Below are positions 1 through 64,000 of a DNA stretch of 64,000 nt, piece by piece; the stretch's first letter is position 1; each line of letters opens with the position of its first letter. This DNA is from Candidatus Bathyarchaeia archaeon (lineage in GTDB: Archaea; Thermoproteota; Bathyarchaeia; Bathyarchaeales; Bathycorpusculaceae). The translations under genes were made by a program, and so were the position numbers. Under the pieces are notes generated by a model. The model saw only the letters and a list, made by a program, of their open reading frames with translations. It was not told the origin of the DNA and searched no databases. The DNA is taken from NCBI GenBank assembly GCA_038882955.1, contig JAVZNC010000001.1, forward strand, positions 288,001-352,000, written 5' to 3'.

Positions 1-998
1 TTTAGCATGCCAGAAGCTTTTTTGATGTTTTCAAGTGCAACTAGGTCGTATGGAGCGTGTCCTGGAACAGACATGACGACGCCGGTGGCGTTTTTTGGGT
101 CGACGAATTCTGCGGGCAGTATAATAATCTTGTTTTTTGTTACTGGGTTTTCGACGTAGGCGCCGATTAGGCTTTTTCCTTCAAATGTTTCGATGACTTT
201 GACTTTGTGGTTTAGGTAGGTGAGTTTTTCTGCGGCTTCCTGGCTTACAACCCATTCTTCGCCGTCAACTGTGGCTTTTACGTATTTGGCTTTTGGATTC
301 ACCCAAATGTTTGTTACGCCGAATACTGTTTCTGGGCGGAGTGTCGCAGTTGGAAAGATGGTTTCGCCTTTTTTGAATTTTATTATTGTGAATTCGCCGA
401 TTTCTGGCTCCACATCGCCGACCGTGTCGTGTTGACCGACGGGGTTGCCGCATTTTGGGCACCAGCCAACTGGGTGGCTTCCGCGGGTTATGTAGCCTTT
501 TTCGCGTAGTTTTTCGAATTGCCATTCTATGAAGCGGTTGTATTGCGGGTCTATTGTCGTGAATTCGCGTCTCCAGTCTATGGAAAACCCTATTTTTTTC
601 ATTCCTTCTTTGATTTCTTGGTGGAAATAGCGCGCCATGTTCAGCGGGTCAGTCAGCTCTTTCAGTTTTTCTTTGGGAATTTTGTATACGTTTACGAAGT
701 CTTTGATTAGTTCTTCGTCGTTTTCTGCTAGGCGTTTTGCCATTGCCAAGACTGGTGTTCCAGTGTAGTGGAAAGCCATTGGCAATAGCACGTTGTAGCC
801 GCGCATTCGCATGTATCTCGCATGCACGTCAGCTAACGTGTAGGTTCTTGCGTGTCCGATGTGTTGCGGCGAGTTTGGGTATGGATAGGCCACTGTTATG
901 AAGTATTTTGGTTTTGCAGGGTCTGGGTTTGCCTCGAAAATTTTTGCTTCTTCCCAGCGCTTTTGCCATTTTTCTTCGATTTTTTTTAAAAATTCCAT
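1..998 (-). CDS. leuS: Leucine--tRNA ligase, N-terminal part (runs off the window edge)
   Basis: Manual translation from ATG at 998: MEFLKKIEEKWQKRWEEAKIFEA...YFITVAYPYPNSPQHIGHARTY (class I HIGH motif, archaeal LeuRS type). Not in the ORF track because it is truncated. Confidence 0.93.
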   Translation of the reverse strand, partial: MEFLKKIEEKWQKRWEEAKIFEANPDPAKPKYFITVAYPYPNSPQHIGHARTYTLADVHARYMRMRGYNVLLPMAFHYTGTPVLAMAKRLAENDEELIKDFVNVYKIPKEKLKELTDPLNMARYFHQEIKEGMKKIGFSIDWRREFTTIDPQYNRFIEWQFEKLREKGYITRGSHPVGWCPKCGNPVGQHDTVGDVEPEIGEFTIIKFKKGETIFPTATLRPETVFGVTNIWVNPKAKYVKATVDGEEWVVSQEAAEKLTYLNHKVKVIETFEGKSLIGAYVENPVTKNKIIILPAEFVDPKNATGVVMSVPGHAPYDLVALENIKKASGML

Positions 999-1110
999 AA
1001 AAGTTTCTGAATTGTTTTGAGGGGTATTAAATGTTTTGCCTTTAACCGTGGAGAACGCTGTCCCTCACATCAAACACCAAAGAGTATAATGCCTAACTTG
1101 CTTTAATCCT

Positions 1111-1302
1111 TTACTTTTTTGCCAGTCTGTAGCGGCGGTTTTCGCAGTCAACTATTTCATTTTCGAAAAGCTTGCGAAGAGAAGTAAAAACCTTCTTTTC
1201 TGGCACCCCAGTTTTCTCAGCGATCTCTGCAAGCGTTAAATCCTTGCTAGAGTTCTTCAGAGTTTCAATTATGAGTGTGTCAATCTTGTTTAGGTTAACC
1301 AT
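1111..1302 (-). CDS. Small winged helix-turn-helix protein
   Basis: DTLIIETLK...LTLAEIAEKTGVPEKKVFTSLRKLFENEIV wHTH pattern; start uncertain (1302-1320). Confidence 0.7.
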   Translation of the reverse strand: MVNLNKIDTLIIETLKNSSKDLTLAEIAEKTGVPEKKVFTSLRKLFENEIVDCENRRYRLAKK

Positions 1303-1372
1303 CTGCATGCACTCTCGCAACCGCGTTTTCTGATTATTTTTGTGTAGTAGTTATAAAAATTTCGTGTAACTG

Positions 1373-1726
1373 TCAGAACCAAATTGACCAAATAACGAAC
1401 CCTATAAGCCCTAGTAAAGTGACTATAACCACGAATATTACTACTGCCACAATGCTTATGGCGAGAGCCATAAGCCAGCCACAGTCGAAGAAATGTTTCA
1501 CAAGGGCAAGCCACAATATTAGTTGGATTATTGCCGCAATTATGCCCGTGAAGAATGCACCGAAGAATGTTGCGATAACCGTTCCGAGAACCGCTATCCA
1601 TATTGCGTCTGTGAATTTTGCTTTTTGTCTCCCAACTAGAGCTATGCCAGCAAGCCACAAAACAGGCGAAATGATGATTATGTTTATTATGATGTTGATT
1701 GCGAGAGCGTCTAAATTGATTGGCAT
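1373..1726 (-). CDS. Small hydrophobic membrane protein (about 4 TM)
   Basis: Almost entirely hydrophobic ORF; likely start MPINLD. Confidence 0.7.
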   Translation of the reverse strand: MPINLDALAINIIINIIIISPVLWLAGIALVGRQKAKFTDAIWIAVLGTVIATFFGAFFTGIIAAIIQLILWLALVKHFFDCGWLMALAISIVAVVIFVVIVTLLGLIGFVIWSIWF

Positions 1727-1802
1727 ACACCTTTGCTCCGATATATTTGCCTTTGGTTTATGTGCATGAAAGTATTTTAAACTTGCCACGAAAAAGCTGG
1801 TT

Positions 1803-4604
1803 TTAATTTGCCTTGCGATGTTTTAGCTGCTTCTTCAAAATTTCCTTGGCTTTTTCAATTGCCTCTTGAAGTTTGTCGATTTTTGTTCCTCCGCCTTGAG
1901 CGAAGTTTGGTCTGCCCCCTCCGCCTCCGCCTATGATTGCTGATGCTTCCCGCACTATTTCGTGTGCGTTTACGCCCTTTTCAAGCGCTTCTTTCCCAAC
2001 CATAACCATGACTCTCGCGCTTTTCCCGTTTGCTCCATAAAAGATTGCGGTTATGTTCGCGCCTTTTTTGATTATCTCGCTTGCAGTTTGAACCATGCGC
2101 TCAACATCTATAGACTCGCCGAAATCACGCAGAACCACCTTCACGCCGCCTATGGTTTCAGCCTTTTCCTCTGGCTTCTCGCTTAGTACGGCGCTTTCTT
2201 TTTCTGCTAATTCCTTAATCAGCCTTCTTCTCTCTGCGTTTGCCTCTTTAAGCTCTCTTACAAGTTTTTCAGCAGTCTTGTCCAGCTTCTCCAACGGTGC
2301 ATTAAGGATTTCAGCAACCTTCCACAACAACTTTTCCTTTTCCTGAACCACTTTTAGGGCTTGAGCGCCAACAGCATAAACGAGCCTTTCAACGCCATCC
2401 TGAACCCGCTCAGAATGAATTATCTTGATGAAGCCAATTTCGCCAGTACTTTTTAGGTGAGTTCCAGCACATGCTTCAACGTCCCAGTCGCCAGTTGCCA
2501 CAACACGAATTTCTTTCCCTGGAACAGCCCCACCCTGGTAAAGTCTAAAACCGTATTGGCTTTCAGCCTCGTTGCGCGGCATCCATTTTGTTTCTACCTG
2601 CATGTTTTGTAGAACTGTCTGGTTTGCCAAAGCCTCTATTTTGTGCACTTCTTCAAGTGTTAGTCTACGGTAATGCGAAATGTCAAGTCTGGAACTTTCT
2701 ATGCCCTTTTGTGTTCCAAACTGCCAGACGTGTTGCCCAAGAACGCGTCTTGCAGCGCCATTGATTAGGTGAGTTGCCGTGTGCGCCTTCATCAGCGCAT
2801 AGCGCTTTTCCCAGTCAATAACGCCCTTAATTACTGTGCCTTCCTTTGGGGCTGCTGCGCCAGCTATTTTGTGAACAATTACTTTGCCAACCTTTTGGAC
2901 GTCGACAACTTCGGCTTTTTTTCCGTTAAATTCTAGATAGCCGCCGTCTGCGGGTTGACCGCCCCCTTCTGGGTAAAAGCAAGTCTTGTCGAGGACAACG
3001 TATTCGCCGTCTACTACTTTAAGAACCTTCGCTTTGAATTCTCGCATGTACTGGTCAACATAGTAAAGCGGTTCTGTTTCTGGAAGTTGGGCAACTTCCG
3101 CTTCAAGCCATTCTTGTGGTTTTTTCTCTTCAACCGCTTTGGATGCTTGTAGGTGTTTTTGTGCAATTAGGGTGTAAAAGTTTTCTGGAACATTCACCTT
3201 TAAGCCTTCGTTCTCGGCTGTCAGCTGGACTATTTCTGGCGGAAGCCCGTGTGAATCATAAAGCTCTATTAAAGTTTCGATTGGAATTTCATTTTGGTTT
3301 TTCGCTTTTAATTCGCTTGATATCCGCTTAACCATGCCCTCGCCGCGTTTTATCGTTTCGCCATACTTCTCCTCTTCTACGGAGACTATCTCCATAATTT
3401 CGTTGCCCATTTCCTTCAGATGCGGAAAGTCCCGAGACCAGTGGCCAATTTGCATGTCAACAATGTCGTACAGTTTCTCTGGTATGCCCAGCATCCTCAA
3501 AAGCCTGTAGATTCTGCGGAAAACCAGCCGCGCCAAATAGCCCTCTTGAATGTTGGATGGAACGACGCCTTCAGCAAGCATGAAGCATAAGCATTTTGTG
3601 TGGTCTGCAACTGCAAAAGCATTTTCAATTGGTACTAGAAACTTGTCTAGTTCGTTGACGTCCACGCCGATTAGGTCTGCTTCACGCTTTCTAAATTCCA
3701 ACCTACTGGCAGTCTTGTCCAAGCTGACCAGCCCAGAAACCTTGGCAACCGCGTACAGCAAATCCTTGTCAACATTTGTTATTCCAGCAAAACTGAAAAT
3801 TTTGTCAAGTAAATTGCCGTAAACAGCGTGGAAACCGCTCGGCGCACCTTGAGAAAGCCATGCGTAACGGTCTATACCATATCCTGGGTCGACCGTCCTT
3901 ATTGGAAGTTTGACGAACTCGTCGTTTACGACCTTGTACTGCATAAAAACCAGCGTGGCAACCTCCAACCCTCTAATTATCACTTCTAGGCATGGACCAG
4001 CATTTCCGCCCCCGGACCAAACCTCTTCCTTATAAACGATTTCCTCAGATTTTACACCCAACTCGCTTGTAGCCCACTCATGATGGTAACGCACAGTCTG
4101 GTCCTTCCAGTAAACCTCCTTTTCAGGATAGTTGAAGGCATGCGCTCCGCCCATCTCAAAAATTGTTAGATGCCTGCCAAAGGTTGGTCCGGTGTTTGTT
4201 ATGTCAACAAGCCTTATGCACGGCTGCGAAATCACAAGCGGGTTTGCCGGCGGCGGCGCAATTCCGTTGGTCACGTATGGCTGGAAGTCTATTATACTTG
4301 CGTGTGTAAGGTATATGTCGTCTCTCCAACGTGCAACAACCGGGTACGGCTTTATCCTTGCATGTCCGCGTTTTTCGAAGAAGGATAGGAATGCTTCACG
4401 CATCTCGCGTAAAGTGTAGCTTTTCCTTGTTGGCGAGTTGTTTATGAAAGTGTAGAAGGCGCATTCTTCAGAGCTTGCCTCTCCGCATGTTTCTTGGATT
4501 GGATTCTGCGTCCAAAAGTATTTGCCGCATTTTGGACACAATTTTCTAACGTAGCCAAACTCCTTAAAGAATGGAACGCTGTATTCTTCCTCGGTGAACT
4601 CCAA
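1803..4604 (-). CDS. alaS: Alanine--tRNA ligase (archaeal type)
   Basis: 933 aa; N-terminal CxxC, HxxxH editing motif (HTATH), CAGTH, C-terminal GGGGGRPNFAQGGG. Confidence 0.97.
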   Translation of the reverse strand: MEFTEEEYSVPFFKEFGYVRKLCPKCGKYFWTQNPIQETCGEASSEECAFYTFINNSPTRKSYTLREMREAFLSFFEKRGHARIKPYPVVARWRDDIYLTHASIIDFQPYVTNGIAPPPANPLVISQPCIRLVDITNTGPTFGRHLTIFEMGGAHAFNYPEKEVYWKDQTVRYHHEWATSELGVKSEEIVYKEEVWSGGGNAGPCLEVIIRGLEVATLVFMQYKVVNDEFVKLPIRTVDPGYGIDRYAWLSQGAPSGFHAVYGNLLDKIFSFAGITNVDKDLLYAVAKVSGLVSLDKTASRLEFRKREADLIGVDVNELDKFLVPIENAFAVADHTKCLCFMLAEGVVPSNIQEGYLARLVFRRIYRLLRMLGIPEKLYDIVDMQIGHWSRDFPHLKEMGNEIMEIVSVEEEKYGETIKRGEGMVKRISSELKAKNQNEIPIETLIELYDSHGLPPEIVQLTAENEGLKVNVPENFYTLIAQKHLQASKAVEEKKPQEWLEAEVAQLPETEPLYYVDQYMREFKAKVLKVVDGEYVVLDKTCFYPEGGGQPADGGYLEFNGKKAEVVDVQKVGKVIVHKIAGAAAPKEGTVIKGVIDWEKRYALMKAHTATHLINGAARRVLGQHVWQFGTQKGIESSRLDISHYRRLTLEEVHKIEALANQTVLQNMQVETKWMPRNEAESQYGFRLYQGGAVPGKEIRVVATGDWDVEACAGTHLKSTGEIGFIKIIHSERVQDGVERLVYAVGAQALKVVQEKEKLLWKVAEILNAPLEKLDKTAEKLVRELKEANAERRRLIKELAEKESAVLSEKPEEKAETIGGVKVVLRDFGESIDVERMVQTASEIIKKGANITAIFYGANGKSARVMVMVGKEALEKGVNAHEIVREASAIIGGGGGGRPNFAQGGGTKIDKLQEAIEKAKEILKKQLKHRKAN

Positions 4605-4684
4605 AGCTAAACACTCCAGACAAGGCGGTTAGCATATTTTCAAAGGATTAAGGATGCACAAACATTTAAACTATTTCGCCAACT

Positions 4685-4993
4685 TTAGCCAAGTTTGAAA
4701 CCCAGCAAGAAACCAACAATGAAGCTTCCAATAAATGGTATAAGCGCTAAAACATGCACAAACCAAGAGAACGCTTCACCAGCCAACCCGAAGAGGTTGG
4801 ATACTGCTCTCCAAAGAGCCTCATAATTTATGTTAATTATTCCCTGCGTGCTTAAGTAGATTAGGGCAATTATGAAAAGTCCTACGAGAATTAATATTAG
4901 TTTGCTGAGTTTTTTCAAGGCAAACCCAACTATGAAACCGCCCACCCCGCCTATGCCCAGTTGATAAACAAGAGGCGAAATCAGCTCGCTCAT
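4685..4993 (-). CDS. FUN14-family membrane protein
   Basis: QLGIGGVGGFIVGFALKK...GIININYEAL...GSFIVGFLLGFKLG. Confidence 0.8.
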   Translation of the reverse strand: MSELISPLVYQLGIGGVGGFIVGFALKKLSKLILILVGLFIIALIYLSTQGIININYEALWRAVSNLFGLAGEAFSWFVHVLALIPFIGSFIVGFLLGFKLG

Positions 4994-5044
4994 CTGAATC
5001 ACGCTGCATATCATCGCAAGTTTGATTTAACCATTTTGCAAAAT

Positions 5045-5320
5045 ATGAAACGATTTGCAACGGAGGTGAAAACCACGGATTTGGAAATGCTGTACGTACT
5101 AAATTTGATGTTAACTCTTGGCATGTTCACCGTTCTGATTTTCAGGGCATGGATTGAACTGAAAAACTACCGCTTGATGTGGAAGGAACTTGAATGGAGA
5201 CAAACATACCAGGCTGTTGGAAGGATACTGAAAGCGGAAAAAGAACTGTTCTCAAGAGTTGACGGTGGCGACGAGCTTTATCGGTTGCTCCGCGAAATCT
5301 TCAAGGTTCGAGAAGACTAG
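5045..5320 (+). CDS. Hypothetical small membrane-anchored protein
   Basis: One TM helix followed by a charged helix; fills the gap before tiaS; start uncertain. Confidence 0.55.
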   Translation: MKRFATEVKTTDLEMLYVLNLMLTLGMFTVLIFRAWIELKNYRLMWKELEWRQTYQAVGRILKAEKELFSRVDGGDELYRLLREIFKVRED

Positions 5321-5325
5321 CCCCT

Positions 5326-6681
5326 TTAGGGAAAATGCCAACCGTCAATAAGCTTTACAGAGGTGCCTTCACGTTTTTCCATGCCGTAACGCACAGTTGG
5401 TTTTGTTAAATGCCTCTGCGACCTTGTAGCTGTTATATACAAGCCCTTCTTCAAATCACGTTTGACTTTAACCTCAATTTTCTTAAGGCTGGAATAACGC
5501 GAACCGCAAGCTTCGCATCTAAAGCCCTTATTCTCTCCCATGGACTTCAGCCTCTTACCGCAGTTTGGACAAAGCGGATTACGAAGAACAGTTTTTGGCG
5601 CAAGTTTGAGTATGCGGATTTTCTCAAGGTTTATGGTTAATGGACGATTATGAGAGGGTGAGCGAACACCACCATAAACCTCAACAAAGTCGCCCACAAT
5701 CAATTTTCTTGCAACTTTGCGTAAGGCTCCAGTTGGCTCGTAAGCCGCACAATCCACTTGTGCAGTTTCATCTTCTATTGGAAAGATTACGTGCCGCCTT
5801 GGAACAGTCTTCGGGTTTGCAGAAACAATGCCTCTAGCAACAACTGGGTTATAGGGCTTAACTTCGCATAAACTTTTAACACGCTTTAGATGCGCGTCTG
5901 TTCCTTGATTTGTCCTAAAAATAACCCAGCGCTCAACTGGCTCAAGAGGCTTAACCATACCAAAGGCTTTCTTGACAATTTCTGGAGTTTCGCCACGAAT
6001 GCCAAAGAGAATCGGGTCTGGACCCCTAGGAGTAATTATTACTCTACGCTTTTCCAAATCAACATTGTTAAAAGTGTAAGGTGCCGTCGCCCTATCCATC
6101 TCAAAGATGGACTCCTCATTCACCATCCTTTTTAAACCATAATTTTCGGGCATTCTGTAAGCCAGAATCTCGTAGGTGTGGTCTCCCTCAAGCGTTTCGC
6201 CGACAGCAGCTAAACTGCCAATTATACCTCTGCCACTGTTGTATCCAAGAGCCTCGGCGCCAAAACGCTTTATGAGCCTCAAAGCTTCTTTTAAGGTTAC
6301 AATTCCAGTTATGGTGCTCTTCGCAAAAGCCTTAACCGCCACTGGAACCTTTGCCGCTTTAAGAAAGACTATGCCGGGGTCTGTGCCCCTAAAATGCATG
6401 TCTGCAAGCTCTTCAACAGCACTTATAACGGTCTCCTTAATTCTCTCCTCAGCATTTTCGTTGTATTTTATTCTCAAGCATAGGGCGCCGTTTCCACGAG
6501 TTTTCCACGGAACATTGGGGTTCAACCGCACAAGGTTTGGATAATCAATGAATTCAACGTCCATTTTTTGCAGCCTTTCTACTAGAACTGCGGCGATGTA
6601 TGTCGTACATCCCCGTCGCGTTGAGTCCGTGTCGTCTAAGCCTATGTGCATTACCGCTGATGCCATGTTAAAGCAGCCCAT
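5326..6681 (-). CDS. tiaS: tRNA(Ile2) 2-agmatinylcytidine synthetase
   Basis: IGLDDTDS..GCTTY, RLNPNVPWKTRGNGA, TNQGTDAHL, AYEPTG, C-terminal zinc ribbon. Confidence 0.95.
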   Translation of the reverse strand: MGCFNMASAVMHIGLDDTDSTRRGCTTYIAAVLVERLQKMDVEFIDYPNLVRLNPNVPWKTRGNGALCLRIKYNENAEERIKETVISAVEELADMHFRGTDPGIVFLKAAKVPVAVKAFAKSTITGIVTLKEALRLIKRFGAEALGYNSGRGIIGSLAAVGETLEGDHTYEILAYRMPENYGLKRMVNEESIFEMDRATAPYTFNNVDLEKRRVIITPRGPDPILFGIRGETPEIVKKAFGMVKPLEPVERWVIFRTNQGTDAHLKRVKSLCEVKPYNPVVARGIVSANPKTVPRRHVIFPIEDETAQVDCAAYEPTGALRKVARKLIVGDFVEVYGGVRSPSHNRPLTINLEKIRILKLAPKTVLRNPLCPNCGKRLKSMGENKGFRCEACGSRYSSLKKIEVKVKRDLKKGLYITATRSQRHLTKPTVRYGMEKREGTSVKLIDGWHFP

Positions 6682-6736
6682 TCGTTAGGCAAAAGGATGG
6701 AAAATGTGTTTTGGATAAAAAGGAGGAAGAATTGCG

Positions 6737-6976
6737 CTATTTGGACTCCTCTACAACAATCATTGTTAGTGTTGACCTAACCTTGTCAAGTCTCCTAACA
6801 CGCCAAGTCACAATTTCCTTAAGCTTATCCATCGTGTCTGCCTTAACCCGCGCAATTATGTCATACACGCCGTAGACGGCGAAGGCTTCCTCAACACCCT
6901 CAACCTTCTTCAAGTCTTTTAGGACATCCGCCTCTGAACCTATCTCGGTATTTATCAACACAAAGGCTGTAGGCAT
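6737..6976 (-). CDS. Lrp/AsnC ligand-binding (RAM) domain protein
   Basis: AFVLIN...VYGVYDIIARV...VRSTLTMIV. Confidence 0.88.
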   Translation of the reverse strand: MPTAFVLINTEIGSEADVLKDLKKVEGVEEAFAVYGVYDIIARVKADTMDKLKEIVTWRVRRLDKVRSTLTMIVVEESK

Positions 6977-7107
6977 ATCTAGTCTCCTCACCTCTAATGT
7001 TGTGCTATACATTAAAATATTTTACTGAAACTTCGGAAGAAAAGCCTCCCAAAATTTGCGAAGGACTTATCTTCTTTTCTAGGGCATTAGCTATTAGGTT
7101 CAAGAAA

Positions 7108-8643
7108 ATGGAGAAAAATTACATAACAAGCCGTGAAATGCGCACTTTGGAAATAAACGCGGAATACTTCGGCGTTTCAAGGCTTCAGCTTATGGAAAAT
7201 GCTGGAAGAAACGTAGCCCAAGAAATAGCCTCAAGATTTAACAAAGAAAAAAGCGTTGCCATTTTCTGCGGTTTGGGCGGAAACGGCGGCGACGGTTTTG
7301 TAGCTGCAAGACACCTATCAGCAATAGGCTTCAAAGTAACAGTTATCCTCGCTGGCAAAGCAGAAGAAATTTCCGACGACTCCGCCTTAAAAAACTGGCT
7401 GGCAATACAACCCCTAAGACAAAGCATCACAATCCACGAAATTCGCGATGGCACACAAATTCCAGAAGTGAACGCAGACATAATCATAGACGCGTTGCTT
7501 GGAACAGGAACAAAGGGCAAACTTAGACCACCAATCATTCAGTTAGTCCAAAAAATTAACGCAACCAACGCTTTTCGAGTTGCCGTTGATATCCCAACTG
7601 GAGTGGACGCTGACACGGGCGAAGTTTTAGGCGACGCTGTGAAAGCAAACTTGACAATAACATTTCATAAGAAAAAAGTTGGATTGGAAAACGCGAAGGA
7701 CTATGTTGGCGAACTTGTCGTAAAAGACATTGGGATTCCAAGAGAATTTGAAAATTTTGCTGGTCCAGGCGACGTTTCACTCGTTATAAAACCACGCCCC
7801 GCAGAGTCGCATAAGGGAGATTTTGGACGCCTACTAGTCATTGGCGGAAGCGAAACTTTTTCGGGTGCCCCAGCACTTGTGGCTTTGGCTGCACTGCGAA
7901 CTGGTGTTGATTTAGTTTATGTTGCGGCTCCAGAAAAAACAGCCTACGCAATTTCAGCCATGTCTCCAGACCTTATAACCATAAAGCTTGAGGGACGACA
8001 TCTAAACGTTGGGAACATACCAGCATTAAAGGCGTACTTGGAAACGGTAAACGCTATTGTTTTAGGTCCTGGTTTGGGCTTGCATCCAGAAACAAGAGAA
8101 GCTGTTAAGGCTCTGGTTGACGCCGTTGAAAACTCGAGGAAGCCTCTGCTTTTGGATGCTGATGGATTAAAGGCTTTTGCAGAGTTTAAGAGAAAAGTTA
8201 ACATACCTTTGGTTTTAACGCCTCACGCTGGAGAATACGCCATACTGACTGGTAAAGAGTTGCCAGAAAGCCTAAACGAGAAAATAGCAGAAGTGCAAAG
8301 GACATCGGCTGAATTGGGCGCAGTAATCCTATTAAAAGGTCCAATCGACATAATTTCGGATGAAAAGCGCTTCAAACTTAACTTTACTGGCAATCCTGGG
8401 ATGACTGTTGGCGGAACTGGCGACGTGCTTTCTGGGATAGTTGGCGCTTTCTTGGCTAATAGCGTGAACCCGTTTGAGGCTGCTGTGGCTGGGGCGTTCG
8501 TTAACGGCGCTGCTGGAGACTTTGTTTTGGAGGAAAAGGGCTTCCACATGGTCGCAACGGACCTTATCGCGAAGATTCCGCTGGTTTTGAACGACCCGAT
8601 GTGCCACTTGAAGGTGCGCAGAACAATTGCAAAAACAAGTTAG
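7108..8643 (+). CDS. nnr: Bifunctional NAD(P)H-hydrate epimerase/dehydratase (NnrE-NnrD)
   Basis: LMENAG, GNGGDG, DALLGTG, HKGDFG, DADGL, TPHAGE, GGTGDVLSG. Confidence 0.95.
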   Translation: MEKNYITSREMRTLEINAEYFGVSRLQLMENAGRNVAQEIASRFNKEKSVAIFCGLGGNGGDGFVAARHLSAIGFKVTVILAGKAEEISDDSALKNWLAIQPLRQSITIHEIRDGTQIPEVNADIIIDALLGTGTKGKLRPPIIQLVQKINATNAFRVAVDIPTGVDADTGEVLGDAVKANLTITFHKKKVGLENAKDYVGELVVKDIGIPREFENFAGPGDVSLVIKPRPAESHKGDFGRLLVIGGSETFSGAPALVALAALRTGVDLVYVAAPEKTAYAISAMSPDLITIKLEGRHLNVGNIPALKAYLETVNAIVLGPGLGLHPETREAVKALVDAVENSRKPLLLDADGLKAFAEFKRKVNIPLVLTPHAGEYAILTGKELPESLNEKIAEVQRTSAELGAVILLKGPIDIISDEKRFKLNFTGNPGMTVGGTGDVLSGIVGAFLANSVNPFEAAVAGAFVNGAAGDFVLEEKGFHMVATDLIAKIPLVLNDPMCHLKVRRTIAKTS

Positions 8644-9148
8644 AATCGTTGTTTATCACGCTGGACAATGCGACCCCAAAAAATGCACTGCGCTGAAGCT
8701 TAAGCGCCACGGACTAGTTGAAATTGTGCATAAGATTAGGTTTCTACCAAAAAGAGCCGTGGTTTTGAATCCTTTTTCGGAAATAGCCTTTTCTCCAGCC
8801 GACAAGGAGCGCATAGAAAAGTTTGGATTAGCCGCTTTAGACTTCAGCTGGGAACATGCAGAAAAGCCTCTAATAAAAAGTGTTAGGGGAACATCACGCT
8901 GCTTGCCATATCTGGTTGCTGGAAACCCCGTGAACTTCGGAAGTCCAACAAAGCTTAGCACAGTTGAAGCTCTAGCGGCTGCGCTTTACATTGCTGGCTT
9001 CAAAGAGGAAGCGTATAGGCTGTTGTCGATTTTCACGTGGGGGCACACGTTCATCGGAATAAATAAGGAAAGGCTTGAAGGTTATGCAAAGGCGAAGGAC
9101 AGCAAAACAATAATAGAAATGCAGAAAAAGTTCATGCAAACATATTAG
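8627..9148 (+). CDS. tsr3: 16S rRNA aminocarboxypropyltransferase (DUF367)
   Basis: QCDPKKCT, LPYLVAGNPVNFG, KLSTVEALAAAL, FTWGHTF. Confidence 0.92.
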   Translation: MQKQVRIVVYHAGQCDPKKCTALKLKRHGLVEIVHKIRFLPKRAVVLNPFSEIAFSPADKERIEKFGLAALDFSWEHAEKPLIKSVRGTSRCLPYLVAGNPVNFGSPTKLSTVEALAAALYIAGFKEEAYRLLSIFTWGHTFIGINKERLEGYAKAKDSKTIIEMQKKFMQTY

Positions 9149-9181
9149 TGCATTAACAAAGATAGGAGGATGTGCAAAAGC

Positions 9182-10339
9182 ATGAGTGAAAGAAAACTGC
9201 TCATGATTCCTGGACCCACAAATGTTGACCCACGGGTTCTTCGCGTCCTAAGTAAGCCAACGGTCTCGCACACGGATTCCGAGTTCATCGAAGTTTTCAA
9301 AAAAACGCTCGAACGATTAAAGAAGGTTTTCATGACTGAAGGTGATGTTTTCGCTGTTGCCGGTTCTGGAACATTAGCCTTGGAGATGGCTGTTGCGAAC
9401 ATTTTGGAGCCAAACGATAAGGTCTTGAATATAGTAACTGGATTTTTCGGAGAATACTTTGTTAAAGCGTCGATGGCTCATGGAGCAACGCCTAAAGTCT
9501 TGGAGTTCCCATGGGGAAAAACCGCAAATCCAAGAATGGTTAAAGAGGCTTTAAAGGAGAGCGATTTTAAGGCGGTAACTGTTACGCATGTTGAAACTTC
9601 AACTGGGGTTGCAAACCCGATAAGAGAGATAGGCGAAATAGTGGCGGAAGAAAGCGACGCGTTCTACATTGTTGATGCTGTTTGTTCTTTGGGCGGAATG
9701 GAAGTTCGCGTTGACGAATGGAACATAGACATCTGCGCTTCTGGTTCGCAAAAGTGCATAGGTGTTCCGCCTGGGTTAGCCCTTCTTTCGGCAAGCAAAA
9801 AAGTTATAGAATTTCTTGAAAAAAGAAAAACCCCAGTCAATTTTTGGTATGGTAACCTTAAAAATTGGCTTCCAACAATGCGCGACCCATCAATATACTT
9901 TGCCACGCCGCCAGTTAACATGATTTACGCCCTATCAGAAGCGCTTGAAATAATCCTAAACGAGGGACTAGAGAACAGGTTTAGAAGGCACCACGTTTTC
10001 GCTGAAGCTTTCAGAGCAGCCATGAAAGCATTAAAACTAAGGTTGGTTGCGGATGAGGAGTGCGCTGCTGACACCGTTACGGCAGTACACTATCCAGAAA
10101 AAGTAGAGGATGCAGCGTTCAGAAGCGAAATGAAAAACCGCGGAATAATAGTGGCATCCACCCTTGGACCGCTAAAGGGAAAGGGCTTCAGAATTGGACA
10201 TATGGGAAACGTAAGCCAAAACGATATACTTTCCACAATAGCGGCTATAGAGACGACGTTAAAAAATTTGGGACACGCCATCGAGCTTGGAGCTGGATTG
10301 GCGGCAGCTGAAGAGAGGATTCTCTCTTTGAAACGGTAA
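9182..10339 (+). CDS. Class V PLP aminotransferase (alanine-glyoxylate/serine-pyruvate family)
   Basis: LMIPGPT, HVETSTG, DAVCSLGG, GSQKCIGVPPG, FRIGHMG. Confidence 0.9.
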   Translation: MSERKLLMIPGPTNVDPRVLRVLSKPTVSHTDSEFIEVFKKTLERLKKVFMTEGDVFAVAGSGTLALEMAVANILEPNDKVLNIVTGFFGEYFVKASMAHGATPKVLEFPWGKTANPRMVKEALKESDFKAVTVTHVETSTGVANPIREIGEIVAEESDAFYIVDAVCSLGGMEVRVDEWNIDICASGSQKCIGVPPGLALLSASKKVIEFLEKRKTPVNFWYGNLKNWLPTMRDPSIYFATPPVNMIYALSEALEIILNEGLENRFRRHHVFAEAFRAAMKALKLRLVADEECAADTVTAVHYPEKVEDAAFRSEMKNRGIIVASTLGPLKGKGFRIGHMGNVSQNDILSTIAAIETTLKNLGHAIELGAGLAAAEERILSLKR

Positions 10340-10349
10340 AGGCTAGACG

Positions 10350-10970
10350 ATGGAGCTGATAACGGATTTCTACCTCTTTTTGCTTTCAGTAATCTTGGTA
10401 TCTTTATCTGGAGTTATGTCGCCTGGACCATTGTTCGCAGTTACCATCGCCAAGTCAAGCAGAGAGAAAAACGCTGGAGTTCTAATATCTGTTGGTCACG
10501 GCATTGTAGAGTTTCCATTAATGTTTCTAATTTATCTAGGTTTAGACTGGATTTTCGCTTCGCCTTTTGTTCAGAAAGCCATGGGTTTTGTTGGCGGAGC
10601 TTTAATGGTTTATTTAGGGTTTAAAATGCTCAAAACAAGAAAGGAATCTGGAAGCGAATCTCCATTCATTAAACACAGCTCGGTTGTTTCTGGAATTTTG
10701 GCAACAGCTGGAAACCCATATTTCCTTCTATGGTGGGCTACTATCGGGGCTTCCTTGGTCATGAATTCTACCGTTTTTGGGCATTTTGGCTTTTTATTAT
10801 TCACCATGATTCACTGGTCTTGCGATTTAGCTTGGAACGTTTTTGTTTCGTTCACGGTTTTCAAGTCGAAACGCTTTTGGACAAAGAGAATTTACGATGC
10901 CGTTTTCGGTTTTTGTTTCGCCATCTTGACTGGCTTCGGAATATGGTTCATCATTTCAGCGCTACTTTAG
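10350..10970 (+). CDS. LysE-family translocator
   Basis: SPGPLFA, GHGIVE, NPYFLLWW, about 6 TM. Confidence 0.88.
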   Translation: MELITDFYLFLLSVILVSLSGVMSPGPLFAVTIAKSSREKNAGVLISVGHGIVEFPLMFLIYLGLDWIFASPFVQKAMGFVGGALMVYLGFKMLKTRKESGSESPFIKHSSVVSGILATAGNPYFLLWWATIGASLVMNSTVFGHFGFLLFTMIHWSCDLAWNVFVSFTVFKSKRFWTKRIYDAVFGFCFAILTGFGIWFIISALL

Positions 10971-12332
10971 GTCAGTAACTTTCTTCAACCTATACCTTTC
11001 ATAAACCAGCTCCACCTTATCCCCTTCAACCATAAACTCCACTGGAAGCTTACCACCAGACTGGATGGCATAAAACCTCTTCACTTGACCTTCTATATCT
11101 TCTGGAATCAGCGGTATAATCATATCCGTGTACTTGTCCTTAATTTCAAGCTGCAAGATTCCGCCTTTGCTGACGACTTGCGCCTTCATGGTTTCCTTGT
11201 AGGTTTCATATAGCCCCGTCAACAAGTCGTACGTCCGCTCATATTTCATGAAAGGCAAGTTTTCTGGGCTTTCGCCAATCATAAGAGCCAAACCGTAAAG
11301 TCCAATTTGCGAAAGCGGATATCCGCTTCCGTTTGCAAGCACAGCTATTCCAACATTTTCCTCTGGTATATACCCCACATAAGCTGTGTAAACCAGAACG
11401 GAACCGCCGTGACCAACAAGCTTCTTGCCGAAGAAGTTTGGGTTAACCATTAAACCATACCCGTAGGATTCTCCGCCAAAAACCTGAAGTGGCAAGGACA
11501 CGCGGGGCTTTTCCATCTCTTCTATGCCTTCACTCGAAAGCAGAGTCGCGCCTTCATAGCTTCCACGGTTAAGGTACATCATTATGTATTTAGCCAAGTC
11601 CAGAACGTTGCTTATTAAACCACCATCAGCATAAACGCCGTAAGGATGCACAGACTTTTTGCATTCACCGTCCCTCGTGATTATGTAGGGCACAGCAACG
11701 TTCGGGTCTGCCTCCACATCAGCCTTCTTGAAGAAGCTTCGGCTCATGCGCAGAGGCTTCAAAATTTTTTCCCTGACATAATCTTCATAGTTCATTCCAG
11801 AAAGCTTCTCAATAATATAGCCTAAAATCACGTAGCCCTCGTTCAGGTAAAACCATCTTTCGCCTGGCTTTGTTAAAGCCCATTCGTTTGCTTCCCTCAT
11901 GAACGTTATTATGTCCTCGTGGCTGGCTATTGGAACCCACTTATCACCAGCTCCAGTCAAGTAGCGGATAAGAGCCTCAGCATACGCAAGCGCAGGTATG
12001 CCAGAGGCGTGGCTGAGCAAATGCCATACTTTTGCTGAAACGCCCATCGGCTTAAGTTCTAGCGGAACGTATTTGCTGACAGCATCGTCTAGGCTTAGTT
12101 TTCCGTTTTCCGCAAGTTGCATAATCGATAGTGCTGTAAAAGATTTTGTTACGGAGCCGACGCCGTACAATGTTTCTGGTGTGGCTCTAAGTCCATACTC
12201 CAAATCTCTGAAACAAAATCCTCTGCTATACGCTACTTCGTTTTCTTTGACTGCAGCTATGCTTAAGCCTGGCAGATGCGACGCAGAAACTTTTTCAAAA
12301 ATGAAACTTTCGAGTTTGTCGAATTCCGCCAT
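10962..12332 (-). CDS. Serine hydrolase, beta-lactamase fold (Pab87-like peptidase)
   Basis: SVTK (SxxK), YLN (YxN), HGG motif, C-terminal extra domain. Confidence 0.88.
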   Translation of the reverse strand: MAEFDKLESFIFEKVSASHLPGLSIAAVKENEVAYSRGFCFRDLEYGLRATPETLYGVGSVTKSFTALSIMQLAENGKLSLDDAVSKYVPLELKPMGVSAKVWHLLSHASGIPALAYAEALIRYLTGAGDKWVPIASHEDIITFMREANEWALTKPGERWFYLNEGYVILGYIIEKLSGMNYEDYVREKILKPLRMSRSFFKKADVEADPNVAVPYIITRDGECKKSVHPYGVYADGGLISNVLDLAKYIMMYLNRGSYEGATLLSSEGIEEMEKPRVSLPLQVFGGESYGYGLMVNPNFFGKKLVGHGGSVLVYTAYVGYIPEENVGIAVLANGSGYPLSQIGLYGLALMIGESPENLPFMKYERTYDLLTGLYETYKETMKAQVVSKGGILQLEIKDKYTDMIIPLIPEDIEGQVKRFYAIQSGGKLPVEFMVEGDKVELVYERYRLKKVTDLK

Positions 12333-12399
12333 TTTGGGGACGCCTCCCTCGCCTACTTCAATGCTTTCTATTCTTGATAAGTTTTAAGGCAATAAGTTG

Positions 12400-13029
12400 C
12401 TAGCAGTCTTCGAGAAGAGTCCATGCTGCTGCAAGTGCGCCATAATTAGCACTTTTAAGGTCTTCTGCACTTGCGATTATTATGACATCGTTCTCTTCTG
12501 GCTTAAAAAGCTCGAATATCTGGGATGTTGCCTCTGGAAAGTCGCTTTTGGCATCCTCGCTTATGGAGGGTACTTTTAACTGACCGCCGACAAAAACAAT
12601 AGTTGTGGCTCCTTTCGCCCCAGCCCTTATTGCTGCATCGCGCTGTTCAATTCCATATCTTATTTTATCTCCGCGATTCTTCACCAAAATTGCAAAGTTG
12701 TAATCTGAAAGCGTCAACTCGTTCTTTCCAATTTCAGTCTTCTTCAAAAAAATTGACCTATAACTATTCCAAAACTTAACACCCTCATGGGTGAGCACAC
12801 ATCCAGACTTCGAAGTCTCAATCAGCCCAGCATCCCTCAACCTATCAACAATTGTGCGTGCGGCACCTTCGCCTAAGCTTAGGCTTTCAGCAAGCTTACC
12901 TCTGCCCAACTTTTTCTCAGCTATAAGCTCTATCGCATGTAGAATATGAAAAACAGAGAACGTTGGGGAAGGCCCTGGTGCTCTCTCTCCAACAACCCTT
13001 TCTAGGAACTCCTTAAGCTTGGTCGCCAT
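12400..13029 (-). CDS. wHTH plus DUF4443-like domain protein
   Basis: GPSPTF, GRGKLAESLSLGEGAART, GIEQRDAAIRAGAKGATT. Confidence 0.75.
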   Translation of the reverse strand: MATKLKEFLERVVGERAPGPSPTFSVFHILHAIELIAEKKLGRGKLAESLSLGEGAARTIVDRLRDAGLIETSKSGCVLTHEGVKFWNSYRSIFLKKTEIGKNELTLSDYNFAILVKNRGDKIRYGIEQRDAAIRAGAKGATTIVFVGGQLKVPSISEDAKSDFPEATSQIFELFKPEENDVIIIASAEDLKSANYGALAAAWTLLEDC

Positions 13030-13144
13030 TAATAATTCACAATCCAATTTAAGATATAAGGCTATTATAATTTTAAGCCTGTATGAATTTGTTTTACTTA
13101 TCCTGTTAACGGCGACTAACAGAGTAGAGTTTGCATATTATCGG

Positions 13145-16138
13145 CTATTTTGGACTTTTCCTGAATAAGAGTTCTTGATATTCCGAGTTTACTTTTCCAT
13201 GTTTTTCGTTGATGACTCTGCTGATTTTATGCCAGTCTTGGGATATTTTTGGCCATAGCTCGCTGGACATTAACTGCTTTGTCACGTATTCTTTTAATGG
13301 TTTTTCCCGTTTGATTGTTTTTCGGTGCCACTCGAAGCTTATGAGCCCAGCGCGTTTCAAGTATTGAATTGTGTGACCTACTTGGTGGTGATCGAGTGGG
13401 TATTCCATGCTTCTTTCTAAATCTTCTAGGAGCGAGTCAACTGTTATTTCGTCTTCTGGGCGTAGACAGATGATGGCTATGACATCTTGGATGAGCCTCG
13501 CAGTCTTGGTGGGATATATCCCAATCTTCTTGGGCGGGATGAGGATTTGTTCTAGGCGGTAGCCATACCTCCTGTAAAACCAGCTTTTTATGATTTCAGC
13601 CAGTGCCACATAGGCGCCGAGAATTGCGGCTAATGCTATAAAGAAGGTTGCTGGAGGCTCTACAAATTTGAAAATTTCTCCTAATGGCGTGTAGGGAAGT
13701 ATCAGCGCGAATGTTATTATTGCTATGCTGCTGAAAAGCAAAAGTCGGCTAGGCTTGCTTTTCCAGAAAGGCGACTTCTTTGTTCTAATGGCAAAGATTA
13801 CAAGAGTCTGCGAGGTTAGGGATTCAATGAACCAAGCAGTTTGGAATAGTGGCTCATAAGCGTTAAAGATGAAAAGCATTATAAAGAATGTTATAAAGTC
13901 GAAGAGTGAGCTGACAGGTCCAAGACACACCATAAACCGTCTAATGAAGTGTATGTCCCATCTTTTAGGCTTCTCAATGTATTCTTGGTCAACTTCGTCT
14001 GCGGGTATCGTTGATTGGGAAAAGTCGTAGAGAAGGTTGTTAAGCAGTATTTGTATGGGCAGCATTGGCAGAAAAGGCAGAAACAACGATGCTCCAGCCA
14101 CGCTGAACATGTTTCCAAAGTTTGAGCTCACACCCATCATGATGTACTTCATGGTGTTGCCGAAGGTTTTTCTGCCCTCCAAAACTCCGTCGTGAAGCAC
14201 CGTCAAATCGTTCTGCAAAAGAATTATGTCTGCGGATTCCTTCGCAACGTCAACGGCGTTTTCGACAGATACACCGACATCCGCCGTTTTCAGTGAAGGC
14301 GCATCATTTATTCCATCGCCCAAGAATCCAACAACATGCCCATTGTTTTTTAAAGCGTTTATTATTCTGTCTTTCTGAGCTGGTGTAACCCTGCAGAACA
14401 CGTTAGCTTCTTCGACAACTCTTGCAAGGGCGTCATCATGCAGCTGGGCAATTTCGCTTCCAGTGACAACCCCTTTTATGTCGAAGCCTAAGTGCTCGCA
14501 AACCTTCCTCGTTACCAGCTCATTGTCGCCTGTAAGAATTTTCAACTCTATGCTGGCATTTTTCAGAAGCTGTAAAGCTTCTCTCGCCGTTTCTTTTGGT
14601 GGGTCAAGGAAAGCTATGAAGCCAAAAAACACCATTTCTGTTTCGTCGCCCGCCGTGTAGACGGGTTTATCCTCTCTTAAACGCTTGTAGGCTACGGCTA
14701 AAACCCGGTAGCCCTCAGCGCTAAGCTCAATATATTTTTGCTCGATATTTCGGCGCACTTCGTCCGTTATGTCGGCTACAACCTCTCCAACTTCGTAATA
14801 AGAGCAGACCTTAGCAACCTCTTCAGGAGCACCTTTAGTGATCATAAACCGTTGATTTTGATGTTCAACAACTATGGAGAGGCGTTTACGGACAAAATCA
14901 AAGGGAACCTCATCAACTTTCCTATAATCCTTAACATCCACATCTCTAAAACTCAGTATAGCCTCGTCCAAGGGGTTTTTAAGTCCAGTCTGGTAATAGC
15001 TATTTAGGTAGGAGTAAAGCAGAACCTTATCGCTTTCGTTGCCGTCGAGATCCACGTGTAGAACAAGCTTTATCCTGTTTTCCGTCAAAGTTCCAGTTTT
15101 GTCCGTGCACAGAACGTCCATGCTTCCAAAATTTTGTATGGCTGCTAGGCGTTTCACGATGACGCCCTTCTTAGCCATCGACACTGCTCCTTTAGAGAGG
15201 TTCACCGAAATTATCATTGGAAGAAGCTCCGGTGTCAAGCCCACAGCTAAAGCCACAGCGAAAAGAAGTGAATCAAGCACGCTTCGCATGTAAAGGGCGT
15301 TAATGAAAAACACGAATATGACAAGCAGAAAAGTTACTTGCATTATCATGTAACCAAAACTTCGAATACCCCTCTGGAACTCCGTTTCCGGCTCCCTTGC
15401 AACGAGGCTCTTCGCAATTTTCCCATACTCTGTATGGCTGCCAGTTTTCACGACAACGGCGGTTGCTGTCCCGCTCACAACAGAAGTTCCCATAAAAAGA
15501 TAGTTGCTCCACTCCGTTATTGACGGGTCATAAGATTTCAGCGGCAAGCCAGTCTTCTCAACGGGAAAAGATTCACCAGTCAACGCAGACTGGTTCACGA
15601 ACAGGTCTTTTGCACTTATAACTCGGGCGTCTGCAGGCACAATGTCGCCTGCTGAAAGAAATATTATGTCTCCAGGAACGATCTCCGCAAGCCTAACCTC
15701 TTTTTTAATCCCATCCCTCAAAACGGTGGCTGTTGTCGCCACCCTCTGCTTCAGCATTTCAGCCGCTCTTTCAGCCTTATATTCTTGATAAAAGTCTAAG
15801 ACCACGCTGAACGTCACTATAACAAATATGATAGCTGTGTTAGCAACCTCGCCAAAAAAGCCGGAAATCAGTCCAGCGATAAGAAGAATTATTATCAATG
15901 GACTTTTGAAGTGGGAGAGGAAATCGATGATGACTGCTCTCCTCTTTTTTCTAACAAGCTCATTATAGCCAAAAAATTCAAGACGCCTTTCCACATCCTC
16001 GGATGAAAGCCCATCCGATGAAGTCTTTAAGCGCAAAAGAAGCTCCTCAACAGGCAAAGTTAAAACTTCTTCAGCGCTCGGCATAGCCCAGCTTAAACCT
16101 TCGCCAACACTTGACTCCTCCAAATTCTTAACCACCAT
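13145..16138 (-). CDS. mgtA: Magnesium-translocating P-type ATPase with extra C-terminal domain
   Basis: TGES, LTPELLP, DKTGTLT, GDGINDAP, SSNFGNMFS (P3B-type signatures). Confidence 0.92.
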   Translation of the reverse strand: MVVKNLEESSVGEGLSWAMPSAEEVLTLPVEELLLRLKTSSDGLSSEDVERRLEFFGYNELVRKKRRAVIIDFLSHFKSPLIIILLIAGLISGFFGEVANTAIIFVIVTFSVVLDFYQEYKAERAAEMLKQRVATTATVLRDGIKKEVRLAEIVPGDIIFLSAGDIVPADARVISAKDLFVNQSALTGESFPVEKTGLPLKSYDPSITEWSNYLFMGTSVVSGTATAVVVKTGSHTEYGKIAKSLVAREPETEFQRGIRSFGYMIMQVTFLLVIFVFFINALYMRSVLDSLLFAVALAVGLTPELLPMIISVNLSKGAVSMAKKGVIVKRLAAIQNFGSMDVLCTDKTGTLTENRIKLVLHVDLDGNESDKVLLYSYLNSYYQTGLKNPLDEAILSFRDVDVKDYRKVDEVPFDFVRKRLSIVVEHQNQRFMITKGAPEEVAKVCSYYEVGEVVADITDEVRRNIEQKYIELSAEGYRVLAVAYKRLREDKPVYTAGDETEMVFFGFIAFLDPPKETAREALQLLKNASIELKILTGDNELVTRKVCEHLGFDIKGVVTGSEIAQLHDDALARVVEEANVFCRVTPAQKDRIINALKNNGHVVGFLGDGINDAPSLKTADVGVSVENAVDVAKESADIILLQNDLTVLHDGVLEGRKTFGNTMKYIMMGVSSNFGNMFSVAGASLFLPFLPMLPIQILLNNLLYDFSQSTIPADEVDQEYIEKPKRWDIHFIRRFMVCLGPVSSLFDFITFFIMLFIFNAYEPLFQTAWFIESLTSQTLVIFAIRTKKSPFWKSKPSRLLLFSSIAIITFALILPYTPLGEIFKFVEPPATFFIALAAILGAYVALAEIIKSWFYRRYGYRLEQILIPPKKIGIYPTKTARLIQDVIAIICLRPEDEITVDSLLEDLERSMEYPLDHHQVGHTIQYLKRAGLISFEWHRKTIKREKPLKEYVTKQLMSSELWPKISQDWHKISRVINEKHGKVNSEYQELLFRKSPK

Positions 16139-16349
16139 AATCCTCCACCATCCGTTCTCGTCGAATAATCTCCAAAGCTGGGCTCTTCCATCTTACAAAC
16201 ACACCAATTCATAAAATTCTTTCTACAAATTCACGCTAAAACGGACAACAGTTTCTGTTAAGAACACTAAAGGACATGCCTTAAATGTTCAACAGCCTTC
16301 GCCGCTAAGAGAATTTAGTTCCTGAAAAGATTGTTTATTCTACGCTCTT

Positions 16350-16745
16350 TTAGATTTTGCCCCTTGTTGAATAGTATTCTCTCACTATGCCCGCTGTTAA
16401 GGCTACTAGACCAACAGCCAATAAGTAAATGAGCGGATAAATGAATACTGAAAGCAGATTTTCATAGGTGACCGCTTGCGGCAACTGCGGCGTAAAGAAC
16501 AATGAAACCCAGACTATGACGAATGTGGCGATGCAGCCGACGCCTAGGCCAACAGAAAGCCCGTGGATGAAGCTGCTTCTATCTTCAACCTGATTGTTTG
16601 CTTTGTTTTTTCGCCCTTCTCTTTTCCGTTCTCTTTCTTCAAACGCTTCTGCTTCTTCCACTAGTTCTTCTTGCTCGGCGCTTTCCTCCTGTTGAATTTC
16701 ATCTTCAGATAGTACTTCCTCACTTTGTGCTGCCTCGGTTTCCAT
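16350..16745 (-). CDS. Hypothetical membrane protein (acidic N-terminus, 2 TM)
   Basis: Glu-rich N-terminus followed by two hydrophobic helices. Confidence 0.7.
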   Translation of the reverse strand: METEAAQSEEVLSEDEIQQEESAEQEELVEEAEAFEERERKREGRKNKANNQVEDRSSFIHGLSVGLGVGCIATFVIVWVSLFFTPQLPQAVTYENLLSVFIYPLIYLLAVGLVALTAGIVREYYSTRGKI

Positions 16746-16853
16746 GGTGCTCGCCTTCTGTTTTTTGTTATGCGGGTTGATTAATAAGATTATTCAATTT
16801 TAGATTCTGTTTTTGAATACGAATTGAAAATACAGAATTTAAAGGCAAAAAGG

Positions 16854-17123
16854 CTATTTTAAAGCAAGTTTTGGCGTTAACTGTTCTATTGCACTTTTAA
16901 GCCTATTCCACTCGTCAAGGTTCCTTATGTTAAACTTGTGTTTACGCTTCCATGCGCCGTTTCTTTTTTGCCAAAGGTACAAGCCTATTGAGCGCTTCCC
17001 GTAAGATTCAAAGATGACGATGGCTTCCCACCACTTTTCACTCTTAAAGATTGTGACATAATCAACGACCTTGTAGAATTCGGATATTGGCAATTTCTCT
17101 GATGCTTCCGCCATGCTGATCAC
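16854..17123 (-). CDS. Small basic hypothetical protein (possible PC4-like fold)
   Basis: Aromatic-rich beta pattern and a C-terminal helix (EWNRLKSAIEQL). Confidence 0.65.
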   Translation of the reverse strand: MISMAEASEKLPISEFYKVVDYVTIFKSEKWWEAIVIFESYGKRSIGLYLWQKRNGAWKRKHKFNIRNLDEWNRLKSAIEQLTPKLALK

Positions 17124-17172
17124 GCTGCCTTATAGTTCAGTCACCAGCGCTTTTAAGCCTTTTAACGGCTAA

Positions 17173-18282
17173 TTAGCCTTGTTTTGTCTTACTTACTACG
17201 AGAATGGGAATCAGCATCAGCGAGAAGGCGCCCAAAAGCGTGAAGTAGCCGGAAAAGTTTCCTTCTGGAAGGAAAACGCATGTGGGTAAAAGGTTTATTA
17301 TTCTTCCAATCATTAGGCCTACCTCCATAAAAACAAGTGTGCTTGCATAGTGTTCTTTGCTGAAAGAATCTCCATAGTGAGCAAACCATGAAAGTGTGAA
17401 GGCGCTTGCAAAACCGGACAAGGTGGATAACATGATTATTTCGTGTGGTGCTGAGGCATAGCCTATCAAGAAAAACCACGAGGCGTTTAATAATACGCCT
17501 ATAACGGTGAATTCAACACGCATCATTTTGATGTCTGAAAGCCAGTTAACCAGAAAAGTTATAATGGACATGATGACGCTTGCAGCTGCAAGAACCAGTC
17601 CCATCATAGAGATTGTTTCTGAAATTTTGTTAACAAAAAGCGGGTAGGCAAGCCAGTAAGCTTCAGACATGCCAAAAAGAATAAACGTTAAAAAAAAGAC
17701 TGGAAATTTTCTCTCCTTCGGAATTGACAAGCCGCAAGTTTCAGTTCTAAACGTCATGCGCATGGAGAAGATTAAGGCGGCAAAATATAGGATTATGGAC
17801 AGCATGAAAAGGGATTGAAACTTGAAACTTTCTATGATGAGGCCTCCGACTGCTGGGCCAACTATGCTGGCAATTGATGGTATTATTGAGGAGAATAGGC
17901 TTACGGTTCTCGCCCTAAAGTTTGAAGTGCTCAGCCTAAATTGTAGGAGGTTGAAGCTCGGCCAAAATGTTGCTGTGCTTAGGCCGTAGGCTATTCCGAG
18001 TATTACGGGGTTTTTAACGTAGATCAGCGCCGCGTAAAATAGCATGGTGAAGATTATTCCGAGGCAGATTATTCTTTCAAAGTTTTTGGTGAGCTTGAGT
18101 ATGAGCATTGGGAGGAGACCAACTATTAGGAAGGTTATCAGCAAGAGTGTGACTATTTCGATTATGCTTAAGCCTAATTCTACGTAATAAATTGGAAGGA
18201 ACATTCCAGTTAGGTAGTTTGTGAAGAAGAATATGCTTGCAACGATGGTTAGGGTCTTAAATGTTCTTGTTTGCACACGCAA
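17173..18282 (-). CDS. MFS transporter
   Basis: About 12 hydrophobic segments, GPAVGG motif. Confidence 0.8.
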   Translation of the reverse strand: MRVQTRTFKTLTIVASIFFFTNYLTGMFLPIYYVELGLSIIEIVTLLLITFLIVGLLPMLILKLTKNFERIICLGIIFTMLFYAALIYVKNPVILGIAYGLSTATFWPSFNLLQFRLSTSNFRARTVSLFSSIIPSIASIVGPAVGGLIIESFKFQSLFMLSIILYFAALIFSMRMTFRTETCGLSIPKERKFPVFFLTFILFGMSEAYWLAYPLFVNKISETISMMGLVLAAASVIMSIITFLVNWLSDIKMMRVEFTVIGVLLNASWFFLIGYASAPHEIIMLSTLSGFASAFTLSWFAHYGDSFSKEHYASTLVFMEVGLMIGRIINLLPTCVFLPEGNFSGYFTLLGAFSLMLIPILVVSKTKQG

Positions 18283-18340
18283 ATCCTCGGTTAACTATGC
18301 GATGTTCTAATTGTATTGAACGACTTCGCATAATTAATTG

Positions 18341-19561
18341 TTAGTATGTTTGCACTTTTCCTTGGGCAAGCTCCATACAGAACTTGTCTATGTTTTCAAG
18401 TTCGTAATCTAGCACTTCGCTTATCTCCTGCCTAACCTTGTCAAGCGAGTTATCACCCTTCATTATGACTTGGGCTGCAGCGACTGCTGGCTGGTCGATT
18501 GGACTGCCTATTTTGCTTAAAAGCCAAATGTAAACCTCCTCAACCTCTGGAACTTCCTCGTAAACATGTTGCGCTATCTTGTAGGTTAAAACGTTATAGA
18601 TTTTTCCAACATGGCTAACTGGGTTTTTGCCAGCTGCAGCCTCGGAACAGAAAGGTCTATTTAATGATATTAGTCCGTTTACGCGGTTGCCCCTTCCAAC
18701 TTGCCCAGAATCGCCGCTGTCAGCGCTTGTGCCCAGGACTGTTAGGTATACGCCACCTATGCCTCTTCCACGCATGTCCAAAGTGTTTAGTTGGACGTTG
18801 ATTTTGTCGAAGTCTATGTTTGCCTCTACAAAGCGTTTTGTTTCTTCTAGGATTTTCGCTTTCTTTTCAAAGTAGTCTTCCTCGCTGTACACGTAGCGGT
18901 CGACAAAGGCCATTGAAATTGTTAGGTTTAGGCTGTTGTTGGCTCTGAATCCCATGACTTTTATGTCTTCCCCAGACTCTGGAAAACGCTGCTTAAACTC
19001 TTTGGAATTCAAAAACCTTTCAGTTTTCAGAACAATCTTTTCAGTTTTTGTCATAGGCGCATAGCCAACAGCGGCTGAAGTGTCATTAGCGCCTAGAACT
19101 TTGCCCTTACGCTTGAAAATGTCAACAAGCCCAGCTGAGCCAGGCTTTAACTCAACTTGATATTTCACATGCTTCTCTGGGTCTATGAAGCGCATATTCT
19201 GCCTAAACCACTGTTTTGCAACGTTTACGGCTATGCTTGCGACATCAATTTTTGTGCCGTTAAACTCCGCTGTTGCCCTATCGCCGAAAACGAAGAGCAT
19301 TGGCTGCTTAACGGTGCCTCCGCCAAACTTTGGTTCTGATTCGCCAGCCACAAGCAGGGACTTGTCAACGTTATGGTGCAGTATTGCGCCTGCCTTTTCC
19401 AGATACTCTTTGCTTAGACGTATTGAGATTTGGTCCATAACCGCGTCGCATATGTAGTCTGGGTGTCCCAAACCTTTCCTTTCAACTATTTCTATGCGCT
19501 GCTTTTCCAGTGGTGTTTGCTTTAAGTCTTCAACGATTATGTTTCGCATTTTAGTTTCCAT
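18341..19561 (-). CDS. mat: S-adenosylmethionine synthetase, archaeal type
   Basis: VERKGLGHPDYICD, ANDTS, GEDIKVMG, GDSGQVGRGNR, AGKNPVSHVGKIYN. Confidence 0.96.
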   Translation of the reverse strand: METKMRNIIVEDLKQTPLEKQRIEIVERKGLGHPDYICDAVMDQISIRLSKEYLEKAGAILHHNVDKSLLVAGESEPKFGGGTVKQPMLFVFGDRATAEFNGTKIDVASIAVNVAKQWFRQNMRFIDPEKHVKYQVELKPGSAGLVDIFKRKGKVLGANDTSAAVGYAPMTKTEKIVLKTERFLNSKEFKQRFPESGEDIKVMGFRANNSLNLTISMAFVDRYVYSEEDYFEKKAKILEETKRFVEANIDFDKINVQLNTLDMRGRGIGGVYLTVLGTSADSGDSGQVGRGNRVNGLISLNRPFCSEAAAGKNPVSHVGKIYNVLTYKIAQHVYEEVPEVEEVYIWLLSKIGSPIDQPAVAAAQVIMKGDNSLDKVRQEISEVLDYELENIDKFCMELAQGKVQTY

Positions 19562-19644
19562 CCGCGAAGTTTAAGTTGTATGCACGAAAACAAATATATA
19601 TTTTACTGTATCAGTTTATAAATGATAATAACTGGTGGTTATTT

Positions 19645-20178
19645 TTGGCGATAACTGGAAACCACCTAAAAAGGTTAAGAATTGAGGCTGGACTAACCCA
19701 GAAAAAATTAGCAGAACTTGTCGGAGTGTCACAGGCGCACATAGCAAAGATAGAGCAGGGAAAAGTTGACCCGAGGCTTTCAACAATAAACAAGATTTTG
19801 GGAGTTTTAGCTGGCGGAAAAGGGTTAAAATGTATGGATTTGATGACGAAAGGCGTGATTTTCGCGAAGCCAAACAACAGCATTTTTAGGGTAAGCGAAA
19901 TCATGGTGCGTAATGCAATATCGCAGATGCCAGTTTTGGACAAAGGGAGAGTTGTCGGTACAATAACTGAGGAAGACATCATAAGAAACCTTAACGCTGA
20001 CATTGCAGAAGAAAAAGTGAAAGAGATAATGGGTCCGCCGCTGCCCATGGTCTCAGAAGAAACGCCAATAGATTCAATACGCCCGCTGCTTGAGAGACAC
20101 CCGGGGGTTTTGGTTGTGCGTGGTAAAGAAATTGTTGGAATAATAACGCGTTCAGACTTGTTAAAGACTATAGGTTAG
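19645..20178 (+). CDS. XRE-HTH plus CBS-pair transcriptional regulator
   Basis: LTQKKLAELVGVSQAHIAKIEQGKVDPRLST followed by a CBS pair; likely TTG start. Confidence 0.9.
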   Translation: MAITGNHLKRLRIEAGLTQKKLAELVGVSQAHIAKIEQGKVDPRLSTINKILGVLAGGKGLKCMDLMTKGVIFAKPNNSIFRVSEIMVRNAISQMPVLDKGRVVGTITEEDIIRNLNADIAEEKVKEIMGPPLPMVSEETPIDSIRPLLERHPGVLVVRGKEIVGIITRSDLLKTIG

Positions 20179-20193
20179 GAGGATGTTAAAGGC

Positions 20194-21378
20194 TTGGGGT
20201 TGGATGATTTTAGGTTGAAATTGGAAATGGCGGTTGAGGAGTTTAGAACAGCTAAACCTAAAGAAGCCTTGATAATTCACCATGATGATGCTGATGGATT
20301 ATGCTCGGCAGCCATAACCTTGAGGGCTTTGGAAAGGGAAGGCGTAAAAGCCAAGACGTTCTGTCTTGAGAAGGTTTACACTGAAGTTATAGCGGACTTG
20401 CATTCAAAGAGTGGCGAAACGATTTTTTACGTTGATATTGGCTCCTCGCATGCAGATTTGATTTCAGAATTTAACAAGGGCAAGAACTTGACGATAATAC
20501 TTGACCATCACGACCCAAAGCCTTCGTCAGACCCAAAAGTTTTGGATTTAAACCTTGAAAATTACGGGTTTAGGGGCGAAACAGACTTTTCTGGGGCAAC
20601 ATGCTGCTACCTATTTGCGAAAGCCCTAAATGAAGAGAATTTTGAACTGAGCTATTTGGCTTTGGTTGGAAGTTGCGAAATTCCAGACGGTTTCCTAGCG
20701 ATAAACAAAATGGTTTTAGAAGAAGCCTTAAAAAGCGGAGTGGTTCAACAGAAAGGCAAAAATTTCGAAATACAAAAGCTGAAGACACGCTTGGACACGC
20801 TTTTCTCGAAACTTCAAATCTTGGGCGCCGTGGGCTACTATGAAGGCGGACCCGAAATCGGCGTAAAGGCTTGCCTTGAAGGCTTAAGTAAAGACGCGGA
20901 AAACATGGTTGAAGTTTTGGAGGCTAGGCGTAAGGAGGCAAACCGAAAAGTTTTGGCTAAGCTTTACCGTGAAAGGCTAATGGAAACGGAACACATCCAA
21001 TGGTTTGATGCGGGAGACATGTACCGTGGAATGGGAACAAAAGTGATTGGACAATTCTGCTCGTTTCTCGCTTACCAGAAGAGTCTAATAAAACCAGAAA
21101 AGTACATTTTGGGATTCGTGAACGTGCCTAGGGAAATCCCAAACTGGGGAACGCTAAGAGAATCATTTATTAAGGCTTCTGTGCGCGTGCCAAAAACAAT
21201 GCAGCCACTAATTGACAACGGCAAGCTTCCGGGAGCAGTTAACTTGCTGGAAAAGGCTTCTGAGGGATTTGGTGTTGCTGATGGACATCAGTACGCTGCA
21301 AACGTCATAGTGCCAACGGAGAAGAAGCATTTGCTATTGGAAAATGCGGAGAAGGAATTAGCGCGTTGGGTGCCTTAA
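20194..21378 (+). CDS. DHH-family phosphoesterase (RecJ-like)
   Basis: HHDDADG, YVDIGS, LDHH, degenerate DHHA1 motif (DGHQYAA). Confidence 0.85.
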   Translation: MGLDDFRLKLEMAVEEFRTAKPKEALIIHHDDADGLCSAAITLRALEREGVKAKTFCLEKVYTEVIADLHSKSGETIFYVDIGSSHADLISEFNKGKNLTIILDHHDPKPSSDPKVLDLNLENYGFRGETDFSGATCCYLFAKALNEENFELSYLALVGSCEIPDGFLAINKMVLEEALKSGVVQQKGKNFEIQKLKTRLDTLFSKLQILGAVGYYEGGPEIGVKACLEGLSKDAENMVEVLEARRKEANRKVLAKLYRERLMETEHIQWFDAGDMYRGMGTKVIGQFCSFLAYQKSLIKPEKYILGFVNVPREIPNWGTLRESFIKASVRVPKTMQPLIDNGKLPGAVNLLEKASEGFGVADGHQYAANVIVPTEKKHLLLENAEKELARWVP

Positions 21379-22757
21379 AATCCAGCCTTTACCGGATTCC
21401 GCACTTTCATAATTTCTCGCAATAGAACTGTGGCGTAGGAACCGCGAAGCAGCATAAAGTGCATTTTAACAGCGTTCTTTGAGGGATTGGTTGAATCCTT
21501 CAATATTTCGTCTAGTGCAAAGTTCCTTGATGGCGTTATCATAGTTCGAAGTTCGCCTTTTGAACTAATTTCTGGAATAGACTTAACTTTGAAGTTTTCT
21601 TGGAAGACGCCTTCCTCCTCCAAAATTTCCTTTTCTAGTTCGCCCTGAACTCCCCGTGAAGTTTTCTGTTTGAAGCCTACCAGTGGAAGCGCCAAGCGCA
21701 GCCGTCCACTCTTCAGAGACGTGTTCACATCGGCAAGTGTATTGGCGTCCACGCTCTTGTGCATTATTAGCACTGGAAGCCCGTTTCGTTCAACATTAAC
21801 CACGTAGTCGCCGACATCCGCCACGTTAAGTGGAAGACCGCGGCTTATTCTTGCACTTAGAAATTTGTTGAAGAGGTATGCTTGATACGCTTGTATAAAG
21901 AGCCGCAAAAGCTTGTTTGGTAGTCGCCTAAACGCTCCCACGTAGTCTTCTGGCTTTTTGGCTAAGTGCTCAAGCATTAAGCGTTCAAAACGTAGGCTTC
22001 GCGGAAAAATTTTTAGGGCTTTCCGGAAGTCTTGCGTAGCCAATAAAGCTTCTCTTGCTTGCCTCGATTCTGGATGCTCGTATTTACTTGTTTTTGCAAG
22101 AAAAAGCATCGCTGCTTTCCTAAATTTTCCTTGAATTAAGGCTTTACCAACAAGATGCGTTATTGGGCGGACTGTGCCGAACCGCTGGTGACCGAAAAAG
22201 TTTGGAACTCCACCCAAAGCTTCAATTTCTTCGATGGTCTTCTCTATTCGCGTTTTCACTGCGCTCTGCGAGTGCCTCACCATTCTGACAATGATGTTGA
22301 AGTCGTTGCCCAAGAGAAAGTACGGAGAGATTTTACCCTTAAAATATCCAACATTGCGGATTTCTATGCCGCTAACTTTAACTTTGGAGAGATTTTCAGC
22401 ATGTACATCTTCAATCGTGATGAATTGGGCGGTTAGGGCTTTTGCATCTTTTATTCCGGCAATCTGAATGCGCGTAGGACTTATGTCTAACTGTCTGGCA
22501 ATGGCTTTAACAGCCAAAAAATTGTCCCAGTTCCGCTTAACCAAAACGCACAGCAGATGGCGCGTTTCTATATTTGAAAGGTTAAAAGTTTTGGTTTCGC
22601 CAGTTTTAGGCGATGCCACTTTAGCCCTTGAACCGTCAATAAGCACCTCTTCAACAACGAAATCTTCAGGAAAAAGTTTGAGGACGCCGCCTATACCATT
22701 TGAGCGCGTGGCATAAACCTCAATTCCGATAAGCTTCTCAACCCTTGGAACAAGCAA
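21375..22757 (-). CDS. truD: tRNA pseudouridine(13) synthase
   Basis: PEDFVVEE, AGIKDAKALT, PNFFGHQRFG, GSYATVLLREIMK. Confidence 0.95.
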   Translation of the reverse strand: MLVPRVEKLIGIEVYATRSNGIGGVLKLFPEDFVVEEVLIDGSRAKVASPKTGETKTFNLSNIETRHLLCVLVKRNWDNFLAVKAIARQLDISPTRIQIAGIKDAKALTAQFITIEDVHAENLSKVKVSGIEIRNVGYFKGKISPYFLLGNDFNIIVRMVRHSQSAVKTRIEKTIEEIEALGGVPNFFGHQRFGTVRPITHLVGKALIQGKFRKAAMLFLAKTSKYEHPESRQAREALLATQDFRKALKIFPRSLRFERLMLEHLAKKPEDYVGAFRRLPNKLLRLFIQAYQAYLFNKFLSARISRGLPLNVADVGDYVVNVERNGLPVLIMHKSVDANTLADVNTSLKSGRLRLALPLVGFKQKTSRGVQGELEKEILEEEGVFQENFKVKSIPEISSKGELRTMITPSRNFALDEILKDSTNPSKNAVKMHFMLLRGSYATVLLREIMKVRNPVKAGF

Positions 22758-22768
22758 ACATTAAACCT

Positions 22769-23134
22769 CTAAAGAAGCGGAAGCAAACCAGTTATTTTGT
22801 CCACCTCTTCGGCTGGTGCTGGTCCAATTCCTAGACAGGTTATTGTTCCAGGCGGAACTTCTGTTAAGCCCCTATCAACTATTAGGGCGCATGGCAAGGC
22901 GAGTTCTTTCGCTTTCTTTTCCAAATCCAGAAGCTCTTTTTCGCTTTTCACTTTAACTGCTATCTTGCACTGTCCCTCGTTTATCCAAGCCTTCCACCAC
23001 GCTTGATGCTTTTTGCGGGCTTCTTCAGCTGCTGAAACTGCTGCGTGTCCAGCTTGCGCTGCAATCTTGCCCTTGCTCAATTTTAGGTCGGAACGAAAAA
23101 CTATGACTTGCTTGTAGCGAAATTCGGACATCAC
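22769..23134 (-). CDS. pth2: Peptidyl-tRNA hydrolase Pth2
   Basis: KGKIAAQAGHA, DRGLTEVPPGTITCLGIGP. Confidence 0.96.
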   Translation of the reverse strand: MMSEFRYKQVIVFRSDLKLSKGKIAAQAGHAAVSAAEEARKKHQAWWKAWINEGQCKIAVKVKSEKELLDLEKKAKELALPCALIVDRGLTEVPPGTITCLGIGPAPAEEVDKITGLLPLL

Positions 23135-23173
23135 GCTTACCGCCGTCTCTGTCAGTTCTGCCGTTCAAACATT

Positions 23174-24397
23174 TTAAAGCTTCGCAGAAAAGTATAGCGC
23201 AAAAAAAGCGAAGAGCGCCTGCAAAATTTTGGGTTTTGGCACTAGCTTCAGTAAGGCTTTTCCTTGAAAATCCAAGTCGCTAAAACTACGCAAATCTTCA
23301 TCCAAACCGAGCCTAACACAAGTTTTAACCAAAGAGTCCAGTTTCTCGTCGGAAATCGCATCGAGCATTCGCCTAACCCTAAACATAAAACTCACGTCAA
23401 AACCAAAACTTCTTTTAAAACGTTTCTGGTAATCGCCCAAGAACTTGGCTGAAACATCATCTGCAAGCAACGCCTCAAGCGCTGTTCCAGCCGCAATTTT
23501 TGCGCAATTCATGCCGAGAATTATGCCGCCGCCAGTAGTGGGTTTCACTTGTGAAGCTGCATCGCCAACAGCCAAAAAGCCGTTGGAAAATGTTTTCGGA
23601 ATGAATCCTCCAAGCGGTATTAGATGAAAAGCAGTATGCAGTATTTTCGCTGACTTTAACGCTTTTGAGGCAACAGGATGCTTTGACACAAAGCGATGTA
23701 AAAGTTCTTTTGGGTTTCCCTGTTTAGCGGCTAATCCAACCTTCGCTGTTCCATCCTTTCGTGGGATAATCCACGCGTAAAATCCAAGGGCGTAGGTGCT
23801 TCCAAGAAAAACTTGGACGCTGTCCGTTTCAACATCATGCAAACCTTCAACTTCAGCGTTTACCCCATTAACCAGCATAGACGCATCGGCGCACTTCAAC
23901 CCAGTCTGCCTTAAAATTCTCGCTGATACGCCTTCAGCGTCAACCACAATTTTTGCATGTTCACTTTTGCTGTTTCCATTTACGCTAAACTTTACGCCTT
24001 TAACATAACCATCTTCAATAATTAAGGACTCTGCACGCGTGTTCAAATGGTATTCTACACGGTGAGCCTTTGCCAGTTCTGCAATATGCCTGTCGAAAAG
24101 GGCACGATTGACAACGCATGTTGAGGGTTTCTGAAAGTGAACAGCAAATTCCACGCCATTCGGCGAATAAAATTTTGCTCCACAAAAAGTGTTTTCCACA
24201 ACTTTTGCTGGAAGCGGAAGCAAACCCAAATCGCTTAAGCCTTTAAGGCTTACATGACCACTACAGTGCGCTGGAAAGCCTATTTCACCGTGCTCTTCAA
24301 AGACCTTTACACGTACGCCGTGCTTCGCTAGGTTGAGCGCCGCAAATGAACCACATGGTCCGCCGCCGATAACTATTACTTCTGCGGATGAACTCAT
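23174..24397 (-). CDS. Geranylgeranyl reductase-family FAD oxidoreductase
   Basis: VIGGGPCG, YAWIIP, VGDAASQVKPTTGGGI. Confidence 0.9.
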   Translation of the reverse strand: MSSSAEVIVIGGGPCGSFAALNLAKHGVRVKVFEEHGEIGFPAHCSGHVSLKGLSDLGLLPLPAKVVENTFCGAKFYSPNGVEFAVHFQKPSTCVVNRALFDRHIAELAKAHRVEYHLNTRAESLIIEDGYVKGVKFSVNGNSKSEHAKIVVDAEGVSARILRQTGLKCADASMLVNGVNAEVEGLHDVETDSVQVFLGSTYALGFYAWIIPRKDGTAKVGLAAKQGNPKELLHRFVSKHPVASKALKSAKILHTAFHLIPLGGFIPKTFSNGFLAVGDAASQVKPTTGGGIILGMNCAKIAAGTALEALLADDVSAKFLGDYQKRFKRSFGFDVSFMFRVRRMLDAISDEKLDSLVKTCVRLGLDEDLRSFSDLDFQGKALLKLVPKPKILQALFAFFALYFSAKL

Positions 24398-24428
24398 CAA
24401 AAGCACTTGAAAGTTTTGTTTAGCGCTT

Positions 24429-24656
24429 TTATGTTAAGATTTCAACTCGCCTTTTCCCACGAGTCATCGAGGTAACACGCACTTTCCCGCCGATCTCTAA
24501 ACGCATCAGAAGCTTGTTGAAGTCCTTAAACCCTAAATCCTCAAACTCTTCGCCTAACACTTCAAAAAGTTCATCGTCTGTCATGGCACCCTTCTTCCGC
24601 AGAATCTCCAGTAAAACGAATTCGGCTGGATGCGTCTTCCAAGTCTTAACGGGCAA
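24429..24656 (-). CDS. Small winged-helix protein downstream of cdc48
   Basis: LLEILRKKGAMTDDELF...FNKLLMRLEIGGKVRV. Confidence 0.75.
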   Translation of the reverse strand: MPVKTWKTHPAEFVLLEILRKKGAMTDDELFEVLGEEFEDLGFKDFNKLLMRLEIGGKVRVTSMTRGKRRVEILT

Positions 24657-24670
24657 TGTTCACGCTTCTC

Positions 24671-26851
24671 CTAGGCAACTGGGGTTGCCGGTTTTTGCAC
24701 AACGCGGACTTGCTGCATAAAGCCCTTATACCATTTCTCCATGTCCGGCGTAATGGAAGGACCAATCTTCTTCAGTGCTTCTTGGAAATCAACTATGGAA
24801 ACTTCCTTCGCGTTCACGTCTCTTCGCAAGGCGTGCATCGCTGCTTCTCTGCACAACGCTTCAATATCAGCGCCAGAATAGTTCTTCGTCATCGCAACAA
24901 GCTGGTTTAGGTCAACGTCTTTGGCTAGCGGCATGTTCTTCGTGTAAATCTTGAATATCTGTAGGCGACTTTTCTCATCTGGCTCTGGCACATATATTAG
25001 CCGATCAAACCTTCCAGGGCGAAGAACGGCGGGGTCAACAATGTCTGGTCTGTTTGTGGCTGCTATCACGACTATGTCCTCCAGAGTGACTATGCCGTCC
25101 ATTTCCGTCAAGAGTTGGCTTATGACGCGTTCTGTTACGCCGCTGTCCGCGAAGCCCAAGCCCCTGCGTGGAACAAGCGAGTCAATCTCGTCGAAGAATA
25201 TTACCGCGGGCGCTGCCATTCTGGCTTTCCTGAAAACCTCACGTATTGCCTTTTCGGATTCCCCAACCCATTTGGAAAAGACCTCTGGACCCTTAATTGT
25301 TATGAAGTTAGCCTCGCTTTCGGTGGCAACAGCCCTAGCCAAAAGCGTCTTACCACAACCAGGCGGTCCATAAAGTAGGATGCCCTTTGGAGGCTTTATT
25401 CCTAGACGCTTGAATATGTCTGGGTTCTTCAGTGGCCATTCAACGGCTTCCTTAAGTTCTTGTTTAACTTCTTCCAGTCCGCCTATGTCTTCCCAGTGGA
25501 CTGTTGGCACTTCAATGTAGACTTCACGCATGGCTGTCGGCGTAACCTCCTTGTAGGCGCTTATGAAATCTTCCATTTTCACTTCCATCTTTTCCAGGAC
25601 GCTTGGCGGTATGCGCTCCTCCTCCAAGTTAATTTGCGGCAAGTATCGGCGCAGAGCTTTCATGGCTGTTTCTCGGCATAAAGCCGCAAGGTCAGCTCCA
25701 GTATAACCATGAGTCATCTCAGCCAACTTTTTAAGGTCAACATCCTCTGCCAATGGCATACCACGCGTATGAATCTGGAGAATCTCGTATCTCCCCTGCT
25801 TGTCTGGAACACCAATCTCAATTTCACGGTCGAATCTGCCAGGCCTACGAAGGGCTGGGTCAAGCGCGCCGGGACGGTTTGTTGCGCCTATTACTATGAC
25901 GTTTCCTCTCCCCGACAAACCGTCCATTAGGGCAAGGAGTTGCGCAACTACGCGCCTTTCAACTTCGCCTGTTACTTCTTCGCGTTTTGGCGCTATTGCG
26001 TCCAGTTCGTCTATAAATATTATGCTCGGCGCGTTTTGTTGGGCTTGCTGGAAAATCTCTCTAAGTCTAGCCTCTGATTCACCGTAGAACTTACTCATAA
26101 TTTCTGGACCGTTTATTGAGAAGAAGTTTGCTTCGGACTCATTTGCAACAGCCCTAGCCAAAAGCGTCTTACCACAACCAGGCGGTCCGTGAAGTAATAC
26201 GCCTTTTGGCGGTTCTATGCCTAACCTCTGGAAAAGTTCTGGATGCCTCAGTGGAAGTTCAACCATTTCCCTAACTCTTTGGATTTCCTCGTGCAGTCCG
26301 CCTATGTCCTCGTATGTTGTTCTCGGCAAGCCTTTTCCTTCTGGTGCCGGCTCATTCAAAATTGTTAGCCTTGTTTCTTGCGTGACTTTTATTATGCCGT
26401 GCGGGCGGGTTTTCGTTACTGTGAAGGGTATGGCGTGTCCGAGCATCATAACGAGAGTCGTGTCGCCCTCAACGAGGGTCCTCTCCATAAGGCGGTTCTT
26501 AACAAAATTTGTAAAATCCTCATCAACATTTAAACGCATGTCAACAGGCGCAAGGGTTACGCTTATTCCTTCCTTAACTTTAGCAGGTCTAACAATAACG
26601 TACTCGTTTATGGCTACTCCAGCGTTTTTGCGTGTAAAGCCGTCTATGCGTATTATGTCGCGGTTTTGGTCTTCGCTATAAGCCGGCCACGCTATGGCTG
26701 ATGTTGTCCTTTTTCCTACGATTTCGATTACGTCGCCGGCGGATATGCCGAGCTTCTGCATTGCTCTTTGGTCTATTCTGGCGATTCCTCTGCCTACATC
26801 CCTCTGTTTTGCGTCTCCAACGCGTAATTGTACTTCACTCAACCAGAACAC
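24671..26851 (-). CDS. cdc48: CDC48/VCP/VAT-family AAA+ ATPase
   Basis: N-domain plus two AAA modules (GPPGCGKT twice, IDELD/FDEID, RPGRFDR twice). Confidence 0.97.
25326..26188. repeat. 44-nt exact direct repeat within cdc48 (25326-25369 and 26145-26188)
   Basis: GCAACAGCCCTAGCCAAAAGCGTCTTACCACAACCAGGCGGTCC occurs at both Walker A regions. Confidence 0.9.
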
Positions 26852-26927
26852 TTCCTTAAACGCGCGTATAGCACGTTTCGAAACAGAGCCTCAATCCTAT
26901 ATAAATGTTTTAGACTCTAAGTTAAGG

Positions 26928-27203
26928 TTATCTACTTATTCTACGCACCATAACCGTTTGAACTTGGCTTATTTCGCTTATTCCCTCAAATCTTTTTTCA
27001 AGCTCATCGAGCACGCCAGTCTTGTCCTCTGGAAACTTTATATGCGCTATTAAGGCGTTTAATCCGAAGGCAACTGGCTCTTCGCCATAGCCATAAACGG
27101 ATGCGAATTCTGGAAGACACCCTTCAATCTTCTTTTTTAAATCTTCAAAGTTCACGGTTATGTCTGTTGGAAAAATCTTGTACGAGACTATTACGCTTCC
27201 CAC
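26928..27203 (-). CDS. ef1b: Translation elongation factor aEF-1beta
   Basis: EEPVAFGLNAL motif; GTG start at 27203. Confidence 0.92.
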   Translation of the reverse strand: MGSVIVSYKIFPTDITVNFEDLKKKIEGCLPEFASVYGYGEEPVAFGLNALIAHIKFPEDKTGVLDELEKRFEGISEISQVQTVMVRRISR

Positions 27204-27225
27204 GTTTATACCTCCATCAATTATT

Positions 27226-27417
27226 TTATGGTCCAGTAAAGCCACATTTTGGACACTTATATGGACGACCAAATTTTCTACATTTGCCACATCGTCTAAT
27301 CACTATTTCGCCGCAGTTTGGACAAAGAAACTTTGTGGCTTCAGCTCCAGGCGGAATGGTTTTTCCACAACTTATACACGTAACCAACGTTATTGTTGCT
27401 GCTTTCTCGGCCATCAC
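27226..27417 (-). CDS. Small zinc-finger protein (DUF1610/HVO_2753-like)
   Basis: Four CxxC motifs ending CPKCGFTGP; usual position upstream of aEF-1beta. Confidence 0.9.
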
Positions 27418-27549
27418 TATTCCTCAATGGTGGTTTCTCTAATTATCAAGCTCCCTTATAACTTATATGCTTCTGGCAGCGCTGAAAACGGCGTTTTCGC
27501 AAGTTTATTATCGCAGTTTTAATTCCTATATACGATGAGGTTAGGGTTT

Positions 27550-28590
27550 TTGGGCGTAAACCTCCGTGAAATCGTTCCGAAAACGGTTGTTAGGCTCGAG
27601 GATTTGAGTGGAAAATCCATAGCGATAGACGCTTACAACGCCCTATACCAATTTTTGGCAATTATTCGCCAGCCAGACGGCACACCATTGAAGGATAACA
27701 GCGGCAGAGTTACAAGCCATTTGAGCGGGTTGCTTTATAGAACAAGCAACTTGGTGGAGATGGGAATAAAACCCATATACGTTTTTGATGGAACACCGCC
27801 AGCGCTTAAGGAAATAGAGATAAAGAGACGCGTTAAAGCAAAGCAAGAAGCGCTAGTAAAGTATGAACAAGCCTTGAAGGAAGGCAAAATTGAAGAAGCG
27901 CGAATGTACGCGCAGGCAACATCAAGCTTAAAGGACTACATGGCTGAAGACAGCAAAAAGCTTTTGGATTTAATGGGCATTCCGTGGATTCAAGCGCCAA
28001 GCGAAGGCGAAGCCCAAGCAGCCCACATTGTCAAGCGTGGAGACGCAGACTACTGCGCAAGCCAAGACTATGACAGCTTGCTCTTCGGCGCACCTAGACT
28101 CGTGAGAAACGTTACAATTTCTGGAAGACGCAAACTTCCAGGCAAAAACGTGTTCATCGAAGTTGCGCCAGAAATCGTTGAACTTGAAAGCGTTTTAAAA
28201 GAGTGCGGAATAACGTATGAGCAGTTAGTTGATGTTGGAATTTTGATTGGAACGGACTTTAACCCAGAAGGCGTGAAGGGGCTTGGACCCAAAACTGCGC
28301 TTAAATTGGTTAAGGAGTACGGAAGTCTCGAAAACGCTTTGCCGTACATTAAAAATGCCGAGTTCCCGGTGGAGCCAAAGCGCATCAAGGAGATTTTCTT
28401 AAACCCCAAAATTACAGACAATTATGAGCTAGAGTGGAGAGAGCCAGACGTTGAAGGCGTTGTCCGCTTTATCTGTGGCGAGAGGGATTTCTCCGAGGAC
28501 CGCGTTAGAAAGGCGCTGGAGAAAATGCAGAAGGGAATTTCCAGACTCAGAGGGAAAACGACGTTGGAAAAGTGGTTTGGGCAACCTTAA
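27550..28590 (+). CDS. fen: Flap endonuclease 1
   Basis: DAYNALYQFL, APSEGEAQAA, SQDYDSLLFG, GTDFN, C-terminal PIP box TTLEKWF. Confidence 0.97.
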   Translation: MGVNLREIVPKTVVRLEDLSGKSIAIDAYNALYQFLAIIRQPDGTPLKDNSGRVTSHLSGLLYRTSNLVEMGIKPIYVFDGTPPALKEIEIKRRVKAKQEALVKYEQALKEGKIEEARMYAQATSSLKDYMAEDSKKLLDLMGIPWIQAPSEGEAQAAHIVKRGDADYCASQDYDSLLFGAPRLVRNVTISGRRKLPGKNVFIEVAPEIVELESVLKECGITYEQLVDVGILIGTDFNPEGVKGLGPKTALKLVKEYGSLENALPYIKNAEFPVEPKRIKEIFLNPKITDNYELEWREPDVEGVVRFICGERDFSEDRVRKALEKMQKGISRLRGKTTLEKWFGQP

Positions 28591-28651
28591 CCCTTATTAG
28601 ACTATTCTGGGCAAAACTGTAAATTCAAACTTTTAACCGAAGGAGACGCAA

Positions 28652-30040
28652 ATGAACAGAGAAAAGCCGAATTTACCAGAGCCTTTCAGGATAAAAATGG
28701 TTGAACGAATAAAGCTGCATCCACGAGAAATTAGAGAGAAACTCATCAGAGAAGCCGGCTATAACGTTTTCATGCTCAAAGCTGACGACGTCTTCATAGA
28801 CCTTTTAACAGACAGCGGAACCTCAGCTATGAGTGATGAACAGTGGGCTGGAATGATAAAGACTAGGCAAGCATACGCTGGAAGCGAAAGCTACTATTCT
28901 CTGGAAAGGGCAGTGAAGGACATTTTTGGCTTCAAATACCTCATTCCAGTGCATCAAGGGAGGGCAGCTGAAAACATACTCTTTTCCACGATGGTCTCTC
29001 CGGGCTGCTATGTTCCAAACAACATGCACTTTGACACGACAGAAGCCAACGTGCTTCTCAGAGGCGGCGTTCCAGTAAACCTGGTGGTTGAAGAAGCTTA
29101 TGATACACAGAAAATTTCGCCTTTCAAAGGCAACATGGACGTTGAAAAGCTTGAGAGGTTCATAAAAGAGAAGACTCCTGAAAAGATTCCGTTAATAATG
29201 ATTACCATAACAAATAATAGTGCTGGCGGTCAGCCGGTTTCCATGCAGAACATAAGGGCGGTCAGCGAAACTGCAAGAAAATATGGAATCCCGTTCTTTA
29301 TAGATGCTTGCCGATTTGCCGAAAACTGTTTCTTAATCAAAATGCGAGAGGAAGGATATCAAAACAAGAGTGTAAAAGAGATCGCGCGAGAACTCTTTTC
29401 CTACGCCGACGGTTGCACATTCAGCGGCAAGAAGGAGGCGCTTACAAACATAGGCGGAATGTTGTGCACAAACATAGAAGAGCTTTATGAGAAGTTCAAA
29501 ACCTTGGCAATAACAATCGAAGGCTTCATAACATACGGCGGATTGGCATGCCGAGAACTTGAGGCAATGGCTGTAGGCTTGTATGAAGCGATAGACGAAG
29601 AATACCAAGCGTACAGGCATCATCAAATAGAATTTTTCGCAAAGCTTCTACGAGACGGAGGCGTGCCCATAGTTGAGCCTCCCGGTGGACATGCTGTTTA
29701 CGTGGACGCGAAAAAGTTTCTGCCGCACATACCGCCAGAACAGTTTCCAGGGCAGGCGTTGGTTGTTCAGCTTTACATTGAGGCGGGGGTCAGAGCTGTG
29801 GAGTTGGGAAGCTCATGCTTCGGAAAGGTCGACGAGAAAACTGGAAAATTTATTCCAGCCAGAATGGAGCTTGTGCGACTTTCAATTCCTAGAAGAGTTT
29901 ACACGGACAATCATTTGAGGTATGTGGCTGAAAGTTTGATAAGACTGTATGAGAAGAGGGAACATATAAAAGGCTTGAAACGTGTTTACGCGCCTAAACT
30001 GTTGGGACACTTCACAGCGAGGTTTGAACCAGTAAGCTAA
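28652..30040 (+). CDS. tnaA: Tryptophanase (beta-eliminating lyase)
   Basis: EPFRIKMVE, IDLLTDSGT, HQGRAAE, SGKK PLP lysine. C-terminal HFTARF has His as in tryptophanase, not Phe as in tyrosine phenol-lyase. Confidence 0.82.
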   Translation: MNREKPNLPEPFRIKMVERIKLHPREIREKLIREAGYNVFMLKADDVFIDLLTDSGTSAMSDEQWAGMIKTRQAYAGSESYYSLERAVKDIFGFKYLIPVHQGRAAENILFSTMVSPGCYVPNNMHFDTTEANVLLRGGVPVNLVVEEAYDTQKISPFKGNMDVEKLERFIKEKTPEKIPLIMITITNNSAGGQPVSMQNIRAVSETARKYGIPFFIDACRFAENCFLIKMREEGYQNKSVKEIARELFSYADGCTFSGKKEALTNIGGMLCTNIEELYEKFKTLAITIEGFITYGGLACRELEAMAVGLYEAIDEEYQAYRHHQIEFFAKLLRDGGVPIVEPPGGHAVYVDAKKFLPHIPPEQFPGQALVVQLYIEAGVRAVELGSSCFGKVDEKTGKFIPARMELVRLSIPRRVYTDNHLRYVAESLIRLYEKREHIKGLKRVYAPKLLGHFTARFEPVS

Positions 30041-30043
30041 AAA

Positions 30044-30753
30044 TTACATCCGGTGTCCATAGCGTCCAGTGAGTGGAACGAAGGCTACTCCGCCGAGGTT
30101 TTCCTCCTTCAGTTTTCCATCTGCAATTTTTGTGACTTTTATTAGGTTTTGGAATAGGTGGATGCTTCCAACGGGGATTAGCATTATTCCGTTTGGCTTT
30201 AGCTGCTCAATTAGTGGTTGTGGAATTGAAGGAGCAGCCGCGGTTACTAGGATTCTGTCATAGGGTGCCTTTTCTGGGTACCCTAACGAGCCATCTGCAC
30301 AGATTATTGTTACGCGGTCGCCGTATCCAGCGTTCATGATGTTTTTTCTTGCAAATTCAGCTAGTCCTTGAATGATTTCAACGGTGTAGACGTGGCCCCA
30401 CTCGCTTCGTGGCGCGTTGCTTGGCGCAACTGTTTCGGCTATTGTTGCTGCGTGCCACCCGCTTCCAGCGCCTATTTCAAGCACTTTTTGTCCTACTTCC
30501 AATTGTAGGGCTTCATTCATTATTGAAACCATGTTTCGCCTAGCTCAGCCTTTGCGCTGAGGCTATGTGGCGCGGATATTGTCTGCCCAAAACCAATTGG
30601 AAGAGGCGTGTCCACGGCGCTGTAGGACTGCATGTTTTCTGGGAGAAACTTTGCCCTTGGAAGCATTTGCATTGCCCTTATCACGTTTGGCGAGCGGAGG
30701 ATTCCCTCCCTTTTTAGACTTTCGATAAGCCTTTTCCAGTCTTCATCAACCAA
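30044..30753 (-). CDS. pcm: Protein-L-isoaspartate O-methyltransferase, split into two exons (30753-30567 and 30534-30044; 225 aa after joining)
   Basis: The 5' ORF contains PLPIGFGQTISAPH and the 3' ORF starts MVSIM...VLEIGAGSGW...APYDRILVTAA. The two halves are separated by a 32-nt frame-breaking insert. Confidence 0.9.
30535..30566 (-). other. Candidate 32-nt bulge-helix-bulge (BHB) mRNA intron in pcm
   Basis: Sense strand G-CGCC-AC^A-UAGC-C-UCAGC-GCAAAG-GCUGA-GCUA-GGCG-AA^A-C: a 4-bp central helix with two 3-nt bulges. Canonical cuts give GCG CCA CAC AUG (A-P-H-M) in frame. Confidence 0.8.
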
Positions 30754-30826
30754 ATTTTGGCACCAAATCTAATAGGCGCAGAGCACGCTTTTAACATATT
30801 TGCCTAAAGTAAATTCGAAGTGAAAC

Positions 30827-32656
30827 TTACTTGACCGTGACGGACTTCGCAAGATTCCGCGGAGTGTCTGGATTATGCCCACGTTCAATAGCCATGTAGT
30901 AGGCTAATAGCTGAAGCGGGATTACAAAGGGTATCGGTGAAAGCACGTCTGGAATACCCCTTGGAACTTCAACCCAATCATCAGCCAAACCCTTTATCTC
31001 CTCGTCGCCCTCCTCAATAACCGCTATTATTGATGCGCCTCTAGCTTTCATCTCCATAATGTTTCCAATGAGCGTCTTACGCGTATCGTCCTTTGGGCAT
31101 ATGAAAACAACTGGGAAGTCTGGCTCTACGAGGCTTATTGGTCCATGTTTGCTTTCTCCAGCTGGAAAGGCTATTGAAGGCACATAGGCGATTTCCATGA
31201 GCTTAAGTCTGCCTTCGTAGGCTGTTGCGGTGCTTATTCCCCGTCCAAGGAAGAAGAAGATTTTGGCGTCCTTGTATTTTTTGGCAATTTGCTTTACCTT
31301 TTCCTCTTGTGTGCGGATTATGGTTTCGACGATTTCTGGCAGTTTTTCCAGCCGTTCAGCAATAAAGTCCATCTCATCCTGTGATATTTTGCCCCTCTTT
31401 TTGGCTAGTCTTAGGGCGAGTTGGGCTAGCACGGAAAGTTGCGCCGTGAAAGTTTTTGTTGCCGCCACGCCTATTTCTGGACCAGACTGTTGACCAATAT
31501 AGACTCGTGAAACACGCGTGAGCGTTGAACCGATAACGTTTGTCAGTCCGAGGATTGTTGCTGCCCGCTGTCTTGCGCAGTTTACAGCCGCCAACGTGTC
31601 CGCGGTCTCGCCAGATTGGCTCACAGCCAAGATTGTGCTGTCAATGTTCACTGACTTTCCATGCTGTTCAACAAATTCTGAGGCGATAACGGGATATGTT
31701 CCCAAAAAGGCAAGTTTGGAAAACATATAAGAAGCCGCTAAACATGCGTGGTAGCTTGTTCCACAAGCTACGAGGAATACTTCGCGTGCTCGGTCAAGGA
31801 ATGTTGCCATGAGGTCTAGGTAGTGTTCTTGAAGCCGCAATGTGTTTCTTAAAACTGCTGGTTGCTCGTGAATCTCCTTAAGCATGAAATGTGGATATCC
31901 TTGTTTTACAGCCATTTCAGGCGTCCAATCGACAACTTTTGGTTCACGCAAGACTGGGCTTGAGTCGACAATCTTCCTAATTTCATAGCCTTCTGTCGAC
32001 AGCGTGACAATTTCGCCATCTTCAATTACAACTACCCTATTTGTCAATGGTAGAAAAGCTGGAATGTCAGAGGCGCAGTAAATTGCGTTTTCGCCGACGC
32101 CTAGCACTAGTGGGCTTTCATGCCTCGCGCAAACTATTTTATCTGGTTCCTTTGTGGAGATCACGGCTATTGCATATGAACCGTCGAGCCGCTTAACGCT
32201 TTCAAGAACAGCCTCGGCTAGGCTCATATGCGGGTTAGCCTTCAAATTCTCCTCGATTAGATGGGCTATAACTTCGGTGTCCGTCTTCGACTTGAAAACA
32301 TGCCCACGGTTTTCCAGCTCCGCTTTCAGTTCTGTAAAGTTTTCTATTATGCCATTGTGGACAACAGCAATTTGCCCACTGCAATCAACATGTGGGTGCG
32401 CGTTTATTTGTAGTGGTGCGCCGTGAGTTGCCCATCGTGTATGCCCAATGCCGACGTTGCCAGGCAAATCGTCCAGATTGTGGATTTTGTGAACTTCTTC
32501 GATCTTTCCGCTGTCCTTTTTCACGTATAAAACGCTGTTGTGAATTGTTGCTTCGCCCACTGAATCGTAGCCGCGGTACTCCAGCCGTTCAAGCGCAGCG
32601 TGTATTGTCGGCGCGGCGTTTCCGTCCTTTAATATACATCCGAATATTCCGCACAT
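30827..32656 (-). CDS. glmS: Glutamine--fructose-6-phosphate aminotransferase
   Basis: MCGIFG, LEYRGYDS, GHTRWATHG, SQSGETADT, PRNLAKSVTV. Confidence 0.97.
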   Translation of the reverse strand: MCGIFGCILKDGNAAPTIHAALERLEYRGYDSVGEATIHNSVLYVKKDSGKIEEVHKIHNLDDLPGNVGIGHTRWATHGAPLQINAHPHVDCSGQIAVVHNGIIENFTELKAELENRGHVFKSKTDTEVIAHLIEENLKANPHMSLAEAVLESVKRLDGSYAIAVISTKEPDKIVCARHESPLVLGVGENAIYCASDIPAFLPLTNRVVVIEDGEIVTLSTEGYEIRKIVDSSPVLREPKVVDWTPEMAVKQGYPHFMLKEIHEQPAVLRNTLRLQEHYLDLMATFLDRAREVFLVACGTSYHACLAASYMFSKLAFLGTYPVIASEFVEQHGKSVNIDSTILAVSQSGETADTLAAVNCARQRAATILGLTNVIGSTLTRVSRVYIGQQSGPEIGVAATKTFTAQLSVLAQLALRLAKKRGKISQDEMDFIAERLEKLPEIVETIIRTQEEKVKQIAKKYKDAKIFFFLGRGISTATAYEGRLKLMEIAYVPSIAFPAGESKHGPISLVEPDFPVVFICPKDDTRKTLIGNIMEMKARGASIIAVIEEGDEEIKGLADDWVEVPRGIPDVLSPIPFVIPLQLLAYYMAIERGHNPDTPRNLAKSVTVK

Positions 32657-32868
32657 GCCTAAGCCTCATCGCCTTTATTGGTTTTGTAAGCTTTACTCGA
32701 AGGCTTTTCTGCAAATAAGGTTTTTTAAGAGAAAAATTCAAGCTCTAAAAACTTTTTAAGAATATGAAGCCGTCTTGTTCATCGTTTAGTGTATGCTTTT
32801 GTTTCAACTATTCGTTTACCATAATAAAAATTTTTATAATGGATTAACATCTATAGACGCGAAGAAAA

Positions 32869-33834
32869 ATGCACAAAAAACTGTTGGTCCACGAGGAAGA
32901 CAAAGTTCAGAAAGCAAAAGAAATCATGGTGGTTGAAGACCCGCAGAAGCTCAAGATGATGGTGGGAAGGCTAAGCTGGAAAATTCTGGTTATGCTTTCT
33001 GAAAGGGAGATGTATCCTCTGGAAATTGCGAAGACGCTTGGGGTTCATGAACAGAAGGTTTACTATCACATCAGGAAACTTGCGAAAGCTGGAGCCATAG
33101 CAGTTGCAAAGGAAGAGGAAAAGAAAGGCGCGATAGCAAAATACTACAGGGTTGTGGCGCCCGCGTTTGGCATAGAACTCCCACAAAAATATAGGACAAT
33201 AAAGAAGGTTCCACTCGAAAAGATAGACGAGCAAATCCAAAAGTTTTTCAAAGAATTCATAAGAGACGACGGAACATTCGAAGGAAAAATTGTTGTCGGC
33301 AGTCCAACACCACATGGACCATTCAAAACAAGCGCCAGAGACGGACACTACGCGTCGCATCTAACATTCTTTCTGGGTCAATTTTCAAGAATGCCAGACG
33401 AGTTCGCCGTGAAACTCGACGTTGACGTAAAAGCAGAAAAAGAAGAACGGAACAACCTAATCCTCGTGGGTGGTCCAGGAACAAACTCGCTGACGCAAGA
33501 AGTTAACGATTACTTGCCTATTAGGTTTAATATGCAGCCTTCGGAACAAGGCTTTCTGTTTGGCGGTTTGGTTTCGAGAAGAACAACCAATGTTTACATG
33601 GCGGACGCCGTTGGTTTAATAGCAAAGATAGCGAACCCATGGGACAATGCTAAACGGATAATTGTCTTGGCTGGAAACAAAGCGGTTGGCACAAAGGCAT
33701 GTGTTTTGGCTCTAACAAACTTTTGGAAGAAAACTTTGAAGAAGTATGGTGGGGAAGAATCTTTCGCAACGGTTATTCAAGGCTTTGATTTGGATGGAGA
33801 CGGCAAAGTGGACAGCATAGAAGTTCTGGAATAA
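32869..33834 (+). CDS. ArsR-like wHTH fused to an uncharacterised alpha/beta domain
   Basis: YPLEIAKTLGVHEQKVYYHIRKLAKAGAI; later NLILVGGPGTN; ends DLDGDGKVD. Confidence 0.8.
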   Translation: MHKKLLVHEEDKVQKAKEIMVVEDPQKLKMMVGRLSWKILVMLSEREMYPLEIAKTLGVHEQKVYYHIRKLAKAGAIAVAKEEEKKGAIAKYYRVVAPAFGIELPQKYRTIKKVPLEKIDEQIQKFFKEFIRDDGTFEGKIVVGSPTPHGPFKTSARDGHYASHLTFFLGQFSRMPDEFAVKLDVDVKAEKEERNNLILVGGPGTNSLTQEVNDYLPIRFNMQPSEQGFLFGGLVSRRTTNVYMADAVGLIAKIANPWDNAKRIIVLAGNKAVGTKACVLALTNFWKKTLKKYGGEESFATVIQGFDLDGDGKVDSIEVLE

Positions 33835-33876
33835 TAATGAAACTCGCCATCTTAATATTTGCGGGTGAAAACCTCC

Positions 33877-34302
33877 ATGGAAGTAAAAGAGGTTATTATT
33901 GCTCGTGGGCACGAGAATATTCGAGCTACGCATAGGTCAACACTTGAAATTACGAGGGAAGCCGAACTTACAAGAAGAGGCGATTGTATAATTGCTGTTT
34001 CAGCGGACAAAGCCTTGGCGGATTTAAGCGTGGAATTTAAAAAATGTCTCTTAAATGAAAAAGCAGAAATAACCATGTTAATCGAAGCGGATGAAGTTGC
34101 TGAGACTGTTAAAGCCTTTGGCAGTCCAAAGCTGATTTTGACCCATCCAACAGACGTTGTTGTTAGAAAAAGCGACTATGTATGCGCGAGAACATTGGCA
34201 ATAAAAGCCGACAAAGTGGCATGCGACCTTTCAAGAAGACTTGTTGAAAAACTGAAGGACCCACGGCAAAAAGTGAAAATTACGTTAACCGTAAGCGTTT
34301 AA
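33877..34302 (+). CDS. DUF371-family protein
   Basis: ARGHENIRATHRSTLEIT, RGDCIIAV, VVRKSDY. Confidence 0.88.
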   Translation: MEVKEVIIARGHENIRATHRSTLEITREAELTRRGDCIIAVSADKALADLSVEFKKCLLNEKAEITMLIEADEVAETVKAFGSPKLILTHPTDVVVRKSDYVCARTLAIKADKVACDLSRRLVEKLKDPRQKVKITLTVSV

Positions 34303-35369
34303 CGAATTGCCGCATCTATTACTGCTTGCCACTCATACGGGGCTGTTTCGCGAACAAGCCTTGAAAAAAGGATTTTATCCAGCCTACGCCCAGCCTTTTC
34401 AACAGTTTGCGCAAAACGAATTTTAATGTCTCCCAAAGATTCTGAAGATTTGACGAAGCTGTAAAAGTGGATTACGCCGCCATTCGCTTTAAGCGCCTTG
34501 CACGCGGAACTGACAAAATCTATGGCTTTTTCCGGCAAGTTCATAATTACACGGTCAGCGGCTCCAATAAGCATCTTTTCAATGATTTCTTCTGCGTCTC
34601 CAAGTAGGGGATAAACCTTACCATCAACTCTGTTCAACCGTATATTACGCTTCAACAGTTCAACCGCCTCTGGGTTAATGTCTATAGCGTAAGCCTTCAC
34701 ATGCTCATGCGTCTTTGCAATCAAAACTGAGAATGGACCAACACCAGCGAACATGTCAATTATTGTCTCGCCTTCCTTCACTTGCGATGCCACTCTATGA
34801 TGTTCGTAGGATAAGCGTGGAGAAAAATACGCCTTCGCAAGGTCAACATGGTATTGGCAACCATGCTCTCTATGAACTGTCACGGTTTTTGGTTCTCCAG
34901 CAATTACCGTGAACTCTCTTAGGCGGTAGGTTCCGCTTACGGCTCCAGCCTTGGCAAGAACCGTTCTAACATTTTTGTGGGTTTCAATTATGGCTTCGCC
35001 AATTAAGCCTTTGTGCCTTTCCAGTTCTGGCGGAACTTCAATTATGGCTATGTCGCCAACAACATCCATTGCTTTTGGGAGACTTGCTAACAAGTGTGGT
35101 GGAAGCTTACCCTCAAGATGTTCAATCAAAGTTTTTGATTTCTTCGTTTTTTCTTGGAAAACATAGGTTGTAATTTCGTGTCCTAGAATTTGGCTCTGCA
35201 AAAGTTTTAACTCACCTTCTGATGGTTGGCGGACAAGTGGAACATAAATGAATTTTTGGTCTCTCTGAATTTCCAGTTCTTTGTCGATTATTCCAAGTCT
35301 GTTGGCTAGGACTATGGCTTTTTCACCTTCACCTTTTTGGATTTTTAGGCACACTGTTTCTTTTGGCAT
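34299..35369 (-). CDS. trm5: tRNA (guanine37-N1)-methyltransferase Trm5/Taw22 family
   Basis: DVVGDIAI, YFSPRL, DMFAGVGPF, DINP, RVIMNLP. Confidence 0.88.
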   Translation of the reverse strand: MPKETVCLKIQKGEGEKAIVLANRLGIIDKELEIQRDQKFIYVPLVRQPSEGELKLLQSQILGHEITTYVFQEKTKKSKTLIEHLEGKLPPHLLASLPKAMDVVGDIAIIEVPPELERHKGLIGEAIIETHKNVRTVLAKAGAVSGTYRLREFTVIAGEPKTVTVHREHGCQYHVDLAKAYFSPRLSYEHHRVASQVKEGETIIDMFAGVGPFSVLIAKTHEHVKAYAIDINPEAVELLKRNIRLNRVDGKVYPLLGDAEEIIEKMLIGAADRVIMNLPEKAIDFVSSACKALKANGGVIHFYSFVKSSESLGDIKIRFAQTVEKAGRRLDKILFSRLVRETAPYEWQAVIDAAIR

Positions 35370-36763
35370 TAAGACCCGTAAACCCTCTTTATTTCTTCAA
35401 CTTTCTCCAAAATTTTCTGGAAAAAAGCCTTGCTTATAAGCCCACGCTCTAAAGCTTTTTCGAGTTTTTCCATGTCCAAAACCTTGGTTGTGCCGTCTGG
35501 CAATATGCAAACGTCAACTTCTAAATCCACGTAGCGAAGTGTTTGTGGGTAAACTTCCACTGGTGTGTTTAGGTTTATGTATTTGCCCTTAAATGTTCCA
35601 TCAGCTGAAAAATAGCTTGTCGTTATGTAGAATTCGCCAGTTTCTGTTTCGCTTACGGCTTTGTCTCCAGCCTCCTTTTTAACGCCTAATCCGTCGTAAA
35701 AGCCGTTGCTTCGCATGGTTCGGCTATACCTTAACCCTTTATCGCTGATGCTCTCGATTTCTGCTTGTCCAAGATGGAAAACTGCGCCGCTCAGCTTAAC
35801 GTGTTCAACATCAACAATCGAGCCTTCTTCTGGAAACTCATATAGGATTTGCTGTTTAAAAGCTTCTTTAACCGCACTTTCGCTTTGACCGTTTTCCAAA
35901 AGCTTTTCAGCCATTTCCAAGGCGGATGAAACCCGTCCGCCACAACTCTTGTAGAAATGATGCCCATCCAACGTTGGAGCAACGCTCGCCCTAAGTTTGT
36001 CCATCTCCTTCTTTGAAAGGAACGGAAACTCAACATCCATGAAGCTTAAACCTTCAACCAGAAGCGATGGAGCTTCTGCCTTTGTTGCCATTTCGTCTAG
36101 GGTTTTCGCCTTCTCCACAAGCGCCCTTACCTCATCTTCTAAGGCATTTGTCGTCGCTTTTGCCGACGCTTCACGCCAAATAATTCCCCAACCCTCTGGT
36201 GCAAGCTTCTTTCCCAAAGCGTAAAGTTCGGCTCTCTTGTTTATGTCGCGGATTTTTAGGCTGACACCAACACGGCTGTTTTGCACAAGAAGGGCGTATT
36301 CTCCAACAATCTTCAAGTTTGTGGTTAAAATTGGATGTTTTGCCCCAATTCGCCTTCTTTCAACCTGAACAAGCAGAGTTTCGCCTTCCGACGCTTGTAG
36401 GTCTGGCTTCTGGAGTTGCCCGACCACGCCTTCGCCTATGTCGACATAAACTATGTCTTCACAGATTTCGGCAACTTTGCCCTTGTATATTCTGTCCACG
36501 TCGGCAGTCCATTTCCTAGTTATAACGTCTGGTAAAGCCTTCTGCAAAACCGCCTTGAACTTTTCAACAGCTTCTGGCTTGCCGAGCACTCTCACTCCTT
36601 GCATGTCATAGCGGTCTTTCACCTTCACGTCTGGCTGCAGAAAATTGTCCGAGAGTCTAAAACGATTTTTGATGGCGGAGGATGGCTCAATTATTTCGAA
36701 ACCATTGTCCAAAAGAAGCTTTGTCAAGGCTGTTGTGTATATTCCTCTGACCTTCGCCTTCAT
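35369..36763 (-). CDS. fau-1: RNA-binding protein AU-1 / FAU-1 ribonuclease (DUF402)
   Basis: VRGIYTTALT, S1-like region, GHHFYK, YINLNTPVE, YVDLEVDV. Confidence 0.88.
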   Translation of the reverse strand: MKAKVRGIYTTALTKLLLDNGFEIIEPSSAIKNRFRLSDNFLQPDVKVKDRYDMQGVRVLGKPEAVEKFKAVLQKALPDVITRKWTADVDRIYKGKVAEICEDIVYVDIGEGVVGQLQKPDLQASEGETLLVQVERRRIGAKHPILTTNLKIVGEYALLVQNSRVGVSLKIRDINKRAELYALGKKLAPEGWGIIWREASAKATTNALEDEVRALVEKAKTLDEMATKAEAPSLLVEGLSFMDVEFPFLSKKEMDKLRASVAPTLDGHHFYKSCGGRVSSALEMAEKLLENGQSESAVKEAFKQQILYEFPEEGSIVDVEHVKLSGAVFHLGQAEIESISDKGLRYSRTMRSNGFYDGLGVKKEAGDKAVSETETGEFYITTSYFSADGTFKGKYINLNTPVEVYPQTLRYVDLEVDVCILPDGTTKVLDMEKLEKALERGLISKAFFQKILEKVEEIKRVYGS

Positions 36764-36788
36764 GGAGACGCCATCTCGCTATACCGTT

Positions 36789-37868
36789 TTAGTTTGTTCG
36801 CTCAATTTTGTAAAGTTCACCAACCCTTTCAACGTTGAATTTGACGCCTAATATTTCTTGGGCAAGCCAAATGTTCGTTTCCAAATGGTCTGAAACTCGC
36901 CGCGTCAAATAACATGATTTGCCCTGCGCCAAGGCTACGTAGGGAATTAACATGTCAGCTAAATGAACATCAACGGTAGGCTTGCATGAAATTTCAGCAT
37001 AAAGTTTCTCAGCTGCTTCTCTTCCAACGGTTTCGCTTGTTTTTCTAATTTCTCCTATGGAATCAGCGCCAAGAATCACGCCAGCGTCAGTTTCAGCCCA
37101 CAGAACCAAGGAGCTGCCCTTCTGAAGAGGATTCGACCTATCATTCACGATTTGGATTTCCGCCGTGTAACCCATTTCTCGCAAGTAGCTGTTTGCCGCT
37201 TCTGCTTGACGTTCAGCAACCCGCCTATCAGCTAGGAAAGTGCATACAGAAATGCCCTTCAACTCTTTTACCTTGCCGAAACTTTCTAGGCGAATAGGCT
37301 TCAAATTCTTGTTCGGCTCAACTGTGACGGTTACTTCGCCCATGCCTTTTGGGTAATAACCATACTTTTGAACATGCAAGGAGGCGTTTATTCCCATTCG
37401 CTTAAGTGTCGGTAAAAGGACAAAACGCAAATAGTTAATTGTAGGCGCGTTTTGAACGTCTGTTCCACCCTTCGAAACATGAAGTTGCACGGGATTTTCC
37501 GCGAAGGCGCATATTGGCAAAACAGTCATAAGCAACATTGGAATGCTTCCAGCAGTCCCAATTTCAGCCTCAACCGCTCCGCCGCGCACCTTTTTTGGAA
37601 AGAACCAAAGCTCACGCGAATTCAACTCCGCGCCCTTCAAATCTGCATCGCAAAGCCTAGCAGCCGTTAAAACGGCTTCCAAATGTTGCGGTCTCAAGCC
37701 CGGCTGCTGTCTATTCTGCCGAATATTGTAAATGTGCAGTGGTTGACTTGTTATGGCAGCTAAAGCAACCGAAAGTCTAAGAATCGTGCCGCTTCCACTT
37801 TTTTGGCTACCGTCAACCTCAATCAAATGCTGCTTAACCTCTTCTACGTTTTCCACTTGACTTGTCAA
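36789..37868 (-). CDS. rtcA: RNA 3'-terminal phosphate cyclase
   Basis: PGLRPQHL, TAGSIPM, GGTDV, YGYYPKGMG, VDVHLADML. Confidence 0.93.
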   Translation of the reverse strand: MTSQVENVEEVKQHLIEVDGSQKSGSGTILRLSVALAAITSQPLHIYNIRQNRQQPGLRPQHLEAVLTAARLCDADLKGAELNSRELWFFPKKVRGGAVEAEIGTAGSIPMLLMTVLPICAFAENPVQLHVSKGGTDVQNAPTINYLRFVLLPTLKRMGINASLHVQKYGYYPKGMGEVTVTVEPNKNLKPIRLESFGKVKELKGISVCTFLADRRVAERQAEAANSYLREMGYTAEIQIVNDRSNPLQKGSSLVLWAETDAGVILGADSIGEIRKTSETVGREAAEKLYAEISCKPTVDVHLADMLIPYVALAQGKSCYLTRRVSDHLETNIWLAQEILGVKFNVERVGELYKIERTN

Positions 37869-37920
37869 AACAATTAATAAATGGGTTAAGTATTAAGGAT
37901 TTGGAGAAGGAGAAAGCATT

Positions 37921-38364
37921 ATGAGCAGAGAAGGAAAAATTCCTGAAAAGCTTATTGAAAGAATAGACGAGACGCTCGTAATTCTAAATCGCGTAGCAGA
38001 AGATTTGAGGGAAATATCAATAACGCTGAAGTCAATAGCAGTCCAGCAAATCACGCAGCCAACTGCACCGCCAACCGCTCCAACTCCAGCACCCGCGCCT
38101 GCACCCACGCCAACACCTACACCAGTGCCAAAAACCATAGAGAAAACGCAGTCAATAGAAGACATCAAGATGATGTTCCCAGAAGACTTGGAGAGCCTCC
38201 TAAGCTTCGAAGAAAAGGACGAGTACATAATCATAAAACCCAGACAATTTTTGGGTTCAGAAAACTTTGCAAAAATAGCCTCGGTAGTACGCGGAATAGG
38301 CGGAGACTACGTAAGCGCAGGAAAAGCATCACACTTCAGAGTCCCAAGAAAGAAAACACAGTAA
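37921..38364 (+). CDS. Hypothetical protein: coiled coil, Pro/Thr/Ala linker, small C-terminal domain
   Basis: Clean ORF preceded by a GGAG-like RBS; linker PTAPPTAPTPAPAPAPTPTPTPVP. Confidence 0.75.
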   Translation: MSREGKIPEKLIERIDETLVILNRVAEDLREISITLKSIAVQQITQPTAPPTAPTPAPAPAPTPTPTPVPKTIEKTQSIEDIKMMFPEDLESLLSFEEKDEYIIIKPRQFLGSENFAKIASVVRGIGGDYVSAGKASHFRVPRKKTQ

Positions 38365-38395
38365 ACACACGCCAAAAATTTGCACATTAAGGTTT

Positions 38396-38674
38396 CTACC
38401 AGTATTTTATTTCAAAGTCTTTAAATTCTCCAGTGGGGCGTTCCCAGAAAACTTCCACGTTTGTGACCCGCGCTCCTGGCGGTCCGCGTTTGCAGAATTC
38501 TATGAGCTCTTTTACGTTTTTTTCTTCACCTTCGAACACTGCTTCGACTCTTCCGTCTGGTAGATTGCGAACCCAACCTTTAACACCACGTTTTTTGGCT
38601 TCATATGCTGTTTCAGACCTGAAGAAGACGCCTTGAACCCTACCCGAAACAAAAACGTGGGCTCTAACCGTCAT
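38396..38674 (-). CDS. acyP: Acylphosphatase
   Basis: [28 protein letters not shown]. Confidence 0.95.
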
Positions 38675-38816
38675 GGGCTGCCCGACTCCATGTAATTTCA
38701 ATTTGATTAATTTTCACTTTAACTTAACTCTCTCTGCTGTGCGGTTTTGTCGTTTGGGCGCTTGTTTTAAAAGGATTTTTGGCTGAGCGTTTGCTTGGTT
38801 GGTTGGTGATGCATGT

Positions 38817-39152
38817 ATGATTGAGGATGCTGGTGGCAAGTTGTTGGTTTACGCTTCATCTTTCGCTTTTAATGGGGGAAGGCTTAGGTCGGTTAGCGCA
38901 ACCGTTGCGAGGGTTGCTAGGCTTTTGAATCTGGATTTTGAGGTTGTCGCCTTCAAGGGCAATTTCAAACCAATATACGTGTACTACAAAAATGGCGAAG
39001 AAGAGCCAATTCCGCTTTACTGCGATAGGGATGGAAGGGTTAAACAAAGCAGCGTTCTCTCAGCCTTAAAGAGCATGATGTTTGTTTTGTCCTTTCACCC
39101 GCGTTATTCGGCTTTGAAACGCATGCGAAAAGAGATTATGAAACTTTCTTGA
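38817..39152 (+). CDS. Hypothetical protein
   Basis: Fills the gap between acyP and arcadin-1; PIYVYY..GEEEPIPLYCD; start uncertain. Confidence 0.6.
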   Translation: MIEDAGGKLLVYASSFAFNGGRLRSVSATVARVARLLNLDFEVVAFKGNFKPIYVYYKNGEEEPIPLYCDRDGRVKQSSVLSALKSMMFVLSFHPRYSALKRMRKEIMKLS

Positions 39153-39462
39153 ACTTTATTGTTTGATTTTCAAGAACAACATCATACGTCTGATTTACGT
39201 CAAAGTTTATGCCTAAACTCTCATATTCCTGCTCGGTCAAGAACAGTATTATTTTTGGGAATGCAAATTCAGCCCTAGCTGGAAACATTGGCAACTGCTG
39301 CTGCAACGCTTGCAAAACATCTTGCACCACTTTTGCTTCTTCTGTTTGGGGTCTGAGAACTAAATGTGGAAGCTTACGCTCTTCGACTAGTTCTACGCGC
39401 TTTCCAAGGTTGCCGTCCAAATCACGAATGGACTCGATTTTCTGAACCCTAACGCGAAACAT
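39136..39462 (-). CDS. Arcadin-1 homolog
   Basis: Resembles Pyrobaculum arcadin-1 from memory (VELVEE.KLP...PKIILFLTEQEYESLG..FDV). Confidence 0.7.
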   Translation of the reverse strand: MFRVRVQKIESIRDLDGNLGKRVELVEERKLPHLVLRPQTEEAKVVQDVLQALQQQLPMFPARAEFAFPKIILFLTEQEYESLGINFDVNQTYDVVLENQTIKFKKVS

Positions 39463-39468
39463 GGGATT

Positions 39469-40671
39469 TCACTCCATCTCTATTGTTGCTGGAGGCTTCG
39501 GCGTAACATCATAATAGACAGCAGCCACGTTGGAGCATTCCCTTAAGACATCTTCCGCAGCTTTATCAAGCGTAGCCCACGGGATTTCCGAAACTTCAGC
39601 AGTTAAGAAATCTCTTGTCTGGACAGCTCTTATGCCAATCACATAAGGCTTTTTCGCTAGCGAATCCTTAACAGCGTAGAAGACTCTTGCAATCTTCGGG
39701 TTTTCTGTAATTAGCCTCTTCTGAAGCGCAACCATGTTCTGAATTGTTGTCTGGTGAACCCGACCATTCATTGTTTGAACTGTTATGCCAACAATTTCGC
39801 CGTAACGCCGCTTTCCGCTTTCCACTCCAGTAGCCTTGTCCCTGAAAATTTTCACCGTAACATTTCTTGATGGAACATTAAGGAAACGCGCTGCAGTTTC
39901 TTGTATGTGAAGTGTTCCAGAGGGCGTTTCGGACACTTCATTGTCGATTATAACGGCGAAATATTGGCTTGGATTATGCGCTGCAAGTTCACGCTCAACG
40001 ATGGCTGTTGCTTTCTTCAAAGTTTCAAGTTTGTCTGGACGAATTTCGCCCACAACACGAACCGACAAACCTGGACCTGGAAACGGTTGGCGCTCAGAAA
40101 TTTCTGGCGGCAGCCCAAGATGCTTCGCAACCAAGCGGACTTGCCACTTATAAAGGTTTAATAGTGGCTCGACAACTTTGAAGCCGTATTTTTCCATGGG
40201 ATTTATCCCCATCTGCTCCAGAACGTTGTGTTGCGTTTTCACGCCGCCAACTGTTTCGATTATGTCTGCGCGTATTGTGCCTTGCACAAGGATGCTGCAG
40301 TTTTCGCTTTTTGCTGTTTCGTCTAGAACTTGGTAGAATGTTTCGCGGAACATTTTGCGTTTTTCCTCGGCGTCCCTTAAGCCTTTCATGGCGTTTAAGA
40401 AGCGTTCACGCACATTGACAACTTTTGTTGGAACCTTTAATGGCGGTTTGAAGAGCATTTCAGCTACACGTTCTGGTTCTCCTTCCCGCATGAATGCGTC
40501 ATCGAGCATTACGCATACGAGGTTTTCGCCTATTGCTCTATGCGTCAAAACAGCGCATGTTGTGCTGTCAACGCCTCCGGAAACAGCCACTAAAGCCTTC
40601 TCTTTTCCAACAGCTTTTTTTATCTCTGCAGTTTGTGTTTCAACAAATTTTTCAGGGTTAAAGCTTTCCAT
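39469..40671 (-). CDS. guaAB: GMP synthase, ATP pyrophosphatase subunit B (long form)
   Basis: SGGVDST, LVQGTI, KTQHNV, RQPFPGPGL, YDVTPKPPATIE. Confidence 0.93.
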   Translation of the reverse strand: MESFNPEKFVETQTAEIKKAVGKEKALVAVSGGVDSTTCAVLTHRAIGENLVCVMLDDAFMREGEPERVAEMLFKPPLKVPTKVVNVRERFLNAMKGLRDAEEKRKMFRETFYQVLDETAKSENCSILVQGTIRADIIETVGGVKTQHNVLEQMGINPMEKYGFKVVEPLLNLYKWQVRLVAKHLGLPPEISERQPFPGPGLSVRVVGEIRPDKLETLKKATAIVERELAAHNPSQYFAVIIDNEVSETPSGTLHIQETAARFLNVPSRNVTVKIFRDKATGVESGKRRYGEIVGITVQTMNGRVHQTTIQNMVALQKRLITENPKIARVFYAVKDSLAKKPYVIGIRAVQTRDFLTAEVSEIPWATLDKAAEDVLRECSNVAAVYYDVTPKPPATIEME

Positions 40672-41048
40672 AATTCTTCGCTCCAGCAGTCTTGATGACT
40701 AGCTGATTTATCACATTGTGGCTTATGTATTTACCGCCTTCAGGCACCCTTAATAGGTTAGAAGACAAAATGAAACTGTATTGTTCGTCTGGCAAACGGC
40801 AAACCACCGCGTTCTACAACGGTTTATTTAGCCTCTAGAAATAATATTTTCGGTTGCTTTCAAGTATGTGCTTCACAATTTTCACTCTTTAATCACTAAA
40901 AATCTATGAGAGAGTCACCGAGTTTGAAACATACTTTTAAAAAAGTCTTTTCCTTAGGACTAAAATCTGCGCAGAAGTTCCTTTTCTTAGCTGTTAAAGC
41001 TTTTCTACTCTTTTGTTTTCTAGTTTAGTAGTTTGGGAGGTCCTCCAT

Positions 41049-41396
41049 TTGAAATTGGATGAGGCGAAAACCGTAGCTAACGCGGTAAACGAGTTGACTG
41101 AAAGCTATGCTGACCTTCTTCAATCTCTAAATGGGACTGTAAATACTGTTAAGGCTTCCAAAAAGTTATGGAATAATGGAAGCAAACCATGGCTCATTAA
41201 GCTCGGCGTAGCCCTAGTGGTTTTTCCAGAGCCCGTTGTAAGCGATATTCTCGGCAGCTTGTTAATAGCGGTTGGTACTGTTCAAGAGGGGATTCGCCGT
41301 CGCGCCATCCACGTGGAGGATATACCGAAAACTTTCAAAAATATCATGAAAGAAATTCAAATAACAGAAGAGCGTGTAGTTGAAAAAACTGTTTAA
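41049..41396 (+). CDS. Hypothetical protein with a hydrophobic hairpin
   Basis: LIKLGVALVVFPEPVVSDILGSLLIAVG; start uncertain. Confidence 0.6.
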   Translation: MKLDEAKTVANAVNELTESYADLLQSLNGTVNTVKASKKLWNNGSKPWLIKLGVALVVFPEPVVSDILGSLLIAVGTVQEGIRRRAIHVEDIPKTFKNIMKEIQITEERVVEKTV

Positions 41397-41443
41397 ATTT
41401 ATATTTGTCACATGTTATAAACATAATATGTTTGGGGAGAGAA

Positions 41444-41596
41444 ATGAAAATCGTAACCGTATTATTACCAGAAGCTTATTTGGAAGGTTTGGATGAGCTT
41501 GTTAGGGCGAACATGTATCCAAGTAGGAGTTCAGCCATAAGGTCTGCTGTTAGGGATTTGCTGAAGAAGGAGCTTTGGGAGAGACGCGGGAGATAG
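41444..41596 (+). CDS. Ribbon-helix-helix regulator (CdrS/CopG-like)
   Basis: MKIVTVLLPEAYLEGLDELV...YPSRSSAIRSAVRDLL. Confidence 0.85.
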   Translation: MKIVTVLLPEAYLEGLDELVRANMYPSRSSAIRSAVRDLLKKELWERRGR

Positions 41597-41602
41597 TTCG
41601 CA

Positions 41603-42367
41603 TTAAATGCTTGCCAAGTCTCTAATGGCTTTAGCGGTTTCAGTTGGGTTCGACGCTTGGGCTATGGCTCGTCCGACAATGAGGTAACGTGCGCCAGCCT
41701 CTAACGCAGTTTTTATTTCTCCTCCTTGGGCGCCTATTCCAGGCGAGTATATGGGAACTTTTTCGCCGAGTATTTGGCGTATTTCTTTTATCTTTTCTGG
41801 GTAAGTTGCGCCTACGACTACGCCGTCCGCGCTCCACGAGAGAGCTTTGTTTGCGAACAGAATATATTGTAGAGCTTTCTTGCCAGTTTCTGGGTCTATG
41901 ACTGTTTGTCCGTAGCCCTCGCTTGCGCCTTTGTGGCTCATGTAAGCCAGCAAGATTACGCCGCGTCCAAGCCTTTGCGCCACATCAAAAATTGGTTTCA
42001 TGCCTTCTTCCCATCCAATGAAGGGGTTGGCGATTAAGGCGTCAAAGCCGGCAGCATAATAGTATTCGGCGATTACCTGGTTTGTTGAACCTATGTCATT
42101 AGCCTTACAGTCCATTATTGCTGCAAGTCCTAGACTGTGGGTTTTATCAACAAGCTTTTTGACGCCGTTGAACAAGCCTAAGGGGAGAACGAGGTGATGG
42201 TTGATTTTTACGGCGCAAATGTATGGATGAACGGCTTCGAGTACGCTTTCTGCCTTGCGGAAAAGCTTTTCGCGGTTTTCTGGCTTTTCGAAGGGAAAGT
42301 CTAAAGCCAAAACAATGTTCGACCCTTTTGCTTGAGCCGTTTTTTCCATTTTAGCGCGGAAGCTCAT
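41603..42367 (-). CDS. pyrF: Orotidine-5'-phosphate decarboxylase
   Basis: LALD, DCKANDIGST (DxKxxDIxxT), VVGAT, PGIGAQGG, IVGRAI. Confidence 0.94.
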   Translation of the reverse strand: MSFRAKMEKTAQAKGSNIVLALDFPFEKPENREKLFRKAESVLEAVHPYICAVKINHHLVLPLGLFNGVKKLVDKTHSLGLAAIMDCKANDIGSTNQVIAEYYYAAGFDALIANPFIGWEEGMKPIFDVAQRLGRGVILLAYMSHKGASEGYGQTVIDPETGKKALQYILFANKALSWSADGVVVGATYPEKIKEIRQILGEKVPIYSPGIGAQGGEIKTALEAGARYLIVGRAIAQASNPTETAKAIRDLASI

Positions 42368-42384
42368 GTCCAGAACACCAAAGT

Positions 42385-43080
42385 CTATTTGATTGTGGCG
42401 CTAAAAACTTTTATTGCCTCTATTTCTCCGCCAGCCACCTGCCTAATATAGGATAATGTTGTTTCTGCGGCGCTTCTAAGTTGCTCCATGTTTATTTCTG
42501 GGGCGCCATAAGCCACTATGAGCACGTTTCGCGTTTGCGCTGTAATTTTTGTGTTGTCGCAGTCGCGGTATGGGTAAATGCACAAAACCTGTCTTTCATC
42601 AGCCAAGACGAGCATTTTTTCGGTTAGGTTTATGGGCTTTGCCATGCCTATGCCCGTGAAGGTTTCGCCGTTCTTTGCAAAGCGCACATGAAATGGCGGT
42701 GTTAGGCGGTCTCTGTCGAAGCCGCTTATTGGGATTATTGTTTGCATGGAAGCCAAATTGTAGGCGTCTACCACAGTGGATATGCGTGGAAGCTCATCGC
42801 CATGAAGGACTCTGCGTAGCAGGGCTTCGCCGGAGGGTCTCGTTTTTGTTGGGTCTATGTCGAGTTTCCAGTAGAAGTCTCTGTAGGCGCGCACTGTCGG
42901 ATTGTCCTTAAGCGTTTCAATGTTGTATTTGCTTCTGGCATCCTCGTAAACGGCTTTCCTAAGTATTTGAATCTGCTCGTTATCTCTTTCTGGACACACA
43001 TTGTTTATTGTGCCGATGCAGATAGCGAGTTCGGGGAACTTTGCCACAACTTGTGATTCCCATTTAACTTCAATCTGCAT
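42385..43080 (-). CDS. Stand-alone B3/B4 (PheRS-beta editing-like) domain protein
   Basis: DPTKTRPSGEALLRR, VVDAYNLAS, YPYRD. Confidence 0.88.
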   Translation of the reverse strand: MQIEVKWESQVVAKFPELAICIGTINNVCPERDNEQIQILRKAVYEDARSKYNIETLKDNPTVRAYRDFYWKLDIDPTKTRPSGEALLRRVLHGDELPRISTVVDAYNLASMQTIIPISGFDRDRLTPPFHVRFAKNGETFTGIGMAKPINLTEKMLVLADERQVLCIYPYRDCDNTKITAQTRNVLIVAYGAPEINMEQLRSAAETTLSYIRQVAGGEIEAIKVFSATIK

Positions 43081-43180
43081 TCGCGTTTTGCCCCCTTTTT
43101 CTGATTTATGTTTGCGTTAGATATTTAACAGCTATAGACGAATTTCTTATGCAAGTTAAAGGAGATAACTGTGTGAGATT

Positions 43181-44074
43181 ATGCTCGGCGAACTTGCAGC
43201 TCTAGGCGCGGCTTTAAGCTGGACTGTTTCGGCAGTAATGTATAAAGAAGCGTTGGAAAAGACAAAGCCTATATCAGCAAACATTGTGCGCCTAGCATCC
43301 ACAAGCACCATACTAATCGGCTTCGTGTTCATTGCTGGCAAGTTCTGGGTTTTAATGGACTTGCCCTTCAAGGTAGTCGTCATGGCGTGTATAAGCGGAA
43401 TAATAGGGCTTGGTTTTGGAGATACGCTTTACATGAAAAGCCTAAAGCTTGTGGGTGTTGCACGCGCCGTCCCAATAACATGCACCTATCCGCTTTTCAA
43501 CCTCTTATGGGCAACATTCTTGGCGAACGAAAACATAACTATGCCAATAGTTCTAGGCGCACTTGCCATAGTTTTTGGGATATGGCTCCTAAGCCAAAAA
43601 GGAAAAGAAGGCGTTGAAATTTTAGAAAAGAGAACGCTAGTCATCGGTGTTGTTTCTGCACTTTTAACAGCGATAATGTGGTCAATAAGCATAACAATGA
43701 TTAATTTGGCTGTTAAGGGGACCCCAGACTTGGAACATGCCCTAGCAATCAACACCATTAGAACAACGGCAATTGCAGCCTCGCTTCTGGCTTTGGCGCC
43801 GATAATTGACAGAGAACATGGCTTTCTAAAGATGCAAAAGAAAACATTCGCAGCGCTTGCCTTTGGCGGACTAGTAGCTCTTGGGCTGGGATGGTTCTTC
43901 CTAACGTATAGTTTTACGCAGACAACAGAAGCGCAAGCTGTGCCAATCTCTTCAACAACGCCGTTATTTTCAACATTGTCAGCGATAATCTTTTTACATG
44001 AGAAGGTAACAATAAGGGATGTTGCTGGGTCAATTATCATTGTGGCTGGAATCTTCTTAATATTCATGGCGTGA
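43181..44074 (+). CDS. DMT/EamA-family transporter
   Basis: Two EamA repeats, about 10 TM. Confidence 0.88.
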   Translation: MLGELAALGAALSWTVSAVMYKEALEKTKPISANIVRLASTSTILIGFVFIAGKFWVLMDLPFKVVVMACISGIIGLGFGDTLYMKSLKLVGVARAVPITCTYPLFNLLWATFLANENITMPIVLGALAIVFGIWLLSQKGKEGVEILEKRTLVIGVVSALLTAIMWSISITMINLAVKGTPDLEHALAINTIRTTAIAASLLALAPIIDREHGFLKMQKKTFAALAFGGLVALGLGWFFLTYSFTQTTEAQAVPISSTTPLFSTLSAIIFLHEKVTIRDVAGSIIIVAGIFLIFMA

Positions 44075-44150
44075 AAAGGAAGGTTTAATCCTACGTTTGC
44101 TTAGAACCAAAAATTTTATATGTGAAAAAAGTGGATTGCTGGTGTGGGTC

Positions 44151-45197
44151 TTGGAGACCCATCCAAATGAGATTGAAAAAATTCTAGGGAAACAAAAAGC
44201 ACTTGACATCTCCATTCTGAAAAACACAACAAACAGACACAAGCTACTGCCTACGCCAGAAATGCACGCAGTCGTAAAAATAGAGTCAAGTCTACTAAAA
44301 GGAGCTAGGCGATATCTTGAAGAAAACAACTTCACAGAAGTAATAGTCCCACACATCACAAAGGCGACAGGCGCATGCGAAAACATAGCAACAATGTTTG
44401 AATTGGACTATTTTGGACAAAAAGCGTACCTAAGCCAAACTGGACAGCTTTACCTAGAAGTTTTAACACCGTTTCTTGGAAAAGTTTGGTGCATAATACA
44501 GAGCTTTAGGGCAGAACCGCTGGCTGACGAACGCCACTTAGCCGAGTTCACTCTAATTGAACTGGAGTTCGCTGGCAACTTCGAAGAACTGTTAAGGCAC
44601 ATAGAAGGAGCAATCTGCTCCATGATAAACTGTGCATTAAACGAAAGAGAACGCGAACTGCAACTGCTAAACGTTGACATTGAAAGGCTCAAACGAATTA
44701 AGAGACCATTCCAAAGGATAACATACACAGAAGCAGTTGGACTACTAGCCGAGTACGGCGTCCAATGGGGCGACGACCTAAAAAGCCACCATGAAAAAAT
44801 GCTTGTCCAAATGCATGGAAACCAACCGCTTTTTGTGACGCATTTCCCAAAAGCCATAAAATTCTTCAACATGCGAGAAAATGACGAAAACCCAGCAATA
44901 GTCAACAGCGCAGACTTGCTATTGCCAATGAGCGGAGAAGCTGTTGGCGCAGCGGAACGCGAATACAGATATGAGAAGCTCTATGAACGCCTAATAAACT
45001 CCATGATGTTCAAGCAGCTTGTCGCAAGGGGCGGAAGCATAGAAGACTTCAGATGGTTCCTAGAATTCTACAGGGAACCGCGACCTCTGCACTCTGGATG
45101 CGGCGTAGGACTAAACAGAGTAACACAATTCGTCCTAGGAACAAACGACATAAGGGCAACAACAGCCTTTCCACTAAACAAAGAGTCAATACTATAA
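44151..45197 (+). CDS. AsnRS-like protein lacking the anticodon domain (archaeal asparagine synthetase A type)
   Basis: YLSQTGQLYLE, SFRAE, RHLAEF, HSGCGVGLNR; no N-terminal OB fold. Confidence 0.8.
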   Translation: METHPNEIEKILGKQKALDISILKNTTNRHKLLPTPEMHAVVKIESSLLKGARRYLEENNFTEVIVPHITKATGACENIATMFELDYFGQKAYLSQTGQLYLEVLTPFLGKVWCIIQSFRAEPLADERHLAEFTLIELEFAGNFEELLRHIEGAICSMINCALNERERELQLLNVDIERLKRIKRPFQRITYTEAVGLLAEYGVQWGDDLKSHHEKMLVQMHGNQPLFVTHFPKAIKFFNMRENDENPAIVNSADLLLPMSGEAVGAAEREYRYEKLYERLINSMMFKQLVARGGSIEDFRWFLEFYREPRPLHSGCGVGLNRVTQFVLGTNDIRATTAFPLNKESIL

Positions 45198-45295
45198 CAC
45201 ATCCCCTTTTTCTCTTTTTCAAACACGCCCAAGCCTATGTGGAAAGCGGTACAGTTTTATACTTGCATGTTTTAGGGAGAGTCTTGGCGGAATGC

Positions 45296-46063
45296 ATGTC
45301 AGTGTCTCCAAGTGTTCGCGAGGTTCTTGCTAGGCGCATTGCAGGCGAAATAATCCTCTCAGGTAAACCTGGCGCAACAATGCGAAAGTGGCGTGAGCTT
45401 TTCGCTGTTTCGCAGACAACCCTCTCGGACAAGATGGTTATTTCCTCTTCTGTCATTAGTGATTATGAGAGTGGTAGGCGTCAGAGTCCTGGGACGCGGT
45501 TTATTAGGCGTTTTGTTTGGGCTTTGTTGAAGATTGATGAGGAGCGTGGTGGACGTTTTATTCGCGAGTTCGCAAAGCTTACGAGTTCGCCAAGCGTGGC
45601 GGTTATTGATTTGCGCGAGTTCCCCATTCCAGTACGCGTCGAGTATTTGTGCAAAGCCATTAAGGGCGAGGTTGTCGCTTGCTCAAGCCTTTTTGTTAAG
45701 GAGGTTAATGGTTACACCGTTGTTGATGGGCGAAAAGCGGTTGAGACGCTTTCTGGTTTTGAGTATTCGCAGCTTTTGGGCGTGACGACGGAGCGGGCTT
45801 TGGTTTTCACGAATATTGGCGGTGAGTGTTCGCCTATGATGATTGTGCGTTTGAGCAGCCTAAAACCGCGTGTGGTTGTTTTTCACGGCGTTAAACCTGA
45901 CGATTATTCTGTTAGGCTTGCGGAGTACGACCGCATTCCGCTTGTCTATTCGGGTTTGCCTACTGTTGAGCAGCTTGTTAAGTCTCTTCGTAAGCTTTAT
46001 CGCATTGCGCTGCGGAGAAAGTTGGGTAGACCTATTCGCGCTCCGCCTAAAATTAGTGTTTAA
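45296..46063 (+). CDS. Archaeal XRE-HTH transcriptional regulator (COG1709-like)
   Basis: IAGEIILS..PGATMRKWRELF, SVISDYESGRR, TTERALVFT. Confidence 0.85.
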   Translation: MSVSPSVREVLARRIAGEIILSGKPGATMRKWRELFAVSQTTLSDKMVISSSVISDYESGRRQSPGTRFIRRFVWALLKIDEERGGRFIREFAKLTSSPSVAVIDLREFPIPVRVEYLCKAIKGEVVACSSLFVKEVNGYTVVDGRKAVETLSGFEYSQLLGVTTERALVFTNIGGECSPMMIVRLSSLKPRVVVFHGVKPDDYSVRLAEYDRIPLVYSGLPTVEQLVKSLRKLYRIALRRKLGRPIRAPPKISV

Positions 46064-46084
46064 CGTTTAAAGTGTGAAACGCGT

Positions 46085-46987
46085 ATGATTAAGGTTGGAT
46101 GCTGCGGTTTCGCGGCTAGCATGAAAAAATATTTTGAAGCGTTTGGACTTGTCGAGTTGAACCGCACTTTTTACGAGTATCCGCGTTTGGAAACGGTTAG
46201 TGGCTGGCGTGAAAAAGCGCCTATGGCGTTTGAGTTTACGGTTAAGGCGCATCAGGATATTACGCACAAGGCGAGAATGCGCTTGGACGATGAGTGCCTT
46301 AAAGCGTTTGAGCGGATGGAGCAGATATGCAAGGTTTTGGGGGCTAATGTGCTTTTGTTTCAGACGCCTGGCTCTTTTCGCCCAGAAAAGCTTGATGATG
46401 CGGAGAAATTCTTTAGGAGCGTTGACCGTGAAGGTTTGGTTCTTGTTTGGGAGACGCGTGGTTCTGAGTGGGATAAGCCTGAAGTCCGCGATGAGCTTGG
46501 TAGGGTTTTAAGCGGTTTGGATGTTGTGCATGTTACTGACCCGTTTCGTGTTTTGCCGGTTTACGCTGGTAGCTTAGCCTATTTTAGGTTGCATGGTTTG
46601 GGCGAGGAGCTTTATTATTATCAGTACACGGATGAGGAGTTGCGGCGTCTTGGCGAGGTGGTTAGGAAGTTTGAGGCTGGCGGGAGGACGGTTTATGTGC
46701 TTTTTAATAATCTTTCTATGTTTGAGGATGGGTTGCGTTTTGTGCAGTATCTTTCTAGTGGGAGGTTCCCGAGGGTTACGGGTTTTGTGGGTTTGGAGTC
46801 CGTTAGAAGCGTGGTTGAGAAGGCGCGTTTTCCAGTGTCGAAAAGTGTGCTTGTTAGGCGTGTTGGTTGGAGGCTTGTGGAAGTTGAGGAGGGTAGGCAG
46901 GTTAGGCTTTCGGAGCTTTTGGATTGTTTGCCGTCTAGGGCGTTTAGGAGTGTGGAAGAGGTTTTGGAGGGTTTGAGGGGGTGTTAA
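46085..46987 (+). CDS. DUF72-family protein
   Basis: IKVGCCGF, VELNRTFY, FTVKAHQDITH, YFRLHG, YVLFNN. Confidence 0.9.
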   Translation: MIKVGCCGFAASMKKYFEAFGLVELNRTFYEYPRLETVSGWREKAPMAFEFTVKAHQDITHKARMRLDDECLKAFERMEQICKVLGANVLLFQTPGSFRPEKLDDAEKFFRSVDREGLVLVWETRGSEWDKPEVRDELGRVLSGLDVVHVTDPFRVLPVYAGSLAYFRLHGLGEELYYYQYTDEELRRLGEVVRKFEAGGRTVYVLFNNLSMFEDGLRFVQYLSSGRFPRVTGFVGLESVRSVVEKARFPVSKSVLVRRVGWRLVEVEEGRQVRLSELLDCLPSRAFRSVEEVLEGLRGC

Positions 46988-46991
46988 GGGT

Positions 46992-47594
46992 TTATGTTGA
47001 GCTGGTTAGGTTTAGTTCGTGGATTTTTGCTTTGAGGGTTTGGAAGTCTTGGGTGAGTTGCTGTTTGTATTTTGGGTTGTAGAGGGCGGCGGCTGGGTGC
47101 AAAGTTGGAAAGACTGTTATGTTTATGCCTAGAATTGTTGTTTGGTGGGGTTTGCCGCGGGCTTTTGTTATGCCTTTGAATGGTATTCCAGCTTTTGTGA
47201 GGATGTAGGCGGTTGAGTGGTTTCCTAGGGTTACGATTAGTTTTGGTTTTATGGCGGTTATCTGCCTATCCAGGTACGGTGTGCAGGTTTGGATTTCGGC
47301 GGGGGTGGGTTCGCGGTTGCGTGGCGGGCGACATTTTACGACGTTTCCAATGAAAACTTGGGTTCTTGGAATTTCAGCCTCGGCTAGTAGCGTGTCTAAA
47401 AGTTTTCCGGCGGCGCCGACGAAGGGCTTGCCTTTGACGTCTTCCCAGTAGCCAGGAGCTTCGCCGATGAACATGATTTTCGCGTTTGGGTTGCCCTCGC
47501 CTGGAACAGCGTTCTTTCGCGCCTTGTGCAGCGGACATTTTACGCAATGTATAACTTCAGCGGCTACGAGCGCCAATTCACTCTGTTCTTGCAT
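46992..47594 (-). CDS. udg: Uracil-DNA glycosylase, family 4 (Fe-S)
   Basis: CVKCPL, IGEAPG, PFVGAAG, NVVKCRPP, HPAAALY. Confidence 0.93.
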   Translation of the reverse strand: MQEQSELALVAAEVIHCVKCPLHKARKNAVPGEGNPNAKIMFIGEAPGYWEDVKGKPFVGAAGKLLDTLLAEAEIPRTQVFIGNVVKCRPPRNREPTPAEIQTCTPYLDRQITAIKPKLIVTLGNHSTAYILTKAGIPFKGITKARGKPHQTTILGINITVFPTLHPAAALYNPKYKQQLTQDFQTLKAKIHELNLTSST

Positions 47595-47705
47595 GGTTTT
47601 TGCCTTTCGCACATCTTATGTTTTGAATGCTTTTATTAACGAACAATGCAGATTTAAATTTGGTTGAAGGAAATTAAGAATTATTTGGGATAAGGTGAGT
47701 AGGGA

Positions 47706-50552
47706 GTGCCAGTTGTTCCTGAGAGGAGCATTCATGTTGAGCTTTATCGTGTATTCAAGAATGTTATTGCTCAGAAGTTTTCTGTTAACGATATTGAGTT
47801 TGTTAATGTTAGTTTTGAGCCTACTATCGACGGGAGACCGGATTTGGTTATTGAAGCTATTGAAAAGGGTAGGAAAATATCCTTGTTGGTTATTGAGACT
47901 AAACGTAAGGTTCCTTTTGTTGACCCAAAGTTTGACCCGTATAGTAAGGATGTGATTAGACAGGCTTCTGGTTATGCTGTGGAGTTGGGTGCTCCTTATT
48001 TTGCTACGTGTAATGGGGATGTTCTTGTTTTGTTTGATACTTTTACTGCTGGTGTTCCCTTACCACAGAGGAGATTAAAGCATTATAAGGTTTCTTTCAA
48101 TGAGGAATTTGCTAGGACGATACTTGAAGAGGTTTGTCGTTTTAGAATTGGTATAGGTAAATGGCTTGAACTTGATGATGTTTTTCTGCAAAGACTTAGG
48201 ACATTTCACACGTTCATTACTCCTTTTATTTTGGAATCGTTGAATAGACAATTAAGAGAGAATTTAAAGTTTAAAGAGGAGTACGTAAGATGGCTTAAGT
48301 CGCAATTTTTTGAATACTCTCCAGAAATGAATGAAAGGATTGCTGAGCAACTTGCCTACATTCTCATGAACAGATTAACCTTCTACAAGACATTGGAAGC
48401 CCAGATTCCATCCTTGCCTAAGCTAACAAAAATTGAAACCGAAGACCCGAAAGAATTCTCGGAAAAGCTTAGGGGAATCTTTGACAAAGTCTGTAAAGAT
48501 GTAGATTATGAGGCTATTTTCGAACCGCACGCAATTCTTGACCAAATTCTCTTACCTAAGAATCTAATCTACACTTTGAACGATTTCATTGAGGAGCTCG
48601 GAACCTACGATTTATCCAAAATTAGAAGTGATGTTATTGGTAGAGTGTATGAAGAGCTTATTCCAGATGTGGAAAGGCATAGGCTTGGACAGTATTATAC
48701 TCCGCCACCAATAGTTGAGTTAATAACAGAAATGTGTATTAAATCATCTAACGATAAAGTTTTAGACCCGGCATGTGGAAGTGGAAGCTTCCTCGTTAAA
48801 GCTTACCATAAGCTAAAGGATTTGAAGAAAAAGGAAAATCCGTTTGCAGATGAGAATAGGCTACATGAAGAGATTCTCAACCAGTTATATGGTGTTGATA
48901 TAAACCCGTTTCCAGCACAACTCTCAAGCATAAACTTAGCGATCAGAAACCTCAGAGTCCCAAGTAGGCACATGAACATCATAGTAAGCGATTTCTTCAA
49001 AGTTAAACCCTCCATAGGCGTTATCCCAGAAATAGATGTCGTAGTCACTAATCCACCATATACAAGACAAGAAGAGATGGAATATAAAGATCAGATTAGA
49101 GAAGAAGCATTAACATACTCTGATGGTTCAAAGATTAACTTAAGTGCTCAAGCTGGAATCTATGCATATTTCTTTACTCACTCAGCAAAGTTTCTCAAGA
49201 ATGGAGGAAGAATGGGTTATATCACATCTAACACATGGCTTGATGTAGCATTTGGAGAGGGCTTGAAACAATTCTTCCTTGACCATTTCAAAATATTGGC
49301 AATAATAGAGCATGATGCTGGAGTATTTGAAAAGGCAAATGTTGATACTTGCATAGTAATTCTTGAAAAAGCTGAGGGGCAACACTATAAAAATCAAAGA
49401 GAATCTAATTCCGTTAGATTTGTGAGAATAAAGAAGCCTTTCGAAATAAGTAGACTGATTTCTCTTGTGGCGTCAGTAAATACAGATTATGAAGATGATG
49501 CAATTAGGATACACCTAAAAAAGCAAGGTGAACTTAGCTCTAAAGAAAAATGGGGAAAATACCTTAGAGCACCAACAGTATTCTATAAGATGATAGCAAA
49601 TCCAAAAATGAGTATTTTAAAAGAAATGGCTAAAGTCAAGCGAGGTTTCACAACTGGTGCGAATGAGTTCTTTTATCTGGATAATGAAAAGGCAGCACAT
49701 TGGGGAATTGAAAAGAGATATCTGCATCCAGTAATAACCTCTCCAAGATACTTAACGAAATGCATAATTGAAATCAAAGATATTGCTGAATATGTGCTTT
49801 TAGTTAATGAACCTAAAGAAAATTTAAAGAATACAAATGTCTTGAAATACATTGAACATGGAGAAACTTTAAGTTTTGAAATAAAAAGGGGAAAGCACAG
49901 AGGGCAAAAAGTTCAAGGCTATCAAAATGTTCCAATGATAAAAAGTAGAAAATTATGGTATGCCTTAGGTTCAAAAGACATAGCTCCATTACTTTTCCCT
50001 TGTAAGATTAGAAAGCGATGTTTCTTTGCTTGGAATAAAGCTAATGCATACGCTGACAAATCTTTCTATGAAATTTTTCCGATAAAGAAAGATATGGTTC
50101 CCGTCTTAGCTGGTTTGTTAAACTCAACTTTAACGATGCTCATGATAGAGTTACACGGAAGACTATATGGTAGAGGATTATTAGAGTTAGAGGTATATGA
50201 ATTGGAGAATCTTCCATTAATTGATATAACTAAGCTTACACAGATTCAAAAGGACAGAATTAAGGATGCATTCTTAAAAATCGTCGATGCTCAGAACAAA
50301 GGTGATGAGAAGTTGGAGCAAGAAGCAAGGAAAGAGCTTGATGATGCTGTGTTTGATGTTCTTGGATTAACTGAAGATGAGCGTAGGCAAGTGTATGAAG
50401 GTTTAGAGGCTCTTAGGAGAATGAGGCTTCAGAGGAAAGAGGTTGAAGTTTTGGTTGAAACTGCTGAGCAATGGAAACCAACCAAAAAACCTAAGAAAGA
50501 AAGGATAAAATCAGTTGAACCTTCTAAAAGACTTGATACATGGATAAAATAG
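47706..50552 (+). CDS. Type IIG-like restriction-modification fusion (PD-(D/E)xK nuclease, N6-adenine MTase, TRD)
   Basis: RPDLVI..VIETKR..QASGYA nuclease motif; GQYYTP, LDPACGSGSFL (motif I), NPPY (motif IV); lower GC than flanking genes. Confidence 0.88.
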   Translation: MPVVPERSIHVELYRVFKNVIAQKFSVNDIEFVNVSFEPTIDGRPDLVIEAIEKGRKISLLVIETKRKVPFVDPKFDPYSKDVIRQASGYAVELGAPYFATCNGDVLVLFDTFTAGVPLPQRRLKHYKVSFNEEFARTILEEVCRFRIGIGKWLELDDVFLQRLRTFHTFITPFILESLNRQLRENLKFKEEYVRWLKSQFFEYSPEMNERIAEQLAYILMNRLTFYKTLEAQIPSLPKLTKIETEDPKEFSEKLRGIFDKVCKDVDYEAIFEPHAILDQILLPKNLIYTLNDFIEELGTYDLSKIRSDVIGRVYEELIPDVERHRLGQYYTPPPIVELITEMCIKSSNDKVLDPACGSGSFLVKAYHKLKDLKKKENPFADENRLHEEILNQLYGVDINPFPAQLSSINLAIRNLRVPSRHMNIIVSDFFKVKPSIGVIPEIDVVVTNPPYTRQEEMEYKDQIREEALTYSDGSKINLSAQAGIYAYFFTHSAKFLKNGGRMGYITSNTWLDVAFGEGLKQFFLDHFKILAIIEHDAGVFEKANVDTCIVILEKAEGQHYKNQRESNSVRFVRIKKPFEISRLISLVASVNTDYEDDAIRIHLKKQGELSSKEKWGKYLRAPTVFYKMIANPKMSILKEMAKVKRGFTTGANEFFYLDNEKAAHWGIEKRYLHPVITSPRYLTKCIIEIKDIAEYVLLVNEPKENLKNTNVLKYIEHGETLSFEIKRGKHRGQKVQGYQNVPMIKSRKLWYALGSKDIAPLLFPCKIRKRCFFAWNKANAYADKSFYEIFPIKKDMVPVLAGLLNSTLTMLMIELHGRLYGRGLLELEVYELENLPLIDITKLTQIQKDRIKDAFLKIVDAQNKGDEKLEQEARKELDDAVFDVLGLTEDERRQVYEGLEALRRMRLQRKEVEVLVETAEQWKPTKKPKKERIKSVEPSKRLDTWIK

Positions 50553-50700
50553 CAACAAATTTTCTAGAGGGGGATAGTCAATTTAGCAAATTGGAAAGTC
50601 GTAAGATTGACACCGAACAACCACGAAGTTTGGTTGCTGTGCATGTAAACAAAGTACTTTTATATTCAATGACAGCCTTATATCACCTAAGTGCACAAAC

Positions 50701-50907
50701 GTGAACATAACCGTCACAGAAAACCAACTAAAACTCGTTCTACAAAAACTAGACTCCGTCAAACTGGAACTCTTAAGACTTAGAGCAATGCTCCTACCAG
50801 AAGAAGAACTAACCGAAAAAGAAAAGAAAGAACTAGAAGAAGCAAAGAAGGAAATCAAAGAAGGCGCAACAACAACCCTAGAAGAACTAACCAAAGAACT
50901 AGGCTGA
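50701..50907 (+). CDS. Putative antitoxin
   Basis: 68 aa with an acidic helix and TLEELTKELG end; directly upstream of a RelE-like sequence. Confidence 0.75.
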   Translation: MNITVTENQLKLVLQKLDSVKLELLRLRAMLLPEEELTEKEKKELEEAKKEIKEGATTTLEELTKELG

Positions 50908-50912
50908 AACAA

Positions 50913-51167
50913 TTGTTTCAAGTAATCTTATCCCAAAAAGCCAAAAAATCCATCAAAAAACTACCGAACACTACAAAAGAAGAATAATCGAACTGCTCCT
51001 AATTTTCCGCGAAAACCCGTTCCAGCAGAACACTACGACATCAAAAAAATAAAAGGATACAAAGACACATACAGAGACAGAATCGGAGACATCCGAATAA
51101 TATACGAAATCGTCTGGAACCAAGAATTCACATACTAGTAATCGCACCAAGAGAAAGAGCCTACTAA
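50913..51167 (+). pseudogene. RelE/ParE-family toxin, frameshifted
   Basis: Joining frames gives MFQVILSQKAKKSIKKL.EHYKRRIIELL..FREN.VPAEHYDIKKIKGYKDTYRDRIGDIRIIYEI...IHILVIAPRERAY; three frame breaks. Confidence 0.75.
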
Positions 51168-51504
51168 ACCATCCCAACAAAATTTCTAGAGGGGGTATTA
51201 ATTTTGCAGTTTAGAGCTTAAACAAAATTGACGTTTTACGAAAAATAGAGGGGGAAGGGGTAGGGAAAATAAACAGAAAACGCAAACCAAAATCTATAGA
51301 GGGGTAGGTCGCTATTGGCTATTTTCAAAGCCAAAAATACATGGAAACCGCTGCGAAAAATGGCACAAATTAAACTTTTGAGACCCTCTTTAAATTCTTC
51401 CAGAAACAAACTTTTACACACACAACAAAACCCTGGAGGTGAAAAACCAAAAACAACCATTAAAAGGCTTTTCAGCCCATTCACTTTTGGGCAGTACTTC
51501 GCTT

Positions 51505-51801
51505 CTAAAACATGCACTTCAACGCTTCTTCGCCGCTCATCCCAACCCTAACACCTAACGCCTCAGCCCCACTCGTAACCGCCTTCACGCTTGCACGCAA
51601 AACATCCTCAAAAGTTTTAACACCACTAACCATTGCAGCGGCAACGCCCAAACGCTCCGCCGCATCAACATTCAAAAACCCACACATAACAAAGCCTTTA
51701 TCCGCAACAACAACCAACAAAGGAGGCGAATTGGGCAAGTCAACACGCACGCCTAAACACGCTTTACCGCCGACGCGCACCAACTCAACCGAAACCGCCA
51801 T
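51505..51801 (-). CDS. DUF1805 (YunC-like) protein
   Basis: KGFVMCGFLNV..AERLGVAAAMVSGVKTFEDVL. Confidence 0.88.
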   Translation of the reverse strand: MAVSVELVRVGGKACLGVRVDLPNSPPLLVVVADKGFVMCGFLNVDAAERLGVAAAMVSGVKTFEDVLRASVKAVTSGAEALGVRVGMSGEEALKCMF

Positions 51802-51868
51802 AACACAAACACCACAACAAAACTTACATAACAAACACAAATAAAATTAACCCAAAACGGCGCAGAAA

Positions 51869-52492
51869 ATGCTAACAAAACTAAAACAAAAAACCCAAAA
51901 ACTACTCGAAAACCAAGCAAAAACCGCCACAAAAATAGGCCTAACACCAAACACCATAACCACAATCGGCATAACACTCGCAATCACATCCGCAATCGCC
52001 TACACACAATGGCAAACAAACAGCGCATACTTGCTCACAGCAGCACTCCTACTACTATTATCGGGCTACTGCGACGCCCTAGACGGCGCAACCGCCCGCC
52101 TAACACAAAAAACAACAAAATTCGGCAGCTACCTAGACTCACTACTAGACAGATACGCCGACGCCGCAACAATCACAGCAATAACAATAAGCGGACTATG
52201 CGAAACCCACTGGGGAACCGCAGCCCTAATCGGCGCATTACTCGTAAGCTACACACGCGCAAAAGCAGAATCACTCCAAATAAAAATGGAAACAATAGGA
52301 ATAGCAGAACGCCCAGAACGCCTAATCATACTAACAACAGCAACAATAATCGCATATTTCTGGCAACCCACCCAAACCCTAAACTACGCAACAATCGCAC
52401 TAGCAATACTAACACACACAACAGTAATACAACGCACAACACACACATACAAAAAACTAAAAGAAAAACCCGCTAAAAACCAAAACGCCTAA
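51869..52492 (+). CDS. pgsA: CDP-alcohol phosphatidyltransferase (archaetidylinositol-phosphate synthase-like)
   Basis: LTPNTIT, DALDGATAR...FGSYLDSLLDRYAD, SYTRAKAE, ERPER. Confidence 0.9.
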   Translation: MLTKLKQKTQKLLENQAKTATKIGLTPNTITTIGITLAITSAIAYTQWQTNSAYLLTAALLLLLSGYCDALDGATARLTQKTTKFGSYLDSLLDRYADAATITAITISGLCETHWGTAALIGALLVSYTRAKAESLQIKMETIGIAERPERLIILTTATIIAYFWQPTQTLNYATIALAILTHTTVIQRTTHTYKKLKEKPAKNQNA

Positions 52493-52779
52493 AAACGCCT
52501 ACCAGAACGCAAACGCCGCTCATCACGCGCCCTAACCTTCACAATACCCCTATGCACAGCACAAGAAATACAATAATACTTAGTATCAACCAAAGAAGAA
52601 ATATAAGCGCCCCTCTGCCTAAGCTCCTTAGCCAACTGCGGATCAACAATAGAACGCCTAACAGTAACCTTCTTAGCCTTATCACGCGGCACAAGCTGCC
52701 CACACATAGCACACTGAACAGGACCACTACTACCCTTATCACCCTTCGAACGCCCACGACTCTTACGCTTATAAGGCAT
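52489..52779 (-). CDS. rps26e: 30S ribosomal protein S26e
   Basis: MPYKRKSRGR, CAMCGQLVPRDKAKK, YCISCAVHRGIVKVR. Confidence 0.95.
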   Translation of the reverse strand: MPYKRKSRGRSKGDKGSSGPVQCAMCGQLVPRDKAKKVTVRRSIVDPQLAKELRQRGAYISSLVDTKYYCISCAVHRGIVKVRARDERRLRSGRRF

Positions 52780-52827
52780 ACGCCACAACCAACCCCTTTT
52801 CAACACACACCAATACAACAAACACAC

Positions 52828-53718
52828 TTATATATCATTCCTAAGCCCCAACAAACGCGCAATATTCGCACCAGCATCAACCCGCGGAACAATACGACCA
52901 ACAGAAGAAGTAAAAAGCGTAGTAACGCCAGGACCATGCCCAGAACTCACACAATTCGTATGCACAACAATACCAACAGAAACCGCACCCTTACGATAAA
53001 TACGCCCAAAAGAATGATCAGCATCCAAAATAGCCACTAAATCGCCAAGCCTCAAATCGTCAAGCCCAAACTCGCGTCTGACACTCTCATCAAAAAGCTG
53101 AATATCATAATCCCCAGAATAAGTCTGATTCGCACCCAAACCAGAACCCATAATCCCAGCAGGAACAACATGCGTAACAGGAACAACAAGCCTACCATCC
53201 TCAACCTTAGGATCAATAGCCCCCAAAAAACGCGGATCCAAATTCATAACCTTAACATCTGGAAAATCCAAAAGCTTCAAGCCAACGCCAAAGGCTTTAA
53301 CAAGAACCTTATCACCCAACATAAGCTTCTCAAGCGTCTCAGACGGAAAATCAACCAAAACATGCTCAATACCGCCGTGCTTGCCAGTCACAACACCCCT
53401 AGCGCCCTTCGCGTCGCCACTAACAACAACAGCCTCATTACCAACACAAGAAAGAACATTCAAAGCAGCATTCGCGCCCTGACCAAAACGCGGATCATTC
53501 TCCCTATTCTCAATACTCACACCAGGCTCAACATGATCAGCCTCCCAACCACAAGCAGGATCACCAACACGCACATTATAGGTTATTCCGCCAACCCCAG
53601 GCAAAACAACAGGCATACCTTCAGCAGAAATGTTATACACGCCTCTACCAAAAACTGGACTAACAACTTCTCCAAAAACGGAAATCTTAACAAGCCTATC
53701 AACATTCGTCCTCAACAT
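52828..53718 (-). CDS. DUF4438-family protein
   Basis: PGVGGITYNV, ADHVEPGVS, TGKHGG, GDYDI, GHGPGVT. Confidence 0.8.
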   Translation of the reverse strand: MLRTNVDRLVKISVFGEVVSPVFGRGVYNISAEGMPVVLPGVGGITYNVRVGDPACGWEADHVEPGVSIENRENDPRFGQGANAALNVLSCVGNEAVVVSGDAKGARGVVTGKHGGIEHVLVDFPSETLEKLMLGDKVLVKAFGVGLKLLDFPDVKVMNLDPRFLGAIDPKVEDGRLVVPVTHVVPAGIMGSGLGANQTYSGDYDIQLFDESVRREFGLDDLRLGDLVAILDADHSFGRIYRKGAVSVGIVVHTNCVSSGHGPGVTTLFTSSVGRIVPRVDAGANIARLLGLRNDI

Positions 53719-53885
53719 CACACATCCCACATATCAGCTATAAGCAATAGCCAATGACACTAATAAGATTTCTTCAAAAACAGCAAATGTAACTTCGTGA
53801 ACATGACAAGTTTTAAATGTTGGATTTCAGTTTTGAGTTCAGTGAAGCCGACAAAATATGAGAAAATGCGCGCAGTGGCGAGAAA

Positions 53886-54470
53886 ATGTCAGAAATCGGA
53901 TTAAGACCCACACGACTGCTGGTTAAAGACGTAATGAGCAGCCCAGTTATAACCATAGAAGAAAATGCACCAGTAAACAAAGTTGCGGAACTAATGGACA
54001 AACATGGACTAGGATGCATAATAGTTACAAGCAAAGATGGAAAACCGCTTGGAATAATAACTGAAAGAGACCTCGTTGAAAGAGTCCTAGCGAAAAATGC
54101 AAAGCCGGATTCCATGAAAGCCAGCGAAGTTATGACTTCGCCCCTAATTACCATAGAGCCGGATGCGACAATAAGCGAAGCTGCCAGAAGGATGAGTAGA
54201 CTGAACATCAGGAGGCTAGGAGTGATATACAAGGGACAGTTGATTGGGCTACTTTCAAGCAAGGATATTTTGTCAGTTATGCCCGAATTACTTGAAACCA
54301 TTCAGGAACACGCCATAATAGAAGGCGAGAATAGAGCCCAAGAGGCAACTGAAGAAGGCGCGCCACTTGCGGGATACTGTGACCGCTGCGGAGTTTGGTC
54401 AGATGCCTTAAAGGAGGTTAATGGAGAATTTTTATGTGAAGATTGTAGGGTTGAATTTGAAGAGGAATGA
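53886..54470 (+). CDS. CBS-pair protein with C-terminal zinc finger
   Basis: Two CBS domains, then GYCDRCG...LCEDC. Confidence 0.9.
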   Translation: MSEIGLRPTRLLVKDVMSSPVITIEENAPVNKVAELMDKHGLGCIIVTSKDGKPLGIITERDLVERVLAKNAKPDSMKASEVMTSPLITIEPDATISEAARRMSRLNIRRLGVIYKGQLIGLLSSKDILSVMPELLETIQEHAIIEGENRAQEATEEGAPLAGYCDRCGVWSDALKEVNGEFLCEDCRVEFEEE

Positions 54471-54485
54471 TGTAGAGGCGATTTT

Positions 54486-55271
54486 TTGCGTGTTAAAGAA
54501 ATAATGGATGCGAAACACCCGTTTATACATGCTGACGAGTTGGCGACAAAAGCCCGCGCGATTATAAGGCAGCATGGCTTGAGGATACTTCCAGTAACGG
54601 ATGAGAACAAGAAGCTTTTGGGCAAGGTTTCACGCCGTGACATTATGGCCATATCCTCTTCTGTTTCGCCAATTAGGGTTAGGGGCATTATGACCCAGCC
54701 TAAGTATGTGGCAACAGTGGAAGAAGAGGTTGTGCAGGCAATTAGGAACATGCTGCGCGTTGATGCTTGGCATGCGCCAGTTGTAGCCTCATCAACGGAT
54801 AAGGCGTACATGGGAGTTTTTGGTTTGGAAAGTTTTATCGAATTCTCGATTAGAACAAGTCCAGAGAAGTTTGCAAGGGAAGTTTCTGAAATAATGACTA
54901 GGGATGTTATGGCTTGTTCTCCAGATGATGAAATTGACAATATTTGGCGTTTGATGCTTGAGAAACGTCTTGCGGGTTTGCCTGTTATGAAGAATGGAAA
55001 GATCGTCGGAATAGTTACTCAAAAAGATCTTCTTGAAAGAGGAGCTACATTGCCAACTTTTGAGTCGATAAAGGGACGTCATAAGGCTTCTTCGAAAATT
55101 TCTGCGGTTATGAACACGAACGTTATAGCGGTTAAGCCTTCGGTGAAGGCTATTCGGATTGCCAAGGTGATGGTTTCGAAGGATATAGGAAGGGTTCCGG
55201 TGACAGATGAAAATGGTAAATTGGTAGGTATAGTTGACAGAGAGGACATTGTTAGGTTGCTTATAAAATGA
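54486..55271 (+). CDS. CBS-domain protein (4 CBS)
   Basis: Repeated CBS motifs (LPV..G.LVGIV). Confidence 0.9.
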   Translation: MRVKEIMDAKHPFIHADELATKARAIIRQHGLRILPVTDENKKLLGKVSRRDIMAISSSVSPIRVRGIMTQPKYVATVEEEVVQAIRNMLRVDAWHAPVVASSTDKAYMGVFGLESFIEFSIRTSPEKFAREVSEIMTRDVMACSPDDEIDNIWRLMLEKRLAGLPVMKNGKIVGIVTQKDLLERGATLPTFESIKGRHKASSKISAVMNTNVIAVKPSVKAIRIAKVMVSKDIGRVPVTDENGKLVGIVDREDIVRLLIK

Positions 55272-55278
55272 AGAAGGG

Positions 55279-56193
55279 ATGTTGTTGAGTCGTGAAACAT
55301 TTAGGAGAACGTTAAAGGAGAAAGGTAAACCATCATCGAAGAAGCCTCCATTTAGGAGACATGAAGGCGAAATACTGCATGTTGCAAAAAGCCCTGTTAT
55401 AACATGTGCGCCGACAACGCCAATTTATGATGCAATCCAGATAATGACGAAGGAAGGCTTTCGTAGAATACCAATAGCGAATCCTGGAACAAAGACTTTA
55501 GAGGGAATTATAACAGCTACGGACGTTATTGATTATCTTGGTGGTGGAAAGAAGTTCGAGATGATTGAAAGGAAATATGGTGGAAACATTTTCAAGGCTA
55601 TAAACGAGCCGGTGCGGTTGATAATGACAAAGGACGTTGTAGCTGTTAGTGCATCTTCGAAAATAAGTGATGCAATAAAACTGATGACGGAGGAGAACCT
55701 TGGAGGCTTGCCTGTTGTCGACCCACAGAACCGTGTACGTGCGATAATTACGGAAAGAGATGTTGTTAACATTTTTGCTGATAAAATAAGTGGTGCAAGA
55801 GTGGTTGAATTAATGTCAGGAAAGGTTGTTACAGCGCTACCTAAAACAACGATTTTTGAGGCAGAAAAGACTATGATAAATCAGGGTTTCAGGAGGTTGC
55901 CGATAGTATCTGACGGAAAGGTTGTTGGTATAATAACGGCAATGGATATTATACGCTTTTTTGGCTCGGGTAAGGTTTTTGAAAAGTTGCGGGCTGGCAC
56001 GATTATCCAAGTTTTGAATACGCCAGCGCTTGAAATAGCCACGAAGGAAGTCGCAACAATTGAACCTCAAGCAGATGCTGGGCAAGCGGCAAAGTTAATG
56101 CGAGACAGAAATGTGGGTGCAGTTCCAGTTGTTGAGGATGGGGAACTTGTTGGCATAATAACGGAGAGGGACTTTTTTAAGTTGATAGAGTAA
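55279..56193 (+). CDS. CBS-domain protein (4 CBS)
   Basis: GFRRIP, GIITATD, GIITERD. Confidence 0.9.
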   Translation: MLLSRETFRRTLKEKGKPSSKKPPFRRHEGEILHVAKSPVITCAPTTPIYDAIQIMTKEGFRRIPIANPGTKTLEGIITATDVIDYLGGGKKFEMIERKYGGNIFKAINEPVRLIMTKDVVAVSASSKISDAIKLMTEENLGGLPVVDPQNRVRAIITERDVVNIFADKISGARVVELMSGKVVTALPKTTIFEAEKTMINQGFRRLPIVSDGKVVGIITAMDIIRFFGSGKVFEKLRAGTIIQVLNTPALEIATKEVATIEPQADAGQAAKLMRDRNVGAVPVVEDGELVGIITERDFFKLIE

Positions 56194-56250
56194 ACTTTTA
56201 ACAGTTTATGCAATCATATTTACCGAGCATGGAATAGATGAGTGTAAAAT

Positions 56251-57597
56251 TTGAAGTGCGATTTGATTTTAAACAATGCAAAAGCTTGCATCAACAATGC
56301 AGTAGTGGATTGTAGCATCGCCTTGGGAGACGGCAAAATTGTTAAGATAGGCAAAGAAGCGCAGATGCCAAAGGCAGAAATGAGAAAGGATTTGAAAGGA
56401 CTGCTTGTTTTGCCCGGATTAATTGACGTTCATGTGCACCTGCGGGATGAGGGGAAAGCCTACAAAGAAGACTTTTACAGCGGCACGGCTGCGGCGGCGG
56501 CTGGTGGAATAACGACGGTTTTGGACATGCCGAATAATGAGCCTGTTACTATGAGCGCTGAAGCCTTGAAAAACCGCATTGAAAAAGCCAAAGACCGCGT
56601 TTTGGTCAATGTTGGTTTTTACTCTGAATTTCCGAGGTTTTTGGAAGAGATAAAGGAGATTGTTGAGGTTGGTGCTGTGGCGTTTAAGCTTTTCATGATT
56701 GAACAAGTTGGAGGGTTAAATATTAATGACGATGCTTCTTTGGCTGAAGCGTTTAGTATTCTCGGCAGAATGGGTGTGTTGGTTGCTGTCCACGCTGAAG
56801 ATGGGGCAGCCGTAAAGGCGGCTGAGCAAAAATTGAAGCGTAACAACTGTAATGATGTTGAAGCCTTTATTAAAGCGCATTCGGAACTTGCAGAACGGAA
56901 CGCTATAAAGCGGTTGTTAGACATCGTTAAACAAGTGCATAATAGAGTGCACGTTTGTCACGTAAGCACAAAAGCGGGACTTGAAATTATACGGGAAGGA
57001 AAAAAGTCCAAGCTGCCCATAACATGCGAAGCGACTCCGCATCATCTCCTATTGTCTGATGAAAACCTGAAAAGTGTTGGAGCAATAGCCTTAACGGTGC
57101 CTCCAGTTAGGGAGAAAAGCCATGCAAAAGCGCTTTGGATGGGCATAAAAGAGCATGTGATTGATGTTATAGCTTCGGATCATGCACCGCATACTTGGAA
57201 AGAGAAAATTGCGGATGTTGTTTGGAATGTTAAAACTGGTGTAGTTGGCTTGGAGACGACTTTGCCGCTTTTGCTTACTGAAGTTAATTGCGGAAACTTA
57301 TGTTTATCGGATGTTGTTAGGCTTATGGCGGAGAATCCTGCTAAAATTTTTGGTTTGAGGGGACGTGGCGTTTTGAGCGAGGGAAACAGCGCTGACTTAA
57401 CGGTTGTCGATTTAAAGATTGAAGGAAAAATTGATGCTTCAAGGTTCCATTCTAAAGCCAAGTTTTCGCCCTTTGATGGATGGAAATTTAAGGGAAAGCC
57501 CGTCAAGACTTTTGTAAACGGCAAATTAATTATGGATAACGGAGAAATTGTCGGTAACGCCGGAAATGGGAGAATCTTACGGAGAGAACCGATGTGA
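56251..57597 (+). CDS. pyrC: Dihydroorotase (cyclic amidohydrolase)
   Basis: PGLIDVHVHLR, DMPN, HVCHVS, TPHHL, SDHAPH. Confidence 0.88.
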   Translation: MKCDLILNNAKACINNAVVDCSIALGDGKIVKIGKEAQMPKAEMRKDLKGLLVLPGLIDVHVHLRDEGKAYKEDFYSGTAAAAAGGITTVLDMPNNEPVTMSAEALKNRIEKAKDRVLVNVGFYSEFPRFLEEIKEIVEVGAVAFKLFMIEQVGGLNINDDASLAEAFSILGRMGVLVAVHAEDGAAVKAAEQKLKRNNCNDVEAFIKAHSELAERNAIKRLLDIVKQVHNRVHVCHVSTKAGLEIIREGKKSKLPITCEATPHHLLLSDENLKSVGAIALTVPPVREKSHAKALWMGIKEHVIDVIASDHAPHTWKEKIADVVWNVKTGVVGLETTLPLLLTEVNCGNLCLSDVVRLMAENPAKIFGLRGRGVLSEGNSADLTVVDLKIEGKIDASRFHSKAKFSPFDGWKFKGKPVKTFVNGKLIMDNGEIVGNAGNGRILRREPM

Positions 57598-58079
57598 AAT
57601 TCATCGCAGATGGCATGCTTGGAAAGCTTACGCGTTGGCTTCGAATGCTGGGGCATAACGTGAAGTACTCAAATAAGCTGGATGATGCACAGCTAATGGC
57701 GATAGCCAAAAAAGAGCGTAGAATTTTGCTTACAAGAGATTTAGAGCTTTATCAACAAGCTACAGCGAAAGGCATCAACGCATTCTATTTAGAAGGAACC
57801 AATGAAGCTGAAAGGCTTGCGCGGTTAGCGAAAAGATACAAAATTCCATTAGATATAGACCTAAAAGTTTCACGTTGCCCAAAATGTAATACGCGTGTAA
57901 AACCAGTTCCGAAAGAAAGTGTAGAAGGTAAAGTTGAGGAGACAACCTTCAAATTTTATGATGAATTTTGGCAATGCCAAAAGTGCGGGCAAGTTTATTG
58001 GCAAGGCGCCCACTGGACAAGAATAAGGAAGACGCTTGAAGAGGCAAAAGAAATCTTGGAGAAACAAATTATTAGATAG
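57594..58079 (+). CDS. Mut7-C RNase (PIN-like) domain protein
   Basis: FIADGMLGKLTRWLRMLG, LLTRD, RCPKCN, CGQVYWQGAH. Confidence 0.9.
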   Translation: MKFIADGMLGKLTRWLRMLGHNVKYSNKLDDAQLMAIAKKERRILLTRDLELYQQATAKGINAFYLEGTNEAERLARLAKRYKIPLDIDLKVSRCPKCNTRVKPVPKESVEGKVEETTFKFYDEFWQCQKCGQVYWQGAHWTRIRKTLEEAKEILEKQIIR

Positions 58080-58085
58080 GCTGTT

Positions 58086-58325
58086 TTATTCTTCGCCTTC
58101 TAAAAGCCACTTCAGCGGAATATCTTGATAGGTGCCGTCTGGCAATACGCGTCTAATGGTTATTGGCAGTATTCCAGCTTCAAGCTCTTTTATTGCAATG
58201 TCTATTGGACTTGAGAAGCCCTCTGAAACATCAACTAGTATCGGAGCGCCCATGGATATTTGTAGAGCCCTAGCGCCCACTATCCTAGCCCTTTCAAAGC
58301 GAGTAAGTTTAGGTGGACCTATCAA
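58086..58325 (-). CDS. rpoK: DNA-directed RNA polymerase subunit K (Rpo6)
   Basis: [22 protein letters not shown]. Confidence 0.95.
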
Positions 58326-58352
58326 GATTCTTTTCTCTTTTTTAGACGTTTT

Positions 58353-59987
58353 CTAATACTCTCCAGCACCTTCTGGCATGCCCTTCGGAGGTGTTGGAGT
58401 CTTCATCTTTCCAGCAGCAATTATATCGTCAATTTTTAGTATCATTGAAGCCGCTTCAGTGGCAGACTTAATAATCTGCTTTTTAACAGCCAACGGTTCA
58501 AAAACCCCAGCAGCAGCCATGTCCTGAACCTTTCCAGAGAGAACCTCTATGCCAGCCCAAGCCTCGCCTTTTTCGTGGCGAGCCCGAAGCTCCGAAAGCA
58601 CATCAATTGGGTCTAGCCCCGCGTTTTCCGTTAGAGTTGTTGGAACAGCCTCCAATGCTTCTGCGAAGCTTTTGACTGCGAGTTGCTCTCGCCCAGGGAG
58701 TGTTTCAGCGTATTTTTTGAGAATCTTTGAAATTTCGAGTTCTGGTGCTCCGCCCCCAGCCAATATTTTTGGTTCTTCAATCACGTCTTTGACGACACAA
58801 AGCGCATCATGAAGTGACCTTTCTGCCTCGTCCACTATGCGTTCTGTGCCGCCTCTTATCAGTATTGTAACGGCTCTTGGGTGCTTGCAACCCTCTATGA
58901 AAGTCATTTTGTCGTCACCTATTTTGCGTTCTTCAACTAGGCTTGCGTAGCCGAGGTCTGCTGGACTCATGTCGTCAATGTTCGTTACTATTTTTCCGCC
59001 AGTGGCTTTTGCAAGCTTCTCCATATCAGACTTTTTGATGCGGCGGACAGCCAATATCCCATTTCTAGCCAAGAAATGTTGCGCCATGTCATCTATGCCC
59101 TTTTGACAGAGAACAACTTTTGCGCCAACAGCAACAAGCTTGTCGACCATGTTTTTCAGCATTTCCTCTTCCTGTTTGAGAAAAGCCTCCATCTGTTCTG
59201 GACTTTCAATATTAATTTTCGCGTCAAATTCCGTCTTCTCAATCTCCAGTGAAGTGTCAAGCAGAGCAATTTTCGCGCTTTCTACGCGCTTGGGCATCCC
59301 TGAGTGCACGACTTCTTTGTCTAGGACTATGCCTTGTATAAGCCTCGTGTCCTTTAGGGATTCGCCTGGCTTCTTCTCGACCTTTACGTCATCAACGTCC
59401 ACCTTGTACTTGCCATTTTCTTTTTCTGCAACCTCAAGAATGGCTTTTACGGCTAGATCAGCCAAGTATTCGCGGTGCTCAGCAACAAGCTTGCTTGCCA
59501 TCGAAGTCATTGCAGCCATTTTTGCATATTCTTGCGTTTTTGCGCCAACCTTTATGGCTATTTCATCAAGAAACTCAAGCGCCTTCTCAGAAGCTTTCTT
59601 ATAGCCGTCAATTATTATTGTTGGGTGAATGTTTTTACCGATGAGTTCTTCAGCCTTGTTAAGTAGTTCGCCGGCGATTATCACGGCTGTTGTTGTTCCA
59701 TCGCCAGCCTCGTTGTCCTGTGTTTTTGCAACTTCAACCATCATTTTGGCGGCTGGATGCTGAACATCCATTTCGTCAAGGATTGTGCGCCCATCACTTG
59801 TTATTGTGACGTCGCCGAAGCTGTCAACAAGCATTTTATCCATACCCTTTGGTCCAAGAGAACTTTTAACGGTTTCAGCTACAATTCGTGCAGCCATAAT
59901 GTTTGCATGCTGCGCTTCTCTACCTCTGCTTCGGCTTGAACCTTCCTTCAATATTAAAACTGGAACTCCACCAGCTTGTGTTGACAA
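58353..59987 (-). CDS. ths: Thermosome (group II chaperonin) subunit
   Basis: [28 protein letters not shown]. Confidence 0.97.
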
Positions 59988-60079
59988 ATCAGATAACCTC
60001 CTCCGTGCGTCTCAATGAGAAACATCATTACAATATAAATTTTTCTAAAAAGATAGCCTAAAGTTAGATTCTGTAGCCC

Positions 60080-61189
60080 CTAAATTGGCTTCAGCACAGT
60101 CTTAAAGCCAGTTCCGGTGAGAACAACAACTGCATCCTCGCCTTTTTGTGCTTCACCGCTTTCAAGTTGCTTTTTGTAGGCTGCATAGGCAATGGCGGAG
60201 CTTGGCTCAACAAAGAAACCTATCCTCGCAAGCTCAACAAAAGTGTCAAATATTTCGTTCTCCTCGACCAGAACAGCGTCTCCATCAGCTTCTTTCAGGC
60301 TTTTAACCATAACATTCAAAAGGGGTGGATTGACGCTAACCAAGGCGTCCGCGATGGAAGTTATCCGTTTAGGCGGAACATACGGCAGATTTTTGAATTT
60401 GTGGTATAAAGGCGAAACTTGCCTTGTTTGACAAGCCGCAATTTTAGGCATAGCCTCAATCACTCCAGAATCAAGTAGATGCTTGAACCCATCTATAACG
60501 CCCAAGAGAAGGGTTCCAGCGGAAACTGGCAAGTAAATCCTTTCGGGAACACGCCAATCAAACTGCTCAGCAATTTCGTACGCGAGGCTCCTTATTCCAT
60601 CCCTAAAAAGCGGATGAAGGATGTGCCCAACATAGACCTTGCCGCGTTCAGCCTTCTGCGCCTCTTCGGCTACTCGGCTTCGGCTGCCAGAAACCTTTAC
60701 GACCTCAGCGCCATAAAATTTTATCTGGTTAAACTTTGGTCCAGAGACATTTTCTGGAACGTAAATTTTCGCTTTTAACCCAGCACGTGCAGCATAAGCG
60801 GCGATTGAGGCGCCAGCGTTGCCAGAAGAATCCTCGGAAATATGGCCATCCGCCTTTTTGATTAGTTTGCGCAGCGTTGATATGAGGACTGTGGAGCCCC
60901 TATCTTTAAAGGAGCCAGTGGGGTTAAGGTTCTCAAGCTTAAAATGCAAGTTTCTGGAAAATTTGACGAGAGGCGTCCAACCTTCACCCAAAGTTATTAT
61001 TTTTCCGCCATCTACGTAGGGGAAGAACTTCGCGTAGCGCCATAAACTGTGGCGTTTCTTCCGAATCCATCCAGTTTCAAAGTTTATGTTCATATAAATG
61101 GTAAGTGGACTTCCACAAGAAGAACACTTAAACTCTAATAAGTTATTCGAAGAGCGGTTGCAGACTGAACATTTAACCGCATAACTCAT
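60080..61189 (-). CDS. thrC: Threonine synthase-like PLP enzyme
   Basis: N-terminal CxxC, LGEGWTP, NPTGSFKDRG, DSSGNAG, EPSSA. Confidence 0.85.
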   Translation of the reverse strand: MSYAVKCSVCNRSSNNLLEFKCSSCGSPLTIYMNINFETGWIRKKRHSLWRYAKFFPYVDGGKIITLGEGWTPLVKFSRNLHFKLENLNPTGSFKDRGSTVLISTLRKLIKKADGHISEDSSGNAGASIAAYAARAGLKAKIYVPENVSGPKFNQIKFYGAEVVKVSGSRSRVAEEAQKAERGKVYVGHILHPLFRDGIRSLAYEIAEQFDWRVPERIYLPVSAGTLLLGVIDGFKHLLDSGVIEAMPKIAACQTRQVSPLYHKFKNLPYVPPKRITSIADALVSVNPPLLNVMVKSLKEADGDAVLVEENEIFDTFVELARIGFFVEPSSAIAYAAYKKQLESGEAQKGEDAVVVLTGTGFKTVLKPI

Positions 61190-61300
61190 AGACAAGCCTC
61201 TGCTGCTGTATGTTGAAGTATAGTTGGATAAGAAGATTATTTTTGCATTCCCACTCAACTTAAATATGCAGGGTTTTAAACTTTAAGTGGGGCGGTAGAT

Positions 61301-63091
61301 TTGAACCTGTTTGTACTGCTGTTAATATGGGCTTTTGTGTGGTACATCCCGATTCCGCCAAGGAAATTCAGCTGGAAATCCCCCGCCAGATTTGTTTCGC
61401 TCTTTTTAGGATTATTCATTTTCTTCATAATTCAGTTTTCACGCACACCCCTAAGCATTTCCATATACATACTCATATTCACAAGGGCTTTTGCGGCGCT
61501 TGTTGAATCAGCATTCTCTTTAAAGCGTTTGGAAGAAGAAGGCGCAACAGAACACCTTTACCCACGCCATCGTGTTCCACTGAAATTGTCTCCGAAGGTT
61601 AGAGGAAAAATCATTGCAGCCCTATTTCTGATATATTTGCTTTCGGTTTCTTTGGCTGTTGTTTTCTGGCAAGTTCAAAGGGTGGCAAATGCTGCGTACT
61701 TTAACAGTTTCATAACGTTTAAAGGCTCAGAGTTGCCCTTCAGCGAGGAAATCCCAGACGGCATGGTTCGTTTGGTAACAAAAGAGTTGGCAGTGTCAAT
61801 TGCACGTAGGCATATGTCGGAGTTTGGCAGCAACATGCGTGTCTTAGACTGTCACATAACAAAATCGCCAGAAGGAAAGCTTGTTTGGATTGCAGTCATA
61901 GGCTCGACAAACGTGCTAGCAGAAAACTACGTTAAAGGATTCGTTATAATAGATGCAACAGACCCATCTGCACCACCAGAAACGCTGCATGCAGAATTTG
62001 CCGTCGGAGAAAATTTGTGGTGGGACCACAACATCCACTTCCGCTCTTATATGATGGACACTTCGCAAAGCTATGGCGTGGCATATGCAACATGGGACTC
62101 GACAGCAAACGAAATAGTGTATGTTTTAACACGCTACAATGTTGGTTTTGACCTCATAAGGAGATATGAAAAACCCATAATCTATGATTCGCAAGGCAAC
62201 TTGAGATATGACGGAAACGATTTGTACATAGTCCCCGACTGGATTACGCAGGTTTACGATGAAGATTGGCTTGAAGAAATGATAAACGAGATGGGATGCT
62301 TCAGAAGAGGAGAGAGCTTTGACTATTGGGCTGGAGGCTTCTTATGGATAATACCGCCAAGCCGCGAACGCTTCCAAATGACAGAGGACACGCGATATGT
62401 TTTAGACCCAGGAACAAGGGACATGGTGGCAATTATCTGCGTTAACCCCTACGGAAACCAGCGGACACTTGCTGGCGTCTTCAAAGCCGCACGTGAAGGC
62501 ATATTCTTTTACGATTACAGGCTAAACAACTACATATCTGGCATGACGGCGGAAGACATTGTGGAAGGAAAACTGCCAAAACCAGCTGCTGGAATCTACT
62601 ACGCGGAAATGCCACTGTTATACCCAGTTAACGTTTCTAATACTTATAGGCTCGCATGGTATGTGCCGATTTATTGGCGTGAAGGCACAGGCGAACCAGA
62701 TGAAACCATTTACTTGGCTGGATTTGCGATTGTGGATGCCTTGGAAACAAGCAAAATGGTGATAAACATGATGACTGAGAGATTAACAAGCACGCAACTA
62801 GTGAGCAAAACACGCCTAGATTTTATGAAACTTTTCGGTGCAATAACATACGTCGAACTTCACGAAACTGTCCGAGACAAATACGAGTACGTTGAAGATG
62901 GAACAACACACATAGTCCTACAATTATACAACGAAACCTACCAGTGGATTGAGGCAACACCCAAAGACTTGCAAACTGACCAATGGAACGAGTTAATGGC
63001 AACAAAAAGCGGAGACAACGTCGCCATGCGCATTGAACAGAGGGAAGATAAATGGATAATAGTTTATTTTGACAATTTGAACATACCGTGA
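61301..63091 (+). CDS. Hypothetical membrane protein with a large soluble (probably extracellular) domain
   Basis: N-terminal TM helices followed by about 470 aa of beta-rich, aromatic-rich sequence. Confidence 0.75.
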   Translation: MNLFVLLLIWAFVWYIPIPPRKFSWKSPARFVSLFLGLFIFFIIQFSRTPLSISIYILIFTRAFAALVESAFSLKRLEEEGATEHLYPRHRVPLKLSPKVRGKIIAALFLIYLLSVSLAVVFWQVQRVANAAYFNSFITFKGSELPFSEEIPDGMVRLVTKELAVSIARRHMSEFGSNMRVLDCHITKSPEGKLVWIAVIGSTNVLAENYVKGFVIIDATDPSAPPETLHAEFAVGENLWWDHNIHFRSYMMDTSQSYGVAYATWDSTANEIVYVLTRYNVGFDLIRRYEKPIIYDSQGNLRYDGNDLYIVPDWITQVYDEDWLEEMINEMGCFRRGESFDYWAGGFLWIIPPSRERFQMTEDTRYVLDPGTRDMVAIICVNPYGNQRTLAGVFKAAREGIFFYDYRLNNYISGMTAEDIVEGKLPKPAAGIYYAEMPLLYPVNVSNTYRLAWYVPIYWREGTGEPDETIYLAGFAIVDALETSKMVINMMTERLTSTQLVSKTRLDFMKLFGAITYVELHETVRDKYEYVEDGTTHIVLQLYNETYQWIEATPKDLQTDQWNELMATKSGDNVAMRIEQREDKWIIVYFDNLNIP

Positions 63092-63105
63092 TACTGATTA
63101 AGCAT

Positions 63106-63609
63106 TTAATAAACTGAAACCTTGGCTACGCCATTAACCTTCAGAAACTTCGGGATAAGCTCGCCGGGAATTTTCTTTTCAACGATTAACGTAAGTTTGG
63201 GCTCAGGAGAAAGCTCAGGGTCATCCACGATAGCTTGACGAATGCTCAAGCCATATTCAGCCAGTATCAAAGCCGAATTAGCTAATATGCCAGGTATCCT
63301 TGCATCAACAGGTGTTATTTCCAAGACGCCAAAGTTTAAGTGTTTCGCGATTTCTTGTAGGGAGTGCCCCGCGTTTCTCAATCCCTCAAAGATTTGGCGA
63401 AGTTCACGGTTCGCGTTGATAGTCTTTAGCGTCTCGTTTACTGTTCGTCTGTCCACTCCAGCGGCTCGCGCCACTCGGATTGGTGGAATCTCGATTTCGT
63501 TTAGGAAAATTTTTGTGTTTTTCACGCTTAGTCCATTTTCTACGAGGACTCGCGCAACTTTCAGTCTTTCTGGATGGTTTTCCAGGTATTTTTTGATAGC
63601 GTTCCACAT
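63106..63609 (-). CDS. trpY: TrpY-like tryptophan-responsive regulator (HTH plus ACT, COG2150)
   Basis: ARAAGVDRRTV, DARIPGIL, SIRQA..DPEL..EPKLT; resembles Methanothermobacter TrpY from memory; divergent from trpB2. Confidence 0.8.
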   Translation of the reverse strand: MWNAIKKYLENHPERLKVARVLVENGLSVKNTKIFLNEIEIPPIRVARAAGVDRRTVNETLKTINANRELRQIFEGLRNAGHSLQEIAKHLNFGVLEITPVDARIPGILANSALILAEYGLSIRQAIVDDPELSPEPKLTLIVEKKIPGELIPKFLKVNGVAKVSVY

Positions 63610-63625
63610 GTTCCAATTCTCCTTA

Positions 63626-63711
63626 TGTACATTTTTGTGCAATAAAGTATAAATATGTTCGTGTATTCAAATGTATGATAACGTACATAAAAGAACAAAA
63701 AGGCACGTACG
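63626..63711. promoter_or_regulatory. Candidate TRP boxes (TGTACA-like) in the trpY-trpB2 divergent promoter
   Basis: TGTACA at 63626; TGTATT 63662, TGTATG 63672 and CGTACA 63682 at a 10-bp period; CGTACG at 63706. Confidence 0.6.
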
Positions 63712-63724
63712 GGAGCTGAAAAGG

Positions 63725-64000
63725 ATGAGGAGCAGCACAAAAGAATGCTTCATCTCTCTTAGCCCAGACGAAATCCCAGAAAAATGGTACAACATACAAG
63801 CAGACTTGCCAGAACCATTACCGCCACCATTAGACCCAACAACAATGCAACCAATAAGCCCACAAGTTCTAGAAAGGATATTCGCAAAAGAGCTGATAAG
63901 GCAAGAGGTCTCCACAGAACGCTTCATAAAAATACCAGACGAAGTTTTGGACGCGTATCTAAGGCTTCCAAGACCAACGCCGCTGTACCGCGCAAGAAGA
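63725..64000 (+). CDS. trpB2: Tryptophan synthase beta-like TrpB2, N-terminal part (runs off the window edge)
   Basis: Manual translation: DEIPEKWYNIQADLPEPLPPPLDP...ELIRQEVS.ERFIKIPDEV...RPTPLYRARR. Confidence 0.9.
   Translation, partial: MRSSTKECFISLSPDEIPEKWYNIQADLPEPLPPPLDPTTMQPISPQVLERIFAKELIRQEVSTERFIKIPDEVLDAYLRLPRPTPLYRARR

Follow-up and report, generated by a model that had tools for sequence, protein, structure and literature searches.

An intron of the bulge-helix-bulge (BHB) type in the pre-mRNA of cbf5 is said to have been described by Watanabe 2002 and Yoshinari 2006. In the Crenarchaeota this intron is short, lies within the coding sequence and has a relaxed BHB motif that is cut between the second and third bulge residues, and the available sections of Yokobori 2009 (PMC2738675) place it between the first and second letter of the triplet that encodes the catalytic Asp. 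It is also tied to a hetero-oligomeric endonuclease, splits a codon of an invariant active-site motif and is patchily distributed among relatives, which points to gain and loss. The candidate intron that we describe here, in a gene for a protein-repair enzyme of a Bathyarchaeia archaeon, resembles it in its length and location, its relaxed motif and predicted cut, its likely enzyme, the kind of codon that it splits and its patchiness. According to the available part of PMC7714728, no coding sequence other than cbf5 was known in 2020 to be split by an archaeal tRNA-type intron, the authors' own case lying in a 5′ UTR, and the accessible portion of a 2025 paper (PMC12397907) refers, for the splicing of pre-mRNA, still only to three papers on cbf5. 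In the literature within our coverage, outside which most subscription journals lie, we found no report of an intron in pcm or of mRNA introns in Bathyarchaeia; pcm would make the second protein-coding gene, after cbf5, to be reported with a tRNA-type intron.

The window, that is, the whole stretch of 64,000 nucleotides that was analyzed, contains on its minus strand a pcm gene that runs from a TTG start to a stop codon at positions 30044-30046 and is interrupted by 32 nt within the conserved SAPHM motif (Table 1). Left unspliced, the upstream frame codes for 77 aa (ORF 30520..30753), and the downstream frame is an ORF of 162 aa that begins with an ATG codon. Deleting the 32 nt in silico leaves 678 nt, or 225 codons plus the stop, and 225 aa is also the length of the natural intronless homologs, which read SAPHMV over the junction. 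Both halves match the Pfam family PCMT (PF01135) above its curated cutoff of 20.3 bits, exon 1 over profile positions 4-67 (52 bits) and exon 2 over positions 61-208 of 210 (147.9 bits), so that jointly they cover the profile of a protein-L-isoaspartate O-methyltransferase. There is only one true pcm in the assembly (1.54 Mb, 31 contigs, 95.6% complete). Further matches to the PCMT profile in this assembly are weaker and sit in unrelated open frames. The first-pass annotation had described a 32-nt split of pcm in SAPHM, a 77-aa unspliced product and a BHB fold, and the sequence and its ORFs agree with that description; its further claim, that the archaeal cut rule removes exactly these nucleotides and restores a 225-aa Pcm, is borne out by the length of the joined frame and by the PCMT matches of the two halves. 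Rfam gave no match in the window at gathering scores, nor around the pcm intron at E values up to 1, ARAGORN found no tRNA in the window, and promoter and terminator patterns around pcm were at chance level.

From the comparisons given below, we consider it very probable that the 32 nt are an archaeal BHB intron in the pcm pre-mRNA. The exon bases CGCC, which belong to the Ala and Pro codons of the invariant SAPHM, would pair with GGCG near the 3′ end of the intron and form a 4-bp helix between two 3-nt bulges, with an intron-internal hairpin stacked on one side and a single G-C pair closing the other. A two-subunit endonuclease would then cut each bulge behind its second base, and RtcB would ligate the exons, joining C to AC into the CAC codon for His and giving a 225-aa protein-L-isoaspartate O-methyltransferase, while the unspliced mRNA would yield only the 77-aa fragment. 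That cleavage and ligation of the pcm pre-mRNA actually occur is what we infer from the sequence.

Table 1. Predicted features of the interrupted pcm gene and its BHB motif (positions in the window)
Feature	Position	Strand	Description and evidence
pcm exon 1	30567..30753	minus	TTG start; final base C is the first of the split His codon; ORF, Pfam profile 4-67, dN/dS ~0.12
Candidate 32-nt BHB intron of the relaxed form (HBh′), closed on the outside by one pair	30535..30566	minus	Frame restoration, same-position inserts in 117/138 loci, consensus fold, covariation
pcm exon 2	30044..30534	minus	Opens with AC of the His codon, then ATG at 30532-30530; stop included; Pfam profile 61-208, dN/dS ~0.07
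Central helix, exon strand CGCC	30569..30572	minus	Last two bases of the Ala codon and first two of the Pro codon; paired in 117/117 loci
Central helix, intron strand GGCG	30537..30540	minus	Consensus fold, pair counts, per-locus checks
5′ bulge ACA	30566..30568	minus	Predicted cut between 30567 and 30566; cut rule from the available part of PMC2738675
3′ bulge AAA	30534..30536	minus	Predicted cut between 30535 and 30534
Inner helix h′ and 6-nt loop	30541..30565	minus	UAGC/GCUA plus UCAGC/GCUGA, one bulged C; fold
Whole motif	30533..30573	minus	Outer G 30573 to outer C 30533 is the sole outer-helix pair

The insert is widespread among relatives. In the 61 genomes of the window's order, the window's own included, exon 2 had a match in 56 genomes, which amounts to 57 loci; an insert of 28-46 nt interrupts exactly this codon position in 45 of them and is missing from the other 12. 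After the addition of 80 named public loci, the insert was present in 114 of 137 (98 of 119 when de-duplicated). A class-wide sample of 151 genomes revealed short open frames in two more families outside the order, and all 20 loci fetched for such frames have the insert, the shortest being 21 nt and the longest 57 nt. Pooling these loci and keeping one copy of each, we count an insert (21-57 nt) in 117 of the 138 Bathyarchaeia pcm loci and none in 21. Intron-bearing loci are over-represented in our sampling, as 32 loci were chosen for their short open frames, 20 of them within the 138-locus set. In a phylum-wide sample of 201 genomes, short pcm frames appeared in four families of other classes, and the loci fetched from these families have an insert of 23-34 nt with the same architecture in 12 cases out of 12; most other families in this sample have pcm frames of at least 215 aa. 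The tree of the 138 pcm loci requires at least 12 changes of intron state, by loss or gain, and the window's gene is closer in sequence to intron-bearing pcm genes of other classes than to many intronless ones of its own class. The pcm intron is old, being found in several Bathyarchaeia orders as well as in other classes of the phylum. Its persistence at this site is probably explained by the exon half of the helix sitting in codons that are unable to change.

Ten full-length proteins (225 aa) are found among the best 120 database matches. They were considered as spliced products of intron-bearing lineages and rejected, since their nearest loci are all intronless (86.8-100% identity to intronless loci, at most 87.1% to any intron-bearing locus).

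An insert that breaks the frame and leaves an unspliced product of 77 aa is also what would be seen if a frameshifting insertion had turned pcm into a pseudogene, or if the 32 nt were an assembly error. We give virtually no credence to either possibility, given that the insert is found at the same position in well over a hundred independent assemblies, that the interrupted gene is the sole pcm copy of its genome and that the exons have neither the stops nor the substitution rates of a dead gene: there are no internal stops in either exon at any of the 117 loci, and dN/dS lies between 0.07 and 0.12. Specifically, the intron-bearing genes (88 of 117 sequences with ungapped matches; 422 and 227 pairs) have dN/dS values of 0.117 in exon 1 and 0.065 in exon 2, and the intronless genes of 0.177 and 0.068, respectively, all of which are rough ratios with dS, at 1.2-1.4, near saturation. 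Both exons are under purifying selection and neither half resembles a pseudogene.

Taken as a single sequence, the pcm motif is not exceptional: its fold has a z score of -1.59, 11 of 200 shuffles fold equally well, and frame-joining motifs of this shape abound in the genome (6343 raw matches). The significance of the motif comes from the comparison across loci and not from the single-sequence fold. From an alignment of 98 intron-bearing regions, RNAalifold independently yields the 4-bp helix together with the 5′ bulge of 3 nt, and an inner helix that stacks directly on the 3′ side, with changes on both sides in 7 of 10 pairs. Standard pairs make up 97.1% of cells over the whole motif versus 89.1% in shuffles, none of the 500 shuffles reaches 97.1%, and there are 103 double-change cells versus 26, figures that are not to be read as a probability since this control disregards the relatedness of the sequences. 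Sliding the pairing register by 1-3 columns, a control that preserves relatedness, leaves at most 42% paired. In the inner helix, all six consensus pairs have changes on both sides, and the four pairs adjoining the bulge have only 0-2 unpaired cells of 97.

The geometry is equally constant from locus to locus. The central 4-bp helix is fully paired, both bulges are 3 nt long and the outer G-C pair is present in all 117 intron-bearing loci, and in 112 of them the inner helix has at least 4 contiguous pairs counted from the bulge. The sequence of the 5′ bulge is nearly always ACA (109 loci; TCT in 4, TCA in 2, ACT in 2), and that of the 3′ bulge is AAA in 76 loci, AGA in 24, ATA in 8, ACA in 6, TTA in 2 and TAA in 1. 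With two 3-nt bulges on opposite strands and a 4-bp helix between them, the motif has the makings of a BHB intron in the general sense. It does not have the strict canonical hBHBh′ form, in that h′ is strong and the outer helix h is reduced to one G-C pair; it has the relaxed HBh′ form, a central helix with one well-formed bulge and flanking helix and a weakened opposite side, as such forms are defined in the available part of PMC5829648. The next exon base outward, the third position of the Ser codon, varies freely in intron-bearing and intronless genes, and hence there is no outer helix beyond the single pair. With such an outer helix, cleavage at the 3′ site would need an enzyme of broad specificity.

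The junction itself provides further evidence. Cutting after the second bulge base and joining the exons gives CAC (His) in 117 of 117 loci, so that a cut between the second and third bulge residues produces an in-frame junction that matches the uninterrupted homologs; at the same codon, the intronless genes have CAC (18) or CAT (3). At some loci (those with a 5′ bulge of UCU or ACU, or with G as the next base), the codon obtained by reading through into the insert is Leu or Gln instead of His, and the invariant His is therefore kept only by splicing. Reading through is a dead end everywhere: the length of the insert is no multiple of three in 98 loci, each of the 19 inserts with a length that is a multiple of three has an in-frame stop, and translation into the insert always reaches a stop, after 2-56 codons (median of 8; 117 loci).

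The pairing also leaves its mark on codon choice. Within the exon strand of the helix, the second place is taken by the third base of the Ala codon, and with its intron partner this base forms G:C in 109 loci, A:T in 6 and G:T in 2, an A-C mismatch being found in none. The Ala codon of the intron-bearing genes is GCG (111) or GCA (6), always in keeping with its intron partner (GCG with GGCG, GCA with GGTG), and GCA with GGTG is the combination in 6 of 6 loci of one family from another class (f45). The 21 intronless genes use GCA in 11 cases, GCG in 5, GCT in 4 and GCC in 1. Similarly, the third base of the Pro codon, which is the first bulge base, is only A or T in the intron-bearing genes and any of the four bases in the intronless ones. 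The covariation of the helix extends into a synonymous site of the exon.

These observations bear on the idea that pcm is a split gene, with the two halves made as separate polypeptides (~7-9 kDa and 18 kDa) that assemble into an active enzyme, and with the hairpin and the GGCG or GGTG strand serving in translational coupling or ribosome binding. Exon 2 opens with an ATG, but this is the conserved Met of SAPHM, which is present in the intronless genes too. Four nucleotides upstream of it there is a purine-rich GGCGA or GGTGA; however, this strand follows the Ala codon of the exon and not a fixed ribosome-binding consensus, the mismatched combination of GCA and GGCG occurring in 0 of 117 loci. 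Purifying selection on both halves is predicted by this model as well, and exon 2 is annotated on its own, as a 162-aa protein, in 105 of the best 120 database matches. Against this, the halves of the His codon, C and AC, are kept in 117 of 117 loci, including those with Leu or Gln on read-through, where both polypeptides would lose the His; the tail added by read-through ranges from 2 to 56 codons; and the exact 3-4-3 geometry would be without a role. We consider two separately acting halves improbable.

A ribosome that bypassed the insert, or shifted frame across it, could also restore the protein with no RNA splicing. Known translational bypass elements have a stable hairpin directly after the take-off region, and the pcm insert would offer one in that place. 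Nevertheless, the insert varies from 21 to 57 nt, the matched take-off and landing codons at a fixed distance that characterize a programmed bypass are absent in the correct frame, a ribosome that landed on the downstream CAU would read on out of frame, and what is conserved is the pairing of exon and insert plus the two 3-nt bulges instead of any take-off or landing signal, all of which makes recoding highly improbable. The BHB intron remains the reading that we prefer.

Such an intron would require a suitable enzyme. The genome encodes two paralogs of the splicing endonuclease (EndA), each with both Pfam domains, and one RtcB. At the position that the enzymes of M. jannaschii and M. kandleri fill with the His of the EH motif, EndA paralog 2 (185 aa) has a Thr; we take that His to be the catalytic residue. 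This assumption fits both the H303 named in the available part of PMC5829648 and the His/Ala difference that sets 3p1z_B apart from 3ajv_B. The nearest matches of paralog 1 (212 aa) are the crenarchaeal catalytic subunits 2cv8_A, 3p1z_B, and 3ajv_B; it aligns without gaps through their N-terminal loop and keeps the His of GIEHAP. Its Lys in GIPKPK is aligned to residue 44 of the A. pernix chain, and K44 is described in the same portion of PMC5829648 as a conserved lysine, located in the Crenarchaea-specific loop, that enables relaxed BHB motifs to be cleaved. Judged by these alignments, the pair shows the pattern of one catalytic and one structural subunit, and the host appears to possess a broad-specificity two-subunit endonuclease with the loop Lys, together with an RNA ligase. 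ARAGORN predicted 46 tRNAs in the whole genome, 14 of them with introns, and the splicing machinery must therefore be in use.

We also scanned the genome motif first, requiring 3-nt bulges beside a 4-bp helix, at least 4 bp in the inner helix, and a removal that joins two open frames of at least 50 codons. The raw matches were reduced to 1201 by a simple filter and to 177 by a codon-usage filter; 58 of the latter are at most 70 nt long and 30 are at most 50 nt. The only split genes among these 30 are pcm and cbf5. The other 28 were rejected as split genes, 18 because they join two different Pfam families and 10 because one flank lacks a match; BHB-shaped motifs often arise by chance. In cbf5, the BHB insert is 22 nt long (contig C6, 46848-46869, minus strand); its fold comprises an outer helix of 3 bp, a central helix CUCU/AGAG and two 3-nt bulges, and taking the insert out joins G to AC to give the Asp of GTLDP, the catalytic Asp codon. 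This is the very position reported for the crenarchaeal cbf5 intron, and cbf5 acts as an internal control.

The first-pass annotation had read the pcm insert as a functional mRNA intron, and position, geometry, covariation, the His codon, selection and the set of enzymes all argue for that reading. It had proposed to look among relatives for presence or absence of the intron and for compensatory changes in the stem, and the insert in 117 of 138 loci and the covarying helix speak in its favor; relaxed selection on the 3′ half, which it had named as counter-evidence, is the opposite of what was found in exon 2 (dN/dS ~0.07). Its suggestion that more BHB introns are hidden in the lineage held once, for cbf5 in the same genome, and failed for the other 28 candidates of at most 50 nt.

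With a second host gene, mRNA splicing by the endonuclease would no longer be a peculiarity of a single gene, and the intron in pcm is conserved over more than 100 genomes. Both known cases, cbf5 and pcm, lie within invariant active-site codons, and the pcm intron provides a natural data set on the co-evolution of the coding constraint of an exon and the structure of an intron. It also exposes a systematic annotation error, the 162-aa methyltransferase that is called from exon 2 alone in those 105 database matches, and it offers a simple test substrate for the uncharacterized splicing endonuclease of Bathyarchaeia.

Since an unspliced mRNA would yield only a 77-aa stub, the intron might even act as a switch, in which the activity of EndA and RtcB sets the amount of the protein-repair enzyme, as an archaeal counterpart of XBP1/HAC1 splicing. 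The persistence of the intron over orders and classes and the cross-class similarity of the intron-bearing pcm genes would fit selection for the intron over mere tolerance, and a switch, if true, would tie protein repair to the condition of the system for RNA repair and splicing. We regard this as unlikely, and any regulatory meaning of the dependence of pcm on the splicing machinery is conjectural.

In the IRE1-dependent splicing of XBP1/HAC1, a short nonspliceosomal intron is removed, the removal shifts the frame to give the active protein, and RtcB is the ligase in animals. The pcm intron is alike in outline, being short, nonspliceosomal and predicted to change the frame on removal, which is an analogy and not membership, because XBP1/HAC1 splicing uses another endonuclease, the kinase-RNase IRE1, and another RNA motif, a pair of stem-loops that are cleaved, and is stress regulated. 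This unconventional splicing of XBP1/HAC1 mRNA is named as IRE1 dependent in the available text of PMC13149111.

The closest relative of the pcm intron, that of cbf5 (available sections of PMC2738675), differs in its host gene, which codes for an RNA pseudouridine synthase and not for a protein-repair methyltransferase, and in its hosts, which are Desulfurococcales or Sulfolobales, whereas the pcm intron is found in Bathyarchaeia and other classes of the phylum. Splicing of cbf5 was shown by cDNA and in vitro cleavage, while that of pcm is a prediction. The BHB intron in the 5′ UTR of the Haloferax volcanii HVO_1309 mRNA (Schwarz 2020; PMC7714728, available part) likewise involves an mRNA processed by the tRNA splicing endonuclease, and its removal appears to matter for expression; it differs in lying in the untranslated leader and not in the reading frame, in belonging to a euryarchaeon and in having been shown in vivo and in vitro. 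Finally, the noncanonical HBh′ and hBH introns in the tRNAs of archaea whose endonucleases are of the (alpha-beta)2 or epsilon2 type (Kaneta 2018; PMC5829648, available part) share with the pcm intron the motif class, the predicted enzymes and the dependence on the lysine of the specific loop, which for pcm is likewise a prediction. The difference lies in the substrate, which in pcm would be an mRNA without a tRNA body, where the exon half of the helix is constrained by the codons to which it belongs.

The truncated annotation of pcm in public collections is systematic, since 105 of the 120 best database matches are exactly 162 aa long, the length obtained when exon 2 is modelled alone. At the sequence level, the pcm genes with an intron that come from classes of the phylum other than the window's (loci L198-L209) share 59-65% identity with the exon 2 of the window, which is closer to them than to many intronless pcm genes of its own class (about 44-62% identity). 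This cross-class closeness could have arisen because alleles carrying the intron were transferred, or because these genes evolve more slowly. With exon 2 as the query, no match was found in any of five genomes (95-100% complete) of g17, a genus of the same family, nor in G001, a relative within the window's own genus (98% complete); in these genomes, pcm may have been lost or may have been missed by the exon 2 query.

Coordinates of the features discussed (G000, the genome of the window)
Feature	Location	Strand	Description
pcm exon 2 ORF as modelled in public collections	window 30044-30532	minus	162-aa 'protein-L-isoaspartate O-methyltransferase'
His-less endonuclease paralogue	L067:1471-2028; contig C1, about 7.5 kb before window start	minus	
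434-aa ORF	L067:163-1467	minus	same strand as His-less endonuclease paralogue
cbf5 BHB insert	contig C6:46848-46869, outside window; within L149/L150	minus	22 nt

A gap of 3 nt separates the end of the His-less endonuclease paralogue from the 434-aa ORF that follows it. In Haloferax, endA is described as co-transcribed with an aminoacyl-tRNA synthetase gene (PMC7714728).

Among the tRNA genes called by ARAGORN in G000, two tRNA-Trp calls contain introns of 90-91 nt, and a single tRNA-Phe call (9317-10299 on its contig) includes an 888-nt 'intron'; this call could be spurious, or the intron could simply be very long.

Another BHB insert in this genome interrupts the catalytic Asp codon of the cbf5 GTLDP motif as G|AC. 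A literature search on cbf5 in Bathyarchaeia found no paper describing the insert; its position is identical to that of the proven crenarchaeal cbf5 intron.
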